Assembly: GCA_001179505.1 (NCBI GenBank)
Contig: CDMY01000878.1
Span: forward strand, 124,001-188,000
Direction: 5' to 3'
Length of the DNA stretch: 64,000 nt
Origin: Vitrella brassicaformis CCMP3155
Lineage: Eukaryota > Protista > Chromerida
The position numbers were made by a program, and so were the translations under genes. This document shows positions 1 through 64,000 of this stretch, piece after piece. Positions within the stretch are counted from its first letter, which is position 1. Every line of letters starts with the position of its first letter. The notes under the pieces are model-generated. The model did no database searches, had not been told where the DNA came from, and was given only the letters and a program-made list of their open reading frames with translations.

Positions 1-226
1 GTTTTCACTGACCCAGTGTCCATCACGGAGTCCACCCATTGTGAGCACCCACCAGAGAGCAAATGACAGCCAACACACCCACGGCAGATGAATACACATA
101 CGACACAAGGTGAGCAGCGCTATACACACACGCTCTAGGAAACCGCCGCGGCATACACGAGAGGGAAACAACCCAATGCCGCCTTTACGACCGTATTGAT
201 AAAAGATTGACCCACCCAGGCATACT

Positions 227-1837
227 CTACAGCCCCTTCTTCCTCCCTACCCTTCCCCCTCCCCTCCCTCTCTGCTGCTGGTCTCCACCACTAGTACCAA
301 AGCTGTTGCACTCCGGGTGCTTAGCGAACCACTTGAGCGTCCTGTCCATCCCCTCAGCCACGGTATAGAGCGGCCGGTACCCCAGCACGTGCCTCGCCTT
401 GTCCCACTTGATGGTCTGCGTGTAGCACAGCGCGTCCACGGCGATGGTCGTCAGGGGCACAAACATCCGCCCCACCAGCAGCGCCCACAGCTCCGCCAGC
501 AGAGCGAACAGGTAGCAGATCCACCACGGCAGATAGACCGAGGGGAGGGTGTAGCCCGCCTGCTCGACAAAGGGCCGATTGAACTCAAAAAAGCTTTGCG
601 CCGGCGTGTCGTCGGACAGCAGGAAGACCTCCCCGTCAAGACGACCATTGCTGTCGTCTTGCTTCAGTGCGTGGAGGGCCAGAAGGTGTCCGAAGCAGAT
701 ATTCTTGACATAGGCGAAGTCCATCAGGGCGTGTTTGGGGTGGCCGGGAGGCGCGCCGATGAGCACCGTCACGATGCGCCGGCGGATAGAGTGGATCAAG
801 TCACCGATGTGCAGCTGCAGACAAAAGGACACACACAAACTATTCGAGCGATGCATCCATTGAAGTGTTGGCTGCGACCGGTTCGCTCACCTTATCGCCC
901 TCGCCATAGAACGCCACTGGACGCAAAATGATGATTCGCACACGGCGGCCGTCAGATGTCTGTGCGTGGCGGCGCAGGAGCCTCTCGGCGTCGGCCTTGG
1001 TTTGAGCGTATCGCTTATAGAGGAAGTGCCGCAGTGAAGGCGGATAGGGGGCGTCCTCGGTCATCTCCACGTTCTGATGAAGGCCGTTGATCACCTCCAC
1101 CGTGCTGCAGCAGGCAACATCAGTAGGCCGACACAAGAGAGTGCTTTCTGATGTCCATCTTTCCTCCGTGTGTGTGTGAGTACCTGGTGTATACGAGGTG
1201 TGGGATGCTGGCTCTCTCGCAGGCCTCGAGCACGTTGCGCGTGCCCTGCACATTCACCTCCCTCACCCGAGAGGCAGGCATGTCGCCATGCACGTCGATC
1301 ATTGCCGCTGAACACACACATATACAAACACACCCAATCACACGCACAGAGCACTCCAGAGGCCCATATGTCTGTATCTGCCCCCATATATCTCCATCCT
1401 CACCGCAGTGTATGCAGCTGGTGCATCCCTCAAGGGCCCTGCAAAGGGCTTCCATGTCCAGGATGTCTCCCCGGACATAGGAGAACTTGGCTGGGGGTGA
1501 CGATGACACCTTCTCCCGCCTGCCCTCGTCCATCTGCATCTGCTCGAACAGCAGGGCGGTGGGCGGGGCCACGTCGTACACACGGATCTCTCTCACAACG
1601 CCGTGAAGCATCCCCACCAGCTGCACACCAACAACACACAGACAAAGCAGCACACACACACCTCCCTCTCTGCATGGATCTTCGCGTGCTTGTGTGCAGG
1701 AAGCGCACGTGTGAGCCGAGGTAACCGCAGCCGCCAATGACGCAGACGACCTCCTTTTGCAGGCCAGCGGCCACCTCTGCAAGTTGCGATGGCTGCCCGC
1801 CATCCATGCCCTCGTCGGCACACAGATGTCGCGGCAT
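227..1837 (-). CDS. 3-beta-hydroxysteroid dehydrogenase / NSDHL-like extended SDR (multi-exon)
   Basis: Spliced exons give the Rossmann motif VIGGCGYLG, VRGDI, VNVQGTRNVLEAC, catalytic YAQTK (YxxxK), LRPVAFYGEGD, DFAYVKN, GEVFLLSD and C-terminal KARHVLGYRP. Stop at 227. Start is MPRHL at 1837 or MDGGQ at about 1808. Confidence 0.85.
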
Positions 1838-1931
1838 GGCTTCTGGCCAAAGAAATGTCGGATCCTGTAAGGTACCCACTGCAGCTACCAGGGTCTGCAA
1901 GCCGCGTGCAGATCTCGAGCTCGAAAATCTC

Positions 1932-1941
1932 TGCGAGCTTA
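1932..1941 (+). promoter_or_regulatory. Candidate promoter motif YGCGAGCTHA (TGCGAGCTTA)
   Basis: Lies mid-way between the divergent starts at 1837 and 2049. Confidence 0.5.
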
Positions 1942-2048
1942 GGGTGTCAGGGCGCTCCCTGAAACCGCTGCTGCTGTTGCTTTTCGCTGCTTCTGTGAGG
2001 CTGTGTGCATCCCACAAGTGTTGCTCGGGCAACTGTTTTCGTCCTGTG

Positions 2049-5000
2049 ATGCCAGCTGATCAGACGGCGCAGCATGACGGCAAGAGGGCTGACGCGTCCA
2101 TCTCGGACGAGAAGAGGACCCAGACCTTCGCGTGCGACGCCCTCTACGCCGGCTGCTTCCTTTGTCTCCTCGTGACTAGCTCTATTTTTCTTCTTTTCCT
2201 GGTGCCAGATCTCATCTCTGCTTTGCCCTTGCCTGTCCCTTTTCTGCTGTCCTGTGCTGTCCGCCTGCTGCTTGTCGCCTCTTTCCTGGGCACCTGTCTA
2301 GCCTATGCGCCCGGCATCCTGTTCAACACGCGTCGGCCACCCGAATGGTCATCTGTCGCGCCTCACCTGCCTGACCACGTCAGCACTCTCTGCTGCCTGT
2401 CGACCGTGTGCAGCGAGCCACTGCAACTGATGGTGCGCAACTTTCTCGGCAGGGTGTGCTGCATCCCATGGGAGGGGCTGGGTGCTGGTCATCGCGCAAT
2501 CAGCTATGTGGACGTGTGTGTTGACGAGGGACATAGCGAGGCCACTGAGAGGCTGTGGAACGCATTCCTAGACCTGATCGAGTTGTGTGCTGCTTCACCG
2601 TCGGGCGGCGTGATGGACACCTTCCTGCAGGTGAGAAACGCACAAGCCACGCGACATAACATAAGTGGTTCGTGTCTGCAGGTCTGGAGCGACAAGTGGA
2701 CTGCATCGTCTGATCCATCAGTACTGCGTGAGCTTACCCCCCTTCTGCTCACGGCCCGTCAGCGAGCGTCCCTCGCCTCGCTCGAGGCCGCCCTACAGTC
2801 ACCGCCGACCTCCATCCAGCCCACCCGATGCGTCCTCACCAACAGAGTGAGGCAGCGGGCCATCACGCTGCATGATGGCCAACAAGTGACCTTCGTCTAC
2901 ATGGCCCGCGCCAACACCATGCTCGCCAGAAAGATGTCCGTGTCCTTTCCTGCTGCCCGGGGTGAGGGTGACGCTTTCGTGACTGAGGCCAAGGGCGCCC
3001 CCACCGCCCCCTGTGAGGGCGGAGGGTATCCGAGCCGGAGGGTGGCCGCTGGCGAGTGGGCTTACGTGCAGATGGATGGCGGCGAAGGTGAAGTTGACTG
3101 GATGGAGGCCCGGAAGAGGTATGCTCGTGTGGTGGCGGTGAGAGAAGGGGAGGTCACGCTGGACGCCAGCACGGCTTCAGAGGTACGCAATCAAGCACAT
3201 TCAGCCGATTCAGTGTTTCCACTCTCTTGGCGTTCCTTCAGGCACTCTGTTCCCTCGGTCTCCCTCTGGACCCTCTCACAAGCACCTACACCGCCCCCCT
3301 CGCCCACACGCACCCCCTGCACCCCTACCGCGGCAAAGCTGGCGCCCTCAACTTTGCCCTCGACGTCCTGAGGCGCATGGGTCACTTGTCACAGCAGCCG
3401 TCACTCGCCATCAGAGGATGGGACGACGGCGCGACCTGCGACAAAGACAACAGGGAGAGGGGCGGCATTGAGTTGCTGTCGATTCTGGACTGTCGGCACA
3501 TGGCTTCTCGGGAGTTCTGGCGGCGCACGCTGAGGTGGTTCTTTGATGGCCAACCGGGGGCGAGAGACGGGGCCGAGGGCATCACTCTCAATGAGAGGGT
3601 GGCATACGTGCAGCTGCCGCAACACTTCGCCGACCTGCAGGTGAGAGAGCAGCACAACGGCCGACATGCAGCTATGCATTCACTTGATACGTCTTTTTGT
3701 GTCTACCTGTGTTGTGTGGTGACTGACGCAGGGAGTGGAGAAGCTGGACATGGAGAATGACCACATCTTCCGCATGATCAATGCGCTCAGGGGCGGGTGC
3801 GGCGGTCTCACCTCGTGCGGCACCAACTCCGTCTGGCGAGTACCAAAACGGTTCGAAGGACGCGCTATCGTTGAGGCGAGTGAACAATCTCCCACGCATC
3901 CATCACACATTCAACTGCTGCATCTGTCTGCTCTCTTCTGTCAGGACACCGCCACATCGCATGCCGTCCTCTGCAGCGACGCCATGGTCAATCAAGACGG
4001 CCCATACGCAAACCCCACATCCGCAGCAGACACCCTTCTCCGCCTCGTGTTCGGTCACGGCTCTGCCGGCTCCATGTGGCACAGCGAGTACGTGCGCGAG
4101 AACCTCGTCACGGGGCTGGCCAAGGGTGGCGCCGACTATCTCGCTGCCCTGCATCGGTGGTCGGAAGGAGCTGTGCAGGTCCTCGCCATTGCCATGTGCC
4201 GGCGGCGGTCCCATCTCGCGCGACCGCTGTGCGGCTTCGCCCTCATCATCGCAGCAACGATCGCTCTTGTGTCCCTTGCCATCACCGCCCCCACGGCAGG
4301 CGCCATCCTCTCGGCTGCGGAAATCGTCACGGCTCTCACGGCGTGCTATCCTGGCATCCCGGGTCGAAGTGCTGCGACTGTGGGGGAGCAGGAGACCAGC
4401 AGCCCATCATCAGCTCCGTCAACCGAGGCCACGACAGCCACCGCCTCACCCCCTCCCCCTCCAGCCACACCTTACGCAGCCGACGGCCCCTGGCAGACGT
4501 ATTTCTCCATTCGTCATCGGTCATCGAGTGTCAGTACGATGGACACCCATGCCGAGCTGTCGCCAGAGTCGCCTGTGGACCCGGCTGTCGCGACGCCGCC
4601 ACTGCTGTCGCTTGAGGCGTGGCGGGAGCATCGTGACGGGGAGGGAGAGGGAGAGAAGGGCCGGAAGGAGCGGAGAGGGGGTGGGTGGACAGATGTGGTC
4701 GCGAAGCTGCTGCATTGCGGCATCATCATGGACAACTTCACCTACAACTTAGCCGCCTTGCCGTCATTTCTGTGGGTGGGCGTCTGCCCGCCTCTGCTCA
4801 TCATCGCAGGTCAGCCCAGCCAGAGAGCCACACATGGCGAAGGAGCACTTCTCCTCTCTCGTTGGTTGCAGGCAGTGCTGTGCCCACATGGTGTGTGCTG
4901 AGGTATCTCGCCCTGGTGCTGCTGTGCCGACTCCCACAGCTGCTCATGTTCGAGCGCATCAAGGTGGGTAGACCACACCTCACACCTCACACATATGCGT

Positions 5001-5609
5001 CATCTGCCCCCCATGTGTGTTGTCTTCCTGTCGTTGTGTGTGTTGCAGCACCGTTGTGGCGACTACCTATCTGAGGCGGCTGTGTGGCGGTCGCAGCAAA
5101 TGTGCATTGTGTCGGCGCCACTGCACCTATCGGCCATGGTCAAGGGGGTCAGGACGGCTATGGGCACGCTCATCCACGGCCGCGACACATCCTACTGGAC
5201 ATCATTCGGCAGCAAGTGAGATATATAGGGCCCGCAGCGACACTCTCACTCAGGTGGTGCCACCCATGCATCCCTCTCGTCTCCTGCCTGTGTCTTCAGA
5301 GAGACCACCTTCGTGTCCAGCATCACTCTGGCCTGGCTGGCAAGCATCTTCGTCGCCCACACAGCGTCCCTGATGTGCCTCCCCCTCCTCCCCCTCTCCC
5401 TCCCCGTCACTGTCGGCGCCACGCTGTCCATATCGACGCTGCTGACGGTGGCCGGCCCCCTCTGCTCACTCAACCACTGCTACTGGGGCGTGGGCATCAT
5501 CCGGCGATGGGCGCAGACGGCCATCGGTCGGCTGGTGCTTGATGCTGCCTCCCTGGCTCTCTATCTCTCACAGCCGTTTTCTGGTGCGCCGCGATTCGCT
5601 GGGGGATGA
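2049..5609 (+). CDS. Cellulose-synthase-like family-2 glycosyltransferase, multi-pass membrane (multi-exon)
   Basis: Two N-terminal TM helices, then VDEG, KAGALN, LDCRH, VQLPQHF, CGTN, VE|DTATS (after splicing) and LHRWSEGAVQ, followed by several hydrophobic C-terminal helices. This is the D,D,D,QxxRW layout of CesA/BcsA with substitutions. The 3' end is uncertain. Confidence 0.75.
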
Positions 5610-7574
5610 GCAGAGGCGGGTGATTGGGGGTGGGGAATTAAGTGTCTTGTCTTGCTTCTTGGCTGGTGCTAGCTGCGTGGGCGTCTTTTTCGCCGTTATA
5701 CACATTCATACGTCACCTGGCTACGTGTGTGCCATGTCGCGAATGTTCGTGTCATGATTGTGTGTGCATGTGTGTGTTGATGTGTGAGTGTGTGTGTGCG
5801 GAATTCGTGAAGGGACGGATGGGGTGTGGCGACATCATGCCATCTCATGTCATGTCATGTGATGTGATGTGGTGCCCATCTCGTGTGGCCTACTGGCCCC
5901 TCTTCGGCAGCTATAACACTGACCTCTCACTCACTCGCTCACTTAATCGCTCTCACTGTCTTGTACATACCTATCTGTCAATCTGCCTCTCACTGGCTCA
6001 CCTTTTCTCTCTACACACATACACACCAAGCGAGCAACTCTTTCCCTGTCTACGAGACGATGATCGATGGTTGCACGGCTACACTCCCAAGGCCGCCCTC
6101 TGGCCATAGGAGTCACACACACGATCGCCCCACCTGGCTGCTTTCTCTGTACGCTTTCTCCGTATGTATGTTTGTTTGTCCCGATCAATCGCACACCCAT
6201 TCTGCCTCACTCATCTCGATCTCGCTCGCTCTTCCTCTCTGTCACATCGGTGTGTGGATGGCCCGAAAAGAAAGAACTCATTTTTCTGTCGCCTTGTTTG
6301 GTGTGCGACCCCTTTCTCTCTGTCCACGGTGTGAGCGGCTGTATCCACGGCGCTTCGAAGATTTCTTAGCCAGGTACTTCTCCGTCACCTCAGTCGAACC
6401 GAGAACTGAAGCGTGACAGCGAAGTGGATGGCTGGGGCGTTTTCGAAGTATCGCAGATACAGCGAGCCACGGGCTACCGCAGCCATGACCAACCAATTCT
6501 CGCTCGAATGCCCTTGCCTTGCCCCGTCCCGTCCCCGCGTTTGTGTACAGAGATATGGCAACACGTGTACAGATTTAGTAGACATCTGTTATGTTTGGCT
6601 CAACGCGACAACTGATGAAGGTGCTTGATGCGGGTCATGTGTGGATGCACCTGAGCACGCTCGTGTGCGTGCCTTTTCTCTGTATCCGCGTGGATGGATG
6701 GGTGGGTGTTTAAGTCAGTAAGGTAAGCTGCTTTCTATGCTTTCTGTGTATGTTTGTATGTGTTGGCCTTTAAGCTTGCTGCTGGTGTATGTGGGTGGGA
6801 GGGAGGGGGAGGGTGCTTGTTTGTTCAGCTGACTGATTGCTGCTGATGGGATGGATGGATCGACGCACCCCCGATGCTCATTTGCGTGCGACTGACATAC
6901 ACTATACACGTACAAGGGAGGGCGTACACTACTGTAGAGCCACCTGCGTGCCAATGGCTTTCATTCTCAATTGGCACGGCACTCGTGCGTTGGCCAAGCT
7001 ACTGGTGTCTGCATGTAGTTCACGCGTGTGAGCTTCCATGACCTTCGCGTACGCCTGTACCGACGGCCCCTCGCCGGTCGTCAGGTACATCCGTCCACGG
7101 AGTTGGTCGGAGCAAACACGCAGACATATGCAGACACAGATACAGACAGACTGAAACATTCAACTTATTGCATGGGTCGGATTGGTCTCGTACTTGTCGC
7201 GCTTCCCTTGATGTGTTTCTTTCTTGATATGTGCTTGATTGGGTGTTGTGGAGACCGGGTGGCGGTCAGTGCGTGGAAGATGGTGCCTATCGCATGTACG
7301 ATGGGCATCCTCTTCACGTGCCCACCATCCCCGCATCTCCGCATGTCCAACAAAGCGTTCACCGAAGGGCCTGTAACTGCTGTGGGTCGTGGCATATTGC
7401 TGTTGTGTGTGCCTGGACGAAAGATTGCTGCCGACAGAGATTCGTTTGTTGATGACGGACCTACCATGAATCGGTACATAAGTCAAGCAATGTTCATGTG
7501 TGAGCGTTTGCCTCCCTCGACTACCAATCCTGCCACAGCCCATGATCACCCCAGCAGCACCGGTCTAGGTCTCT

Positions 7575-8638
7575 CTAGGCCACTCTGCTCTCCATTCGAT
7601 TGAGCACCTGCTCTGTCTCACCACCCTCACCCTCATCATCAACCGCCACACGGCCGTCCAGGCTCTTGCGCACTTTGGATTGCGCACTGGGGGAAGACAG
7701 AAGCGGCTCAGAAGGGCCATATGGCGTCGACCGAGAGAGCTGGCTGTCGCCCATGTTTTTTGCCAAGGGGGAGGTGAAGAAGTCGGCCGTGTTGTCTCGG
7801 GAGTGGCGCTGCGCATGGTGGTCTGCCCCTCCTTGGTAGCTGCCGTCCATTACTGTGATCCCTGGTGGAAAGAGAGAGACATACGGAGATGAGAATGTGT
7901 CTGCACTGAAGGTGGTTGCGTGATTCATCGACCTGTCCTGACGGATATCTCGCTCATCCGCTTGATTCGATTCAGGTCGGTCATGACCCTCGTCACGATG
8001 TCGCTGCTCAGCTGTCGGTTTTCGCGCGTATCCCGCAGGACATGCGTCTTGAGCTTGTGTCCCAGCAGCGTCCCTTCCTCACCAGGTGTGACGGTCCACC
8101 GCCGGTCGGACACAGACACAATGTCGTCCCTCTCCGTCTTTATCTTTGACACGAAATACTCCAGCCCGTCCTCACTCTCATCATCTCCCCCCACAGACAA
8201 TGTCATGCCCAGTGCTTTCGGTGGGGCCGACTTGCGTCTCGGCGCCACCGACGAGATTGAGCTGAGGGGTATGAGGGGGATGCCACCCTCGATGCCGTCG
8301 AAGAGGTCCTCGGCCATCTGCCGCTCCGACAGCTTGCAGATGAGCCAGTCGTCCGCCAGGGGCTTCTCCTTGGTTTCTTTCTGGACAGGCAGGGGCAGTG
8401 GCACAGGGAGGGGGAGCGACTCCAGGAGGTTTGATGGCGTGGGCGGAGCTGGATTGGCGGGCGTCTGGGGCGTGAGGGGAGGCGTCGGTAACTTCTCGGC
8501 GGCAAGTGCAGGGTCGGTGACCACCGAAGGGAGCTGAGCTTCGGCCGGCACTGCTGGGTCCGGGGGAGGCAGGTGTGCCGGGGCGGCCTCTCTGCTGGCT
8601 TCCTTCTTCTTCTCTGCGGCCTTCTTGCGCCGCCACAT
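7575..8638 (-). CDS. Hypothetical Pro/Lys-rich low-complexity protein (2 exons; intron 7932-7862)
   Basis: ORF 7925-8671 joins ORF 7575-7928 in frame through a canonical GT-AG intron (ACAG|GTCGAT...CCACCAG|GGATC). No recognisable domain; start MWRRKK is assumed. Confidence 0.5.
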
Positions 8639-8731
8639 CAGAAAAACCCCGGCGGACCCGCGCGAAATCACAGATCAGATCGCGGGGCCACCGCGCGCGT
8701 TGGACCACCCGGCAGACTTGAGGTTTGAGGG

Positions 8732-11700
8732 ATGGGCTACTGGGACAAGGTCAACGTGTGTTACAGTGAGGAGACTACTGCCGCAGATGGTGCCTTTGTG
8801 TTGTTCTCCGCCGTTCTCATTGCCCTTATGCAAAGTCAGTAACAGCAGCAGGGAAGGAGGCCATGCCTTTCGCACATTGCTGTGGGTCACGCAGTGGGCT
8901 TTGGGTTTGTGGAGCTGGCATGCGTCAGCACAAAGAGTCGAGTCAACATTTTTCTCAAGGTAAGCAAGCTGCACCCCATGGCGCATGGCTTCTCCCCTGA
9001 ATCATCCTTGCATGGTTGGGTATTGTCCTGTCGGGTCTGTGCAGAACCTGATGGACTTTCTTCTTTCGGGCTTCGGCTGGTGGTATACATTGTGGCCTGA
9101 TGACGAGGGAGGGCATTTCGGCTGTTTCATCTTTGTGTATGTTTTCGTCCGTGTAGGATTTTTGGCTATGCGATAGCAAGTGGCAGTAAGCTGTCGCTGG
9201 AATGGGAGGACCCGCTCGGCTTCTTCTTTGGCCTCACCTTTGCCGGTCACCACATGCGATCTCTACAGAACACGTCATGCAGTGACTCTCCGTTCCTCTG
9301 CAGCGACCGCGGGAACAATCGATAGTGGTGCACTCGCTGAAAGGTATCAATGATCTGCTGCACAATGGCTCACTTCATCTGCTGAACACATCTGTCATGA
9401 CTGTCTTCCGTCATGATCTCTCAGGATCAACTTCAACTCTTATCAGCTGCTGACCTTTTGTATTGCTTCCTTCATCTATGCGGTGCACAGACAAGACAAG
9501 GCGGCACTGTTTCCTGCATGTGTCCAATCTGTCTGCATGTGTATGGTCACAGGGAGCAGCCTGGGCTGTCTGGCACGACGATGGTGAGAAGAATGATCAG
9601 GCTCTCTGCTGCAGCAAATTATCCTCTCGTGTCTCCAGGCATCTTGTCCAAAATGGGCTACACAGATTTTGCTGGGGGAGCCACGATACACATGCTCGGC
9701 GCCGCCAGCGCTCTCGCATCCTGCGCTTTACTCGGCCCCCGGATCGGTCGCTTCACCGATTATAAGCCGTGGACACATCCCAACTGGCTGCGAGTAATCC
9801 GGTAGGTCTACAAATGCTGCCAGACGCGGCAGACAATGCTCTTCGATTTTGGCCGCTCGTGCGTTTAGTCGTTCGCAGGATCCTGAAGACTACCTCGCTC
9901 CCCCGACTGGGACGGAGATCGTGCCCGTCAACGACGCTGTGTCTCTGATGATCGGCACGGTAAGCTTAAACACACAGCGGTTAACAATCGACGCCGTGTC
10001 ACGGCTGCCCTGTGTGAATCCCTCAACGACGCTCAGCTGTACCTGACCATCTGCTGGTACGGGTAAGCTGACACACACACACACACACACACACACCGCC
10101 TCAACCAACACATTCATCAAGTCTCCCTCATCTGCAGATTCAATTGCGGGTCAGTCGGGCGCATCAGCGGCGGAGCGGACATCGTTGTGGGCCATGTGGC
10201 TGTGACGACCACCCTCGGCGCCTTTGGGGGAGGGATCCCATCAGTCATCTACGGCCGGATGTTTAATCAAAACGCGAATGTGAACCCTGGAGACGTGAGC
10301 ATGGCAGACAGAAAGGGAGAAACAACCGATGGACGAATGCATTGCAGGTGTGTTTGGGCATCCTCAGTGGGCTGGTTAGCGTCACGGCGGGAGCGCCCTA
10401 CTTCACCACAACAATGTCGTTTATCATCGGCACCATCGGCAGCGGACTCGCCTTCCTCACCGTCCGACTGCTGGAAGCATTCCACATCGATGATGTCGTG
10501 CTCGCAATACCGGTACACCTGCATGCATCAGTCTGCCTGCACCCGCACGAGATGTCAAGCGTCATCAGGTTCATGGCACTGCGGGGTTCTGGGGCGCGGT
10601 GGCGATCGGCTTCTTCGGCGTCGAATGGAAGGAGTGCGACGAGGTGAGAATGCAGAAGATGCATCTCCTTCATCTTCGTCCGAGTCTTGTCTCGCCCACA
10701 GCTGGTGCTGGTTGGTCTCTTCTACGCCTCCGCCAATGACCTGCCGACCGCATGGAAGACGCTCAGGGTGCAGCTCGCCGGTCAGAAATGACACCGGACG
10801 AGCGGAGACATAAGTCATGATATCTGTGTGTGTCCTTGGTTGGTCCCAATATCCATCAGGCACGCTGCTTATATTTGTGTGGGCCGCGGGAACGACGTGG
10901 CTTGTGTGTGCGCTATTTAACCAGTTCAAGCCGACGAGGCTCCGCATAGACCTGGAAGAGGAGCTAGAAGGCCTCGATGCTGCACACGGTCAGGCTGAGA
11001 CCTCTGTGCGTCGCGAATACGAGAGGAGGTCTCGTCTCCCTTGTTCTTTCTTCCCATATGCGTGTGTGCAGGCGAGAATGCCTCGGCTGTGCGCGATAAT
11101 GTCATCGACATGCTTATCCACAGCATTGCAGAGATCGCGCAACATTGGGATCTTTCCTGGATGGCTCAAGGCAAGAGCAGCACCTCCAAGAGCAAGCAGC
11201 GGCTGCACCGGGCCACGTCGCGGACCATGGAAGACCTACTCAGCGCCTTTGCCAAAGCATCCCAATGCATTCGCGACCAGAACTTCAGACATCGGATGGA
11301 GGAGGAAGGAGGTAAGGCACTCAGGAGAGTCGAGAGACACCTCCCACGGACCAACTATTGTCTTCTGTGATGCCTCTCGGTCTGCCGGTCAGACACGGAG
11401 CACTTCCCCGTTTTCCTGCCCATAGAATCCTTCAAAGTCCGGATCATCCAAGCTACACTCGGCCGCGCAGCCGCAGACCTAGATGACGATGAGGGGGATG
11501 ACGACGCAGACACAGAGAAGGAGAAGACGACCGCTGCGAGTGCCAGCAAGGGCAAGAAGATGCCTTCTTTCCTCAACCCATATGTGGAGGTGCAGTTTGT
11601 GCGGGCCAACAGGCGGACGGGGCAGTTCGTCAGCCAAATGCAGATGGGGAGACGGCCGCGATGCACTAGTACAAAACGGCTGACCGATCAGCCGACATGG

Positions 11701-13499
11701 AATGAAGTAATCGTCCACACACACACGGAGACACAGAGACCCGGACAGGAAACGACGCTGCTCTGGTTTGTTGTTATCAGACATTGGAGTTCCACAATAT
11801 GGGAGGCGAGATAGCCGATGATCTGTACTTCTTGCTGACGGTGTGGGACTCTGGCATGGTCCTGCGGCCCGGCGGCCGCATCCTGGGGCAAATCGCCTTC
11901 CCATGCAGCCCATCGGCGTGGCGCAAACGCCAAGTGGAGCGCAAGAAGTCGCAGAACATGGACGACGCCCTCAGCGGACTGCACCAACGATCGACCATCA
12001 AATCAGCGGTGTGCAGAATCAGAAAGGTCACCCAGCAAAGTGTTTTCTCTGTGGCCTTTTTGTGTGCAGGTGCATTACCAGCGGTTACACCAGGAGGCGC
12101 GCTTCAAGGTCATCAGGAAAAGGGACGCAACCACAGCAGCCCAGGACGAGAAGGCCTCCAGCCAAGACGACGACATGAGTTTTTCACTCCAGCCGTCGTC
12201 CCGCCAGAACAGCCGCACCCTGGACGACACTGACGCCCCCTTGAAGCGATGTCTCGAAATGCTGCCGTGCTTCCGCAAAGGAGGAGACTACCAGGAAAGG
12301 CCACAGACGCGAGGGATGTTGAAGTTCCAGGTCATGTTTGAACCTGACGAGCACACGGAGAAAATTGCCGAAGAGGACGAAAGGCAGCGCGCCGACCGTC
12401 TGGCAATGATGAACAGAGCGAGCGGCGAGCAGTCAGAGGCTGCCGTAGAGGGTTTGCTGGGTGCGGCCCCCTCGGCTGACACGCTTCGCAACAGGAAGGT
12501 GAGCATTGCGGACGGCCTGGTGACAGAAGCCTTTCCCCTGAGTAAGGGGAGCTATCGATCGGGCAAAGGCGCGGCAGAGATGGTGCGGATGGCTTCGCTT
12601 CTCCGTGACAGTGAAGACCACGGTACTGTCCCGACCGGGGTCCTCGTGAAGTGGACGGACAGTAATGGTATCCCAGCGGACTTGAGAAGCCTCTCTGGCG
12701 CATACGAGATGGCGGGGCGGCAGGACGGCAGGCCGTACTATGCGAAGCCGTCTCGGGACGGCAGCATGACTTGGTATCTGTTCTGGTCTGTGGCGAGGGA
12801 GATGTGGCTGCTGGCCGACGTGGTGGGGTCGACCAGCCCTGTTGCCTTCTCGTCAAGGGAGGAGAGAGACGACGACGAAGAGGGGCAGCCGGCGGCTCTC
12901 TCTCCTGACAAAGCCGCGCAGCCCTGGTTCCTACATGGGGTTGGCCATTAGATGTCAAACAACCGGTGAGACACGAGTCTTCTTGTCGTGTATCTGTGGA
13001 TACCAGGTTTGTATGGAACGGCCACAGCGGATGGGACGAAAACACGGCATTCTCTGTCCTTCCTGACCCTGGTACACACGACCCCCCCAACAAACACAAC
13101 ACATTCCTTGCCTGTGTGTCTCTGCGTGTCTCCCTTGTCCTGCCTGCAGGGGTCCCCCGCTCTCGATTCGAGGTCCCTCTCCCAGGTGCGGTCCCCTGGG
13201 GCACTTACAGACCGCGGCCGCCCAGTGTGTCTAGCCTCCCTCCCCCGCCCCTGCCCGGCGGGATGAAGCTCAACCAAGAGCAGAAGATTCAGGTCACGGC
13301 CAACCAGTTCTCCCAGACGACGGCCATGCTGAGGAAGGGGGCGCGGGGGACTGTTGAGACAGAAAGGGAGAGGGGCAATTTGTCGCGTGAGGGGAGTCAG
13401 AGTCTGCAGCAGATGGTGGCACAGGCCATCAGTGGGGATGCGGGGAATGGGTGTGAGACACCGCACTCGGCTGCCTCACAGGCGCCTTCACCGAGATGA
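8732..13499 (+). CDS. AMT: Ammonium transporter (Amt/Mep) with a long cytosolic tail containing a C2 domain and a Trp-rich module
   Basis: Spliced protein: LMQMGFGFVEL..KSRVNIFLKNLMD, FGLTFA, ATAGTIDSGALAER, DFAGGATIH, CWYGFNCGS, LSGLVSVTAG, DDVVLAIPVHG, LRIDLEEELEGLDAAHGE. It continues in frame across canonical introns into FKVRIIQA..NPYVEVQF..QPTWNETLEF..FLLTVWDS..LGQIAFP..GMLKFQVMFEP. The last two exons (13007-13499) depend on the donor choice near 12927-12966. Confidence 0.9.
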
Positions 13500-13760
13500 A
13501 TGGAGGTTTATTGTTCTTGGTCCACATGGTGTCGTGCTGGCCGGGTGGGGGATGCAGTGTCGAGTTTGTTTTGGTTTGGTTTGGCCATACGTATGTGTGG
13601 GCAGTGCAACGCAGTGGACTGTGTGTGTGATGTCTGCATGGCACGAACGGGCGAAGCCCGTCTACGTGCGGCCTCTGCGTGCTGCAAGGTGTGTGTCCAT
13701 GATGCATGCGTGTGTGCGAAGACGTGAATGCGTTCGCGTTTTGTGTGGTCGATTTTTGGC

Positions 13761-14060
13761 NNNNNNNNNNNNNNNNNNNNNNNNNNNNNNNNNNNNNNNN
13801 NNNNNNNNNNNNNNNNNNNNNNNNNNNNNNNNNNNNNNNNNNNNNNNNNNNNNNNNNNNNNNNNNNNNNNNNNNNNNNNNNNNNNNNNNNNNNNNNNNNN
13901 NNNNNNNNNNNNNNNNNNNNNNNNNNNNNNNNNNNNNNNNNNNNNNNNNNNNNNNNNNNNNNNNNNNNNNNNNNNNNNNNNNNNNNNNNNNNNNNNNNNN
14001 NNNNNNNNNNNNNNNNNNNNNNNNNNNNNNNNNNNNNNNNNNNNNNNNNNNNNNNNNNNN
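13761..14060. other. Assembly gap (300 N) followed by a 21-nt poly-C run
   Basis: N run seen directly; C21 at 14061-14081. Confidence 0.99.
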
Positions 14061-14521
14061 CCCCCCCCCCCCCCCCCCCCCTGCCGACCGTGCCTCTCTT
14101 CACGTATGCACATCGCTTTGTTTGGTTCGTTTGCATGGGGTGCGTGTAGACGTGTGCGTCAAAAGACATTCACACGTTTGAGGCCAATCACACGATCGAC
14201 ACGTCGACTCGTATGTATGTATATACATGCACCGTCAACACGTGTGCGCCCATCGTCGGCACCACACACATATACATGCACACAGGCCACACCCGGTGAT
14301 CAATGACCCCCAACTGCCACTGTCTGTCTGCCTTCCAACGCACGCACGCACGTCAGACAGGCCCTCACTCACTCATGTGAAGTATGTCTTATGGGCAATG
14401 CCATGATGTGGTCTTTCGGTCCACAGTAAACGAATGACAGGCAGATATATGTGCAGGAATCCATCCATCCATCCACAGCACGTCAGATGCATGCAGCAAC
14501 CAGCTAGGCAGACAACCGCTG

Positions 14522-17194
14522 TCACCAGGCTTCCTCGTCCTCTTCCTCATCCAAGTCCACCGCCGCGCTCCCCTGCTGATGCCGCTGCTGCTGCTGCCGC
14601 TGCTGCTTCTCGTCGTCTCCCCATCCATTCCAGTCGCCCCACGGTGGCCTCCATGCACCTGGCCTCCATCCACCGCTCTCCTGCTTGCCGTCCTCCCCAT
14701 CGATGGCGATGTCCTGGTCGGTGGTGTCGTCCTGGTCGGCGTCAGAGTGGTAGGATGGAGGCGGGGTGAAGGAGACGGTCACCATCGACGGCTGTGACGG
14801 GTCGGCGAAGCGGAAGTGGTGGTCGTCGGCGAGGACTTGGAAGAGCGTCTGCTGGTCGTTCAGACACAGGCGACGGAGCTACACACACACACACACACAC
14901 ACACAAGGCCCCACAGGCAGGCAGGCAGACAGGCATCGATTTATCCGAGCTGCGTGTCTGCCCAGTCTCTCACTCACTGACTTCTTTGGCGCTCTCCGTG
15001 TCTTCCCCCCACACCTTGATGAGGTCGAGGGTCTGGTCGGGGATAGACTCGGCCTCGAGCTCCTCTTCGGTTGGCAAAAAGGGGCTCCACTCGACCAGCT
15101 TGCTAGGGGGCCTGACACACACCGGACACCACCGAGCCACAGTGTGTGTGTGTGTGTGTGTGTTGGTATGGTGGTTACTCTGCAATGTACTGGACAAGAC
15201 TGACAATCCGAGACTGGCGAACGAGGACACAGAGAAGCGGACAGTGACGCTCGTGATAAGGGTGCGTGAATGGATGGCTCCCTTCTCTCTCTCTCTCTCT
15301 CTGCCTGTGGGTGGCTCGCTCACTGTTCGGTCGTAGCCCTCGTCCCTCACGCTCGGCCACCAGAAGGAGTCAAAGTGCTTCCATTCCCCGCCCTCGCCCC
15401 CTGCACCAGTGGCTGTAGCACCGCCATCCTTCCTCCGAAACACGGCACACTGCGAGCAGCACCCATACGCCTGGAACATCGCCCACGCGGCGTCATCTGG
15501 CGCACACTCGCTCGTGTACGGCACGTCCAGCACTCTTGTCGTTGGTGCGGCTGTGGCTGAGGCGCCAGTGTGGCTGTCGGGCGACAGCAGCCTGACGATG
15601 CCGAACGGCTTGCCGTGTCGCGCCTCGCTGAGCGTGGTCGGGCTGGTGTAGATGAAGGGTGGTGTGTTGGTGTTGGAGGGAGGCAGGATAGAGGGCGGCG
15701 TCGGGTGTGCCGGTGGTTGTCCGACGCCGACAAAGAAGACGTCATACTTGGGGTAGCTCTTGCAGACGGACAGGCACCACTCCTTTCGTCACACACGGCG
15801 CACACAGACACACACAGACCAGCATTGGCGAAGGGCAATTTTCTTGCGCTGGCGTGTGTGTCTGTGCGTCTTGTCACCTGGAACTCCTGGCGCGTCCACT
15901 CGAACTTGTGATCAGAGTCGCGAATGAAACTGCAGACAACACACATGGACACACACACATTGACACACATATGGACACGCAATTGCACCATTTGTTCGTT
16001 CCCCACTGTGTGTGTGTGTGTGATGTTTGCCATTACGTTGGTGTGTCGGAGAAGAGGGGATTGAAGTCCTTGTTAGGTGTGGTGACGAGACACATGGCCG
16101 GGCAGAGGTCGCCAAAGACGCTCTTCGCGAGGGCCGGCAGGTCAGCAGGCTGCAAGTGCTCAATCCTGGCGAGTAGCGTCACACACATGAGATATGGAGA
16201 GAGGGATTTGTGTGCCGTGCATGTGGGTGTGGGTGTGGGTGCGTACACTTCGATGAGCGTCACTGCGTCGGGCCAGCCCTTGTACTCCTGTGACGAACAC
16301 GATGAATGTGTTGTTGGTATGGTTCGGGGTGTCTATGCTGGGGCTCACCATCGGCACACGCAGAATATCCCCTGCATCCATCCATCCGAAGACAGCACAG
16401 GCATCCACCCACCACCCCACTCACTCAGCCACCCAGCAGCCCTCTCTCTCGTATCATTCTCACCTGTGAGCAGCCGCAGCTTGAGTTGGAAGTCCCGCCG
16501 CCACGCCGCACACAAGTGCCGACCGAAGGGGGTCACACACCACTGGCAGACACGCACGCACCCCACACCCCACGATGAATGCAGCCAACGATATCCAACT
16601 CACATCCACGCCTCCTTCTCTGCATGTGCGTGGCGTCTATGCCATCTTCACTCCCTCACTCTGTCGCTGTCGAACAGGGCATCCTCGTCGATATCGACGC
16701 CAACCTGCCACAAACCACCACATACCACAGCACGGCAGCTGACGTCAGTAAGGAAGGAAGGGCGCGGATGCATGGATCTGGTATGGTCTGGTCTGGTCGG
16801 TTGACCTCACCACTTCTACAGTATCGGTGTCGAGGGCGTTGTAAAGGCCGATACGGCCAAGAAGCTTCCCCTCTCCACAGCCCAAATCAACAACCTGACA
16901 CCAACCACACCACACCACACCACGCCATACCCATCCTTGCATCCATGGATCCATCCCATTCGGCCCTCCAGGCACCTTGTGAGCTCCACACGCCTCCAGA
17001 AGGTCGATGGCCAGCCGCATTCGCTGCAACCACACCGGGCTGCCGAATTTCACCCCTCCGCCGCCCTTGGACGGGCTCCCGCTGCCCTCCTCGAGAGCCC
17101 GCTCGCCGATGCCCTTGTCGATGCCGGCCTTGTCAGCGATCGGGTCAGACTTGCGAATGCCAGTGGGCCCGGTAGACGTCGAAACGCGGTTCAT
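14522..17194 (-). CDS. HEN1: Small-RNA 2'-O-methyltransferase HEN1/HENMT1-like with an acidic C-terminal extension
   Basis: FGSPVWLQR, VVDLGCGEGKLL, LIEV|IEHL (joined across an intron), VTTPNKDFNPLF, RDSDHKFEWTRQEFQ, SQCAVF are all hallmark Hen1 MTase motifs. Confidence 0.9.
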
Positions 17195-17455
17195 CTTGTC
17201 GGATGTTCTACTACCTATGCCAGACCATTCAACGACAAGATGCGCGGGAAGATGATGTGTACGCAGGAGCCGCAGATGCAGGTCTACCTGGAGCTCAACG
17301 ACCCGCTGTCCTCGTGCGTGGCTCAACGCACCCGAAGCTGGAGATCTATCTGCAGATCTGGACCTCTATAGAGAGGGCAGGTCCCAGCAGGAAACGGCAG
17401 ACGACATTCGGCTGCATTAAGAGCTGAGTTTGAGGAGTTCTCCCTTTCGCGAACT

Positions 17456-17465
17456 GTAGCTCGCA
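17456..17465 (-). promoter_or_regulatory. Near-match to the motif (TGCGAGCTAC) upstream of HEN1
   Basis: About 260 bp upstream of the HEN1 start. Confidence 0.35.
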
Positions 17466-17842
17466 ATCATTTGAGGGTCGAACCCATGGATTCGGCCGTA
17501 TGCATCGATTTGAAATGACTGCCGCCTCATACACGACAGCCCTGCTTTCTTTAATCAAGCAACCGTCGGCAAAACGTACACAGATCGACTCGAATGATTA
17601 TGCAGTGAGTCCACGCAGGTGTGTAGAGGGGCTGTGCGTTGTCCATCGACTTCATGTACATGTGGACATGAGCACCCACACGCAGGCACTCAATATTGAC
17701 ATCTACACATGCAGGCCGTCCTGAGGCCCTCGTTTGAGCGTGTCCATACGCACGGGCATGACGATGAAAACGACACGCGTCAAGTCTGACCGTACACCAC
17801 AAGCACGCGCAGCACTACCCACCTCTCCCACTTGTCGCCTCC

Positions 17843-20800
17843 CTATTGGCCCTTAGCTACCAGATCCAGCGTGAATGTACAAAACCCGAGGATACTCTCC
17901 GCCCACCCTACTACCTCAATCATGTCACACTGGATAGTGAGGCTGTCGAGTGAGTATGAAGCCATTACCCGCTCATAGCACTCACACGCCAACGCACGCA
18001 CCTCCTTCTCTGCATGGGCTATCTGCTCCTCATCTGACGCCCCCTCCTCGCCTAGCTCAAACTCACTGGGATCGAGCTGCAGTCTCAGATGCGCTTTGGA
18101 TGGCCGCACGTGGGTCACGACACTCATCACCGACAAGGCCTGATCTTTGTTGAGATCAATCAGATCTTCATCATCGCCAAACGACAGCGATGTCACGGCA
18201 GGGCGTGCGAGTGGTTGGCATGCATGAGGCAACGCACGCACGTGATGGCCTAAAACGACGCTGACCTCATCGATGCGCTCAGTGGGAAGCAGTGGCAGGC
18301 ACTCAGACAAGACAGAGAGGTCAGAGGTTCTGAACTGGACTGATCTGACGTGGCGCAGGCTGCCTAGAAGTGTGCTAAGCTTGTTGGGGCCGGCAGGAAA
18401 GCGCCAGGCGCCCGCAGGGGGGTGGGCTCGGTAGGACAGATTCGCCAGGTTGGACTCGAGGCGCTCGACTGCGGGAAAACAGACGTTGTTGCCGTCCTCG
18501 TCGACTTCGGTCAGGAATGGGGGAATGCTGTCCGACACGATCTCCGCGCTCTGCACGCTCTGACGGCCCTCCTGCGAACGGCCGATCCACAGCTGCGTCA
18601 CGTTGGGAAACTTGAGCACGTCCTTCCACGACTCGTCCAGAGGCGTGCCGCCACAGAAGAGCCACACCTGAGACGAAGGCAGCCATACATACGAACCATG
18701 CGATTTGATTCTTGTCTGTCATTCGTTGTCCCACTTACCTCCTCAGCTTGTTTGGCGACTTGGTTGACCACGTCAGCTACAGGGCCACGCACAGCAGGGA
18801 AGACAGTCGACGCCTCCTTGCTGCAGTCGACTCTCATGCACTTGCCGTAGTTCAGCTGCCACTCGACCGTGGCGCCGACTCGTCGGGCCCACGCGAGGAA
18901 GTCGGGCAGGGGGCGGGTCAGGTCGCCGAAGTTGTGGTTGATGGGGCAGTCGTACACGAACTCGATCGTCTTCTTGACTCCTGATTGATGGATGATCGAA
19001 AGACAGGGCGTCAATTCATGCATCGAGTCAGGTCTCTCCTATCCCCTTTGTCCGTCATCTCATCTCACCTTGCATCTCCGGTTTGCTCCAGAAGTTCTCC
19101 AGAGATCTCTGCAGCTCAGCTAGATGACCATTCCTCAACGCACGCTCGCTGACGCGCACCCCGCGGATGGTGGTGAGCCGCTTGGACTTGCCCAGGGCAG
19201 CGATGAAGTCGGGGCTGTCGTGATCGCACACGATGTTGACGGCGAGTGTCATGAGCTGAGGGGAGGAGCTCGCGATGTGGGTGAGGCCCTTGAGAGCCCT
19301 ACGAGGGACGCGGAGACCTCGGCAGTCTTCCAGGGCAGGGAAGGTGGTCCATGTGGCTTCACTGCAGAAAACAACAACACACAGATGAATGTGTGTGCAT
19401 GGTCAGCCTGACTCACCTGAAGTATATGATCCACGTGTCGCATTCCACGTGCAGGTCGGTGAGTGCCGTGAAGGCCACCGGAGGGGGCGCACACCACGCC
19501 GCACGGAAGTTGAAGTTCCCGCCATCGCCGTTGATGTAGAGGTGTGTGAGGGATGTCTTGGCGGCCTCCAGACATGTCGCTACGAAGGAACGACGGCTCG
19601 AGTTGTGGTCCTCGTACGGTCCTGCAGATGACGGGATGTGGGCTGTCGTGACGTTGGCCTGAACCAGACAGACAGACAGATCCACATACACGCATGGATG
19701 TCGTGGGCGGATGTGAGCGGCACGGTGTGGGTCTCGCTCACCAGTTTGCCCCTCAGACGTGTCTCTGTGTCCAGGTCGAGGTTGTTCCACGCCTTGGCCT
19801 CCTTCTCAGCGATGGTCAGGTTGCGGTAGATGCCGAAGGGCGTGGCCTTGCTGCTGCCGTCTTGGGCGCTGCTCGGGCGTTGGCTGTCCGAGTGGTAGTC
19901 GGCTATGCTATTGATGCCCTTGTTGAGGAGACAGAGGACGGTGGCCTCCCTGGTGGTCAGCCACGAGGCCATGTCACACAGCAGCGGGCCCTCCAGGCCA
20001 CACAGACACGGCCCACCGACAACCTGACACACACACACGCACGAGTAGCGAGTGTGTATCTTAAGGGGCTTTATGTGTGTCGAGGCTGACGTTCGCGTGT
20101 TGCTGATGTTGGTCGTGTCCCTGGTCGTCTTGCTGGGGGCTGCTCGACACATCAACTGCAAACACAACAGCGAGACAGACAGACGGACGGCGTTGGGTGA
20201 ATCGATGCATGAGAGTTTGATGCACACACTTTCTGTGTCAATCGTCAATACGTACCACCTCCACCACTAGCACCAGCAGCAGCAAAGGTAGCATGCTGAC
20301 CCGGTCGGTCCTCCACACGCGCTCGCTTGCTATCCGACACACCAGCTACCTGCACACACAAAGAGAGGATTAGAGGGCAGATGGTGGTTTGCCTGACTGG
20401 CTGTTGTCAACACACACACCGATATGGATGATCCATGGGATGCCTTCTGAATCCTTTCCACGGTCAGATCATCCGCACGACCACTGCAGTCGCCCTGTTG
20501 CGCAGGCAGCACACGCACATGACACACCGCAGTTGCAATGCATACCTCTGCCACTCCGCCCTGTGCGTGAGTGGTGTTGTGTATGTTGCTCAGACAGTCG
20601 GCCGCCTCCTTGAGGCAGTCGCCGCCACGGCTCGTGTGGCCCACCGCCACAGACAGGTCGCCGACCGTCAGTGAGGCGTCATTGCCAGCTACCTGAAGCA
20701 ACACAAGGATGGATACATGACATACGGAAGACACCAACACACATACCACCCGCCCCACTCACTTGTGATTCAAGTGTATGGATGAGCGTCTTGATGCGAT

Positions 20801-21220
20801 CTATCTCATGTCGAAACTGACGGAGGCCCTCATCGCGATCAGCTTCCTGTCCACAAAGACATACACACACACACGTACACTCACGCCATCCAGCCAGTGT
20901 ACGCGGCATCAGGCGGTTCATGGTAACGTACCGGACGGGTCGGCCCGTCGTTGCCATCTTGCTGCATAGCTGCAGCCTGCGGCTCAATGACCTCGTCTGC
21001 ATGACCACAAACAACACAATCCGCATTGAATGGTCACCCCGGGCCGGTGCTGTTTCATGTGTGTCTGTGCACCTGTGAGTGAGGCCCTCAGCCGCAGATG
21101 CCTACGTCTGCCCTCAAGTGCTGCACGGGCAGCCAACCAACGCTGATGAAGACCTCCTGACCGCCTCCTGAGCACACAGCGGCCGCATAGCCTAGCGCTG
21201 CAAGTGACAGAATTCATCAT
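17843..21220 (-). CDS. Lineage-specific F-box-like / LRR-like protein (multi-exon)
   Basis: Exons link in frame from MMNSVT through a coiled-coil (EGLRQFRHEIDRIKTLIHTLESQ), SKRARVED and an F-box-like segment (LEGPLLCDMASWLTTREATVLCLLNK), then LRR-like repeats (SLTHLYI, LTDLHV, FPNVTQLWI) to the stop at 17843. Confidence 0.6.
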
Positions 21221-21307
21221 TTCCCATGATTTCTGTACCCTCCCCCCTCACCTCTCGCTCAGTCGCCATCAAATCACCATCGCGAGGTTTTGCTTCCTTT
21301 TTTTCTC

Positions 21308-21317
21308 CGCGAGCTCA
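21308..21317 (+). promoter_or_regulatory. Candidate promoter motif (CGCGAGCTCA)
   Basis: Between the divergent starts at 21220 and 21482. Confidence 0.5.
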
Positions 21318-21481
21318 AAGAGGATCGCGAAAGGAAGGAAAGGGGCAAAAGACGGCAGACGATGGGCTGCAAGACCGTTAGGAGGGATCTGGCCACTGCA
21401 TGTGTGGCGAGGATGGAGAGGATCTGGCTGCGGGATGGATAAGTGGGCATCAGCGGGTCGGCGGTTCGAGGAGGTCTTCTG

Positions 21482-23791
21482 ATGGCGAAACGACACTGCT
21501 CGCGTCAAGAGCAGGTAAGAGAGAGGGCGGGAGGCAAACAACAAAGAGAAACCGCGACCCAGGCTGCGCTTTGTCGTGTTTGCCTCAGCAGGAGGATGTC
21601 GATGGGATGTTGGTTGACGATGATGATGATGGGCTAGTGATGGATAGCGATGACATGGACACACCGAACCATGGACAGCAGGTGCGCCGACACCCTCAGA
21701 CCACCTATCTGCATCGATATCCACACACAAGTTCAACCAAACACATGGGGCCGCCTGCGTGTGGTGGCTCGTTGCTTCTGCAGTCCTCTGGATGTTCGCT
21801 TCCCCTGTGGACAATCCCGCCCGACACTCTCTCTACCATCGTCGGCCCTTTGCTAGGGACGCAGTACATCATCGGCACCCTCTCGGTCATACGCAAGGCA
21901 TTCGCGACCATCGCAACAGACCCCTCCACCCACCTCTTCGTCCACGTCCAGACCGCCAAGGCCATCCACCTGACCGACATGCAGCTCAGCGTATGGCTCA
22001 CCCGACTGAGCAAGACCAAGCGCGCCGTGCTGCTCTGCCCGGTGACGGAGAGCATGGTGCGTCTGGTGGAGAGCATGCGCAACACTGTGGCCTACCTCGA
22101 GATGGATGAGCCGGCCGGACGACTGCGCTGTCCGTCCAGGCAGCCATCGCCATCCGGCCGTCGGGAGGAGTCGCGGATGCAGTTTGCGGCGCTGGAGGAG
22201 GTGTGTGTGGGAGGCGAATGGGTGCGGGTTGCTCGTACCTACGGATGGGCACTGAGGTGACTGACACGACGCACCGCGGGCGCGTTCATACAATGCCGCA
22301 CACGTTTGTTGGTTGTGCGCCGTTTCAGGTCGCTTGTGTCGCTGAGCATTCGCGACGGGCCGTTGACGGGCCGGTCGTCGTTTGCCTCGGGTTGCTACGG
22401 CATGTACTGGCGGAGATCCGCTTCGGCGCTTCGGTCGCTGACATACGACGACAGCGGATGCTGGGACTTCAGTCGCAGCCGCGCCCATCCCGACCATCTG
22501 GCGCAGCTTCTGCGGCCAACCAACTCCGTGCCTCACCTGCACGCCCTCAAGTGAGGAGCATGATAGAACCGAAACACGCGCGTGTATGTGTATCCACTTA
22601 TTCTCTTCTCTCTCAGGCGCCTGCGCTTCACCAGTCAGCAGTCGTGCTTCACCCACGGAGGCACACAGCTGCTGGCTCAGCGGGGCCTCAGGCTGGAGGA
22701 GGTCGACATCGCCCTGTCCCCCGGATACCTGTCGACCCAAAACATCAAGGTACGATCTTCATCCACAAGGCGACAACCCCTCACGCATTTATCAAGACAC
22801 AGTCCTCTCTCTCCCTCTGTGTCTGTCTGTCTGTCTGTCTGTGTGTCTGTGTCTGTGTGTGTCTGTGTGCGGCGTGTAGGATGTCGATGACTTTCGCCGG
22901 CTGTGCCTCGCGCCCAGCGGCACCGAGGACTGGAGCAGGAGCAACATCATGTTCGAGCTGCCACTGCTGTGGCAAAACGTGCCCACGGAGCCGGTGTGGT
23001 GGGCGAACGGGGCGTCCGTCCCCACCGTCCAACTGCTGGCCTCTGCCGCTACTCATGTCGGCTTCGGTACATACTGGCCTGCAGGCGAGACCTTCCCCGC
23101 ACTCTACAGCACACTAGCGTCGCTCGTTTTTTGTCGAGCGCAAGAGCTGATACTCTTTCTTTCCTCCCCGTCCACAGACATACCCGAGGCCGTGGTGGCA
23201 GACGTGCCGCGCCTCTTGCCGTGCGTGAGGCGGGCAGAGCTGCTTTTCGAGCACCTGGCTGACCTGTCCGTGCAGAGAATGCTGAGTCAGCTGCCGATGC
23301 TCGAGGCGCTGGTCAATACGTTCTGTGTGGTTGATTATGTGGGTGAGGTGGAGATGTGCATGTGGGTGGACCAGACAGAGAAGGACAGGCCGATAGATGA
23401 GCGCGTTCACCGCATCATCGTCCACTCGCACTTGCACTACGAGCAAGGCGACACAGAGAGTTTCGACTTCTACTGTGGCGAGACAGTTTGGAACTGTGTG
23501 CAGGCGATTGGCGTTTTCCCTCGCCTAGACAGCATCGATGTCGACATCACGGTGGAGGGGCATCTTGCAGGGGGCGACATAGTGAGCATGCTGCAAGAGG
23601 TCACAACGTGCCGTCCTGACTTGGCGGATGACCATCAGGTAGCTTTTCACCTCGTGCTGCATGACCATGGCTTTGAGATGGTCGAGCTGCCCCGGCTGGC
23701 ATTCGACTGTCGTGTGGAGGTGCGGCGGCTGGGCCTGCCCGTCCCCTCACAGAAGCGCATCACTGACTACTTCTCTGTGGCCAACCAGTGA
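21482..23791 (+). CDS. F-box-like / LRR-like protein with C-terminal PIP box (paralog A)
   Basis: Short first exon MAKRHCSRQEQ; F-box-like LWTIPPDTLSTIVGPLLGTQYIIGTLSVIRKAFATIA; ends QKRITDYFSVANQ*. Homologous to 47518-49624. Confidence 0.7.
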
Positions 23792-24788
23792 GACAGACAT
23801 CGGCTGGGGGGCACAGCACAGATAGCAGCCTGTGTGTCTAGTGGGTGGGGCCGGGCTGTACAGATGGGCTTGTGGGCGGGATATACTTGGTTGCGCGTGT
23901 CAATCCTTTCTGCGTGCTCTTTGTGCATGTGCGTGTGGGCGGTCGGTGTCTCACCCATCAGCATCCCGCCAGCTGCAGGTGGGTGATGAAGCGACTGCAT
24001 CCGACGCCCATGCGCAAGGGGCCGGTATTCGTGTGATGTGTGTGCGTGTGCGGTTGAGACTCTGTCATGTGTGAGTGCACCCATGTTGGTTGTGCCGATG
24101 GATGGATGGATGGAACGCATTCACGTATATGTTCTGCATGGTGAGTATCTCATGTGACGCACAAATAGGCCACCTGGCCCCCTGCCGCCCGGACGGCCAC
24201 AAAAATGCCAAGGAGTCGACTGACACGAAAGCACCAATGGCACCTGCCGGCAACAGACGCATGAGGATGAACGAGTGAGGCCAAACACCCACATGCAGGA
24301 AAACTCGATACACTCCCTCTACACCATCCTGCCTCTACGCCTTTCGCGCATCGCTTTGGCGGCCACCTGGTGGGTGACGGCTTCACCACAGGCACGAAGG
24401 CTGCCCGGGGGAAACACATCACTGGCTCCCCCAGGAAGCGACGCGCGACAGGCGAGACGCAGCTGCAATCCACGCACCGGGTAGACACACACGGCCCCCT
24501 CACACAAAACAGGGCCACGCAAAACGCATGGATGGATGGATGGCCGCGAGAAAGCAGCACACTGGCAGGCACCACTGTACTGAAAAAGCCGATCTGCTCT
24601 GCTCTCACATGTCATGCACCAGCCGACACAGACGGATACGTAAAGCCACGCAGGCCCACCAACACACATTACACTGTCGGAGAGACAGCGGCGAAAAACC
24701 GCCCGCACAGAAGACGGGGGTCGGTCTGTCTGTCTGTCTATCTGTCTGTCTATCTCTCTCTCTGGTACGTTTGTGGCCATGGTCATCG

Positions 24789-27700
24789 TTATGGTGTCTC
24801 TTCGCTTCCGGCGGCCTCCTCTATGTCGTCGTCAAGGGGCTCCACAGGCACGCGCCAAAAGTTAAACGAGCTGAACTGCACACACACACACACACACACA
24901 CGCACACACCAAGACACAGATAAATGGATGCATGCATCTGTCAGCTCAGCTGTCCGCGAGTACGTGCGCCTGCCTACTTGTGTGTGGGAGAGGGAGGGGA
25001 GAGGGAGGGGAGAGGGAGGGGAGAGGGAGGGAGGGAGGGAGGGAGGGGGGCAATGAGGCAAGCTCGGGGCAGCCAGAAGACGACAACGAATGTCTGTCAA
25101 AACCACCCCACCTGCCTAATGGTGTGTGTCTTCTTCACTCACGACGCTCTGTCCATATACGCAGCTAAAGCACTATCAAAGTCCCCTCCCTAGTCACTCA
25201 CTCACCCACTCACTGCCAGCGTCTCTCTGCCTCACGCAAGAGTCTTCCTGGCCTTCATGTTCCGCTCTACAGCCGGATCGAACTCTCTGCTCCACCCCGC
25301 ATAAGACACAGAAACAGCCCCTCTCCCTCCCCCTCCCCCTCCCCGCCCGCCTCTCCTCTCGGTGGTTGTGGTGGTGTTAACCTGGTCGTCTGCAGATGGC
25401 GACTCCTGGCCCTGATCTTTGTCTCTGTCGTCGCCGGCCGCCGCCGCGTGGGCGTCCTCCTCCCCGCCACGCACCGAGGGGAACATCTCGTGCACTATCT
25501 GGCGCATCGTTTGATACCTGACAAGAGAGAGAGGGGGGGAGAGAGCGTGGGTGTGGGGCGGGATGGTGTTTGTGTGGTGTTTGTGGAGTGGGGTGAGGGA
25601 GTACGGACGTTCTGGCGTAGGTGGTGTTGCAGTGGTGGATGAGGCCTTTGGTGTCGATGATGAAGACCTTGGCCTCGGGCACACCCACAGAAGTGTACGC
25701 CCGGTAGTCCTGATGTCACACACACCACACACAGACCCGCGCTTTGTCTGGGGGCGGGTGGCTTGGTGGGCGTGTGGGTGGAGCCTGACCGATTCCCTGT
25801 TGCCGAATCCGGCGTAGAATGGGTTGTGCTCCTGCGAGAAGAGGCCGCGGATGTCGCGCAATGCAGCTATCTTGAACACCTGCAGACAGAGAGGGATCAT
25901 GGGAATGTAGGGGTAGGGCGGTGGGTGGTGCGGCATGCTGTGGTGCGTCGTTTGCGTGATCACATACATGTGGCTTCCTGTCGATGACCTCCCGTCTGAA
26001 GGACGACAGCAGACGGTCCGGGCTCAGAATCAGCGGGCCATCTGGCAACCCACCCACACACACACAATGACTGTCTTGCCTTGTGCATCCTTCCTTGATT
26101 CTCTCACCGGGCAGCCTGTCCATCTCGCTTTGGCACAGCCCGAAGAGGTAGTCTCTCGTGAGGTCCGCCTGCCCGATGGCCCGTGCCGACATGTATACGA
26201 TCCTGTAGCCGTTCTTGCGGATGGCCGTGTACAGCGACGCCACACCGAGGTGCGACCAGTCGCGGCCGACGATCGGCATCAGCTGACCCAATAAATCGGA
26301 CCTGACAGACACAGGCAGGGAGGGAGAGAGACAGATATGGGTGTGGTGTCTGGGTGTGGAGTGGTGTGTTGTGTGGGTGGGTGACTTGGTGATGGTTCCA
26401 TCGACGTCAGAGACGACGATCTTGGCGTTGGGGGGCCAGAAGTAGATGGTGGATGTGATGCTCTGGGTGCCCTGCACACACGCACCCAGCAATCACACCA
26501 CCCATACACGCACACAGACACGCACACAGACACAGACACAAACACACACACATTTGTCGGCCGTCCGCTGCCCACCTGGAGCGACGACGTGACGGAGAAG
26601 GTGACAGGGTTGGGCCCCGGCTTCAAATTCAACGAACGCTGCACACACTCACACACACGCACACATATACACACACACACGTACCAACCCATGCCTCCCT
26701 CCCTCCCTCCCTCCCTCCACTCACCAGCTGCTCTGTCGTGGGTCTCAGCGACTTCCGGTAGCACTTGGATGGCGACCCCTGTGTGGTGGGTGTGGGCGTG
26801 GCGCAGCACAGCACGCTCCCCGCCCCACCCGCCGGCCCCCCGTTGCCGTTGACCTCCCGTGCGTGGGGTATGGGTGTGAGGCCGGCCCCCGCCTCTCGCT
26901 GCAGCCCGTCGGCCTGCAGCACCGGGGTGTCGGGGGAGGGCGGCATTGGGCCCATCTCAAGGTCAGCGCCGACTGTCTTGGCTGAAGGCAGAGAGGAGGG
27001 AGGGGTCTATGTGTGTTGGTGGGTGTCCGTGGTGAGCTGGCAGACATGCGCACCTTTTCGTGGGATCAACGGGGCGGAGGGCGACGAGTTTTCTGAATGG
27101 ACGGCGATTCACACACAAGCGACAGACAGACAGCCAGACACATGAGCATGCTATAGGTCCATCGATCGACCTATCGAAAACACACCTGCGCTGCGCCCTC
27201 CCCCCACTACCTACCTGTGTCGGCCGCCTCGTGTGCGGCAGATGGTGCCTGCTGCGGCAGGTCGCTCCGGCTCACTCCGCGCCCGAACCACCCACGCCAG
27301 GATGACCCGCTCTGGGGCGCCTTCGACACGTTGACCGTCCTGACACACACAGAGAGAGGAGATCGTGTCCGTTTCCCCTCGAAGCTTCTTCTGTGATGTG
27401 CGAGGGAGCTGGTTGCTTACGTGTTCATGAGGTTCTGGACAGCCGAGAGGGAGATCGGGCGGTTGAAGACGATCCACCTGCAGACACAAGTAACAAAAGG
27501 CAGGCGGAGAGTATTACTAACCGTGCCCCTGTGGGTGCATTTGCGAGGGGCGGCTGGCGTACGATGTGAGAAGAGGGTATGCGACTTTCCATGGGTAGTA
27601 GGGAGGCGTCTGGTCGAACCGCGCCACCAGCGATGGATGGAACCACAGAGAGGGGTCCGCCTGCATATATATACACAAACATATGGACGGCTGGGTGGTG

Positions 27701-28488
27701 CGACAAATCGAGGAACCAACGTGCTGCGATGTGTGTGTGTGCCTGCATGAGAGACCCACCTCCAGCTGTTGCTGCGAGACGATGTTGGCGTTGAAGACGT
27801 CCTCGTCGTGAAGCGCCTGATCCTGACCCCCCCNNNNNNNNNNNNNNNNNNNNNNNNNNNNNNNNNNNNNNNNNNNNNNNNNNNNNNNNNNNNNNNNNNN
27901 NNNNNNNNNNNNNNNNNNNNNNNNNNNNNNNNNNNNNNNNNNNNNNNNNNNNNNNNNNNNNNNNNNNNNNNNNNNNNNNNNNNNNNNNNNNNNNNNNNNN
28001 NNNNNNNNNNNNNNNNNNNNNNNNNNNNNNNNNNNNNNNNNNNNNNNNNNNNNNNNNNNNNNNNNNNNNNNNNNNNNNNNNNNNNNNNNNNNNNNNNNNN
28101 NNNNNNNNNNNNNNNNNNNNNNNNNNNNNNNNNCCCCCCCCCCCCCCCCCCCCCCCCATACACACACGGGGACACTTACTGCCTGCCTGCATGTCGCCTT
28201 GTCAGGTGCCTCACCGGTGTGCCGTGCAGCAGGTGTCCACACAGCGAGAGCTCCACCTTGTGGTCGCTGTCGTCATCATCCTTTACATACACGCACGAAC
28301 GTGAGCCAGCACACACCAAGATCAATCAAAGCTGCACACTCATGGCATCGATGGCCTACCACCAGGTCTGCGAGTCGCTTCCTGTGCGCGTGTGGGCTGC
28401 CGGCGTCGGTGAGAGTTTCGCCCACCTCCTTCCTCTCGGGCAACGCGCCCCACTTCCACTTCCACTGACCCTCAACCTGACACACGCA

Positions 28489-28524
<36 letters not shown>

Positions 28525-29306
28525 TACCGTCTCCCGCTGTCCGCCCTTCGTCTGTCTGTCTGGGCTCCTTGATGCATTTGCTCACATCCTGGGATTTGTC
28601 GAGGTCTGCCGGCGCGGACACCGGCTCCCGCACGTCAATGCCCACCATCTTCCCACCCTCTCCCTCTCCCTCTCCTACGCCATTCGCCACGCCCAGCCCC
28701 TCCCCCTCCCACTCAGCCTTGATGCCGTGGGTCACCCCCTTCCTCTCATCACCCAGCTGCCACTCCCGCGAAGCCTTGTCGGTCAGCACCGCCTCTGAGA
28801 GGGTGAGGGGCATTGGGGGCGGGCGGAGGCCCTCGGTGTCGGTGGGCATCATGTAAGGGCGGGGGGAGAGGATGGGCGAGTGCAGGGGGGAGGCCAGGGC
28901 GTTGCCCGAGACGGGCTCCTCAGTCTCTTCCACGAAGTAGGCCTCCCCCGCTGCCCCCAGCTTCATGCGCAGGTCGGTGGGCTGGTCGTTCACGGTGATC
29001 GTCACCTGCACATACGCACATGCACACAGACAGACAGGGAGAATGAGATAGATGCATGTCCCACGGCTGCGCGGTTTTTTCTCGGCGTCTGTGTGTGTTG
29101 TGTGTCTTTCTCTCTCCCTATCTCTATCAGCTCACGATCTTTTCCCTGCTCCTCAGCAGCTTTGCCTTGCCGAATCTGACATGGAATGGCGTGCTCTTGA
29201 TGGAGCCGTCGGGCTGCGGGACGGCGATGATGTCGATGCATCCAGACAGGGTGGCCTGGTTGATGTCGAGCGCTGATGACACGCTGCTCAGGAACTTGCC
29301 CCACAT
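24789..29306 (-). CDS. PAH1: Lipin / phosphatidate phosphatase (N-LIP, middle domain, C-LIP HAD)
   Basis: [36 protein letters not shown] (N-LIP); VELSLCG (middle domain); [29 protein letters not shown] and FNFWRVP (C-LIP). Confidence 0.95.
27834..28133. other. Assembly gap (300 N) inside a lipin intron, flanked by poly-C
   Basis: N run; C7 before it and C24 after it (28134-28157). Confidence 0.99.
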
Positions 29307-29465
29307 GACGGAGTGCAACGCCGACGGGACAGGCACAGATGAACGGGCAAAGAGCTGCGCGGCGCAGGGGCGAAATACGCGTAGCGGTATGGCCGTCACT
29401 TACTCACAATGGCCGTGCAGAAAAGCGGCTGGGCGTCCGGGGGCTGTGAAACTGCTCGTCGCAGC

Positions 29466-29475
29466 TTAGCTCGCG
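29466..29475 (-). promoter_or_regulatory. Candidate promoter motif (CGCGAGCTAA)
   Basis: Between lipin (29306) and PPIL4 (29613). Confidence 0.5.
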
Positions 29476-29612
29476 GGGAGGGAAGGGAAAGAGAGGAAGA
29501 GAAGGGAGGGCGGCTCTGTCCGCTGCGGCCTTCTCTCCGTACTGCCCTACGTTCTGTTGTCGCATTCGCCGGTTGTCTGTGAGGCGCGTGTGTGGCTTGA
29601 AGTGACTGGAGG

Positions 29613-31338
29613 ATGGCGGTGCTGCTGGAGACGAGTGTGGGCGACCTGGTGATAGATCTGCACACGACCGAGTGCCCGCAGGCGTGCACCAACTTCCTCA
29701 AGCTCTGCAAGATCAAGTACTACAACAACTGCCTCTTCTACGCCGTCCAGAAGGACTTCGTCACGCAGAGCGGCGACCCTACCAACACAGGAAGGGGCGG
29801 AGACTCAATATTCAAGCTACTGGTACGCACGCGTCACACGCATACACACAACACATGCAACCATGCGTCTGGTGTGGGTGTTGCCTATCTGTTCAGGGAA
29901 AAGGTCCGCATTTCCAGGATGAGATCAGCCCGAAGCTCAAGCACGACCGTGTCGGTGTGGTGGCGACCAACAACAGCCACCCCAACGAGAACACCAGCCA
30001 GTTCTACATCACACTCCGAGACAAGATCGACTACCTCGACGGACGACACACCATCTTCGGCGTCGTGGCCGAGGGCGCCGACATCCTGCTCAACAAGATC
30101 AACCCCGCACTGCTGGGCGACGACGGCCGGCCCATCCAGAACATCCGCATACGGCACACACACGTGCTGGAGGACCCTTTCGATGATCCCGAGGGGCTGG
30201 GGAGGCTGGTGCCGGACAAGTCGCCGGAGGCCATGATCGATGAGGAGCTCAAGCCATTCGAGAACCAGGAGGATGAGGCAGAGGTGGGCGAGTGGTGGTG
30301 GGCACATTCATCTACGCCTTTTGTGATGCGTGTGTTGATGTGTTGTGTTCTGGCACACACAGGTGATAGAGAGGATCGAGACGGGTGAGGCCAAGAGCCG
30401 CGCGGTGGCCTTAGAAATCCTGGGCGACCTGCCCGACGCCGACATGAAGCCGCCAGACAATGTGCTGTTCGTGTGCAAGCTCAACCCACACACACAGGAC
30501 GACGACCTCGAGCTCATCTTCTCACGGTATGGACGCATGAGTGAGTGGAGGCGCACACCGCATCCACACCTCCCCATTCGTGTGTGTCGTCAGGTTTGGT
30601 GCGATCAAGAAGTGCGAGGTGATCCGCGACTGGAAGACAGGCGACTCGCTGCAGTACGCCTTCGTCGAGTTCGAGAACAACAAGTCCTGTGAGGACGCCT
30701 ACTTCAAGATGCAGGACTGCCTCGTCGACGACCACCGGTATACCGCACACACACAACTCACCCACACCATACAGGTCTTCCATGTATGTCATCTCTGCCT
30801 TCTCTCTGTGTGCGTCAGCATCCACGTCGATTTCTGCCAGTCGGTATCCAAGCAGTGGCGCCAGTTCCGCCGGCAGGGCGCCAAGGGCTCACGAGAAGAC
30901 GCACAGGAGGCCAACGCGTTGGCGTCATCAGGCGGCAGGAGGGGCAGGCACCGGCAGGACGACGACGCCAAGCCCCTCAACCCGTCCGATGCCGCAGCAC
31001 AGTACCAGCGCGGCGGCCGGCCTGGCCATGGGTTTGTCTTCGGCGACAGTCAAGGGGGCTCGCAAGCTGCTGCAGGGCAGAGGGGAGGCCGATTTGACGA
31101 TGATGATCGAGACAGAGGTCGCGACAGGGACCGAGACAGGGACAGGTGGAGGGGGCGGGATGACTCTGACAGGAGGCGGAATGAGGACAGGCGGGGGAGG
31201 GATGACCGTGGTGGTGCAGACAGGGACGATCGTGATCGGCATTATGAGAGGAGTGGGGGGCGGAGGGAGAGGGAGAGGGAGCGAGACAGGGACACAGAGG
31301 GAGGCAGAAGGCGGAGCAGAAGCCGCGACAGACTGTGA
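29613..31338 (+). CDS. PPIL4: Cyclophilin-RRM protein PPIL4/CYP59 with an RD/RS-rich tail
   Basis: [41 protein letters not shown]; [54 protein letters not shown]; RD-rich C terminus. Confidence 0.95.
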
Positions 31339-31801
31339 TATTGATACCTTACTGATGCCTGTTCGTTTGTGCTTGTCGGGGGTGCGTGTCTGGATCGACT
31401 TGCACCTGAGTGCCCAGCACACGACCCCTGTGCTGTGGCGTTCAAGTGCAAGCAGGACAGCCGACACACCCCTGATGGCCGAACCGCTGGACACACAGAC
31501 GGATAGGCATGCGACATGTATAAGCGACAAACGACATGCGGAGGGCGAGAACACATACATGTGTGTGTGTGTTTCGCATGTTGGTGCGTGCGGTGACTTG
31601 GGTGCGTCGTGCTTGCCGTGCATCACTCGTGATCTACTCACGCTTCTCCTGCAGCAATGACACCTGGCTGTGGCACAAGCGTGAGGTGAGGTGGCGACAG
31701 AGCGATTCACGAAAGCCAAAGACGCAAACGTGTCCTCCTATCGACCCAAAGTCTTATCAATCGCGCACCCATGAAGCACATCGCTCGCAGGATGCTCTGG
31801 C

Positions 31802-32606
31802 CTATTTCGCGTCTTGTGAGGCAAGGGCAGAGTGCTCTTTTGCCTTCCTCCTGCCGCCTTCTCCCCTCGGCACCCGAACACTGATGCGCAACGGCGGCAG
31901 ATCCTCCCGTCTCCAGTCCTCCCCCTTCCTCTCAGCCTCAGTCGCCCACTCCCTCTCCATGACATCCTCCTCATCGTCTTGCAGATCCTCGTCTGCATCC
32001 TCTCGCTCAGCTGTCGCTCCACAAGGCTGCTGCGTCATGTTTGAGTCGTAGAAATACTCGTAATTTGGGTCCTTGTTGAAACGCTGTTGTGGCGGCTCGT
32101 AGAGTCCGTCGATTGGTGGAGAAGGGCCGAGGAAAGAGAGGAGAAAGCGGCGTGGGGGACGGCGCATGCAGAGCTCTGAGCAAGGGAGGTCAACGTGGTG
32201 AAGCGGTAGACTGTCTCGGCCATTGCAAGAGCAGACACTGCGGCGTGCATCAAATGTGCATGAGGCCCTCACCTGCGAAAGACAGACAAAGACGCCATCT
32301 GCAGTGTCTCCTCGCCGTTTGTGTGTGTTGTGCCTTTTCTCACCGGCGGGGCTCGTACACATCGGTCGCCGCGCCTGTTTGTTTTGCTTCCGTAGACACG
32401 GCAGCGTGACGATTGTCCCCCTCCGACCACGTCAGCCACGTCGAAACATTCCTCCCCGCATGAATGCGTCGCAGTCTGAGAGCGCCTCTGAGTCGTAATG
32501 TCCTTCTGTGTTGCATACGGTCTTTCAAAGTAGAGCCCCGTGCCGTTGTACGGCTCCCCAAGGCAGAGCAGCTGCATAAAAGGAGAACGAACAAAATAGC
32601 CATCAT
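31802..32606 (-). CDS. Hypothetical secreted protein with a small Cys-rich segment and an acidic tail
   Basis: Signal-peptide-like MMAILFVLLLCSCSALG; Cys-rich CTFDARRSVCSC..LPCSELC; exon structure tentative. Confidence 0.4.
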
Positions 32607-32700
32607 CCAGTGCAGTTTTGCGGTGATCGCGACCCCCTCAGCGCGCAACTCTTCCGCGTGTTTGTTCTCAGTTTCCCCGAGTACCAGAGAAGGATAAGCA

Positions 32701-33974
32701 ATGGCAGGGCCCTCCAGCAGCTTGAGGGAAGGGGGTGCAGTGTATCCTGACCTGGACGAGGCCCAGCCATCTCAGCCATCGAGAGTACCGGCCAGAGGAG
32801 GACCCCTGAGCCGCCAGACGTCCACCAAGAGCCACTACTCCATCTTCTATGGGTCCGTGCCCATCCCTGAGGAGGAAGAGGAGGGCGAACGGGGCGGCGA
32901 AGGGCTGAATGGGTCGGACGCGTCGCCATCGCAGCGGGAGATATCCAAGAAGCTGGTGGTGCAGATGCGGCTGTCGCAGACGTACCTGGTGTTCTGCCTC
33001 GCCATGGCCACGCTGGGTCTCTTCCTGCTGGCGTACTGCCTCTACAAGGTCAGTGTGGGCTGTCTTGGTTGTGGGGGTGCATGGGCTCAGACATTTGCAA
33101 TGGAGAGAGGCCGTTTTCCGACTGTTTATGCATCTGTTTGTGTGTGTGTGCACATGCAGGGTGGCGTGCCAGCGATGCACTGGTGGTTCTTTATCGGAGA
33201 GCTCGTTCTGACGATCTTCCTCACGGCTGAGACCGTCATCGACATGTACCTACTCAGACGGGTGAGCGCCAGGCCTGCAGGGATGACGCCAGTCAAGGCA
33301 ACATGCATGTGGCTTTCATTTCAGGACTTCTGGTTGTATTCGTGGAACATCTTTCAGCTAGTTGTCACGGTTCTCTGCGTCGCATTCGTCGTCTTTGACA
33401 TTCTGCAATGGGTGGGTGGTGGGTGGGTGGGTGGGTGGGCTGGCTGCCTGAGCCAGCCGCTAACCGAGGGGGCTTCTCTCTTTCTCTATTCTGCTCATTG
33501 TGGCAGATGGCCCTGTTCGAGCAGCTGGAAGGCTACCTCTCACTGATCCTACTTATCATCAGATACGTCTTCCAAGTGGCCCGGTATGATGAGTCCTCCG
33601 CCCACACATACATTGAAAGAATGAAAAAACCAGCCACCCTTCTGCGTTTTGCAGGACAGTGGAGCTCTTCCGCAAGTCGGCAGCAAGCCACGCGAGCCAG
33701 CAGGCGGTTGCCGAGGAAACCGTGGCATTCCCACCCATTCGCGAGGTATCTGAGGGCAGGAGGCCCAGCGTTGTTCGGAAACTCTCAACGACCAGCTTCG
33801 CTGGCTATGAGGTGCGGAATACATGAGAGGGCCGGAAAAACGCATCTGTTGACAGAGTGGCTGTGTGTGTGTGGGTGTCAGGTTGATATGGAGGAGGCTT
33901 TTGGGCAGCCTGGCGGCCCTGGCCCATTTAGCCGGCGGGAGACCATGGAAGCGCGGACCAAGAGGGGGATGTAG
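32701..33974 (+). CDS. Four-TM voltage-sensor-domain-like protein without a pore domain
   Basis: Six exons; S1 TYLVFCLAMATLGLFLLAY, S2 FFIGELVLTIFLTAETVIDM, S3 SWNIFQLVVTVLC, S4 LILLIIRYVFQVARTVELFRK. Confidence 0.65.
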
Positions 33975-36269
33975 CTAGAGGCGTACGTGCATGGCTGTAT
34001 GTCTTTATGCATTCATTCGTTCATGGACATGTGATTTGTGGTGTGTCGGTCGTCCATGTGCCGTGTGTGGTACTTGTTCACGTGGCCGACTTATTGCATG
34101 ACGGTCTGTGTGTGTACCATGTGTGTGGGTGCTGGCATCCGATGAAGTGACGCTTTTTCGAGCGAGACACGGTCGATCGTGCTTAGCACTTGATTCAAAC
34201 AAATGTCAGTCACGACAACAGACACACAGAACGAACACACACACACATACACGCACACGTGCGCCGCTGACGTCAGCGAGCAGCAGATGCAGCGACCTCT
34301 GGTGCCTGCCCAGCAGCAATACACATCGGCCTTAGCCCCTCTTTGCCTACCCCTTAACACATCCCTAGCTTGAGCCCACCGCGAATGTCGGTATCCCTCT
34401 CCTCACTACCCCAAGGTGGCTGTATGTATGTGATTCTGACTGAGACGCGGACTCGCCTTTGGAAGTGCCAGCGTCAAAAGCGGAGAAAGAGTTCACTCGT
34501 GCGGGTCTTCGCTCTCAGTCATGGCTGAGTGCTGCCTGCTCTCTTCACGGCGCCTCCTGTTCGCCAGGGGACTGCGCTGCAGTTGAGACGAAGACCTGCT
34601 TGAAACTACCACACACGTGCACCACAAAGAGAGAGGTATAGAGAGAAAGGGCTCTGATATGGTGTCACCTCTTTGCGTAGCGGCATGTGTGGACGAAGCA
34701 GCCTCAGCAGCAGCAGCGATGGATGTGTCGCCAGGCCCTGAAAGCGGACGGGCTGATGCACTCAAGCAGCCAACCAATGGAGACATACATTTGCTCACCG
34801 TGCGGGCCGCCAGGTCCGGCGGGATCGATGATCGGTTGACATCGGGACATACCCAAGCCAGCGGCTGCTTGCGTGTCGGCGTCCCATCGACGTGATGCAC
34901 CCGTGCTGTATACATCGATACCACAAGAATGAGACATGTGTCTGCAGCAAACAACCTTATTCGCTCCCTTACGACTCGGCAGCATCGGGATGGATGTCTT
35001 TCGTACTCATCTGAACAGATATATAGAAAGTACTAAAGATGTTGCCCGTGACGAATCAATTCATCTGTGCCATTCGCTTCTCTGAAGTTTCTTACTTCGT
35101 CGAGCCTCAATCGTGGTACAGATGGCTGGGCGCCTTGGGAACTTGCTGCCGTCCCAGATGATGTCTCACCAATGACAGGCCGATACTGATGTGCCGGCGA
35201 TGATCCCTGGGAACTGACAGCGGCGCCCGTCTCACCAGGACATTGACGTGGCTTGAAGGGCTCCTGCGAGAGCCCGCCAGTGCCTGGCAAAGAAGTGGAA
35301 CAGAGAGAGAGCTTTCACTTTCTTCTCTGCCTCTCTGCTCTCTCTTTCTGTATCCGCATACTTGGCACCGCCTTCTTTGACTGTAGAATGGTGCTGTGGT
35401 CCTGCTGTCGCGCCTTTCTCGCTTCTTCGATAGCCTGGCTCGTCTGAAAGAAGTGACATTGCTCTAAGCATGACAATAAAGGCACAAAGACATCTGCACA
35501 CCGAAGAGTCTCGGTCGCCCTCTGCTGCAGAATCTGAGACATGAGCGATTGCAGAATCTCTTTCAGTCGTGGTTTCCACACTTGCTATGGGCGTACCCAA
35601 TGTCTTGTGGTCCTCACTCTTGCATCCCATACCAGTGGAGCGCCTTGGTGACCGGGGAGACCTGCCCATGGTTGACAGGCCTCTCGTCAAGTTCTTGAGG
35701 GCCTTGTCCCTCTCTAGCAGTAAGGCAATCTGCTTGTGGAACACTTCGAGCATCCTCTGCTGCTGTCGATTCGCCCTCTGTGCAGGAGACATACGAATGA
35801 ACAACGATATGGGTACGGCCTCTATGGACCTCGAGAGATTTCGTATAGAGGCTTTCGTTGCCCTCTCGACTGCAACACGAGATCAGCGTGCACCCAGCCT
35901 ACAGCAACCAAGGGGAGGGCACACGCGTTTCCACTCGTTTCGACAAGCTTACTCGTTTCGACCCCTGCTGAATGTCGGCATCCATGAGGCTCAGACAAAT
36001 TTTCGCCGCATAAATGTCGTTGGCCGCCGCAAGTGAGCGCTCGAAAGATGTGGATCCCTGCATGGCAGGAAAGAAAAATGTCTGAGTGCAGGGTGCGGTT
36101 CGAATGAGGGCTACATCTTCGCTTTTCTCCGGCAAGCCGAGCCTGTATGAAGCGAAAGAAGGTGAAACGAGGGATATCTCATGTGAAGGCACGATCTTCA
36201 TGCGGGAACACTTACCACAAGTTGATTAGCCCCGCATGAAAAGAGTCGGAGAGCTCCCGCATGGGGATA

Positions 36270-36687
36270 CGCACCTCTACGGGAAACACACAGAATCGAT
36301 GGACGTATGCCTGAAGGAGCATGGTCGTCTTTCACCCGAAAAGAGCGTGCACTCATCGAACGCCGCAGCCGCCTCTTCAGACGGGGCAGTCCACACAGAC
36401 ACTGTGGCACAAGACAGAGCACTCGTGGTGCTGCGTTGTGTTTGCTGTGTCGGTACCAGTGAGGATGCTGTTTTCCTTCAGATGAAATAGCACCGAACGG
36501 GTTGGGAAGGCGCGGATCTGAATGCAACAGTGATGCTTGCCTGTGAACCCTCTGCGTCTTGTTCTCCCACCTTGACCGTCTTCTCGCCGTCGTCGACGAC
36601 CACGAACGCCCTCTCGCCGGTCGTCACCAGCAGTGGCTGGCTGACCTGCACCACGACAGGCCTCGGGGAAGACGTGCCCTGGCCCAT
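36270..36687 (-). CDS. MGQG-family paralog A (predicted N-myristoylated; 3' end unresolved, may extend to about 35.3 kb)
   Basis: MGQGTSSPRPVVVQVSQPLLVTTGERAFVVVDDGEKTVK|IRAFPTRSVLFHLKENSILT|VSVWTAPSEEAAAAFD; introns 36570-36518 and 36456-36402. Confidence 0.55.
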
Positions 36688-37674
36688 AACTTGCCGCGGG
36701 AGGGAAGGAAAAAACTTAAGGCCCCCAGGCCCCCACATGCAGGGTCGAGAATTTCTGGAGAATTTCGACGAGACATGCTTTTTTCCCAGCGAGACCGGCG
36801 ACCCCCGAAATCGACGAAGCAGCCGCGTGCAGATGGAGCTGGCAGTACAAGGTCGAGTGAAGCGCCTGTACCCCGCCCGATGGCTTCTGATTACGCAAAT
36901 CGAATCCAGCAAGCACATCGAGCTCTCTCGAGCTCCTGGGAATTGAACAGCTCAAGTGATGTCAAGCTCAAGACCTACATTGATCTGAACATTCCTCCGG
37001 CTGATGCACCTTCTACCGCGGCTGGGTGGCGGCGGGCGAGTGGATCTCACGGACCTGGCTGGGGCGGTGGTGCCGGCGAGTGGCACATCTTGCTATCGGC
37101 AGGTTGATGATGCAGTTTTTCTGGTCCCTTTCCTTCGCACTCGCCCGCCTCCCTCGGGCTGTCCTGCCAAAAGGTCAAGGGCTGTTCCGTCGACTCCTGT
37201 TCGGGCTCATGTTTGCCGCGTGCCATATGAGTGGCGACTGTGTGGAGACCGGCATGATTCCCTCTCTGGTCCATACGCCTGTGCCTGAAGTCCCAGCACC
37301 GACACAGCCGGCCGCTCCATGCATCTCCCGCCTCTCGGCCAGCCTGGAGGACTCGGGACGCCCTCTGCCTCCTCCAGCAGCACCAACGACAAGCCCGCCT
37401 CCCACGTCGAAGGGATGGACGTATGAACCAACGAGCGGATGAACGACGGACGTGCGTTTGGGGGCAGCCTTCCTTCGGTTACCGAGAGAGCCTTCAAGCA
37501 TCACAACCACCATGGACACGTACTGCTGATTGACGGTTGTTGACGTACAGCTAGAGGAAGGATGTTTTCTTCACAACGGACATCGTTCAACCCTCTCATT
37601 TTGAGCTGCCGATTTCTTTCCGTCCGCGGGGGCCGATTTCTTTCCGTACGACCACGTGTCCGACCCCTTTGAGA

Positions 37675-38225
37675 ATGGGCCAAGGAGCGTCTGGCTCGAG
37701 GCCTGTCTTGGTCAAGACTGACCAGCCCGTCCTCGTCAGCAACAGCCAGGACGGCAGCAAGGCGTTTGTCATGCTTTCGGATGGGAAGAAAACCGCGAAG
37801 GTATGCTACGGACAGCGGAAAGGCGCAGCGGGGAAAGCACACAGCACCTCTCTTTGCCCCGCAGATTTGGAGCTTCCCACACCAGCCCCTTGTTTTCAAC
37901 CTGGAAGAAGATAGCATCCTCACGGGTTAGGATGGAGCACATGGCTTCTTATGTCTTGCATTTCCCCTTCCTTTCAGTTTCTGTGTTCACGGCCCCGTCT
38001 GAAGAGGCGGCTGTGGCGTTCGATGGCTTCACTGCAGAGTGCCTATGGTGTGATGGAGGGCGAACATTCCTGGTGGGCGATGCCTTTGTCGGACCGAAAG
38101 AAATCGGCCCCCGCGGCGCCCCCAAATCGAGACGAGACAGATGCGTTTGCATCATTATCTGTCGTCCGTCCGTCCGTCCGTCGGTCCACTCGTTGGTTCA
38201 TACATTCATCCCTTCAGCGCGTTGA
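37675..38225 (+). CDS. MGQG-family paralog B
   Basis: MGQGASGSRPVLVKTDQPVLV..AFVMLSDGKKTAK|IWSFPHQPLVFNLEEDSILT|VSVFTAPSEEAAVAFD; introns 37801-37864 and 37926-37977; 61-nt exon 2 as in copy A. Confidence 0.55.
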
Positions 38226-38327
38226 CTTCCCATCATCTTCCCTCGGCGCCCGAATGCCAGCCATGCTACCCTGGCAGCCATGCGGAGAGTTGTTTCCCGA
38301 ACCCTTTTGAAAGTTTCAAGTTCAAAC

Positions 38328-38690
38328 ATGGGCCAAGGCACGTCTGCCCCGAGGCCTGTCTTGGTGCAAGTCAGCCAGCCACTGCAAGTCAGCCAGCCAC
38401 TGCTGGTGACGACCGGCGAGCACGCTTTTGTGGTCGTCAGCGACGGCGAGAAGACGGTGAAGGTGGGAGAACAAGACGCAGAGGGTTCACAGGCAAGCAT
38501 CACTGTTCACAGAGCAATTCAATACATGGTACGCGGCTTCCCAAATCGTTCGCTGCTATTCCATCTCGAGGAAAACAGTATCCTCACTGGTACCGACACA
38601 GCCAACACAACGCAGCACTCCGAGTGCTTGGCCACACAGGTAGTTCCCTCCCTCCCTCCCATCCAGCGACCGCAGTGCTCGACGCCTTGA
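38328..38690 (+). CDS. MGQG-family paralog C (intron-1 acceptor lost, intron retained in frame; possibly decaying)
   Basis: MGQGTSAPRPVLVQVSQPLQVSQPLLVTTGEHAF..GEKTVK then GFPNRSLLFHLEENSILTG; nucleotide-level inverted similarity to 36457-36690. Confidence 0.5.
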   Translation: MGQGTSAPRPVLVQVSQPLQVSQPLLVTTGEHAFVVVSDGEKTVKVGEQDAEGSQASITVHRAIQYMVRGFPNRSLLFHLEENSILTGTDTANTTQHSECLATQVVPSLPPIQRPQCSTP

Positions 38691-38989
38691 GCGGCGTGGG
38701 ACGCCAGACAACACAATCCACAATGCCCGCGTCCACGGTAAGCGGGAGGAGCAGCGGCTCCTCTTGATCAGGATGCACACACTAAGTTGCTGTCGCTCTG
38801 AATGCAGGTGTGACTGAGAGGCTGCGGATGGTCTGCGGCGATTCACGGCCGTTCAGGTCGATATGCCCTGGGGAAAGGCCTACGAAGAGGACACATACCC
38901 ACTCGACCGCATGGGAGACGGCACAGTGGTCCGCACTGCACTAATCCAATGGATGATGTTATACATTTCTCACTTCCTTTATGGCGTGT

Positions 38990-39201
38990 TGGTGTCGGTG
39001 GCTTCACTGCAGAGTGCCTATGGTGTGATGGAGGCGGCGGCGCCGCTCAGTGAAGCAAACATCGAAAAGAGTAAGCTTGCCGAAATGAGTGGAAACGACG
39101 GTGTCTTTCTTTCGGCTACTGGCTTTCAGGCTGACTGCACTCTCACACCGTGCACCAGTCAACAAGGAAAGGAGGAGCAATATGTGAAAGCGCTAGAGGT
39201 G
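38990..39201 (+). repeat. Further fragments of the duplicated unit
   Basis: GGCTTCACTGCAGAGTGCCTATGGTGTGATGGAGG repeats about 38025-38060; GAAAAGAGTAAGCTTGCCGAAATGAGTGGAAAC matches the reverse complement of about 35930-35960. Confidence 0.6.
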
Positions 39202-40195
39202 AGCAATCATGTGTGTGTTTTGAGTGTGGTCTGTGTCGGGGTGGTGGCTGACTGGCTGGCTGACCGGCTGACCATGTGTGTATGTGCCTATTTGTTGTGC
39301 AGGACGCCATGCTGGAAGGGCTGGTGCGGGGCTATCGGCGCGGCATCAATGCCGAGAGCAGAGCCACAGGGGACCAGATGTATGCCTGGTCCAAGGACCG
39401 CGACTTTCGGCCTTCTTACCGGGCCGGATATCCTGGTCACGGCGGCACATGTGGCGCCGACCGCTGCCACGGTCAAGCTCGGGGAAGAGAAGCAGCTCTG
39501 CAGGACGCTGCGACGACAAGGCGGGCAGTTAGTTCAACAACGCCCCTGGGACTGGGGCTGCCCAAGACCTGAGCAGCATCTACCGACGAAGAAGGAGTCC
39601 GTCAACCATGCGCTGAGGCAGCTAAGGAGCGACCGAGAGCGGCAGCGGCAGCGGCACGGTGCACCTGGCATGAGCTCATATGCCCAAGAAGACTCCCGTT
39701 CCCGGCCCCTTCCCAAGCGTCCCGCCCTTTACCGGCAATGTCTATGGTGATTGGCTGCGTGCGTATACGTACGGATGGTGGGTGAGCGATTCCATAGCTT
39801 GATTGGAGTGCCTGCCTATTATGTCCCCCCCCTCCCCCCCGGTGTGCAGTGATCTGTGTGGATTGGTGTTGTGTCTATCCTCCTAGGGCGTGACTAGGAA
39901 ACGAGGCCTTTTCTGCCGCGGGGTTGACGCGTGAAAGGAGACAGGGCGGGGTGGTTCGGGCAGCATGGCTGCCTACATTTTATATTCCGTTCGTGCGTTG
40001 TGCTGAATGTTCCTCGTTCGAAAGACCGATTGATTGCCGTGAAGGCTTTCAATTGCATTGACGTCAACAGACACATGCTTCAAAAATTGGAAAGAGACAA
40101 TCGCATTCAGGTCATGAAGGAACGGCAAGCCATCCAGACACACGTGCACACACACAAACACACACGCACCCACGCAGAAGATGCACACGGCTTGG

Positions 40196-43100
40196 TCAAT
40201 TGCTGCGGGACGTCGACTGCATGCGCCGGAAGAACGCCTCAAGCGGTGAAGGTAGGGCCGTCGCCATGGTCGCCTGCACCGCACGGCATGGCCGCCACAC
40301 CAAACACAGGGAGAGACACAATGCAATATGCGCGTGTCTCTGTGATTGGTACGTGTCCCATCCTTGCCTGTGTGGTGTCTTGTCCGATGGTGAGCGTCAG
40401 GCTCTTCTGGATCCACTCGGGCAGCTGCTGCTGAGTGGCACCCACACCATAGCTGCATGGACGGACCACACACAGAGGGCAGACAATGCACGTATGGCTC
40501 TCTTTGCCGGCGAGTGTGTGTGTTGCGACCGTGAGTCGATGAGTAGGATGGCGCCGTAGTCGCTGCGCGATCGGATGGCACGGCCGACACACTGATGCAT
40601 TCACGACACAGACAAGGGGAGGGTGACGGTGGCTGGGTTCGCGCCCGTCTTCCCTCCCTCCCTCCCTCCCTGGCTGCGTGCCTGGTTGACGGCCTTCATG
40701 CAGAGACACTGATAGTACTCCCGCCCTGCAGGATATGAACGGATGGATGGATGGTACACCACGCATGCAATCGTCCACCCACCTCCAGTCTGTACCTGTG
40801 ATCCGCTGCTGTGCGTCGCCCTCCCCCTCCCGCCTGGCCCGCGACGCAGCCGTGTCGAGGAAGTTCATCTTCTGCCGGATCTTCAGATCCTGAAGGAAGG
40901 CGGAATGGAGAGACGCAGAAATGTATGTGTGTGTGTGTGTATGTGATCCGTCATGCCTTTCTGGGGTATGGGCATCCGACGACACAGACACCTCTGGCCA
41001 GGTCGTCCTTGAAGTTCATGCCCTGCACACAGCCAGCCAGCGGGCAAACACAGATGGGTGTGGTTGCTGGGTGGGGGTGACCTCGCTGAGCTTGCCGCCG
41101 ACTACACTGAACAGCAGCGCCCCTCTGCGAGCACGACCGTCGGTCCCCAACACGTACTGCCTGCATCATCCATCCATCCATCACCACACACACTCCCTCC
41201 ACCCTCACATGTCTCCTCCCTCCGTCCCCTTCAACGTCACCTGAAGTCCCGAAACAGCGGCAGCTCATCCCCATCGCTGCCCGCCTTGCCACCACCAGCC
41301 CCACCCCTTGCACCCGCCCTCTGCTCCACAAACACCCGCTTGTGTTTGGCGATCTCGCTGCTCACGGCGGGGTGGCTCTTGATGTACGTGTCCAGATGTG
41401 CGAGGAAGTCGAATGACGGCACAAAGACGACCAGGCCGGCGGGGACGGCGGCGCAGAGGCTGGCGATGAATGCGGTGAGGTTGCGGAGGGTGGCGTCTTG
41501 GGAGCGGCTGGCGTAGTCGAACTTCCACGGATGGCCGTCGGGACCTGCAGTAGAATACGGTGGATGCATCGGGCGTGTGTGGATGGTGTGGGGTGTTGTG
41601 TACCGTTGGTCACGGTGGAGACGAAGACCTGCGATGGCGGTACGACGTGTGTGCCGCTGAAGTGGACGATCTTCTCCGCCGGCAGCGAAGATGACAGGGG
41701 GGCAAACTCTGACCGCACGCACAGACCATGGGTGCAGGTGGCTGTGTGTCTGTCGACTTTTACCTCGTCTGGGCTCCATGGTGCCGCCCGCCAGCAGCAC
41801 CGCTCTCGCGTCCTTGACGATGTCGTGGAACCGCTCCTCCGCGTTGAGATTCATGATCTCCAGCCGGCCCTCGACACCACTACCACTACCACCAGGCCAC
41901 ACCAGAATACGCTCTGCAACACACACCCAACACACGGATAAGAACCGTCTTCTTTCCTTCTCTCTGCCTGTGTTTGAGTGGATTACCGTCAGATGTGCCG
42001 GCCAGGAGGCCTGAGAGGAACTCCACCAGCGTGTGTAGAGATGATGACGCGTACTGCGCGTTGGGGCCGCCCGCCTGGCGGGCCAGCTTGCGACGACGGC
42101 ACTCACTGAACCCCCGCAGCTGCACGCATTCATCCACCAACACAAGAAAGGCATTCGCGTGTGCAGTTTGAATGGGTGCTGGTTGTGTTGTGTGTAGGTG
42201 TGTGCCTTTCGGAGGAACAGGGGGTCGCGGATCCAGTCTCGCAGGTCGTTCAGTGGGAAATGCTCCAGCTGCGCATCTGTAGGTATCAATGGATAGCATT
42301 GGGTTGTTTCTTTCTTTCTCCCTCCATCACTCCCTCCCTCCCTCTGTCCACACCCACCTTGCAGGAACCTTGCGATGGTGTGCGAGCGTCCCTCTGTGTG
42401 GTTGTCGGTCTCTGTCTGAATGAGGGTGTGGAGGTGGTCGCACATCTTGATGAATATCTTGAGGTTGGCGCTGTTGTTGCCCTTGAGCCACTTCTCGTAC
42501 TGAACCAAATACGCCTCCCTGACAGACGCACACACACACGCACACACACAGAGGAAATGGGTTGTGTGTGTGTGTGGAGGGGTGGAGAGGGGATGGTCTG
42601 CGTACAGGTCTTGTCGGCATCCTGCGAGTTGCGATTGCGTGATTGTGCAGCTGTGTGAAGAGTTGATGGCCTCGATCAGGTTGTGCGCCTCGTCGAAAAC
42701 TATCACACTGCCCTTGATACGGATGCCTGCACCCACACCCACACCCACACCCACACCCACACCCATACCCACACCCACACTCTCTGTTGTGTTTGCTGTG
42801 GAACGGTCATTCTCTCCCTCCCCTGAACACACCTAGCGCTTCTCGCGTGTCTCTTGATAGGATGCAGTTATACGGCAGCAGCAAAACCTGCGTCAACATG
42901 CACACACACATACACTGATTGCACCACTGGTGAGGGTATGCGGCCACAGATAGGACGTACATCTGCGTCGGGTGCGGCTTCTCGTGTGCCGAAGTATGGG
43001 CAGGAGCAGACGGACTCTTTCGAACCCCAACGCTTCAGATCTTCTATGTCTAACACCTCACTCTACACACACATCAACACGCACGCATCGTTTTTCGTCT

Positions 43101-44647
43101 GTGTCTCCGTGTGTGTGCTTTGTTGTGTGTACGAGCGCGAGGTCAGCGGTGCGGGAGGAGCTCTTCTTGTACTGACACTTGCCTGGGCGCATTGCAGTCA
43201 TTCGGGCCACGTGGTCAATGCATTGTGGCAGTTTCTGCCTGTGCTGTGCAATGTACCTTCATCTACTTTTGTCCGACACAGGTCTGTCAGGTGGCTTGCA
43301 CTGTGGGCGGCGCTGCGCACCTCCTGACGCACAAACACTCACACACAGATCACACAGATGTATGTCACACTTTCGTCTCATCTTCTGCCATGTGTGGTTG
43401 TCCGGGCCTTGCCTGGTTGATGCAGAGCTGCTGGCGGGACGCGAGCGGCACAACAACGACCTTGGCAGCGTGGGATGTGCGCAGAATCTGTTCATATTGA
43501 GCGGAACCATGCACCATCCCTCCCTCCCTCCCACCTCCCACATCCACCGACCTCCTCTTTGTACTGCTTGAGCTGCTCGTGGGTGCGGCTACAGATGAGG
43601 ATCTGACCACACACAGACAGACAGACAGACAGACGGGGAGGGAGGGAGGGTGAGGGGAGAAGGGGGGTGTGTGTGTATGTCTGTGTGCCTGTCTGTCTGT
43701 TTGTGTCTTGCCTACCTGCGGTTTGGTGAACCGGGAGGTCTCAGCCCTGAGGTGCTCCTCCTCACCAGATGTGCTACATACTGACACTCACACACAGAAG
43801 CATGCACAGGGAGAATGCCACCGCCGCCCCAACCCACTCGAGTTGAGCAGGAACTCCAGATCAATGGCAGCAGGCCTCGCGGACACAGACGCAGACGCAC
43901 TCCCACCACCGCCAGCAGCAGCAGCAGCAGCCGGCTGCAAGCATGTCCCACAATGAGAACTTGTCAGCTCATCCACCTCACCTCATCCCACCTACATGTA
44001 CCTACCTCCTGTGTGACCTTCTGTTTCTTGGCAGCCGGGCCAGGCAGTCCGACAGGGAACATGGTCTGCTTGCTCTGCGTCTTGATGATGGCTGCACGGG
44101 TCTTGCGCTGCTGCAGCCGCTCCAGCCTCTCATTGACCCACGCCTGCAGCTCCTCCTGCTCTCGAGTCGCCTTGCTCTGCGTCAGCCACAGTGGCAGCGG
44201 GGCACCTGCATTGCATCCATCGTCCACGGTGACCCATGGAGAACAGACATCAGAGATTGACGGGCAGTGTGTGCCCTCTGTCCTTTCCCCACCCACTTTT
44301 GGCTGGTTGAGCGGCGTTGGCTTCGGCTGCGGTGCTGGGTTCCCTGACCAACTGCTGCTTCAGCACCGACATCTCGTTGTCACGCAGCCTGCACCACACG
44401 GAAACCGGAACACACCACCATCCATCCATCCATCCATCCATCCATCCAGCCATTTTCCTCTGTATCACCACTGCAGCGCCGTGCAGACTATCATGAGGGT
44501 CTTCCCCGTGCCTGTGGGGCTCTGGAACACGCCGAACCCGCCCTCCTGCAACAGCTGGTACGCCTTGACCATGAACTTGATCTGTGTCGGATACGGCGTG
44601 AAGGGGAACTCGATCTTGACCACATCCGACTCGCCACTGGCCGCCAT
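40196..44647 (-). CDS. DDX11: DDX11/Chl1 Fe-S DEAH DNA helicase
   Basis: FPFTPYPTQ (Q motif), QSPTGTGKT, CSRTHEQL, four Fe-S cysteines (LCIN, QCID, KCQY, CPYF), FDEAHNL, LAGGTMEP, VFVPSF, VNQCVGRAIR..DYGAILLIDSR, LPEWI. The 3' end is approximate. Confidence 0.92.
42730..42780. repeat. (ACCCAC)n hexamer microsatellite at a DDX11 intron 3' end
   Basis: About 8 units directly abutting the minus-strand CAG acceptor. Confidence 0.9.
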
Positions 44648-44697
44648 CTCTTGGACACCAACGTCACACCATTGGCGGCCAGAATTTCTGGCGAGGT

Positions 44698-44707
44698 TGC
44701 GAGCTAA
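44698..44707 (+). promoter_or_regulatory. Candidate promoter motif (TGCGAGCTAA)
   Basis: Inside the 74-bp gap between the DDX11 and GST starts. Confidence 0.5.
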
Positions 44708-44721
44708 GCTTGTGGGGAAGG

Positions 44722-46504
44722 ATGATCTCTCATCTGAGGCCTGTCCGGCTGTCCCTCGTCCCTCTGATCTGCCTCAGTGTCGATCTTGCTCAGGGATCTG
44801 TTCGAAAAACGGCCTCGTTCGCTTCCTCGTCATCTTCAGGCTACCGTAGAGCCTCGTTTGTGCTGCCAAGCCTCCTGCTGCACAGCTCCTGCACATCCAT
44901 AAGCCAACAACGGGTCGGACCAGCAGATCATCATCAGCACCAGGCTGAGCACCGCGGCTATCGCTCGTTTTCTGTGGCCCACTCATCGGCGCATCCTCCC
45001 AGCACAAGAGCGTTTGCCACACGCACGAGCGAGATAGCCTCGCCAGAGATGCAGAGTCATGGGCCTGTCTTCAAGACTGACGGCGCGACTCTGCCGCCGA
45101 CAGTCGAGGCGCTGAAGCAATCGGTGCTCAAGACGGCCACTGGGCAGCGGCTGTCGGCGGAGCTTGCTGAGAGGGAGAAGGGCGCTGGGCCGCCGCACAC
45201 GGACTGCAAGATTCGGCTGTTTGGCAAGAGGGAGGAGGATGTGCGGGTGGTCTTGTATCGGGACTCTGCAGCCTGGTGCCCCTACTGCCAGAAGCTGTGG
45301 ATGCTGCTCGAGGAGAAGCGCATCCCCTACCGCATTGAGAAGATTAACATGAGAAGCTATGGGGACAAACCTGAGTGGTTCCTGAGGTATATGCAAGTGT
45401 CAAGCACCCACGAGATTGGGTGCCTCATGTGTTTGTGTGTGGTGTGTGGTGATGTGCAGAGCCAACCCCAACGGCCTGCTGCCCGTCATCGAGCTCGATG
45501 GCCAACTGATCTTTGGTCAGTGAGATGGACACACACATGATGATGTGACATCAACAAGTAGCATCTCTGTGCTGTGTGTCGTTGGTCCGTCTATCACACA
45601 TACAGAGAGCCTGCGCATCATGGCCTTGCTAGAGGAGACCTTCCAGCCGCCCGACCACCCCGCCACCCTCCCGCCCCAGGGCTCGCCAGCCATGGACCGC
45701 GCCAACGACCTGCTGGCGCTCGAGCGAGAGCTGTTTGGAAAGTGGTGCTCCTTCGTCTTTCGACCAGACCCCCTCGGTATGGCCCGGCGGTCGTTCGAGT
45801 CGTGTCTGGATAAGGTGGACGGTGAGCTGGGCAAGACGGAGGGGCCTTGGTTTCTGGAGGGGGAGGTGCCGTCGATTGTGGACCTGCAGTATGTGAGCCA
45901 TGTCGAAAGAATGTGCGCCTCGACGCTCTACTGGAAGGTCGGCCAGAGAATTTGTCTGTGTGGACACATCGACAGTCCACCTTTTTTCTGTGTATGCGTG
46001 TGTGTGTTTGCAGGGTCTGCAGATCCGCGGGAGTGGTCGCTGGAGCAACATCGACAGATGGTTTGACGCATTTGACAAGGTATGGACATGCAGATGGATG
46101 GATGATGGCACACGACACAGACCGAGACGAAGTGTGTGTGTGTGTGTGACGTGCGTGTGCAGCGGCCGAGCTACCAGGCGTCCAAGAGCGATTACTACAC
46201 CCACGTCATGGACATCCCGCCGCAGTACGGCCCCGCATTCAGTGACAAGGCCGGCGAGAAGTACCGTGCCCTCATCGACGGCAAGGAGGCCTCCTGGCGG
46301 CTGCCTCTGGCCCCGCTGCTGCCCACTGACCCAGAGCCCACCACGGCCGACACCAATCCGGGCGACGAGGGCGCCCGGCACCAGGCATGCTTCAAGCTCG
46401 TCAACAATCTGCCCGCTGTGGCGCGATTCGCACTCAGGTACCTGAGGCGCACGCAATGTGTGACAAACCAGACAGACAGGGCAGATGGGCACTTCTCTCT
46501 CTCG

Positions 46505-46535
<31 letters not shown>

Positions 46536-46874
46536 TGTGTGTGCAGAGGTGCGGGATTGCCTGGCGCCAAGCGCTTCGCGGCCCCTCTGGCTGATCCCTA
46601 TGCGCAGCCGAATCTCAACTACGAGGCCGACATGGACATCGCCCTCCGATTCGTGGTACATGCGCTGCTCAGTGGCGTGGATGACCAGGCCGACAAGGCG
46701 ATGCGAGAGGCACTAGTGGGTGCGAGTGGCAGTGGCCGGGCGGACCTGGCCAAGTGTGTGGCGTATGTGCGCGACCGCGTGGGTGTGCCGCGGGACATGC
46801 CCTATCCCGCCGCCATGCAGCTACGCGCGCATCTCAATTGGGTGCACGATGCACTGCTCGAGGAGAAGAAATGA
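44722..46874 (+). CDS. Glutathione S-transferase family protein with CPYC active site and predicted bipartite plastid leader
   Basis: YRDSAAWCPYCQKLWMLLEEKRIPYRIEKINM..NPNGLLPVIELDG..TESLRIM; C-domain GPWFLEG..SIVDLQY..ERM; N terminus hydrophobic then Ser/Arg-rich (ASF). Confidence 0.88.
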
Positions 46875-47517
46875 ATAATGAGTGGCCGTGAGAGTTTTTT
46901 GGTGCATGTGTTGTGGCTTGACGGATGCAGTGAGAGGCCAGACGCGGTAGTAGAGTAGAGCGATACGTCTTTGTCGCCTCGGAGGGGCCTTTTTTCGGGC
47001 AAGATAACGTGAATTCACCTTCTCGGCCGTTTCTCAAAGTGCTGCAGAGCACCTGGCGATACGGGCCGGGAGGGAAACTGTCGTGGCCATATGCTATGCA
47101 CTGCTAGTTAAGGGCCATTATTATCTAGCTACAGCCAGTGACTGACTGTGAGAGGGACACCGTGTGTGGGCGGGTGGGACTGGCGTCGGCCGCTGGTGAC
47201 GCAACACGTCAGACGTGAAGCCAATACACGTCTGGCACGTTGGCGGGTCAGTGACGAACGACTTTTCCACCTCACTTACCTCACGTGCATGTCTCACGAA
47301 TGTATGACGTCATGACTGATGTGTCAGATGGGCATCGAGTCTCGGAGCGCCATGTAACTGCATCCTTTCATGGAGGAAGACACTCATGCATTCATTCATT
47401 CATTCATGGAAGATGTGTCCACTGGTCCACACCGACACACACACGGTTGGTGTCTCACTCACTTGCAACATTGCGATATCAACATGACACCCACACCCAT
47501 CCCCTTGCCCCTCTCTC

Positions 47518-49624
47518 TCACTGCACAGCAGAGAAGTAGTCAGTGATCTTGCGCTGCATCGGGTCACCGACAAAACCGATGCGGCGCACCTCCACGCAAC
47601 ACAGATGGGCCAATGGGGTCAGCTCCACGAGGTCAAAACCGGCCGCCCGCAGCAGCGCATGAAAGCGGCCGCCGCCCAGCTGGGCTTGCTCAAGCACACT
47701 CAGGAACTGGCTGTAGTCGAGTTGGCTGTCTTCCTGTCTGCCGTACTCACAGCAACTTTGCGGGCACAGATCCACCTCAAGCACAATGCTATGCAGACAT
47801 GGCAGAATGGCGATGGCATGCATGTGCATCCTGACGACTGACTCATTGGACCACTCCATCCCCTCCTCGTCGTCACAGGCACACACCTCGACAGAATGGG
47901 TAGCGCGAGACATGCGCTCGTGGAACGGCTTGTCTGCCTCTTCCTCTCCTGCCTCATCCACCCACAGCGACCACTCCCCCACCCCCTCCTCAATGTCGAC
48001 ACCACACCTGACAACCGTGAGGTTGCCCAGCTGCTCTAGCACTGACTGCACGTGTCCCTCTGCTAGGCTGGCCAGCCCTTGGCTGGCCAGCCCTTCCCCA
48101 TCGAATGAGAAAAGGTCTGCCTCTGTGACGTGAGGAAACATATGACCGATACGCGACAGAAAGGCAGCCGGCACAGGAAAGAGATTATGCCGGACCTCCC
48201 GGTAGATGCTCAGCGAAGAGACTCGGGGAAAATTGAGTTTGGACACGACAGAATAGAGTTGAGGCGAGAAGTTGTGGGCGTTGGAGAATGCTACAGGCAG
48301 TGAGGCAGAGGTAGCCATCGATGCAAACTTCTGAATGGTCTGGGCGCACTCGAGCAGGTCGGCGTCCGTCATGTGGAAGAGCGCGGAGAAGTTGAAGTAG
48401 AGTATCTCGTAGCGCCACACCTCCTCGGCACCGGCCGCCAGACACCGTATGCGAAACGCGTTGATGGCCTGAATGCCCACAACAACACATGAAAGGTGGC
48501 CAGGCCTTCACGAGCGTGCGCTCCTCACCTTTATGGAGGCCGCAGAATTGACGAACATGTCGCTCGTCATGTCAAACGCATCGAGCTTCAGGCCGCACTC
48601 GCTGAGCCGCTGTGCATCCCATGGGCCCATGTCGGTGACCGTGAGGCGCTTCAAGCTGCTGAGATCGACTCCAGCGGGCATGCCGGAGCCCCAGTGCAGG
48701 CCATCAGCATGGTCCAGCTCGAGTGTGTGTAGCGCTCGACTGAAGTGGTGCCAGGGGTGGCAGCAGCTGTAGGATGATGAAACGCACAGTGACTCAAGCG
48801 AGCTGCAGAAGAGAGGAAACATACACACACAAAGAGATACAGTATCGTTGGAAGGCCCCTAGCTGTGAGGCCGATACCTGAGCCGCCACATTCGCATTTC
48901 AGCCACTTGCACCCAATGACCAGCGACAGCGACTTGGGCCAGCACCGGGAACTCGAGCTCCACCGACGACTGATGCACCACGGGTTCGCTCCACTCGCGG
49001 TCGTCCACCTTCAGGAACGTCAGCGTCTTGCGTGTGGCCTCGATCAGACGCACAAGGCCACCCTCCACCGGACACATCATGACGATGCGCTTCGTGCGAG
49101 TGAGGCGGGGGGACCATGCAGCTGTCTGACGGTCGGTAACGGGGATGGGCTTGTGTCTGCGGGAGTTGCGGTACGTGTTCCTCAGGTAGATGGTGCGATG
49201 CATCTGTGGGTCTGTGGCGATGGTGTGGAAGGCCTTGCGGACGAGTGAGAGGGTGCCGATGATGCACTGGGTGCCAAGCAATTCGCTGAGGACGGTGCGG
49301 CGGACGTCATCGGGAAGCAGATGCAGTGACTGCAGAGACTGAAGACAAGCAAAGCAGGCACCGCCAACCAATGAACGAAAGATGGCCGAAAGCGGTTGAA
49401 TGCACTTGTGTCTGCTGCATGTATTGTGTACCTGGGCGTGCCTCTCATCAGGCTGTGTAATGGATGAGTCATCTCCACCACTGTGGCTCACAAGCGCAGC
49501 CTGATGAACGAAACACACACACAGCAGCGTGGCAACAATCATGGCTTGGCGCATGTTTGCCCGCTGCGCTGCCCGCCTCCCTGACCTCTTCGCTTCTGCG
49601 CTGCTTCTTGCTTGAGTTTGCCAT
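47518..49624 (-). CDS. F-box-like / LRR-like protein with C-terminal PIP box (paralog B)
   Basis: First exon [13 protein letters not shown]; F-box-like [40 protein letters not shown]; ends [12 protein letters not shown]. Confidence 0.7.
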
Positions 49625-49711
49625 CACGTCAACAGGACTGTTTCATTCATCGGGCTCAATCATCGGCTTGCTTCCATTCAACGGTTCCCTGTTTCCCCCC
49701 CTGCTCCAGTT

Positions 49712-49721
49712 TGAGCTCGCA
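49712..49721 (-). promoter_or_regulatory. Candidate promoter motif (TGCGAGCTCA)
   Basis: Between 49624 and 49827. Confidence 0.5.
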
Positions 49722-49826
49722 AGTCGATCAGTCTTTCCACGCTGTTGAGCCACCGCGAAGGCGTGGATAGCATGAGGAGAACAAGCTCCACCAGCCTCTG
49801 TTGAAGATCCGCAGAGATCCGCGACG

Positions 49827-52052
49827 ATGCATGTCCTGGGCCGTTTGGCTGACAGACTCAAGGACTTCGCCGAGACCGTTGCCGACTCCATCACAGGCCT
49901 CGGTGTAGATGGCGATGCGTACCTGGGTCCCACCGCGCCCGTCTACATTCATCGGAACATCATCGCCATCCCCTTCCCGTCGCATGAGCTTCTCCCAGAT
50001 CTCGCGGAGGTGTTGAACGCCAACCATGGCAGCAATTACCTGGTGCTCAACATGTCGGAGAGGACCTACGATGCCTCGAGATTCAACGGGCAGATCGTGG
50101 ACGTGCAGTTCAGGGGCATGCCGTCGCCCCCTCTGGATCTGCTGCTCAAACTGTGTGTGTCGTCCAGCCAGTGGTCGGCACCAAGAATCAGACATTCACT
50201 TCATGCTCTCGGGATGGTTTCCATGTGTGTCGCTGTATTGTGTTTGGTTCGCAGGTTGCTGTCTGACGCTCAAAATGTGATTGTGGTCCACTGCTACCAC
50301 GGCTTCAGCCGAACTGCCGTCTTCATCGCATCCTTCCTGGTCAGACGAAGGGAATCAGTCAGCTCTCACTCACTAAGCCTCGGTCGGTGTGGGCATCTTG
50401 TTGCCTCGCCCGTCGTCTTGTTCAGTCGTGGATAGGTCTGTGCAAGAACCCTCACGTAGCGCTCCAGAAGGTGTGTGAGGTCCTGGGCCTGACCAGCACG
50501 CCATCGCCGCGTGTGGTGCTGCCGTCACAGTGGAGGTATCTGCACTACTTTGCGAGGTTGCAACGCGGCGAAATGGTGAGAGCAAGGAAGGGGCGAACAG
50601 AGTCCGCGAACACATCGATTTGCCGCCTCTTGTCCACTTGTTCAGCCTGAGCACGCGTCATTGATGCTGCGGCGCATACTGATCAACGGGATCCCCGTGC
50701 TGTCCCCGCCCATCGTCGTCCATGACTCCCTCGTCCCGGCGGCGGCAGTCGCCTTCCGGCCATTCTACGAGGTAGGCAGTGCAGTGCCAGCAACAACCAC
50801 CAAGAAGCAACACCGACCCGACCGCCCTTTTTGTGTGTCTTCCCTCTGTTTCACAGGTGTGGCAGGCAGGGGAGCTCATCTACTCTTCCCTGCCTGAAGC
50901 ACCAACAGCAGCAGCTCCACCACCAGCCGACGCACAACCACAGCCATCGAACGGGCAGCCTGACGAGCACACGGCCGACGGGCAGCAGATTGCCAGTGAG
51001 GCGATGGCGGCCCTGAGCGACCATCGTGAGGCGGCGCTGCCTGGCTATGCGGTCGAGGATGGGACAGTCAGGTTCGAATGCAGCCTCAAAGTGACGGGTA
51101 ATACGAAGAAGGGGATTGGTGCCTCTGCAGGGATGGGTGTGCTGTTGTGTTGCTGGTGTGATGGCAGGTGATGTGTTGCTCCGCGTGAGGCACCAGGCAG
51201 ACGATGGGACCAAGTGCTCGGCCTTTCGAGCGGCCTTTCACACAGCATTCGTTCCAAGTGAGCCGTGCAGTCCAGAGTGACGAAAAACACCCCGCACATG
51301 ACAGTCTTCACTGCGCGCGTCTGTGTCCCTTTCTGTCTACAGATGACACTCTGTGTCTCAAGCTGGGTCTCTCCGAGCTCGACGGTGCGGCAGGCGACGT
51401 CCGCTTCCCAGCCGACTTCTTCGTCGATCTGATGTTCGAGCCATCCACTGACCCTGATGATGATGGTGAGCGCGTGGCGGCCCTCCGCAGCCTCGTCACA
51501 AGGGGGCAGGAGAAGGCGCAGGAGGTCAAGGCCGAGCTGCTTCGCCGCGTGAGGGCACGAAAAGACGCAGAAAAGAGGACGGCGCAGCTGGAGGAGCTTC
51601 GTAAGACACACACAGACACATACACATACACACACATCCGTATCGGCGCAAACACAGATGTGTGCCGTTTGTTTCTTCAGGTATGCGAGCGAAGCTCTTC
51701 AAGGAGCAAGCCGAGCAACAGACAACCTCCACCCGGCCGCCAGCTGATGTCGACACTGGTGACGAGAGGAACGGCGCGATGCCGGAGAGCAGCGCGGCAA
51801 TCTCACCCGAACCGCACCATGTGAGCAACGAGCCACACATACCCATACGCGCATGGCCAGCATGCAGCATCGTCATGGTGCGCTGTGTCCATGTGTCAGG
51901 TAGACCTGGCTCATGAGGAGGAGCGGGAGCATGGCGACAAGCACGATGTGGAGGATATATACGACATGGACTGGACGACCGACATGCTCTCGCCAAAGGG
52001 AGGCAACGGGACGGGGGAGGGCGGCGGCGAAAATGATGATGGAAGTGAGTGA
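49827..52052 (+). CDS. PTEN/tensin/auxilin-type phosphatase domain + PTEN-C2 domain + coiled coil
   Basis: NIIAIPFP, YLVLNMSERTYDASRF, VVHCYHGFSRTAV, PSQWRYLHYF, LRRILINGIP, FRPFYEV, GDVLLRVRH, RFPADFFVDLMF. Confidence 0.85.
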
Positions 52053-52357
52053 GCCAAATGTATCCGCCTTGTATCTGTGAAGCTTAGATGTATCATGTGT
52101 ACTTCCGGCCGTGCGTGAAGGACTAGTGCTTTTTGTGTATATCTGCTGTGATCGGTGAGATGCGGCGACCGTCTGCAGCTCCCTTATGCCACCCCCACCA
52201 CGTTCATCATCTTCTTTCTGTGAGACACAAGAGATGATGAGTGAGGGCGACGTGACAGAAGAGGGTTTCAGATGACATGCACTGACAATTCAGCCTTCCA
52301 GTCCACTACTGGGCCCCGCTGCATGCTTGTGAATGAAAGAAAGCCCACGCCTCATCT

Positions 52358-52367
52358 CGCGAGCTTA
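52358..52367 (+). promoter_or_regulatory. Candidate promoter motif (CGCGAGCTTA)
   Basis: About 35 bp upstream of the carrier ATG at 52402. Confidence 0.5.
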
Positions 52368-52401
52368 GAAGTCTCAAGCACTTGAACAGATCTTGGCATA
52401 G

Positions 52402-53882
52402 ATGAGGCTGTTTTGGTCCCTTTCACACGTATGGATGCCATGCATCCTCAGCGCTGCGTCCGCCAGCCCCGCCTTCTTGCGACTACCACATGCAAATGGT
52501 GTGCCCGTTCCATGCCTTTCGACGCTGAAGACTCATCACTTGCCGCCTTCCCGTCCACCACCTTTCTGGGCTGTCCGTCGAGATGGCGCTCTTGGTGCCG
52601 TCGGAGAGCCGCCACCAAGAAGGCACCATGCAGCAGCAGCGTCCACATCCTCGGCGCATGAGCGGACACTTACGGCAACACGGGAGAGGAGGCAAGATGA
52701 ACATGATGACTATGCTCTTTCAACAAGGCGGCACAGCCGCAGGGAGGGCACGTTCAGTCGGCGCGAAGCGCTCCAGCATGGACAGGAGCGACTTGCAATG
52801 GCACTGGCCATCGCTCTATCCACCTGCTTTCCTCCCTCGTCTGCAGAGGCTGCAGTTGCTGTCGAGCTGCCTAACGTGCAAAAGAAGTTTGCAGACGGCT
52901 CTCTGGCTCTTTCACCCTCTTCCTCTGAGCCGGCTTCTGCACCACTATCATCAGCCACGGCCAAGAAGGTCGACGTGAAGACCATTCTTCAGAAGTCAGC
53001 CAAGCGTGCCGTCGGTGGCGGGCTCTCAGGGTCGGCCGCGTCGGTGCTGCAGGTGTTTTCCCTCATGTGGCTGCGGACGTCCATGAACTATCAGTACACT
53101 ACGGGTCTGCCTCTCAACACGACGCTGGCCACCCTGTGGAGCGAGGGAGGGGTTCCGAGGTTCTACCGCGGGCTGCCCTTTGCTCTGGTGCAGGCGCCGC
53201 TGAGCAAGTTCGGCGACACGGCCGCCAATGCTGGTGTGCTGGCTCTGTTGGACTCGTTCGAGTCGACTATGGGGCTGCCGCTGTTTGTCAAGACGGCGAG
53301 CGCATCTGTGGCTGCTGGGCTGTGGCGAATTGTAAGCCACATACAGGCAATGGCCAAAACATGCTGACTGACCATTTGTCTGTGTTTGTGCAGGTGATAT
53401 TTCCTGTCGATACGTTCAAGACCACGATGCAGGTGCGGGGCGCGGCCGGCATTCCCCAGGTCTCCGACAAAGTCAAGGAGACCGGCCCCACCGTCCTCTA
53501 CAACGGCGCAATCGCCGCATCAGCCGCCACATTCGTCGGGCACTATCCGTGGTTCTTCACCTACAACTACCTGCAGGAGCACCTGCCGCCCGTGGAACCG
53601 GGGGACACTCTGATGAAGCTGATGCGCAACGCCTTCATCGGGCTTTGTGCGTCAAGCCTGGCGGACTCGCTGTCCAACTCGTTGAGGGTCATCAAGACGA
53701 CCAAGCAGACGAGCGAGGATTCGCCGTCGTATCGGGAGGTGGTCTCGGGGATTATTGAGAAGGATGGTGTGAGGGGCCTGTTTGGGAGGGGTCTTGCGAC
53801 GAGGCTGCTGACGAATGGTGTGCAGGGGATGCTGTTTGCTGTCGCGTATCGGTTCTTTGAGGAACAGTTCTTCAAGAAGTGA
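52402..53882 (+). CDS. Mitochondrial-carrier-family (SLC25-fold) protein with a long signal + transit-like leader
   Basis: GGGLSG..MWLRTSMNYQY, EGGVPRFYRGL, FPVDTFKTTMQ, LYNGAIA, SLRVIKTTKQ, KDGVRGLFGRGL; intron 53332-53393; N terminus ..ILSAASASPAFL. Confidence 0.85.
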
Positions 53883-54110
53883 GTGTTGTAGGTTTGTCTA
53901 TGTGGGTGTGAGTGTGTGTGAAGTGTGGTACCTTTTGTCTGGTACGGTAGCGAGTGAGTATTTGTGTGCAGATTGAGGACCGCAATAGACGTAGCGTAGG
54001 ACACCAGCCGTTTTAAGACTTGATGCGACAGTCAATACGAGTCATCTATCGTCCCTGTCGATCCCCCCTCAAATGCATAATCAGCACTCAAGGACACTCA
54101 TCCCAGCTAG

Positions 54111-55195
54111 TCACTCAAGCCGCCCCTCTCCCTGCACATCTGTCGGCCTCTGATGCGTGCCTGCGCTCCCCCACCCCGGCAGCTCCCGCCTGACGGCCCT
54201 GTCACACTCCTGAATCTTGCTCAGCACGGGGTCATGACTGCGTTGCTGCAGCACATCTGCCGGCCGATATGGCTGCACCTGGCCCCAGCTCTCGATGTCC
54301 GACACGATCTTGCGTATTGGGTAGAAGAACGGCTTGGCAAACATGGCGTAGCGGTCGATGGGCGGGAAGATGAGGTGCAGCAGCACCTGGTTGAACTCAT
54401 TGGGGTAGTTGCAGCCCACCACGGCAAATTGCTCAACCAGCTGCGGCGAAATGGGCCGCTTGGTGTGCTGCATGATGGCTGTGGTGAGGCTCCTGTAGCC
54501 CTCCCGGACCATTCGCCGCAGCAGCTTGAGGTCGTTCTTGCGCAGAGATCGGATATCGTACATCGTGTCCTGAGTGAGTGAGGCGCACACAAAAACGGCA
54601 CACACCACAGACAGACACACAAACACATCAAACACAGCCCAGCCAGCATCTGCAGCCATGCATCTCGTGTGTGCGCACCTACCTTTGACAGCGCGCAGAG
54701 GTGGAACTGTGCCGTCGGGTAGGGGTAGCGCACCACCAGCACCTCGTAGGACCGGTAGTACTCAACCAGCTGCCCATCAGGACCATCAAGCTCCCCATCG
54801 ATGAATGCAGGTCGTGCACGACCAGAACCCACAGCAGTAGCAGAAGAAGCCCCTGGTCGAGAAGCTGCAGCTGCCGGCCCTCGCTTGAGCATGGCGTCGT
54901 GAATGATCTCCTTGCCGCCTCGCGTGATGTGCTGGTCGGTGAGCTTGGTGTCGCAGAAGGTGCACCTGTCCAGCGGGAGTATGTTTGGCTTCTGGCAGGT
55001 GGGGCAGATCTTCTTGTAGTAGATGTTGGCGAAGTACTTGGACAGACTGCTCGAATGCAGATGCCGGGGCCGCGGTTGTCGGTGCAGGTTCGAGCGGCAG
55101 GACGACGGCAGGCACATCACTGGTGGGTCAAGGGTGGATGCAAGCCGCTCTGCTGCGTTGACGGGAGGCACCAGCCGCACCCTCATCGCTCGCAT
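54111..55195 (-). CDS. Zinc-ribbon + degenerate HIT/DcpS-C-like fold protein (2 exons)
   Basis: CPTC..CTFC zinc ribbon; VVRYPYPTAQFHLCALSK|DTMYDIRSLRKNDLKLLRRM and GCNYPNEFNQVLLHLIFPP resemble the aprataxin/HINT3/DcpS-C pattern by eye; Arg/Ser-rich leader. Confidence 0.55.
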
Positions 55196-55279
55196 CTTCA
55201 GTCAGTGATAATCGGCGGACGTGGAAGATGAGATCTGCACATCAATTTGCCGAGATCTAACAGTCGCCGGAATGAAAAG

Positions 55280-55289
55280 TGCGAGCTAA
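55280..55289 (+). promoter_or_regulatory. Candidate promoter motif (TGCGAGCTAA)
   Basis: Between 55195 and about 55369. Confidence 0.5.
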
Positions 55290-55368
55290 ATGAGTTGGCG
55301 CCCTCTTCGGCCGTTCAGATCTCTCAGGCCTTTCGCTGCTCCCCTGGCCAGACCCTTGATGTGCCACG

Positions 55369-56322
55369 ATGTCAGCAGGCGAGTTTGCAAAGACACATCA
55401 GCGCGTCGAGGGGGACCCCTTCACGTTTGTTGATCTGAGGCGCATCCAGAAGGTGAGCTCGAGGTGGAAAGGGGAAACACACATGCATTCCGCATGCCTA
55501 CGCCTGTTCCTGTGTGTGCAGCACGCGAACGCTGCCCGTCAGCCTGATGGAGTGCCGCCCAGTCAGCCGTCCGTTCAGCAGATGGGGCCCAGCACATCTG
55601 CCTCTGTTCGCCATGACGGCTCGTTTTTCTACGATAGCTACTCAGGGCAGCAGCTGAGGTACAGCAAAATGACGCACGCCTTTGCACTGGTATTCTTGAT
55701 GATTGTGTCTGTTTGTTCGAATGTCTGTCTGTCTGTCTGTCAAGGCATCCATTGGGTTGTGAGAGGGATGGCGACTTGTATGTGTGGGAGAGGTCGTGGG
55801 AGTCACTCGGCGACCTATTCGACAACTTCCGCCTGCCTGACCCTTCACAAGACAGTGCAGAGTTCAACGCACCGGTAGGGACGGATTCATGGCGTCTCTC
55901 CATCCGTGTGTGTTCTGTGTGTCAGCGGCTGCCTCCCATGTCGCACACAGTGGCCATGGACGCCTACAGAGAGCTCGACTGGCGGGATTACCTCGATGCG
56001 GAGATGCACACGTGGGCAAAGGACACACGGGAGACAGCGGATAGGTGGAAAGTGTGTGTATCTGTGTATCTGTGTGATTTACATGGAAAGTCCTGGTAGC
56101 ACGTACTCGACGCAGTCGACAACCGTGACGCTCACCAAGGGGGTAACTTCTGACAGAGTTGTTTCGGCATGGAGTGAGTGTGGATCTCTCTCTCTCTCTC
56201 TGTGTGTCTCTCTCTCTCTCTGTGTGTGTGTCTGTGTGTCTGTGTGTGTGTGTGTCTGTGTGTGTGTGTGTGTGTGTAGGCGCCTGACAGTGAAGTATTT
56301 GAGCCTCTTAGCAAGGCTCTGA
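55369..56322 (+). CDS. Hypothetical protein (multi-exon)
   Basis: In-frame exons with canonical junctions (FVDLRRIQK|HANAAR; YVWERSWESLGDLFDNF; LDWRDYLDAEMHTWAKD); no recognisable domain; start uncertain. Confidence 0.5.
56185..56277. repeat. Compound (TC)n/(TG)n microsatellite filling an intron up to the TAG acceptor
   Basis: Seen directly. Confidence 0.9.
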
Positions 56323-57107
56323 GGGAGAACGCTGACTATATGCGCTACGTGTGGAGAACGGGATGCCTCATGTAGACGTAGATTTGACGTGTAGATCATG
56401 ATTATCTGTGGTGCACAGAGGTAGGGCCAGCCGCGTGTAGAGTGACTGATCTCTGCATGCGATGGATCTCACAGACAACAGGTTGAGGTGCCAAAACGGT
56501 GCGTTGACTGATGGCTGGCACCTCTGTCTGCTATGGACTGTCCATACGTCCGATGGCTGTCTGTCTGTCTTTTTTCTTCCTTCCTCCTTGGCCTCATTGC
56601 ATGAGTGCAGGCCGTGTCAGTCGAGTCCCCGCTTGCGAAACGTGGTGCGGGAGCTGCGCCGTTCCACGCATCCCAAACGAGATCATCAACAACACGACGC
56701 GCAGCGCACGCAGCCGAGGCAGACACAGCATCAAGATGCTCGCAAAGCGGGCAGCAGAGAGCTTCCTCCTTCCCCTCTTTCTCAGTCCGTCGCGCACCCA
56801 CCCAGGCACCCGCAATGCGCATCCCTTGACCCACACGAAAAAGCTTGAGGGCAGCAGCGACGAGAAACACCCATCCATCCATCCATCAAACAGACACACG
56901 CACACACGGGGGGCCGCTGAATTCACCTGGACAACAAATGCCCTCAAACCTAACCAAAGCCTGAGCCCTGAGCCCCTGATCTGACACCCACCCCACCACC
57001 CTCCCTCACTCCCTCCCTGCCTCAATTCTTCCTTCTGTCCTTGCTGCTTAGACACAAATCGCAGAGGACTGCTTAGACTGCGGGGGAGGGGCTTGTGTGA
57101 GCTTCAA

Positions 57108-58345
57108 TTACTGAATCACCATCCCCCCTCCGCCCCTCTGCCCCCATCCGGAAGCACACCCACCGCTCGGACCCCACGAGTGCATGCCCGTGCCCATGCC
57201 CGTCTCAGGCATCCACTCGTGGCCGTCAAAACACTCGCGGCACTCGAAGTCGTAGTGCTCCTGCTCGAGCTGCTGCTGCTGGGAAAACCACTCCTCGGCA
57301 CAGGCGTACTCGTACTCATCGACGGGATGCGGCACGGGTGAGCCGACGGGGAGCATGAAGACGTCCTCAGCGATGGTGCACATGGCCTCTGCCGGCAGGT
57401 CGCGCAGCGGCATCTGCACCACACTGTAGCTGAACTGCTGCTGCTCCTGCTGCTCTTGGGGGGAGTGAGGGGGAGGGGTCGAAGGCAAGGCTGAGCTGCC
57501 GCCATCACGGCAGAGGTGCGCCATCGGGCCCTGGCCGTAGGGGTAGAAGCTCTTTTCACACATGTAGCCCTTCTCGTACATCTGCACGCCGTCATCAGCC
57601 CCTCCTCCCTTGCGCATGCCCTTGATGCCGCCGATGCTGCTGCTGCTGCTGCTGGGCACAAACTCCTTGGCGCTCGCGTTCAGCCGGGACTGGCACTTGG
57701 GTGTCGTCGTGTCGACGACGTGTGCCTTGCCGCTGCCGCTGCCGGTGCTGGTGCTGGTGCTGGGGGCAGGGTGCGCCACCTCCGGTCCGCGCTTGTCTGC
57801 ACTGAGGGCCTTGACAGACGTCTTGGAAGCCGCCAGGGAGAAGGGTACGGGTGCTGGTGCTGATGGTGTGGGTGTGGGTGTGGGTGTGGTGACTTCGGGT
57901 GCTGTGTTGTTGCTGCTGTTGACAGGGGGTGGTGAGGGGGGAGGTGTGGGGGGCAGGATGGGCCGGTTGGGGTCAGGGATGGTGCTGCGGCTGGCTAGCT
58001 TCTTGCCGCTGTCGGGGGGGCAGACGAGCCTGTGGATGCGCTTGAACTGCATGACACACAGACAGGTGTTGTACGACATGCCCACGATGGGCGTGTGCAT
58101 CTGTTCGACGTACCTGGTTCTGCGATAGCCACGCGCTCTTCTTCCACTTGCCGTCCTCTGAGCAATCTGCGACACACGAGAAGAAGCACACACGCCCATG
58201 CCCATGGCCCACACGCGGATGCACGTGTGTGTGCGTGCGCTGGCTTACAGCTGATGATCCTGTCCAGAGTGGCCGTGACGTTCTGCCGCACAGCCGGCGG
58301 CAGGTCGCGCTGCAAATCCCTCTCGAGCTCAATTATCATCTGCAC

Positions 58346-58377
<32 letters not shown>

Positions 58378-60335
58378 GCACCATAGGTGCAATGTGAACA
58401 CACACTCGCGCATCTGTCGGTCGCTCACTCACTCACCGTCCAGGTCATCTCATGTTCCTCCCTCTCCCTGCTCCATACACCGCTCTCGCGACCAAACAGA
58501 TCGTCGACACGGTCCATCAGATGGGCACTGGTGGTGGCGTCGCCCTCGGAGCTGTCGATGTGTGTCTTAGTGTGTGTCGGCAGCATGATGTCGCTGTGCA
58601 GCGTGCCGAGGGCCTGGCGCCACTCGGCAAGCTCGAGACGCCGCTCCTTGACGCGGCGCAGGTAGATGCGGGCCTTCTCCATCTGCAGACCATCACACAC
58701 ACATGCGGGTGTGCTTGTGTTAGGGAGGGGTGCGTGTGTGTGTGTGTGTGCGTGGGTACATCTAATTTCATGTTGGGGTAGAGCGAGTCGATCTTGGCGT
58801 CGCCGTTCGGGAAATGCTCCAGACAGAGGTCCTCCAACTTGCTGCAGTGCACGACCAACGACCAAGCACCCACACAGAACCAACCCCAGCTGCACTGCAC
58901 TCCCTGTCCCTCTCCGATGGTCCAGCCATGTCATGTGTTGTACCTAGAGATGTTGAGTGCGCATCCCACGGCAGCGTTGTTGGCGCAGTGGAAGATGGAG
59001 GGGTGGATATCGCCGAGGCGCCAGCGGGGAAAGGCCACGTCCAGCGACCTCAGACACGACCTCACGCGATTCGAATACTCTACCTGCACCACAAGGCAGC
59101 AGGACAAACCACACAGGGGCCATAGATGCGCGTGTTGGTTGGTGGCACATGCGGGTGTTGGCGTCATGGCGTCACCTTCTCCCTCTTGGCGGCTTCCTCC
59201 TCGACGGTCCGCGCCTGCCGAATGCGCGCCAGCATCCCGCTCAGCACGTCTGCCTGCTGCTGCGTGATCCACCGCCGCTCCGCCCCTCTGCTGTCGTCGT
59301 GTGTGCGCGAGTTGAGCGCCGCCTCGAGCACACGGATGGTGCGCTCCTTGAGGTACTGTGGCGGCTTGGTGAACCACGGAGCATCGCCCAACGCAGCCAG
59401 CGACTGCACACATACAAGACACTCATGTGACATCAGTCAGTGTCGATGTGGTGTTGTTGCAGGCACCCACCCACTCACTGACCTCGAAGAGTTTCAGCCG
59501 CTCTGCGTCGGTCTTCTTGTATATCTCGTCAGTGTGGGCGAAGAAAGTCTCGAGCAGCAGGCCCTGGCCGTGCTTCTTGGGGGCGGAGATCAGATCGTCA
59601 AACACCGCACTCAACTTCCAGATACACCACACACAGACACACACACACAGAGAGAGAGAGAGAGATGGGGATGTGTATACAGCGCGATATATGTGTGTGT
59701 CTGCCCAGTGTGCACATCGATGTCGCCCACACTGACCAGTTTGCGGAAGTCGGGTGACTCCTGTGAGGCCGAGGGGGGTCGGCGTGTCGAGGACGGACAG
59801 GCCGGCCTCTTGCACGGATCACGACCACGACCCAGAAACCGCAGCGCGATACGAACCTGCCACACACAACGCACACACACAGGTGAACGAAACAGCAAGG
59901 AAAACCCTTCACAGGCCCACTGACGTCTTCGCGCAGGTCGCTATCGAGAGGGTCCTCCTGGTGTGCCGCCAACACGCGCTCCCGCCACTGCAGGAGGTTG
60001 ACGAGGTGCCGCCTCAGAGCAGTGCCGCGCTCACACAACGCCACGGCAGCCTGCTCCGTCCGCCACTGCGGATGCAGCTTCGTCACACCCGCCAGGATGC
60101 CCTTCAGCTTGTCATTGAACTTGTCACGGTACCGCTCCGCGCACTGCGACGTGCACTGCGTGTGAGCCTGTGACACAACAACACGGCGACGATGCTGCAA
60201 ATGGAGCTTTTGGCCGCTTCTTTGGTGAGTGTGTTGACTGACCTTCGATTCCCCGCCTGAGCAGCTGTTTGCAGCGGGCGATGCCTGCCGCTCGTGGCGA
60301 GGAGGGATGGCAGTCTTGGGTTTGGCTGAGGCCAT
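57108..60335 (-). CDS. Large alpha-helical protein with a C-terminal low-complexity region and a PAM2 motif
   Basis: Multiple in-frame exons; SRLNASAKEFVPS at about 57651-57689 fits the PAM2 consensus (SxLNxxAxEFxP). Start MASAKPK is assumed. Confidence 0.65.
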
Positions 60336-60610
60336 GTCCCCTCTGCCTCTATCCTCCTTCATACCCGAAGGAAGAGCCATCATCAAAACGACGCAAGAGA
60401 GGTTTTCTCGCTGAGGTCGTTTCATCCACTGCCCTATTCCAGAGCGCGCCAGAGATCTCCGCACCGTTGGGAGCAGGTACGTCACGAAGGGATGCATTGA
60501 ATTGCCAACGTAGACGTCCTCGATAACCAGTGTCACATTCTTGCAGTGCCCTTGTGCCTGATCTCCATCGCTCGACGTGCTCTTTGGCAATCGCATCTCG
60601 TCTGCGGCTC

Positions 60611-62252
60611 ATGGCGCCACCTCCTATCGAGAGGACAATGGTGAGTGAGAACACAGGAGATGGATGGCAGCTGGCTGCGAGTCAATGTAATGGATGTATG
60701 TGTGTATCTCTCTGGATGGCCGGCTGCATGGTCAGAGCGTATCAAGCTGGGCATTGAGTCGGGGCTTGTTCCCACCACAGGTACGGTACGCAGGAAGACA
60801 CAGAGAAGCAGGCAGGCAGGCAGGCAGGCAGGCATTGTGACTTCGATTGATGTGGCGTGCAGGTCAATCTCCCGGGTACTGCCATCAACCTGTGTCTGCA
60901 CATGAAGGACTTGCCACTGAGGGACGACCTGGTCAAGCTGTTCGAGTCGCATCTCCTCCAGTACCACAGAATGAGGTACTTAGCAGACAAACAAACGTTT
61001 GTCGTCTGATTGTCGATTCCGTCCTTCAGGTCAGTGCCTTCGGGCTGGTCCTGGCGCGAGGTCCCTGTCACGGTTCAAGCGCATTTCACCGAGCACACCG
61101 TCCGATCCACAGAGGACCTTCACAGCACGATCGAAGCCGTTATGGACCGGCCGCTCGACAAGACGCGCCCACTTTGGGAGGTGCACCTAATGTCTGCCGT
61201 CGCAAGAACCGACACGTCGTCATCGTGCCTGGTGCTCCGCATCGACCACGCCATCGCTGACGGCCTGGGCGTCTTCATGTTGCTGCACCAGTGCGGCTTC
61301 ATCCGAACCCAGGCCAAGGACGAGGTGCTTCCTCTTTTGGACCTCATAGGTATCAGAGCCGACACCCACACTCCTGCGACATCCACCGGCACTTCCGAGA
61401 GCGGGACAGAGAGCGAGTGGACAAAGGTGGGCGGGCGAGAGCAGCAGCCCCTCGTGCAGGGCAGGCGTCGGAGTCGGACGTGGTTCCAGTGGGCGGTTGG
61501 CGTTTACCACTTCATCCACGCCTTGGTGGCTGCTATTGGCCACACGCTGGGCAGGTACGACGGCAGCTTCTCATTCAATGGGGGGCTGGGCCGCAGGAAA
61601 AGGCTCACCTATGGGCGGCGAAAGGTAACGCACCGACATACAGACAGACAGACAGACAGGGACATGGACGATGTGGTGGAGTGATCGGTGCCTGTGCCTG
61701 TGTCAGCTCGTCGTATTTCCGTCTCTGCGTCTGTCGTACCTGAAAGCCATCAAGAAGGCTGCAGGGGACGTGTCCCTCACCGATGTGCTGCTCGCGATAT
61801 TCACTGGGGCGATCAGGAGGTGAGGTGGGGGCAATGTGAAACTGAATCGTTGGAGAGTACGTATTCGTGGCTGGTGGCTGGTGGCTGGTGGCTGATTGTT
61901 GTGTAGATATGGAGGTCTTGTTGACGACCCCCTGCTGAAGTCTGAGGGTGGGACAGCCCTCCTGCGGGCGCTCACAGCCTTCGCCCTACCGAGACTACAG
62001 ATGGCGCTGCCAAGGTCGGCTGGCTAAGTAGAACATCTCTCTCCCGGTGTAGTCTTCCGTGTATGCATTCATTTTGTAACCAACCCTCTGCAGGTCGCTC
62101 GATGATGATGTGCCCGCGAGCCGTGTGCTGCGTCAGGGCTTCATGGTGGTGTCCACACAGCTGCCCATACACATCACGGACGCCAAGGAGAGGCTCATGC
62201 AAATGGCACAGGTGACTGAGGGAGGGGGGTGCGTGCGTGAATCGCTTACCCG

Positions 62253-62292
<40 letters not shown>

Positions 62293-62758
62293 TTCAGGAA
62301 ACGGCCAGTTTGAAGAGTCGGCAGCAGCCGACGGCGACATACCGTGTGCTGGCTGCCGTGGGCCAGCTGGCGCCCTGGTCTGTCACGTCACGGCTACTCC
62401 TGGGCTACTTCGCACGCCACTCTTTCGTCGCCTCCAATGTCCCCGGACCGCGGCAACTGTGCACATTCGCCGGGAAACCTGTCCACGACGTGCAGGTGAG
62501 CTGACGAAGCCACACAGGCACTAAAATCAATACGTCTGTAGCTATGTGTGTGGGTGTGTGTGTGTGACACAGGTGGTGTATCCAGATCTGCTGCCGCAGC
62601 TGTTTTTCTTGAGCTACGCCGGGCGCGTGCGATCCAATCTCATCGTGGACCCGGACCTGTGGCCGCAGTATGACCAGCTGGGGGCTCTGGTCGTGGCTGA
62701 GGCGCGGGAGCTGGCGAGGGCTGTCGGGGTGACGCACGGAGACCCCCTACAAGACTAG
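60611..62758 (+). CDS. Wax ester synthase / diacylglycerol acyltransferase (WS/DGAT)
   Basis: MAPPPIERTM|SVSSWALSRGLFPPQ|VNLPGTAINL; PLDKTRPLWEVHL; LRIDHAIADG; SLTDVLLAIFTGAIRR; SFVASNVPGP; FLSYAGRV. Confidence 0.9.
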
Positions 62759-64000
62759 AACAGAACCAAGTGAAGTCCTGGCTGTTTTTCTCTTTTTGAT
62801 GCATGAGTCGTAATTTTGTGACTGTAAGTATCAGCTTTATGCATCTCACAAAGCGTCAGATGTCAGTCGCATTTTTCGTAGGCGCTTTATGACGCCTTTG
62901 CGCTTTTTTCCGTGGCACGGCGCTGTGCGCGCTGTCGTGACTGATGCGGGGGGCATGTTGTGGCGCATGTTGACAATGAATGGCGAGGCCCACGGTGTCA
63001 ACTGTACTGTGCTGGACGCTTATATCGCTTCGTGTGTCTGGGTGGGTGTGACACTTTCCTGACCCCCTGGGCCTTATCTGATGCACTGAATGATGACCAT
63101 TGGATTGTTTGGAGGGGCCAAGACGCACACGCCAACATACTCGTGAAAGACTACGGACTTCAAGGGAGCTCTCTGTTGTGGCTGGATGGATGTATGTGTG
63201 TGTGGTGAGTGAATGACTGAATGACATTGATTGCATTTGATCGATGTGTTAACCAATGGTAGTCCGCATTGGCTGGCTTGCATGAACGGACCATCTTTGT
63301 GGTCTGACCTGCGTGTTCAGCGGGGAGAGAAGGAGGCCAGCCAGCCAGCCAGACAGACAGACAGACAGGCACTGGTTGGAGTGAGCCACTCCCACGCCGA
63401 CTGGATGTCACTGACGTGGATGCCTACGTGCATGGAAAGCCAGAAACCTGTCGTTGCATGACACACTGGATGGATGGATGGATATGAGTGTGTGCACCTA
63501 TGAGTTTGTCTGTCTGTCTGCAGTCATCACGACGAACACACACGCACAGCCATTCATGACACACATACATTCAGCATGCACGTACTGTACAGTGAACAAC
63601 GTGAGCTGCTCTTTCACCGAAAGCAATTCATCCAAAGTGGGCCGGGCTCACTGCGGGTGAATGATGTGACTTCCGAAGTGCCCTGTGAGCCAATCGGGAG
63701 GGCTCCCTCGCCCCCATCTGCCAACTCAGCTGATCGATGCGAGCCTGAGAAACGTGCCGAGAACAACAGACATTCCCCGGTGCGCCATTGGAGGCACAGT
63801 GCGGCCCTGGAGCGGATGCCCAGGCCCTCTTGCTGAGCGGACGAGTCCGTTTCCATCGCTCAGCCGCTTCTCGTGTGCAAACTGATCCATCAGCGGCTTA
63901 TCGTCACTGCCGAACGCCAATAGCCGAACGCACCACGTAGCGGCCTCTCGTCCGACGGTGAGTCGGAAGATGCGGCGATTGGCACATTCACAAACAGACT

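What the first reader, a model, noticed from the sequence alone, without database searches (positions are those of the whole stretch)
8732..12330. Ammonium transporter fused in frame to a C2 domain
Seen: the Amt core keeps the twin His (DFAGGATIH, IPVH), the Phe gate equivalents (FGLTFA, WYGFN), W148-like VW and S219-like GS. It ends with the usual LR..EE..GLD..HGE tail, then runs on for roughly 600-700 aa across canonical introns (phases checked by hand at 10990/11070, 11312/11425, 11707/11780, 12008/12069). The tail has a helical linker and a C2 pattern (FKVRIIQA, NPYVEVQF, PTWNETLEF, LTVWDS, LGQIAF, GMLKFQVMFEP) with long inserted loops. Typical Ca-binding Asp positions are partly replaced (NPY for DPY; WDSG). 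Established: Amt fusions to His kinases and other signalling domains exist in bacteria. I know of no described Amt-C2 fusion. Inference: a lipid- or Ca-linked transceptor, or a transporter tethered to membrane contact sites.
Basis: partly seen in the sequence, partly recalled or inferred. Interest (0 to 1): 0.8.

Follow-up and report, generated by a model that had tools for sequence, protein, structure and literature searches.

The report
Ammonium transporter with C2-domain tail
The alga Vitrella brassicaformis makes one 1120-residue protein that joins a complete ammonium transporter, of the class that includes known bacterial ammonium sensors, to a long cytosolic tail carrying a lipid-binding-type C2 domain and an unnamed beta domain. 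Public databases hold this layout but no paper I could find describes it.

Summary
An RNA-derived contig splices all 20 GT..AG introns into one ORF, from ATG 8732 to TGA 13497-13499 (1120 aa). That ORF is identical to the public Vitrella brassicaformis record CEM36130.1 / A0A0G4GYW5, which UniRef auto-names "C2 domain-containing protein".

- **Amt core (aa 1-436):** it scores 239 bits against Pfam PF00909. The twin His, Phe gate, Trp, Ser and Asp are all kept. Intron 15 splits the conserved HG|ENA motif at the end of the core.
- **Closest solved relatives:** these are the bacterial ammonium sensors Sd-Amt1 and Ks-Amt5, and all ten Sd-Amt1 N1/N2-site residues are identical.
- **C2 domain (aa ~526-790):** it passes Pfam's C2 cut-off only on the joined protein (23.7-27.7 bits; cut-off 22). 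It has two long loop inserts and lacks most calcium-binding aspartates.
two further introns, an unnamed ~107-aa beta domain (aa 897-1003) and a Pro/Ser-rich end.
- **Conservation:** a 94%-identical metagenome relative keeps the tail ORF intact, and the C2 core is its most conserved part.

The function is untested. First-stage notes report three more Amt-C2 genes elsewhere in this genome, which I did not check. I found no paper on this layout. I rate it a new variant of a known kind, of moderate interest.

The parts
8732..13499 (+). Whole coding region: 21 exons and 20 GT..AG introns of 53-85 nt, giving a 1120-aa ORF. Exons: 8732-8834, 8895-8959, 9045-9082, 9157-9245, 9304-9343, 9425-9482, 9553-9583, 9639-9801, 9869-9959, 10037-10062, 10138-10294, 10348-10512, 10569-10643, 10702-10780, 10860-10988, 11072-11311, 11393-11706, 11781-12008, 12070-12926, 13007-13071, 13150-13499 (stop TGA 13497-13499).
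   Evidence: The spliced RNA contig of run X4 shows all joints. The ORF was rebuilt from those joints. It is identical to public protein P0014 = CEM36130.1. The NCBI annotation has a 1120-aa product at the same coordinates.
8732..10987 (+). Amt/Mep-type ammonium transporter core, aa 1-436 (exons 1-15). All hydrophobic segments lie within aa 22-413.
   Evidence: PF00909 scores 239 bits, E 9e-71. The pore residues are conserved against AmtB. The closest solved structures are Sd-Amt1 (E 6e-36) and Ks-Amt5 (E 1.6e-27).
10937..11085 (+). Conserved cytosolic C-terminal regulatory motif of Amt proteins (aa 420-441, L-R-x-D-x-E-E-E-x-E-G-L-D-x-x-H-G|E-N-A), split by intron 15 (10989-11071).
   Evidence: It aligns to the AmtB C-terminus EGLDVNSHGENAY only after splicing. 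The joint 10988/11072 is seen in RNA with 129 nt and 239 nt on its two sides.
10988..11418 (+). Linker 1, aa 437-525. No family hit and no hydrophobic segment.
   Evidence: Pfam gave nothing.
11419..12348 (+). Divergent C2 domain, aa ~526-790, spread over exons 17-19. The Pfam-aligned core is aa 573-665 (11560-11912). A 35-aa acidic insert sits in loop 1 (aa 541-575, 11464-11568). A ~113-aa insert lies between strands 7 and 8 (aa 666-778, 11913-12312). The proposed first strand is FKVRIIQA and the last is LKFQVMFE.
   Evidence: PF00168 scores 23.7 bits on the whole protein and 27.3-27.7 bits on sub-ranges (cut-off 22). Single exons gave only 13.5-17.2 bits. 27 of 30 nearest ESM-Atlas feature clusters are C2. 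The top-50 Foldseek PDB hits are all C2 domains, and dysferlin C2A aligns over model residues 14-277 at Z 7.1, but the model has pLDDT 40. In relative L001 the core is 98.9% identical against 89-94% for the rest of the tail.
12349..12666 (+). Linker 2, aa 791-896, rich in Ala, Glu and Arg. No family hit.
12667..13067 (+). Unnamed all-beta domain, aa 897-1003, split by intron 19 (12927-13006). Conserved motifs are G-x-Y...G-R-P-Y-Y...Y-L-F-W...W...P...W. It occurs as tandem copies in unrelated eukaryotic proteins.
   Evidence: A phmmer search of exon 19 found 8 proteins that match only this stretch, 2-4 times each. The domain was delineated with jackhmmer and aligned as A1. The AlphaFold2 model of a homologous copy has pLDDT 86.8 and pTM 0.81 with 9 strands. 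It has no Pfam family and no clear PDB relative. It matches ESM-Atlas protist clusters at TM 0.70-0.78.
13068..13499 (+). Pro/Ser/Gly-rich C-terminal end, aa 1004-1120, plus the stop codon.
   Evidence: Composition is. The reading frame and stop are conserved in relative L001.

Best explanation
**Shown.** Window 8732-13499 is one expressed gene of Vitrella brassicaformis (CEM36130.1). Its product starts with a complete 11-helix-type Amt ammonium transporter. The transporter keeps its normal cytosolic C-terminal regulatory motif. That motif then runs on into a 684-aa soluble tail made of linker 1, a divergent C2 domain with two long loop inserts, linker 2, an unnamed beta domain and a Pro/Ser-rich end.

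**Inferred.**
- Amt proteins are trimers with the C-terminus inside the cell, so three tails should hang under the membrane next to the regulatory C-terminal regions.
- The C2 domain lacks most Ca2+ ligands but has a basic cluster in strands 3-4.
- I therefore think the tail most likely binds acidic lipids, or a partner protein, on the cytosolic face without needing calcium.
- In this way it would control where a working AMT1-like transporter sits, or how open it is, as phosphorylation of the C-terminal region does in plant AMT1 and yeast Mep2.
For: - **One transcript and one ORF:**
- **Pore and gate residues intact, transporter-type C-terminal motif restored by splicing:**
- **Tail is soluble:** no hydrophobic segment after aa 413.
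- **C2 domain:** it is above Pfam's cut-off, and feature and fold look-alikes are all C2.
- **Purifying selection on the tail:** against the 94%-identical relative L001, mismatch rates at codon positions 1/2/3 are 0.022/0.033/0.107 (chi-square p 4e-11). Exon indels are 3, 6 and 3 nt, while intron indels are 2, 2 and 1 nt.
- **C2 core is the most conserved tail segment:** 98.9% identity.
- **Ca2+ ligands:** replacement of the ligand positions (NPY; D-S-G) and the basic run R-R-P-R..K-R before P-T-W-N-E are read directly from the sequence.
Against: - No functional data of any kind exist: transport, lipid binding and location are all untested.
- The C2 score is modest.
- The only fold model of the C2 region has pLDDT 40.
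- C2 domains can also be protein-binding modules.
- The Amt core carries the full N1/N2 ligand set of true ammonium receptors, which fits a sensor as well as a transporter.
- Leu-290 stands at the cytosolic exit position, where Af-Amt1 has Ser and Sd-Amt1 has the exit-narrowing Asn (PMC11152129). Its effect is unknown.
- The role of the beta domain is unknown.
Confidence: 0.55

Rival explanations
1. Ammonium receptor (transceptor). As in bacterial Sd-Amt1 and Ks-Amt5, NH4+ would bind at the internal N1/N2 sites and move the switch lysine. The signal would pass through the C-terminal region to the tail. The output would be a change in membrane or partner binding by the C2 and beta domains, not an enzyme activity. 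Net transport would be small or secondary.
For: - Sd-Amt1 and Ks-Amt5 are the closest solved structures (E 6e-36 and 1.6e-27, against 3e-21 for Mep2 and about 1e-15 for AmtB).
- Sd-Amt1 residues Q22, F25, E29, K44, N45, D48, F49, T104, S107 and Y119 are all identical here, as Q34, F37, E41, K56, N57, D60, F61, T103, S106 and Y118 (read against PMC11152129).
- Like those receptors, the protein has a module fused to its C-terminus.
- A bulky Leu-290 sits at the exit position that Asn-269 narrows in Sd-Amt1.
Against: - The same signature class (cluster 2) contains plant AMT1 proteins that have been characterised as NH4+ transporters (PMC11152129).
- The tail has no enzymatic or known signalling output domain.
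- The transporter-type C-terminal motif EGLD..HGENA is kept. The local alignment to Sd-Amt1 ended before it, at query residue 421.
- The published signature spacing (x54-60) is not met: it is x41 here, because the TM2-TM3 loop is shorter.
Confidence: 0.2
2. Membrane-contact tether. The transporter sits in one membrane, and its C2 domain holds a second membrane in trans (for example the cortical alveoli that lie under the alveolate plasma membrane), in the manner of extended synaptotagmins or tricalbins.
For: The tail contains two long linkers (89 and 106 aa) that could span a gap. As a trimer the protein would present three C2 domains. C2 domains are the membrane-binding parts of the known tethers; that point rests on my own knowledge.
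Against: No SMP domain or other lipid-transfer or tether domain was found. There is one C2 domain per chain, not an array. There are no location data. Nothing distinguishes binding in trans from binding in cis.
Confidence: 0.1
3. Artefact: two neighbouring genes joined by mistake, or a tail whose C2 resemblance is chance.
For: Single exons give only sub-threshold C2 scores of 13.5-17.2 bits. The precomputed Pfam list for the annotated product shows only PF00909. An assembled contig is not a single sequenced molecule.
Against: - One RNA contig crosses all 20 introns with no break in frame.
- The junction intron lies inside the conserved HGENA motif.
- The independent NCBI gene model is identical.
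- The tail frame is under purifying selection in a relative.
- The C2 domain is above the gathering threshold on the joined protein.
- The feature search and the fold search agree on C2.
Confidence: 0.03

Closest known systems
Sd-Amt1 (Shewanella denitrificans; PDB 8QJ3/8QJ4/8QPF) and Ks-Amt5 (Kuenenia; 6EU6): bacterial ammonium receptors with an Amt module fused at the C-terminus to a GGDEF or histidine-kinase transducer
   Same: They are the closest solved Amt cores. The N1/N2 ligand set, the switch Lys and the Tyr are identical. Both have a C-terminal soluble module after the 11-helix core.
   Different: The fused module here is a C2 domain plus an unnamed beta domain, with no enzyme and no HAMP. 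The transporter-type EGLD..HGENA motif is retained. The organism is a eukaryote, and the TM2-TM3 loop is 13 aa shorter.
Plant AMT1 and fungal Mep2 transporters, regulated through their cytosolic C-terminal region
   Same: They belong to the same eukaryotic Amt/Mep family. AMT1 proteins fall in the same N1/N2 'cluster 2' (PMC11152129). A conserved C-terminal region follows the last helix.
   Different: Those proteins end 30-60 aa after the motif and are controlled by phosphorylation (my own knowledge). Here the position two residues before the His of HGE is Ala, and 680 further residues follow.
Ca2+-independent C2 domains, such as RIM2 C2A (1V27/2BWQ) and the PI3K and DOCK C2 domains
   Same: RIM2 C2A and rabphilin C2 domains were the best, though non-significant, PDB sequence hits. 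PI3K-gamma, DOCK and dysferlin C2 domains were the best structural alignments. Acidic Ca2+ ligands are missing.
   Different: The loop inserts are very long (35 and about 113 aa). The domain is attached to a polytopic transporter, not to a soluble signalling protein.
Extended synaptotagmins / tricalbins
   Same: They are membrane-anchored proteins with cytosolic C2 domains.
   Different: This protein has no SMP domain, only one C2 domain, and an anchor that is itself a solute transporter.

Membership tests
Amt/Mep/Rh ammonium transporters (PF00909) | Profile match above the curated threshold | tested here: met
   239.1 bits against a 23.2-bit cut-off, E 9e-71.
Amt/Mep/Rh ammonium transporters (PF00909) | Twin-His pore, Phe gate, and the Trp/Ser recruitment site with its conserved Asp | tested here: met
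   H159/H344, F97/F236, W138, S240 and D151 align to AmtB H168/H318, F107/F215, W148, S219 and D160.
Amt/Mep/Rh ammonium transporters (PF00909) | About 11 membrane helices followed by a cytosolic C-terminal motif | tested here: met
   Hydrophobic segments lie only in aa 22-413. The EGLD..HGENA motif aligns to the AmtB end. The helix count was not determined independently.
Amt/Mep/Rh ammonium transporters (PF00909) | Actual NH4+/NH3 transport | not testable with these tools
   This needs yeast complementation or electrophysiology.
Sensor Amt / AmR class (N1/N2 signature, PMC11152129) | N1/N2 ligand residues Q, E, N, D, F/T, T, S/T | tested here: met
   All are identical to Sd-Amt1 in the HMMER alignment, including the switch K56 and Y118.
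Sensor Amt / AmR class (N1/N2 signature, PMC11152129) | Published signature spacing Q-x6-E-x15-N-x2-D-F/T-x54-60-T-x2-S/T | tested here: not met
   The first half matches exactly at aa 34-61. The spacer to T103 is 41 residues, not 54-60.
Sensor Amt / AmR class (N1/N2 signature, PMC11152129) | Fused transducer with a signalling output (HK, GGDEF) | tested here: not met
   The tail gives only a C2 hit in Pfam.
Sensor Amt / AmR class (N1/N2 signature, PMC11152129) | Binds NH4+ without completing translocation | not testable with these tools
   This needs electrophysiology.
C2 domain (PF00168) | Profile match above the curated threshold | tested here: met
   23.7 bits on the whole protein and 27.3-27.7 bits on aa 515-800 and 575-700, against a 22-bit cut-off. 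Single exons are below the cut-off.
C2 domain (PF00168) | Eight-stranded beta sandwich | tested here: inconclusive
   The single-sequence AlphaFold2 model has pLDDT 40.3. Even so, its top-50 Foldseek hits are all C2 domains, and dysferlin C2A aligns over 105 residues at Z 7.1.
C2 domain (PF00168) | Five acidic Ca2+ ligands in loops 1 and 3 (Ca2+-dependent subclass) | tested here: not met
   The sequence has N-P-Y where D-P-Y is expected, and W-D-S-G...P-G-G where D-x-D...D is expected (read; aligned to RIM2).
C2 domain (PF00168) | Phospholipid binding | not testable with these tools
   This needs liposome or PIP-strip assays.
Extended-synaptotagmin-type tethers | SMP lipid-transfer domain plus several C2 domains | tested here: not met
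   There is no SMP hit, and only one C2 domain.

The most novel reading that the evidence does not exclude
This would be a eukaryotic ammonium transceptor. Occupancy of the conserved N1/N2 sensing sites would be passed through the C-terminal region to a calcium-independent C2 domain and an unnamed beta domain. Ammonium availability would then switch the tail's binding to membrane lipids or partners. That would be a receptor output of a kind not known for any Amt protein.
Probability: 0.15. Interest if true: 0.8.

Novelty: new variant of a known kind. Interest (0 to 1): 0.5.

Why it matters
Amt proteins fused to signalling modules are the only proven ammonium receptors, and all characterised examples are bacterial. 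Here a photosynthetic relative of the apicomplexan parasites, associated with corals, has an Amt core with the full receptor-type ligand set. That core is joined to a membrane-binding-type domain, and the gene is expressed and under purifying selection.

If the tail controls gating, location or signalling, it would show a new way for eukaryotes to couple nitrogen uptake to membrane lipids. It also gives a simple test system: the core with and without the tail, in yeast.

The finding also puts a first context on an unnamed beta domain that is widespread in protists.

Tried and rejected
**Searches and tests that led nowhere**
- Exon-by-exon searches of the tail gave only sub-threshold C2 scores or nothing: Pfam, PDB sequences and ESM-Atlas on exon 18.
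- Two JGI metagenome scans, with exon 19 and with the C2 core, found no relative.
- The exhaustive representative search with exon 19 returned only a 305-aa fragment from a metagenome relative plus beta-domain proteins. It did not return the full-length record, which was later shown to be in the collection.
- A guess that the upstream minus-strand ORF is an intronless gene failed.
- An alignment query led by P0002 did not retrieve the record. The same alignment led by exon 19 did.
- AlphaFold2 on aa 515-800 without an alignment gave pLDDT 40. I use it only as weak support.
- The beta domain has no convincing PDB relative. The best Foldseek hit had E 0.1 (lipocalins), and the best VIA-align hit was Z 6.8 on a DNMT5 segment, which is within the noise range.
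- Literature searches for an Amt-C2 fusion, for Vitrella Amt genes and for the accession numbers found nothing relevant. One term was a locus tag I had guessed, and it carries no weight.

**Readings I rejected**
- A gene-model artefact.
- A Ca2+-sensor C2 domain.
- A plastid-targeted transporter: only 19 residues precede the first helix, so there is no presequence.

**How I handled the joined model**
- I built the spliced model only inside the sandbox, from window coordinates. It was never typed in or sent to a search tool.
- All whole-protein searches used the public record P0014, which one search showed to be identical to the model.


Full report
**What is there**

Six-frame translation and Pfam scans of single stop-free pieces showed Amt-family matches on several short exons between 9400 and 11000. 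They also showed a weak C2 match near 11560-11800, at 17.2 bits and below the 22-bit cut-off. The gene is made of many short exons, so the exon structure had to come from RNA.

**RNA evidence**

Five of the six public runs listed hold the stretch. When laid on window 8500-13400, runs X1 and X2 gave unspliced genomic contigs.

Run X4 gave a single 3643-nt contig (depth 51.6) that skips every intron at GT..AG. It runs from about 8718 to beyond 13400. It includes the joint 10988/11072 between the last Amt exon and the first tail exon, with 129 nt and 239 nt of exon on the two sides.

Exon 19 ends at 12926, a 65-nt exon follows (13007-13071), and a last exon starts at 13150.

**Gene model**

Joining the exons by coordinates in the sandbox gave one ORF of 1120 codons, from ATG 8732 to TGA 13497-13499. 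It has 20 introns of 53-85 nt, all GT..AG.

**Public record**

A neighbouring exon led to an annotated Vitrella brassicaformis CCMP3155 protein. From there I reached the NCBI contig CDMY01000878.1, where a gene at exactly these coordinates has a 1120-residue product.

An alignment query led by exon 19 then returned that protein, P0014. Its accessions are CEM36130.1, UniRef100_A0A0G4GYW5 and EukProt EP00390_P021089, and UniRef names it 'C2 domain-containing protein'. It is identical to my model over all 1120 residues.

The joined model itself was never sent to any search tool. Every whole-protein search below used P0014.

**The transporter part**

P0014 scores 239 bits on PF00909.

Against E. 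coli AmtB (30% identity) the recruitment Trp and Ser, the conserved Asp, both pore His and the inner Phe and Trp are all kept. By ungapped reading of the F-x3-F...GALAER stretch, both Phe-gate residues are kept too. The AmtB end EGLDVNSHGENAY matches EGLDAAHG|ENAS, with intron 15 falling between G and E. So splicing restores a conserved motif, which is strong independent support for the junction.

Hydrophobic segments occur only in aa 22-413. By the known Amt topology (N-terminus outside, C-terminus inside) the tail is cytosolic. Only 19 residues precede the first helix, so there is no organelle presequence.

**Which kind of Amt**

The closest solved structures, in order:
- Sd-Amt1 (8QJ3/8QJ4/8QPF), E 6e-36
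- Ks-Amt5 (6EU6), E 1.6e-27
- Mep2, E 3e-21
- AmtB, about E 1e-15

The PDB codes for Sd-Amt1 were confirmed in PMC11152129. That paper defines an N1/N2 sensing site and a signature for a 'cluster 2' of Amt proteins. The cluster holds the two bacterial receptors, Drosophila Amt and plant AMT1 transporters.

In the HMMER alignment every named Sd-Amt1 residue is identical here. Q22, F25, E29, K44, N45, D48, F49, T104, S107 and Y119 correspond to Q34, F37, E41, K56, N57, D60, F61, T103, S106 and Y118.

The literal signature fails only on spacing, 41 residues against 54-60, because the TM2-TM3 loop is 13 residues shorter. The exit position (Asn-269 in Sd-Amt1, Ser-251 in Af-Amt1) is Leu-290 here.

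The core is therefore of the class that can sense ammonium. That class also includes proteins characterised as NH4+ transporters.

**The C2 domain**

- **Pfam:** on the joined protein PF00168 passes the cut-off, at 23.7 bits for the whole protein (aa 573-665 = profile positions 18-91). It scores 27.3 and 27.7 bits on aa 515-800 and 575-700.
- **PDB sequences:** the best hits, though not significant, are all C2 domains (RIM2 C2A, rabphilin).
- **Language-model features:** features of aa 515-800 place 27 of the 30 nearest named clusters in PF00168, at score 0.93.
- **Fold model:** AlphaFold2 without an alignment gave a poor model (pLDDT 40.3). Its strands still fall where the C2 strands are expected. 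Its 50 best Foldseek hits are all C2 domains, best E 2.6e-3. A second-look alignment covers the whole dysferlin C2A domain with model residues 14-277 (Z 7.1, rmsd 3.4 Å, 105 residues), and PI3K-gamma C2 reaches Z 8.2.

I therefore place the sandwich at aa ~526-790. A 35-aa acidic insert sits in loop 1, and a ~113-aa insert lies before the last strand.

Of the usual acidic Ca2+ ligands, the D of D-P-Y is N, and loop 3 reads D-S-G...P-G-G. Calcium binding of the classical kind is therefore unlikely. A basic run (R-R-P-R...K-R) precedes P-T-W-N-E, where PIP2-binding C2 domains carry their lysines. That last comparison is from my own knowledge and was not tested.

**The rest of the tail**

An exhaustive phmmer search with exon 19 found a 93%-identical fragment and eight proteins that match only aa ~891-960, each 2-4 times.

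Iterated search among them defined a 107-130-aa module. In this protein it spans aa 897-1003 and crosses intron 19 (alignment A1).

The findings on this module are:
- The model of a homologous copy is confident: pLDDT 86.8, pTM 0.81, nine strands.
- It has no Pfam family.
- It has no convincing PDB relative.
- It matches ESM-Atlas clusters of hypothetical proteins at TM 0.70-0.78. Their recorded members are mostly haptophyte, apicomplexan, ciliate and diatom, with one viral cluster. Some carry EF-hand, TSP1 or EGF domains.

Its function is unknown. Linker 1 (aa 437-525), linker 2 (aa 791-896) and the Pro/Ser-rich end (aa 1004-1120) gave no hits.

**Selection**

The 93%-identical fragment comes from an ENA metagenome contig (ERZ893784, locus L001). 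It aligns to window 11459-13653 at 93.9% nucleotide identity.

- Mismatch rates at codon positions 1/2/3 are 0.022/0.033/0.107 (chi-square p 4e-11).
- Indels inside exons are 3, 6 and 3 nt. Indels inside introns are 2, 2 and 1 nt.
- Spliced in the same way, the relative's tail ORF is intact to the same stop.
- The C2 core is 98.9% identical and its last strand 100%, against 89-94% for inserts, linkers, beta domain and end (Fisher p about 0.007).

The tail is therefore a maintained coding sequence, and the C2 core is its most constrained part. L001 does not reach the Amt exons, so it says nothing about whether the fusion is conserved in the relative.

**How it probably works**

Shown: the protein has a transporter core with every pore residue, a retained regulatory C-terminal motif, and a soluble tail with a C2 domain and a beta domain.

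Inferred:
- In the trimer, three tails lie under the membrane beside the C-terminal regions that gate neighbouring subunits in AMT1 and AmtB.
- A calcium-independent C2 domain would dock on acidic lipids or on a partner, and so set the transporter's place or activity. I give this 0.55.
- The receptor reading gets 0.2. The N1/N2 set and Leu-290 speak for it. The lack of any output enzyme, and the membership of AMT1 transporters in the same class, speak against it.
- A trans-membrane tether gets 0.1, and an artefact 0.03.

**Novelty**

The record exists and is auto-labelled as C2-containing, so the architecture is implicit in public databases. I found no paper that describes it or any Amt-C2 fusion. 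PMC11152129 only states that eukaryotic Amt proteins with fused modules exist.

First-stage notes list three further Amt-C2 genes on other pieces of this genome. I could not reach those pieces, so that remains an unchecked lead.

I rate this a new variant of a known kind, with interest 0.5.

Noticed in passing
window 12667-13067 (aa 897-1003), and proteins P0002-P0009, P0011-P0013: This is an unnamed all-beta domain of about 110-130 aa (motifs G-x-Y, G-[KR]-P-Y-Y, Y-L-F-W, W, P, W). It occurs in tandem arrays in unrelated eukaryotic proteins. Some are Cys-rich and look secreted, one carries subtilase plus Calx-beta, and one carries TIR. It has no Pfam family and no clear PDB fold relative, but has good ESM-Atlas structural matches to clusters whose recorded members are mostly protists. 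It is a candidate new domain family.
   Followed up: partly
window 7575-8638 (-) and 8732 (+): The annotated upstream gene (330 aa, no Pfam hit) lies head-to-head with the Amt gene, and the two start codons are only 94 nt apart. The RNA contig for the Amt gene starts about 14 nt before its ATG. This suggests a very short shared promoter region.
   Followed up: no
L001 (ENA ERZ893784 contig k147_5759166), aligned to window 11459-13653: A metagenome holds a close relative of Vitrella brassicaformis CCMP3155 (93.9% nucleotide identity over 2.2 kb, same intron positions). A second Vitrella-like lineage therefore exists in environmental data.
   Followed up: partly
window 10072-10097; 13761-14060: A (CA)n microsatellite lies inside intron 10, and reads appeared cut there in the read-laying step. 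An assembly gap of N, followed by a poly-C run, lies just after the 3' UTR, where the RNA contig also ends.
   Followed up: no
tool behaviour: The full-length record P0014 is in the protein collection, yet the exhaustive 50%-representative search with its largest exon did not return it; only the 305-aa fragment P0001 appeared. A blank from that search is therefore not proof that a protein is absent.
   Followed up: yes

What the first reader, a model, noticed from the sequence alone, without database searches (positions are those of the whole stretch)
21482..23791. F-box-like protein ending in a high-affinity-type PIP box (QKRITDYF)
Seen: an F-box-like segment near the N terminus, an LRR-like middle, and Q-x-x-I-T-D-Y-F at 23750-23773 five residues from the stop. 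Established: QxxhxxFF/YF is the PCNA-interacting motif, the TD pair raises affinity as in p21 and Cdt1, and a CRL4-Cdt2 degron additionally needs K/R at +4, which is N here. Inference: an SCF-type substrate receptor docked on PCNA, i.e. replication-coupled ubiquitination through an expanded lineage-specific family.
Basis: partly seen in the sequence, partly recalled or inferred. Interest (0 to 1): 0.7.

Follow-up and report, generated by a model that had tools for sequence, protein, structure and literature searches.

The report
Vitrella F-box-like/LRR protein with PCNA tail
This is a real, transcribed six-exon gene of the alga Vitrella brassicaformis, one of at least 25 species-specific F-box-like/leucine-rich-repeat proteins that all end in an almost unchanging motif of the kind that grips the DNA replication clamp PCNA, so they may be ubiquitin-ligase adaptors parked at replication forks, though no binding has been tested.

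Summary
Positions 21482-23791 are not one ORF. They are a six-exon gene of Vitrella brassicaformis CCMP3155 (NCBI CEM36136.1). A 100%-identical spliced transcript contig confirms three of its introns and its stop codon. QKRITDYF sits at 23750-23773, five residues before that stop.

Exact Q-x-x-I-T-D-Y-F occurs 25 times in the 72.7 Mb genome, against 0 in the control. Every occurrence is in this family and lies 3-17 residues from a stop, including in paralogs only about 30% identical elsewhere.

An exhaustive HMM search of 1.84 billion proteins found 48 clusters. Of 30 looked up, 28 are named Vitrella and 2 are anonymous.

AlphaFold models show five parts:
- a three-helix N-terminal cap;
- an irregular LRR solenoid;
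- a roughly 150-residue alpha/beta domain with no clear structural relative;
- a flexible linker;
- the PIP helix.

The cap aligns with the F-boxes of FBXL17, FBXL2, SKP2 and FBXL3, and matches Vitrella's own canonical F-boxes profile-to-profile (82%, P 1e-5). Pfam does not detect it.

PCNA and Skp1 genes are present. PCNA docking is likely. SCF membership is plausible but unproven, and no binding has been tested. The scan had already flagged this family elsewhere in this genome (s1-197158, s1-248703, s1-227185).

The parts
21482..21514 (+). Exon 1 (MAKRHCSRQEQ), start codon
   Evidence: The same N-terminus, MAKRHCPRQE, is found in paralogs P0001-P0003 and in the NCBI model P0052. GT at 21515.
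21589..21681 (+). Exon 2, acidic D-rich stretch
   Evidence: NCBI model P0052; paralog alignment; AG/GT borders. Modelled as disordered in paralog P0003 (pLDDT under 50).
21784..22256 (+). Exon 3: F-box-like cap and first LRR-like units
   Evidence: P0052. The 3' border is confirmed by transcript contig L072.
21799..21930 (+). F-box-like three-helix segment (LPLWTIPPDTLSTIVGPLLGTQYIIGTLSVIRKAFATI...)
   Evidence: hhalign against Vitrella canonical F-boxes gives 81.6% probability and P 1.1e-5; controls give 0.7% or less. Helices 45-83 of the paralog model align from the F-box start of FBXL17, FBXL2, SKP2 and FBXL3. No Pfam hit.
22329..22550 (+). Exon 4, LRR-like units
   Evidence: Both borders are confirmed by transcript L072.
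22617..22749 (+). Exon 5, LRR-like units
   Evidence: Both borders are confirmed by transcript L072.
22880..23791 (+). Exon 6 (last LRR-like units, C-terminal domain, PIP box, stop)
   Evidence: L072 is colinear with the window from 22878 to 24878, with no further splicing. It is an open frame of 303 codons.
23303..23730 (+). C-terminal alpha/beta domain of about 150 residues, fold unassigned
   Evidence: AlphaFold model of the window's own residues (P0004:200-448): pLDDT 88.8, pTM 0.84. The best structural match is only Z 8.0, and Foldseek E is 5e-3 or worse.
23750..23773 (+). PIP box QKRITDYF
   Evidence: Read directly. Invariant Q, I, T, D, Y, F in 25 paralogs. Short helix in a lower-confidence tail.
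23774..23791 (+). Five-residue tail SVANQ and TGA stop
   Evidence: The stop is kept in the transcript. +4 after the box is N.
23792..24878 (+). 3' UTR, overlapping the 3' end of the convergent lipin-like gene
   Evidence: Transcript contig L072 runs on into the minus-strand LNS2/lipin gene.
47518..49329 (-). Second family member in the window (P0007, 597 aa), PIP box QRKITDYF at 47533-47556

Best explanation
The gene encodes a 621-residue protein of a Vitrella-only family. Its parts, in order, are:
- a short basic/acidic disordered head;
- a very divergent F-box-like three-helix cap;
- an irregular leucine-rich-repeat solenoid;
- a family-specific alpha/beta domain;
- a flexible linker;
- a canonical TD-type PIP box at the extreme C-terminus.

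Most likely the tail docks the protein on the PCNA ring. Docking is through the hydrophobic pocket and the interdomain connector loop, both conserved in Vitrella PCNA. The F-box-like cap would then recruit Skp1-Cul1. The LRR and C-terminal domain would select a target, which is ubiquitinated on replicating or repairing DNA. The many paralogs would differ in target.

Shown here: gene structure, transcription, motif conservation, fold, family size and taxonomic restriction. Inferred: PCNA binding, Skp1 binding and ligase function.
For: - Spliced transcript and true C-terminus.
- 25 of 25 exact QxxITDYF in the genome lie in this family, each 3-17 residues from a stop, against 0 in the control.
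- This family supplies 26 of the 35 TD-type PIP boxes encoded in the genome.
- Positions 2 and 3 of the box change codons and residues but stay mostly K/R. That is protein-level selection for features that raise PCNA affinity.
- The last 14 residues are the most conserved block of the last exon.
- The box lies after the last strand, in a lower-pLDDT tail with a one-turn helix.
- Vitrella PCNA keeps LQAMDSSHVSLVSL and LGIP as in Arabidopsis PCNA1.
- F-box support: hhalign 81.6% against 0.7% or less in controls. VIA top rows are F-box/LRR proteins aligned from their F-box start: 6w66_B Z 11.8, 5jh5_A 11.0, 6o60_C 10.9, 1fqv_A 10.6, 4i6j_B 9.5. Foldseek's top hits are COI1, TIR1 and D3.
- Skp1 genes are present.
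- Precedents for E3 components that dock on PCNA by their own PIP box: Cdt2 (PMC6312923), TRAIP (PMC4700480) and FBH1 (PMC3711418).
Against: - No binding or activity data exist.
- Pfam F-box models miss the window protein, and 53 of 54 relatives.
- A genome scan with PF12937 does not hit any family locus.
- The family profile finds no F-box protein among PDB sequences.
- The VIA Z scores of F-box/LRR proteins form a continuum with TLRs, RanGAP and CD14, so the LRR solenoid alone could drive the ranking.
- The full-length fold was computed on paralog P0003, not on the window protein.
- The codons of I-T-D-Y-F are almost frozen at synonymous sites. Some constraint on the motif is therefore not at the protein level.
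Confidence: 0.5

Rival explanations
1. A PCNA-docked LRR adaptor with no ligase role. The tail binds PCNA, but the N-terminal helices are only a solenoid cap and do not bind Skp1. The protein would tether or block other factors on the clamp, or compete with other PIP clients.
For: Pfam and profile-sequence searches see no F-box. LRR proteins without F-boxes score nearly as well structurally. All the PIP-box evidence listed for the best explanation applies here too.
Against: The conserved L-x-x-L-P-[DE] and V-x-K-x-F pattern, the 81.6% hhalign match restricted to this one window, and the alignment starting at the F-box of five different FBXL proteins are more than a generic cap would be expected to give.
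Confidence: 0.25
2. The motif is kept for something other than PCNA. It could be a different protein partner, or an RNA/DNA-level element in the last 24 coding bases, with the PIP-like peptide as a by-product.
For: Synonymous sites are frozen: ACT 24/25 although ACT is 14% of Thr codons in these exons; ATC 25/25; CAG 25/25. The 15-mer ATCACTGACTACTTC occurs 22 times and only here.
Against: Positions 2-3 vary in codon and residue yet stay basic. A more distant member has QRPITDFF with other codons (ACG GAT TTC TTC) and still fits the PIP rule. All eight positions fit the best-binding variants measured on human PCNA. Both kinds of constraint can coexist.
Confidence: 0.1
3. The protein is itself a PCNA-coupled degradation substrate (a PIP degron read by CRL4-Cdt2), destroyed in S phase like Cdt1, p21 and Set8.
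For: A TD pair is present. Paralog P0003 has R at +4. FBH1 is an F-box protein handled this way (PMC3711418).
Against: The window protein has N at +4. The residue at +4 is not conserved in the family: Q, N, V, D, E and R all occur. Presence of Cdt2 in Vitrella was not tested.
Confidence: 0.07
4. It is cargo of a mobile element that uses PCNA, as the pogo transposase does.
For: The PIP box is pogo-like. The copies are dispersed. The 1.8 kb upstream of the gene is also repeated at several loci.
Against: No terminal inverted or long terminal repeats flank the gene, only microsatellites. There is no transposase or integrase domain. The gene has six exons, and the exon junctions confirmed here fall at points where the paralog proteins align continuously. 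Paralogs are as low as 20-30% identical.
Confidence: 0.04

Closest known systems
FBXL-type F-box/LRR substrate receptors (SKP2, FBXL2, FBXL3, FBXL17, KDM2B; plant TIR1, COI1, D3/MAX2)
   Same: An N-terminal three-helix cap is followed directly by an alpha/beta LRR solenoid. These proteins give the best structural matches, aligned from their F-box start. There is a profile-profile match to Vitrella's canonical F-boxes.
   Different: The family is below Pfam detection. Its repeats are irregular. It has an extra C-terminal alpha/beta domain of about 150 residues with no clear relative. None of the matched FBXL structures is described as carrying a terminal PIP box (my knowledge, not tested here).
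Cdt2, substrate receptor of CRL4-Cdt2, with its own C-terminal PIP box (PMC6312923)
   Same: A cullin-ligase substrate receptor that docks on PCNA through a PIP box at its C-terminal end, so receptor and target meet on the clamp.
   Different: Cdt2 is a WD40/DCAF protein on Cul4-DDB1, is a single gene, and has a non-canonical box (MRKICTYF). Here the protein is F-box-like/LRR, the box is fully canonical of the TD type, and there are at least 25 paralogs.
TRAIP, a RING E3 ligase with a PCNA-binding PIP box (PMC4700480), and FBH1, an F-box helicase with a PIP box (PMC3711418)
   Same: Both are ubiquitin-ligase components recruited to forks by direct PCNA binding. FBH1 shows that one protein can carry both an F-box and a PIP box.
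   Different: TRAIP is a RING protein. FBH1 is a UvrD-type helicase whose PIP box serves its own degradation. Neither has an LRR or belongs to an expanded family.
Drosophila pogo transposase PIP box QKKITDYF and the PL peptide (PMC8191301)
   Same: Seven of eight residues are identical and the eighth is K to R. Both have the TD pair, Ile at position 4, basic positions 2-3 and Y-F at 7-8, each reported to favour high affinity.
   Different: The resemblance is at the motif level only. There is no transposase domain here.

Membership tests
Canonical PIP box (PCNA-interacting short linear motif) | Q-x-x-[ILMV]-x-x-[FY]-[FY] | tested here: met
   QKRITDYF at 23750-23773. The same pattern is found in 25 paralogs.
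Canonical PIP box (PCNA-interacting short linear motif) | Lies in an exposed, flexible segment, commonly at a terminus | tested here: met
   Five residues from the transcript-verified stop. It follows the last beta strand. pLDDT falls to 64-74, with a one-turn helix on I-T-D-Y.
Canonical PIP box (PCNA-interacting short linear motif) | Conserved among relatives beyond the surrounding sequence | tested here: met
   The last 14 residues are the most conserved block of the last exon. Q, I, T, D, Y and F are invariant in 25 copies that are otherwise down to about 30% identical.
Canonical PIP box (PCNA-interacting short linear motif) | Physical binding to the host's PCNA | not testable with these tools
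   A PCNA gene is present, with a conserved pocket strand and LGIP connector. No multimer prediction or assay was available.
PIP degron (CRL4-Cdt2 substrates) | TD at positions 5-6 plus K/R at +4 after the box | tested here: not met
   TD is present, but +4 is N (SVAN). The residue at +4 is not conserved among paralogs.
F-box (Pfam PF00646 / PF12937) | Sequence match to the family model above the curated threshold | tested here: not met
   No hit for the window's exon pieces even at E up to 10. One of 54 relatives reaches E = 0.013. The PF12937 genome scan hits no family locus.
F-box (Pfam PF00646 / PF12937) | Remote homology to bona fide F-boxes | tested here: inconclusive
   hhalign of the family N-terminal profile against 15 canonical Vitrella F-boxes: 81.6% probability, P 1.1e-5, 45 columns. 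Reversed control 0.3%. Fourteen other windows give 0.7% or less. The hmmsearch profile against PDB finds none.
F-box (Pfam PF00646 / PF12937) | Three-helix fold placed before the repeat domain, as in FBXL proteins | tested here: met
   Helices 45-48/51-61, 65-74 and 76-83 precede the solenoid in the paralog model. Model residue 44 aligns with the first F-box residues of 6w66_B, 6o60_C, 1fqv_A and 4i6j_B. This was done on paralog P0003, which is 59% identical to the window protein.
F-box (Pfam PF00646 / PF12937) | Binds Skp1 | not testable with these tools
   Skp1 genes are present on C47 and C278. No interaction test was possible.
Leucine-rich repeat solenoid | Repeated strand-turn-helix units forming a curved solenoid | tested here: met
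   Alternating strands and helices from residue 90 to about 455. Foldseek E 2.8e-6 to 1e-3 against COI1, TIR1, D3, NLRs and TLRs. VIA Z 9-12. No Pfam LRR model hits.

The most novel reading that the evidence does not exclude
Vitrella has evolved a private arsenal of 25 or more SCF receptors that sit permanently on the sliding clamp. Each would carry a different LRR/C-terminal recognition surface. Together they would form a replication-fork surveillance or chromatin-inheritance system with no counterpart in other eukaryotes, for example one that marks foreign or misplaced proteins on replicating DNA. The frozen 15-base coding sequence of the motif would additionally act as a shared RNA-level control element for the whole family.
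Probability: 0.15. Interest if true: 0.85.

Novelty: new variant of a known kind. Interest (0 to 1): 0.6.

Why it matters
PCNA is the platform on which replication-coupled protein destruction is organised. The known ligase components that dock on it directly (Cdt2, TRAIP, FBH1) are single genes. A species-specific family of at least 25 F-box-like/LRR proteins, all ending in a near-optimal PIP box, accounts for about three quarters of all TD-type PIP boxes encoded in this genome. That points to a much larger, diversified use of the clamp as a ubiquitination platform in a free-living relative of apicomplexan parasites.

It also offers a natural series of paralogs with one constant anchor and variable recognition domains. 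Such a series could be used to ask what is targeted at forks. No paper describing the family was found. All annotated members are 'unnamed protein product'.

Tried and rejected
- **Single bacterial-style ORF:** rejected, because there are stops in all frames.
- **Trypanosomatid origin:** my first guess from composition. Rejected on seeing GT..AG introns and the Vitrella hits.
- **A further intron after the motif:** the stop TGA sits in a CA|GTGAG context, like the gene's real donor sites. Rejected, because the transcript contig is unspliced from 22878 to 24878.
- **The NCBI model's intron inside the last exon:** rejected, because the transcript and the paralogs keep those 37 residues.
- **Pfam on the exon pieces and on 54 relatives:** nothing useful.
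- **Rfam and tRNA scans of the window:** nothing.
- **Family profiles against PDB sequences:** nothing significant.
- **C-terminal domain against PDB (Foldseek, VIA wide) and the ESM Atlas:** only background-level matches to halves of EEP nucleases, the RNase E DNase-I-like subdomain and GNAT folds. No fold was assigned.
- **Mobile-element reading:** no terminal repeats.
- **Joined model not submitted:** I did not hand a joined six-exon protein of the window gene to any tool. The full-length fold used paralog P0003. The window protein was covered by database proteins P0052 and P0004 and by single-exon references.

Full report
**What is at the coordinates**

Translating 21482-23791 gives stops in all three forward frames. 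The DNA shows short GT..AG introns.

My model has six exons: 21482-21514, 21589-21681, 21784-22256, 22329-22550, 22617-22749 and 22880-23791. The product is 621 residues.

The organism is Vitrella brassicaformis CCMP3155. The window is C878:124001-188000 of a 72.7 Mb, 1064-contig assembly. The gene is annotated as CEM36136.1 / A0A0G4GYC9, 'unnamed protein product', 584 aa (P0052).

A JGI transcript contig (sample 3300017148, L072, 4104 nt) is 100% identical to the window. It lacks exactly the introns 22257-22328, 22551-22616 and 22750-22879. It then runs colinear with the genome from 22878 to 24878, into the 3' end of the convergent lipin-like gene. Three conclusions follow:
- The gene is transcribed.
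- The TGA at 23789-23791 is the real stop, although it sits in a donor-like CA|GTGAG context.
- The NCBI model wrongly removes 37 residues inside the last exon. Paralogs keep the homologous stretch.

The two 5' introns rest on the NCBI model and on the conserved MAKRHCPRQE...DVDGM start of the paralogs.

**Is the motif more than chance, and is it conserved**

The own-genome search finds at least 29 matches to the last exon and at least 41 to the N-terminal exon.

A back-translated pattern for Q-x-x-I-T-D-Y-F hits 25 places, against 0 for the reversed control. All 25 are family loci. In all of them the motif lies 3-17 residues before a stop.

Relaxing the pattern to Q-x-x-h-T-D-[FY]-[FY] gives 35 hits against 1 in the control. 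Twenty-six of them belong to this family, including QRPITDFF in a distant member.

By coordinates, 25 of about 39 distinct N-domain loci have the exact box downstream on the same strand. These include all of the closest relatives. About 13 of the more divergent loci lack it, and their annotated products end in basic tails.

Within the last exon, the final 14 residues are the most conserved block.

Positions 2 and 3 of the box change both codon and residue (KR, KK, RK, RR, RL, LL) but stay mostly basic. That is what protein-level selection for PCNA affinity would give. In the peptide study PMC8191301, basic residues at positions 2/3, Ile at 4, TD at 5/6 and Y-F at 7/8 each favour binding. The pogo box QKKITDYF gave 8.8 nM in a p21 frame.

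**Taxonomic reach**

A profile of six members was searched with HMMER against 1.84 billion representative proteins. It found 48 clusters at E <= 1e-3. Thirty were looked up. Twenty-eight carry Vitrella names. Two are anonymous short contigs.

No paper mentioning the family was found.

**Architecture**

The full-length paralog P0003 (620 aa, 59% identical to the window protein) was folded with a 54-sequence family alignment. The model has pLDDT 80.5 and pTM 0.78. It shows:
- a disordered head (residues 1-43);
- three short helices (45-83);
- about a dozen strand-helix units up to roughly residue 455;
- a more compact alpha/beta part;
- a one-turn helix on the PIP box (611-614) in a low-confidence tail.

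The window protein's own last 249 residues (P0004:200-448) gave pLDDT 88.8 and pTM 0.84, with the same layout.

Foldseek ranks COI1, TIR1 and D3/MAX2 first (E 2.8e-6 to 1e-4). NLR and TLR solenoids and FBXL2/FBXL3 follow.

VIA-align puts several F-box/LRR proteins near the top, each aligned from model residue 44-49 to the first residues of its F-box:

| Protein | Chain | Z |
|---|---|---|
| FBXL17 | 6w66_B | 11.8 |
| KDM2B | 5jh5_A | 11.0 |
| FBXL2 | 6o60_C | 10.9 |
| SKP2 | 1fqv_A | 10.6 |
| FBXL3 | 4i6j_B | 9.5 |

Non-F-box LRR proteins score almost as high, so this is support and not proof.

The C-terminal alpha/beta domain (window 23303-23730) has no convincing relative. Its best Z is 8.0, which the tool's own notes place at background level. 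Foldseek E is 5e-3 or worse.

**The F-box question**

- Pfam sees nothing in the window's exon pieces.
- Only one of 54 relatives touches F-box-like, at E = 0.013.
- A PF12937 scan of the genome finds 32 canonical sites, none of them in the family.
- A family N-terminal profile finds no F-box protein among PDB sequences.

I then aligned 15 canonical Vitrella F-boxes from that scan and compared profiles with hhalign. The family window 41-93 matches at 81.6% probability (P 1.1e-5, 45 columns). The reversed F-box gives 0.3%. Fourteen other family windows give 0.7% or less.

The conserved pattern L-x-x-L-P-[DE]...L-G-T...L-S...F-H...P-x-x-H lines up with LPxE...L...VCKRW.

I rate a true, very divergent F-box at roughly 60%.

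**Partners**

PCNA_N hits lie on C385, C546 and C553, and Skp1 hits on C47 and C278.

The C385 PCNA aligns best with Arabidopsis PCNA1. It keeps the pocket strand (LQAMDSSHVSLVSL) and the connector LGIP.

**Degron**

The window protein has N at +4 after the box. Paralogs have Q, R, V, D or E there. A CRL4-Cdt2 degron is therefore not a family feature.

**Unexplained**

The codons of the box are almost frozen: CAG 25/25, ATC 25/25, ACT 24/25, GAC 24/25, TAC 24/25 and TTC 23/25. ACT is only 14% of Thr codons in the same exons. Other conserved residues nearby use three to five codons.

The 15-mer ATCACTGACTACTTC occurs 22 times in the genome, and only here. Both flanks diverge freely, so long-tract gene conversion does not explain it. 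The distant QRPITDFF copy uses other codons. An added RNA-level constraint is possible.

**Mobile-element reading**

No terminal repeats surround the gene; there are only microsatellites. The 1.8 kb upstream is repeated elsewhere, and I did not resolve what that repeat is.

**Limits**

- No multimer prediction was available.
The full-length fold is of a paralog.
- Earlier scan notes had already described this family on other contigs. I treated them as leads and re-derived each point here.

**Verdict**

PCNA docking is likely (about 75%). Skp1 binding is plausible (about 60%). The combined 'PCNA-docked SCF receptor' reading stands at about 50%. This is a new variant of a known kind.

Noticed in passing
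window 23750-23773 and 24 paralogous sites (L047-L071): Synonymous sites of the PIP-box codons are almost invariant (ACT for Thr in 24 of 25, although ACT is 14% of Thr codons in these exons). The 15-mer ATCACTGACTACTTC occurs 22 times in the genome, only in this family.
   Followed up: partly
window 23054-23164: The NCBI gene model CEM36136.1 splices out 37 residues inside the last exon. The 100%-identical transcript contig and the paralogs retain them, so the public protein is probably mis-modelled.
   Followed up: yes
window 19507-21266: The 1.8 kb upstream of the gene is repeated at 70-80% identity on C878 (about 216-218 kb), C395, C603 and, in part, on C632, C398, C375, C311, C446 and C456, some of these apart from any family gene. 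Its nature (another gene family or a repeat) was not resolved. The 222-aa minus-strand ORF there has no Pfam hit.
   Followed up: partly
window 23792-28633: The transcript contig L072 joins the 3' UTR of this gene to the convergent minus-strand lipin-like gene (LNS2, Lipin_mid), which has at least 16 small exons. The two 3' ends overlap or abut in the assembly.
   Followed up: no
L070 = G000:C1040:4201-7224: A close paralog carries a 15-base tandem duplication just before the box (SSQKRISSQKRITDYF), and its last exon matches in two pieces with TGA stops between them, so it may be a decaying copy.
   Followed up: no
L069 = G000:C887:116121-119144, and L056: One subfamily ends QKRITDYFTPLTH / QRRITDYFTPLAR. 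The PLTH tail recalls the C-terminal FFKPLTH of human DNA polymerase eta quoted in PMC8191301. This is probably convergence or chance.
   Followed up: no
G000: C223:12726 and 55541, C235:39793, C296:82996, C342:22274, C358:85828, C363:21373, C365:44508, C840:117669: Nine further TD-type PIP-box matches lie outside this family (for example QSSLTDFF twice, QQRITDFF, QQEITDFF). They are candidates for the ordinary PCNA clients of Vitrella. Not examined.
   Followed up: no
window 41240-42832 (-) and 57111-58214 (-): ORF pieces with a DEAD_2 (XPD/Rad3-type helicase) match and with a PAM2 (PABP-binding) motif.
   Followed up: no
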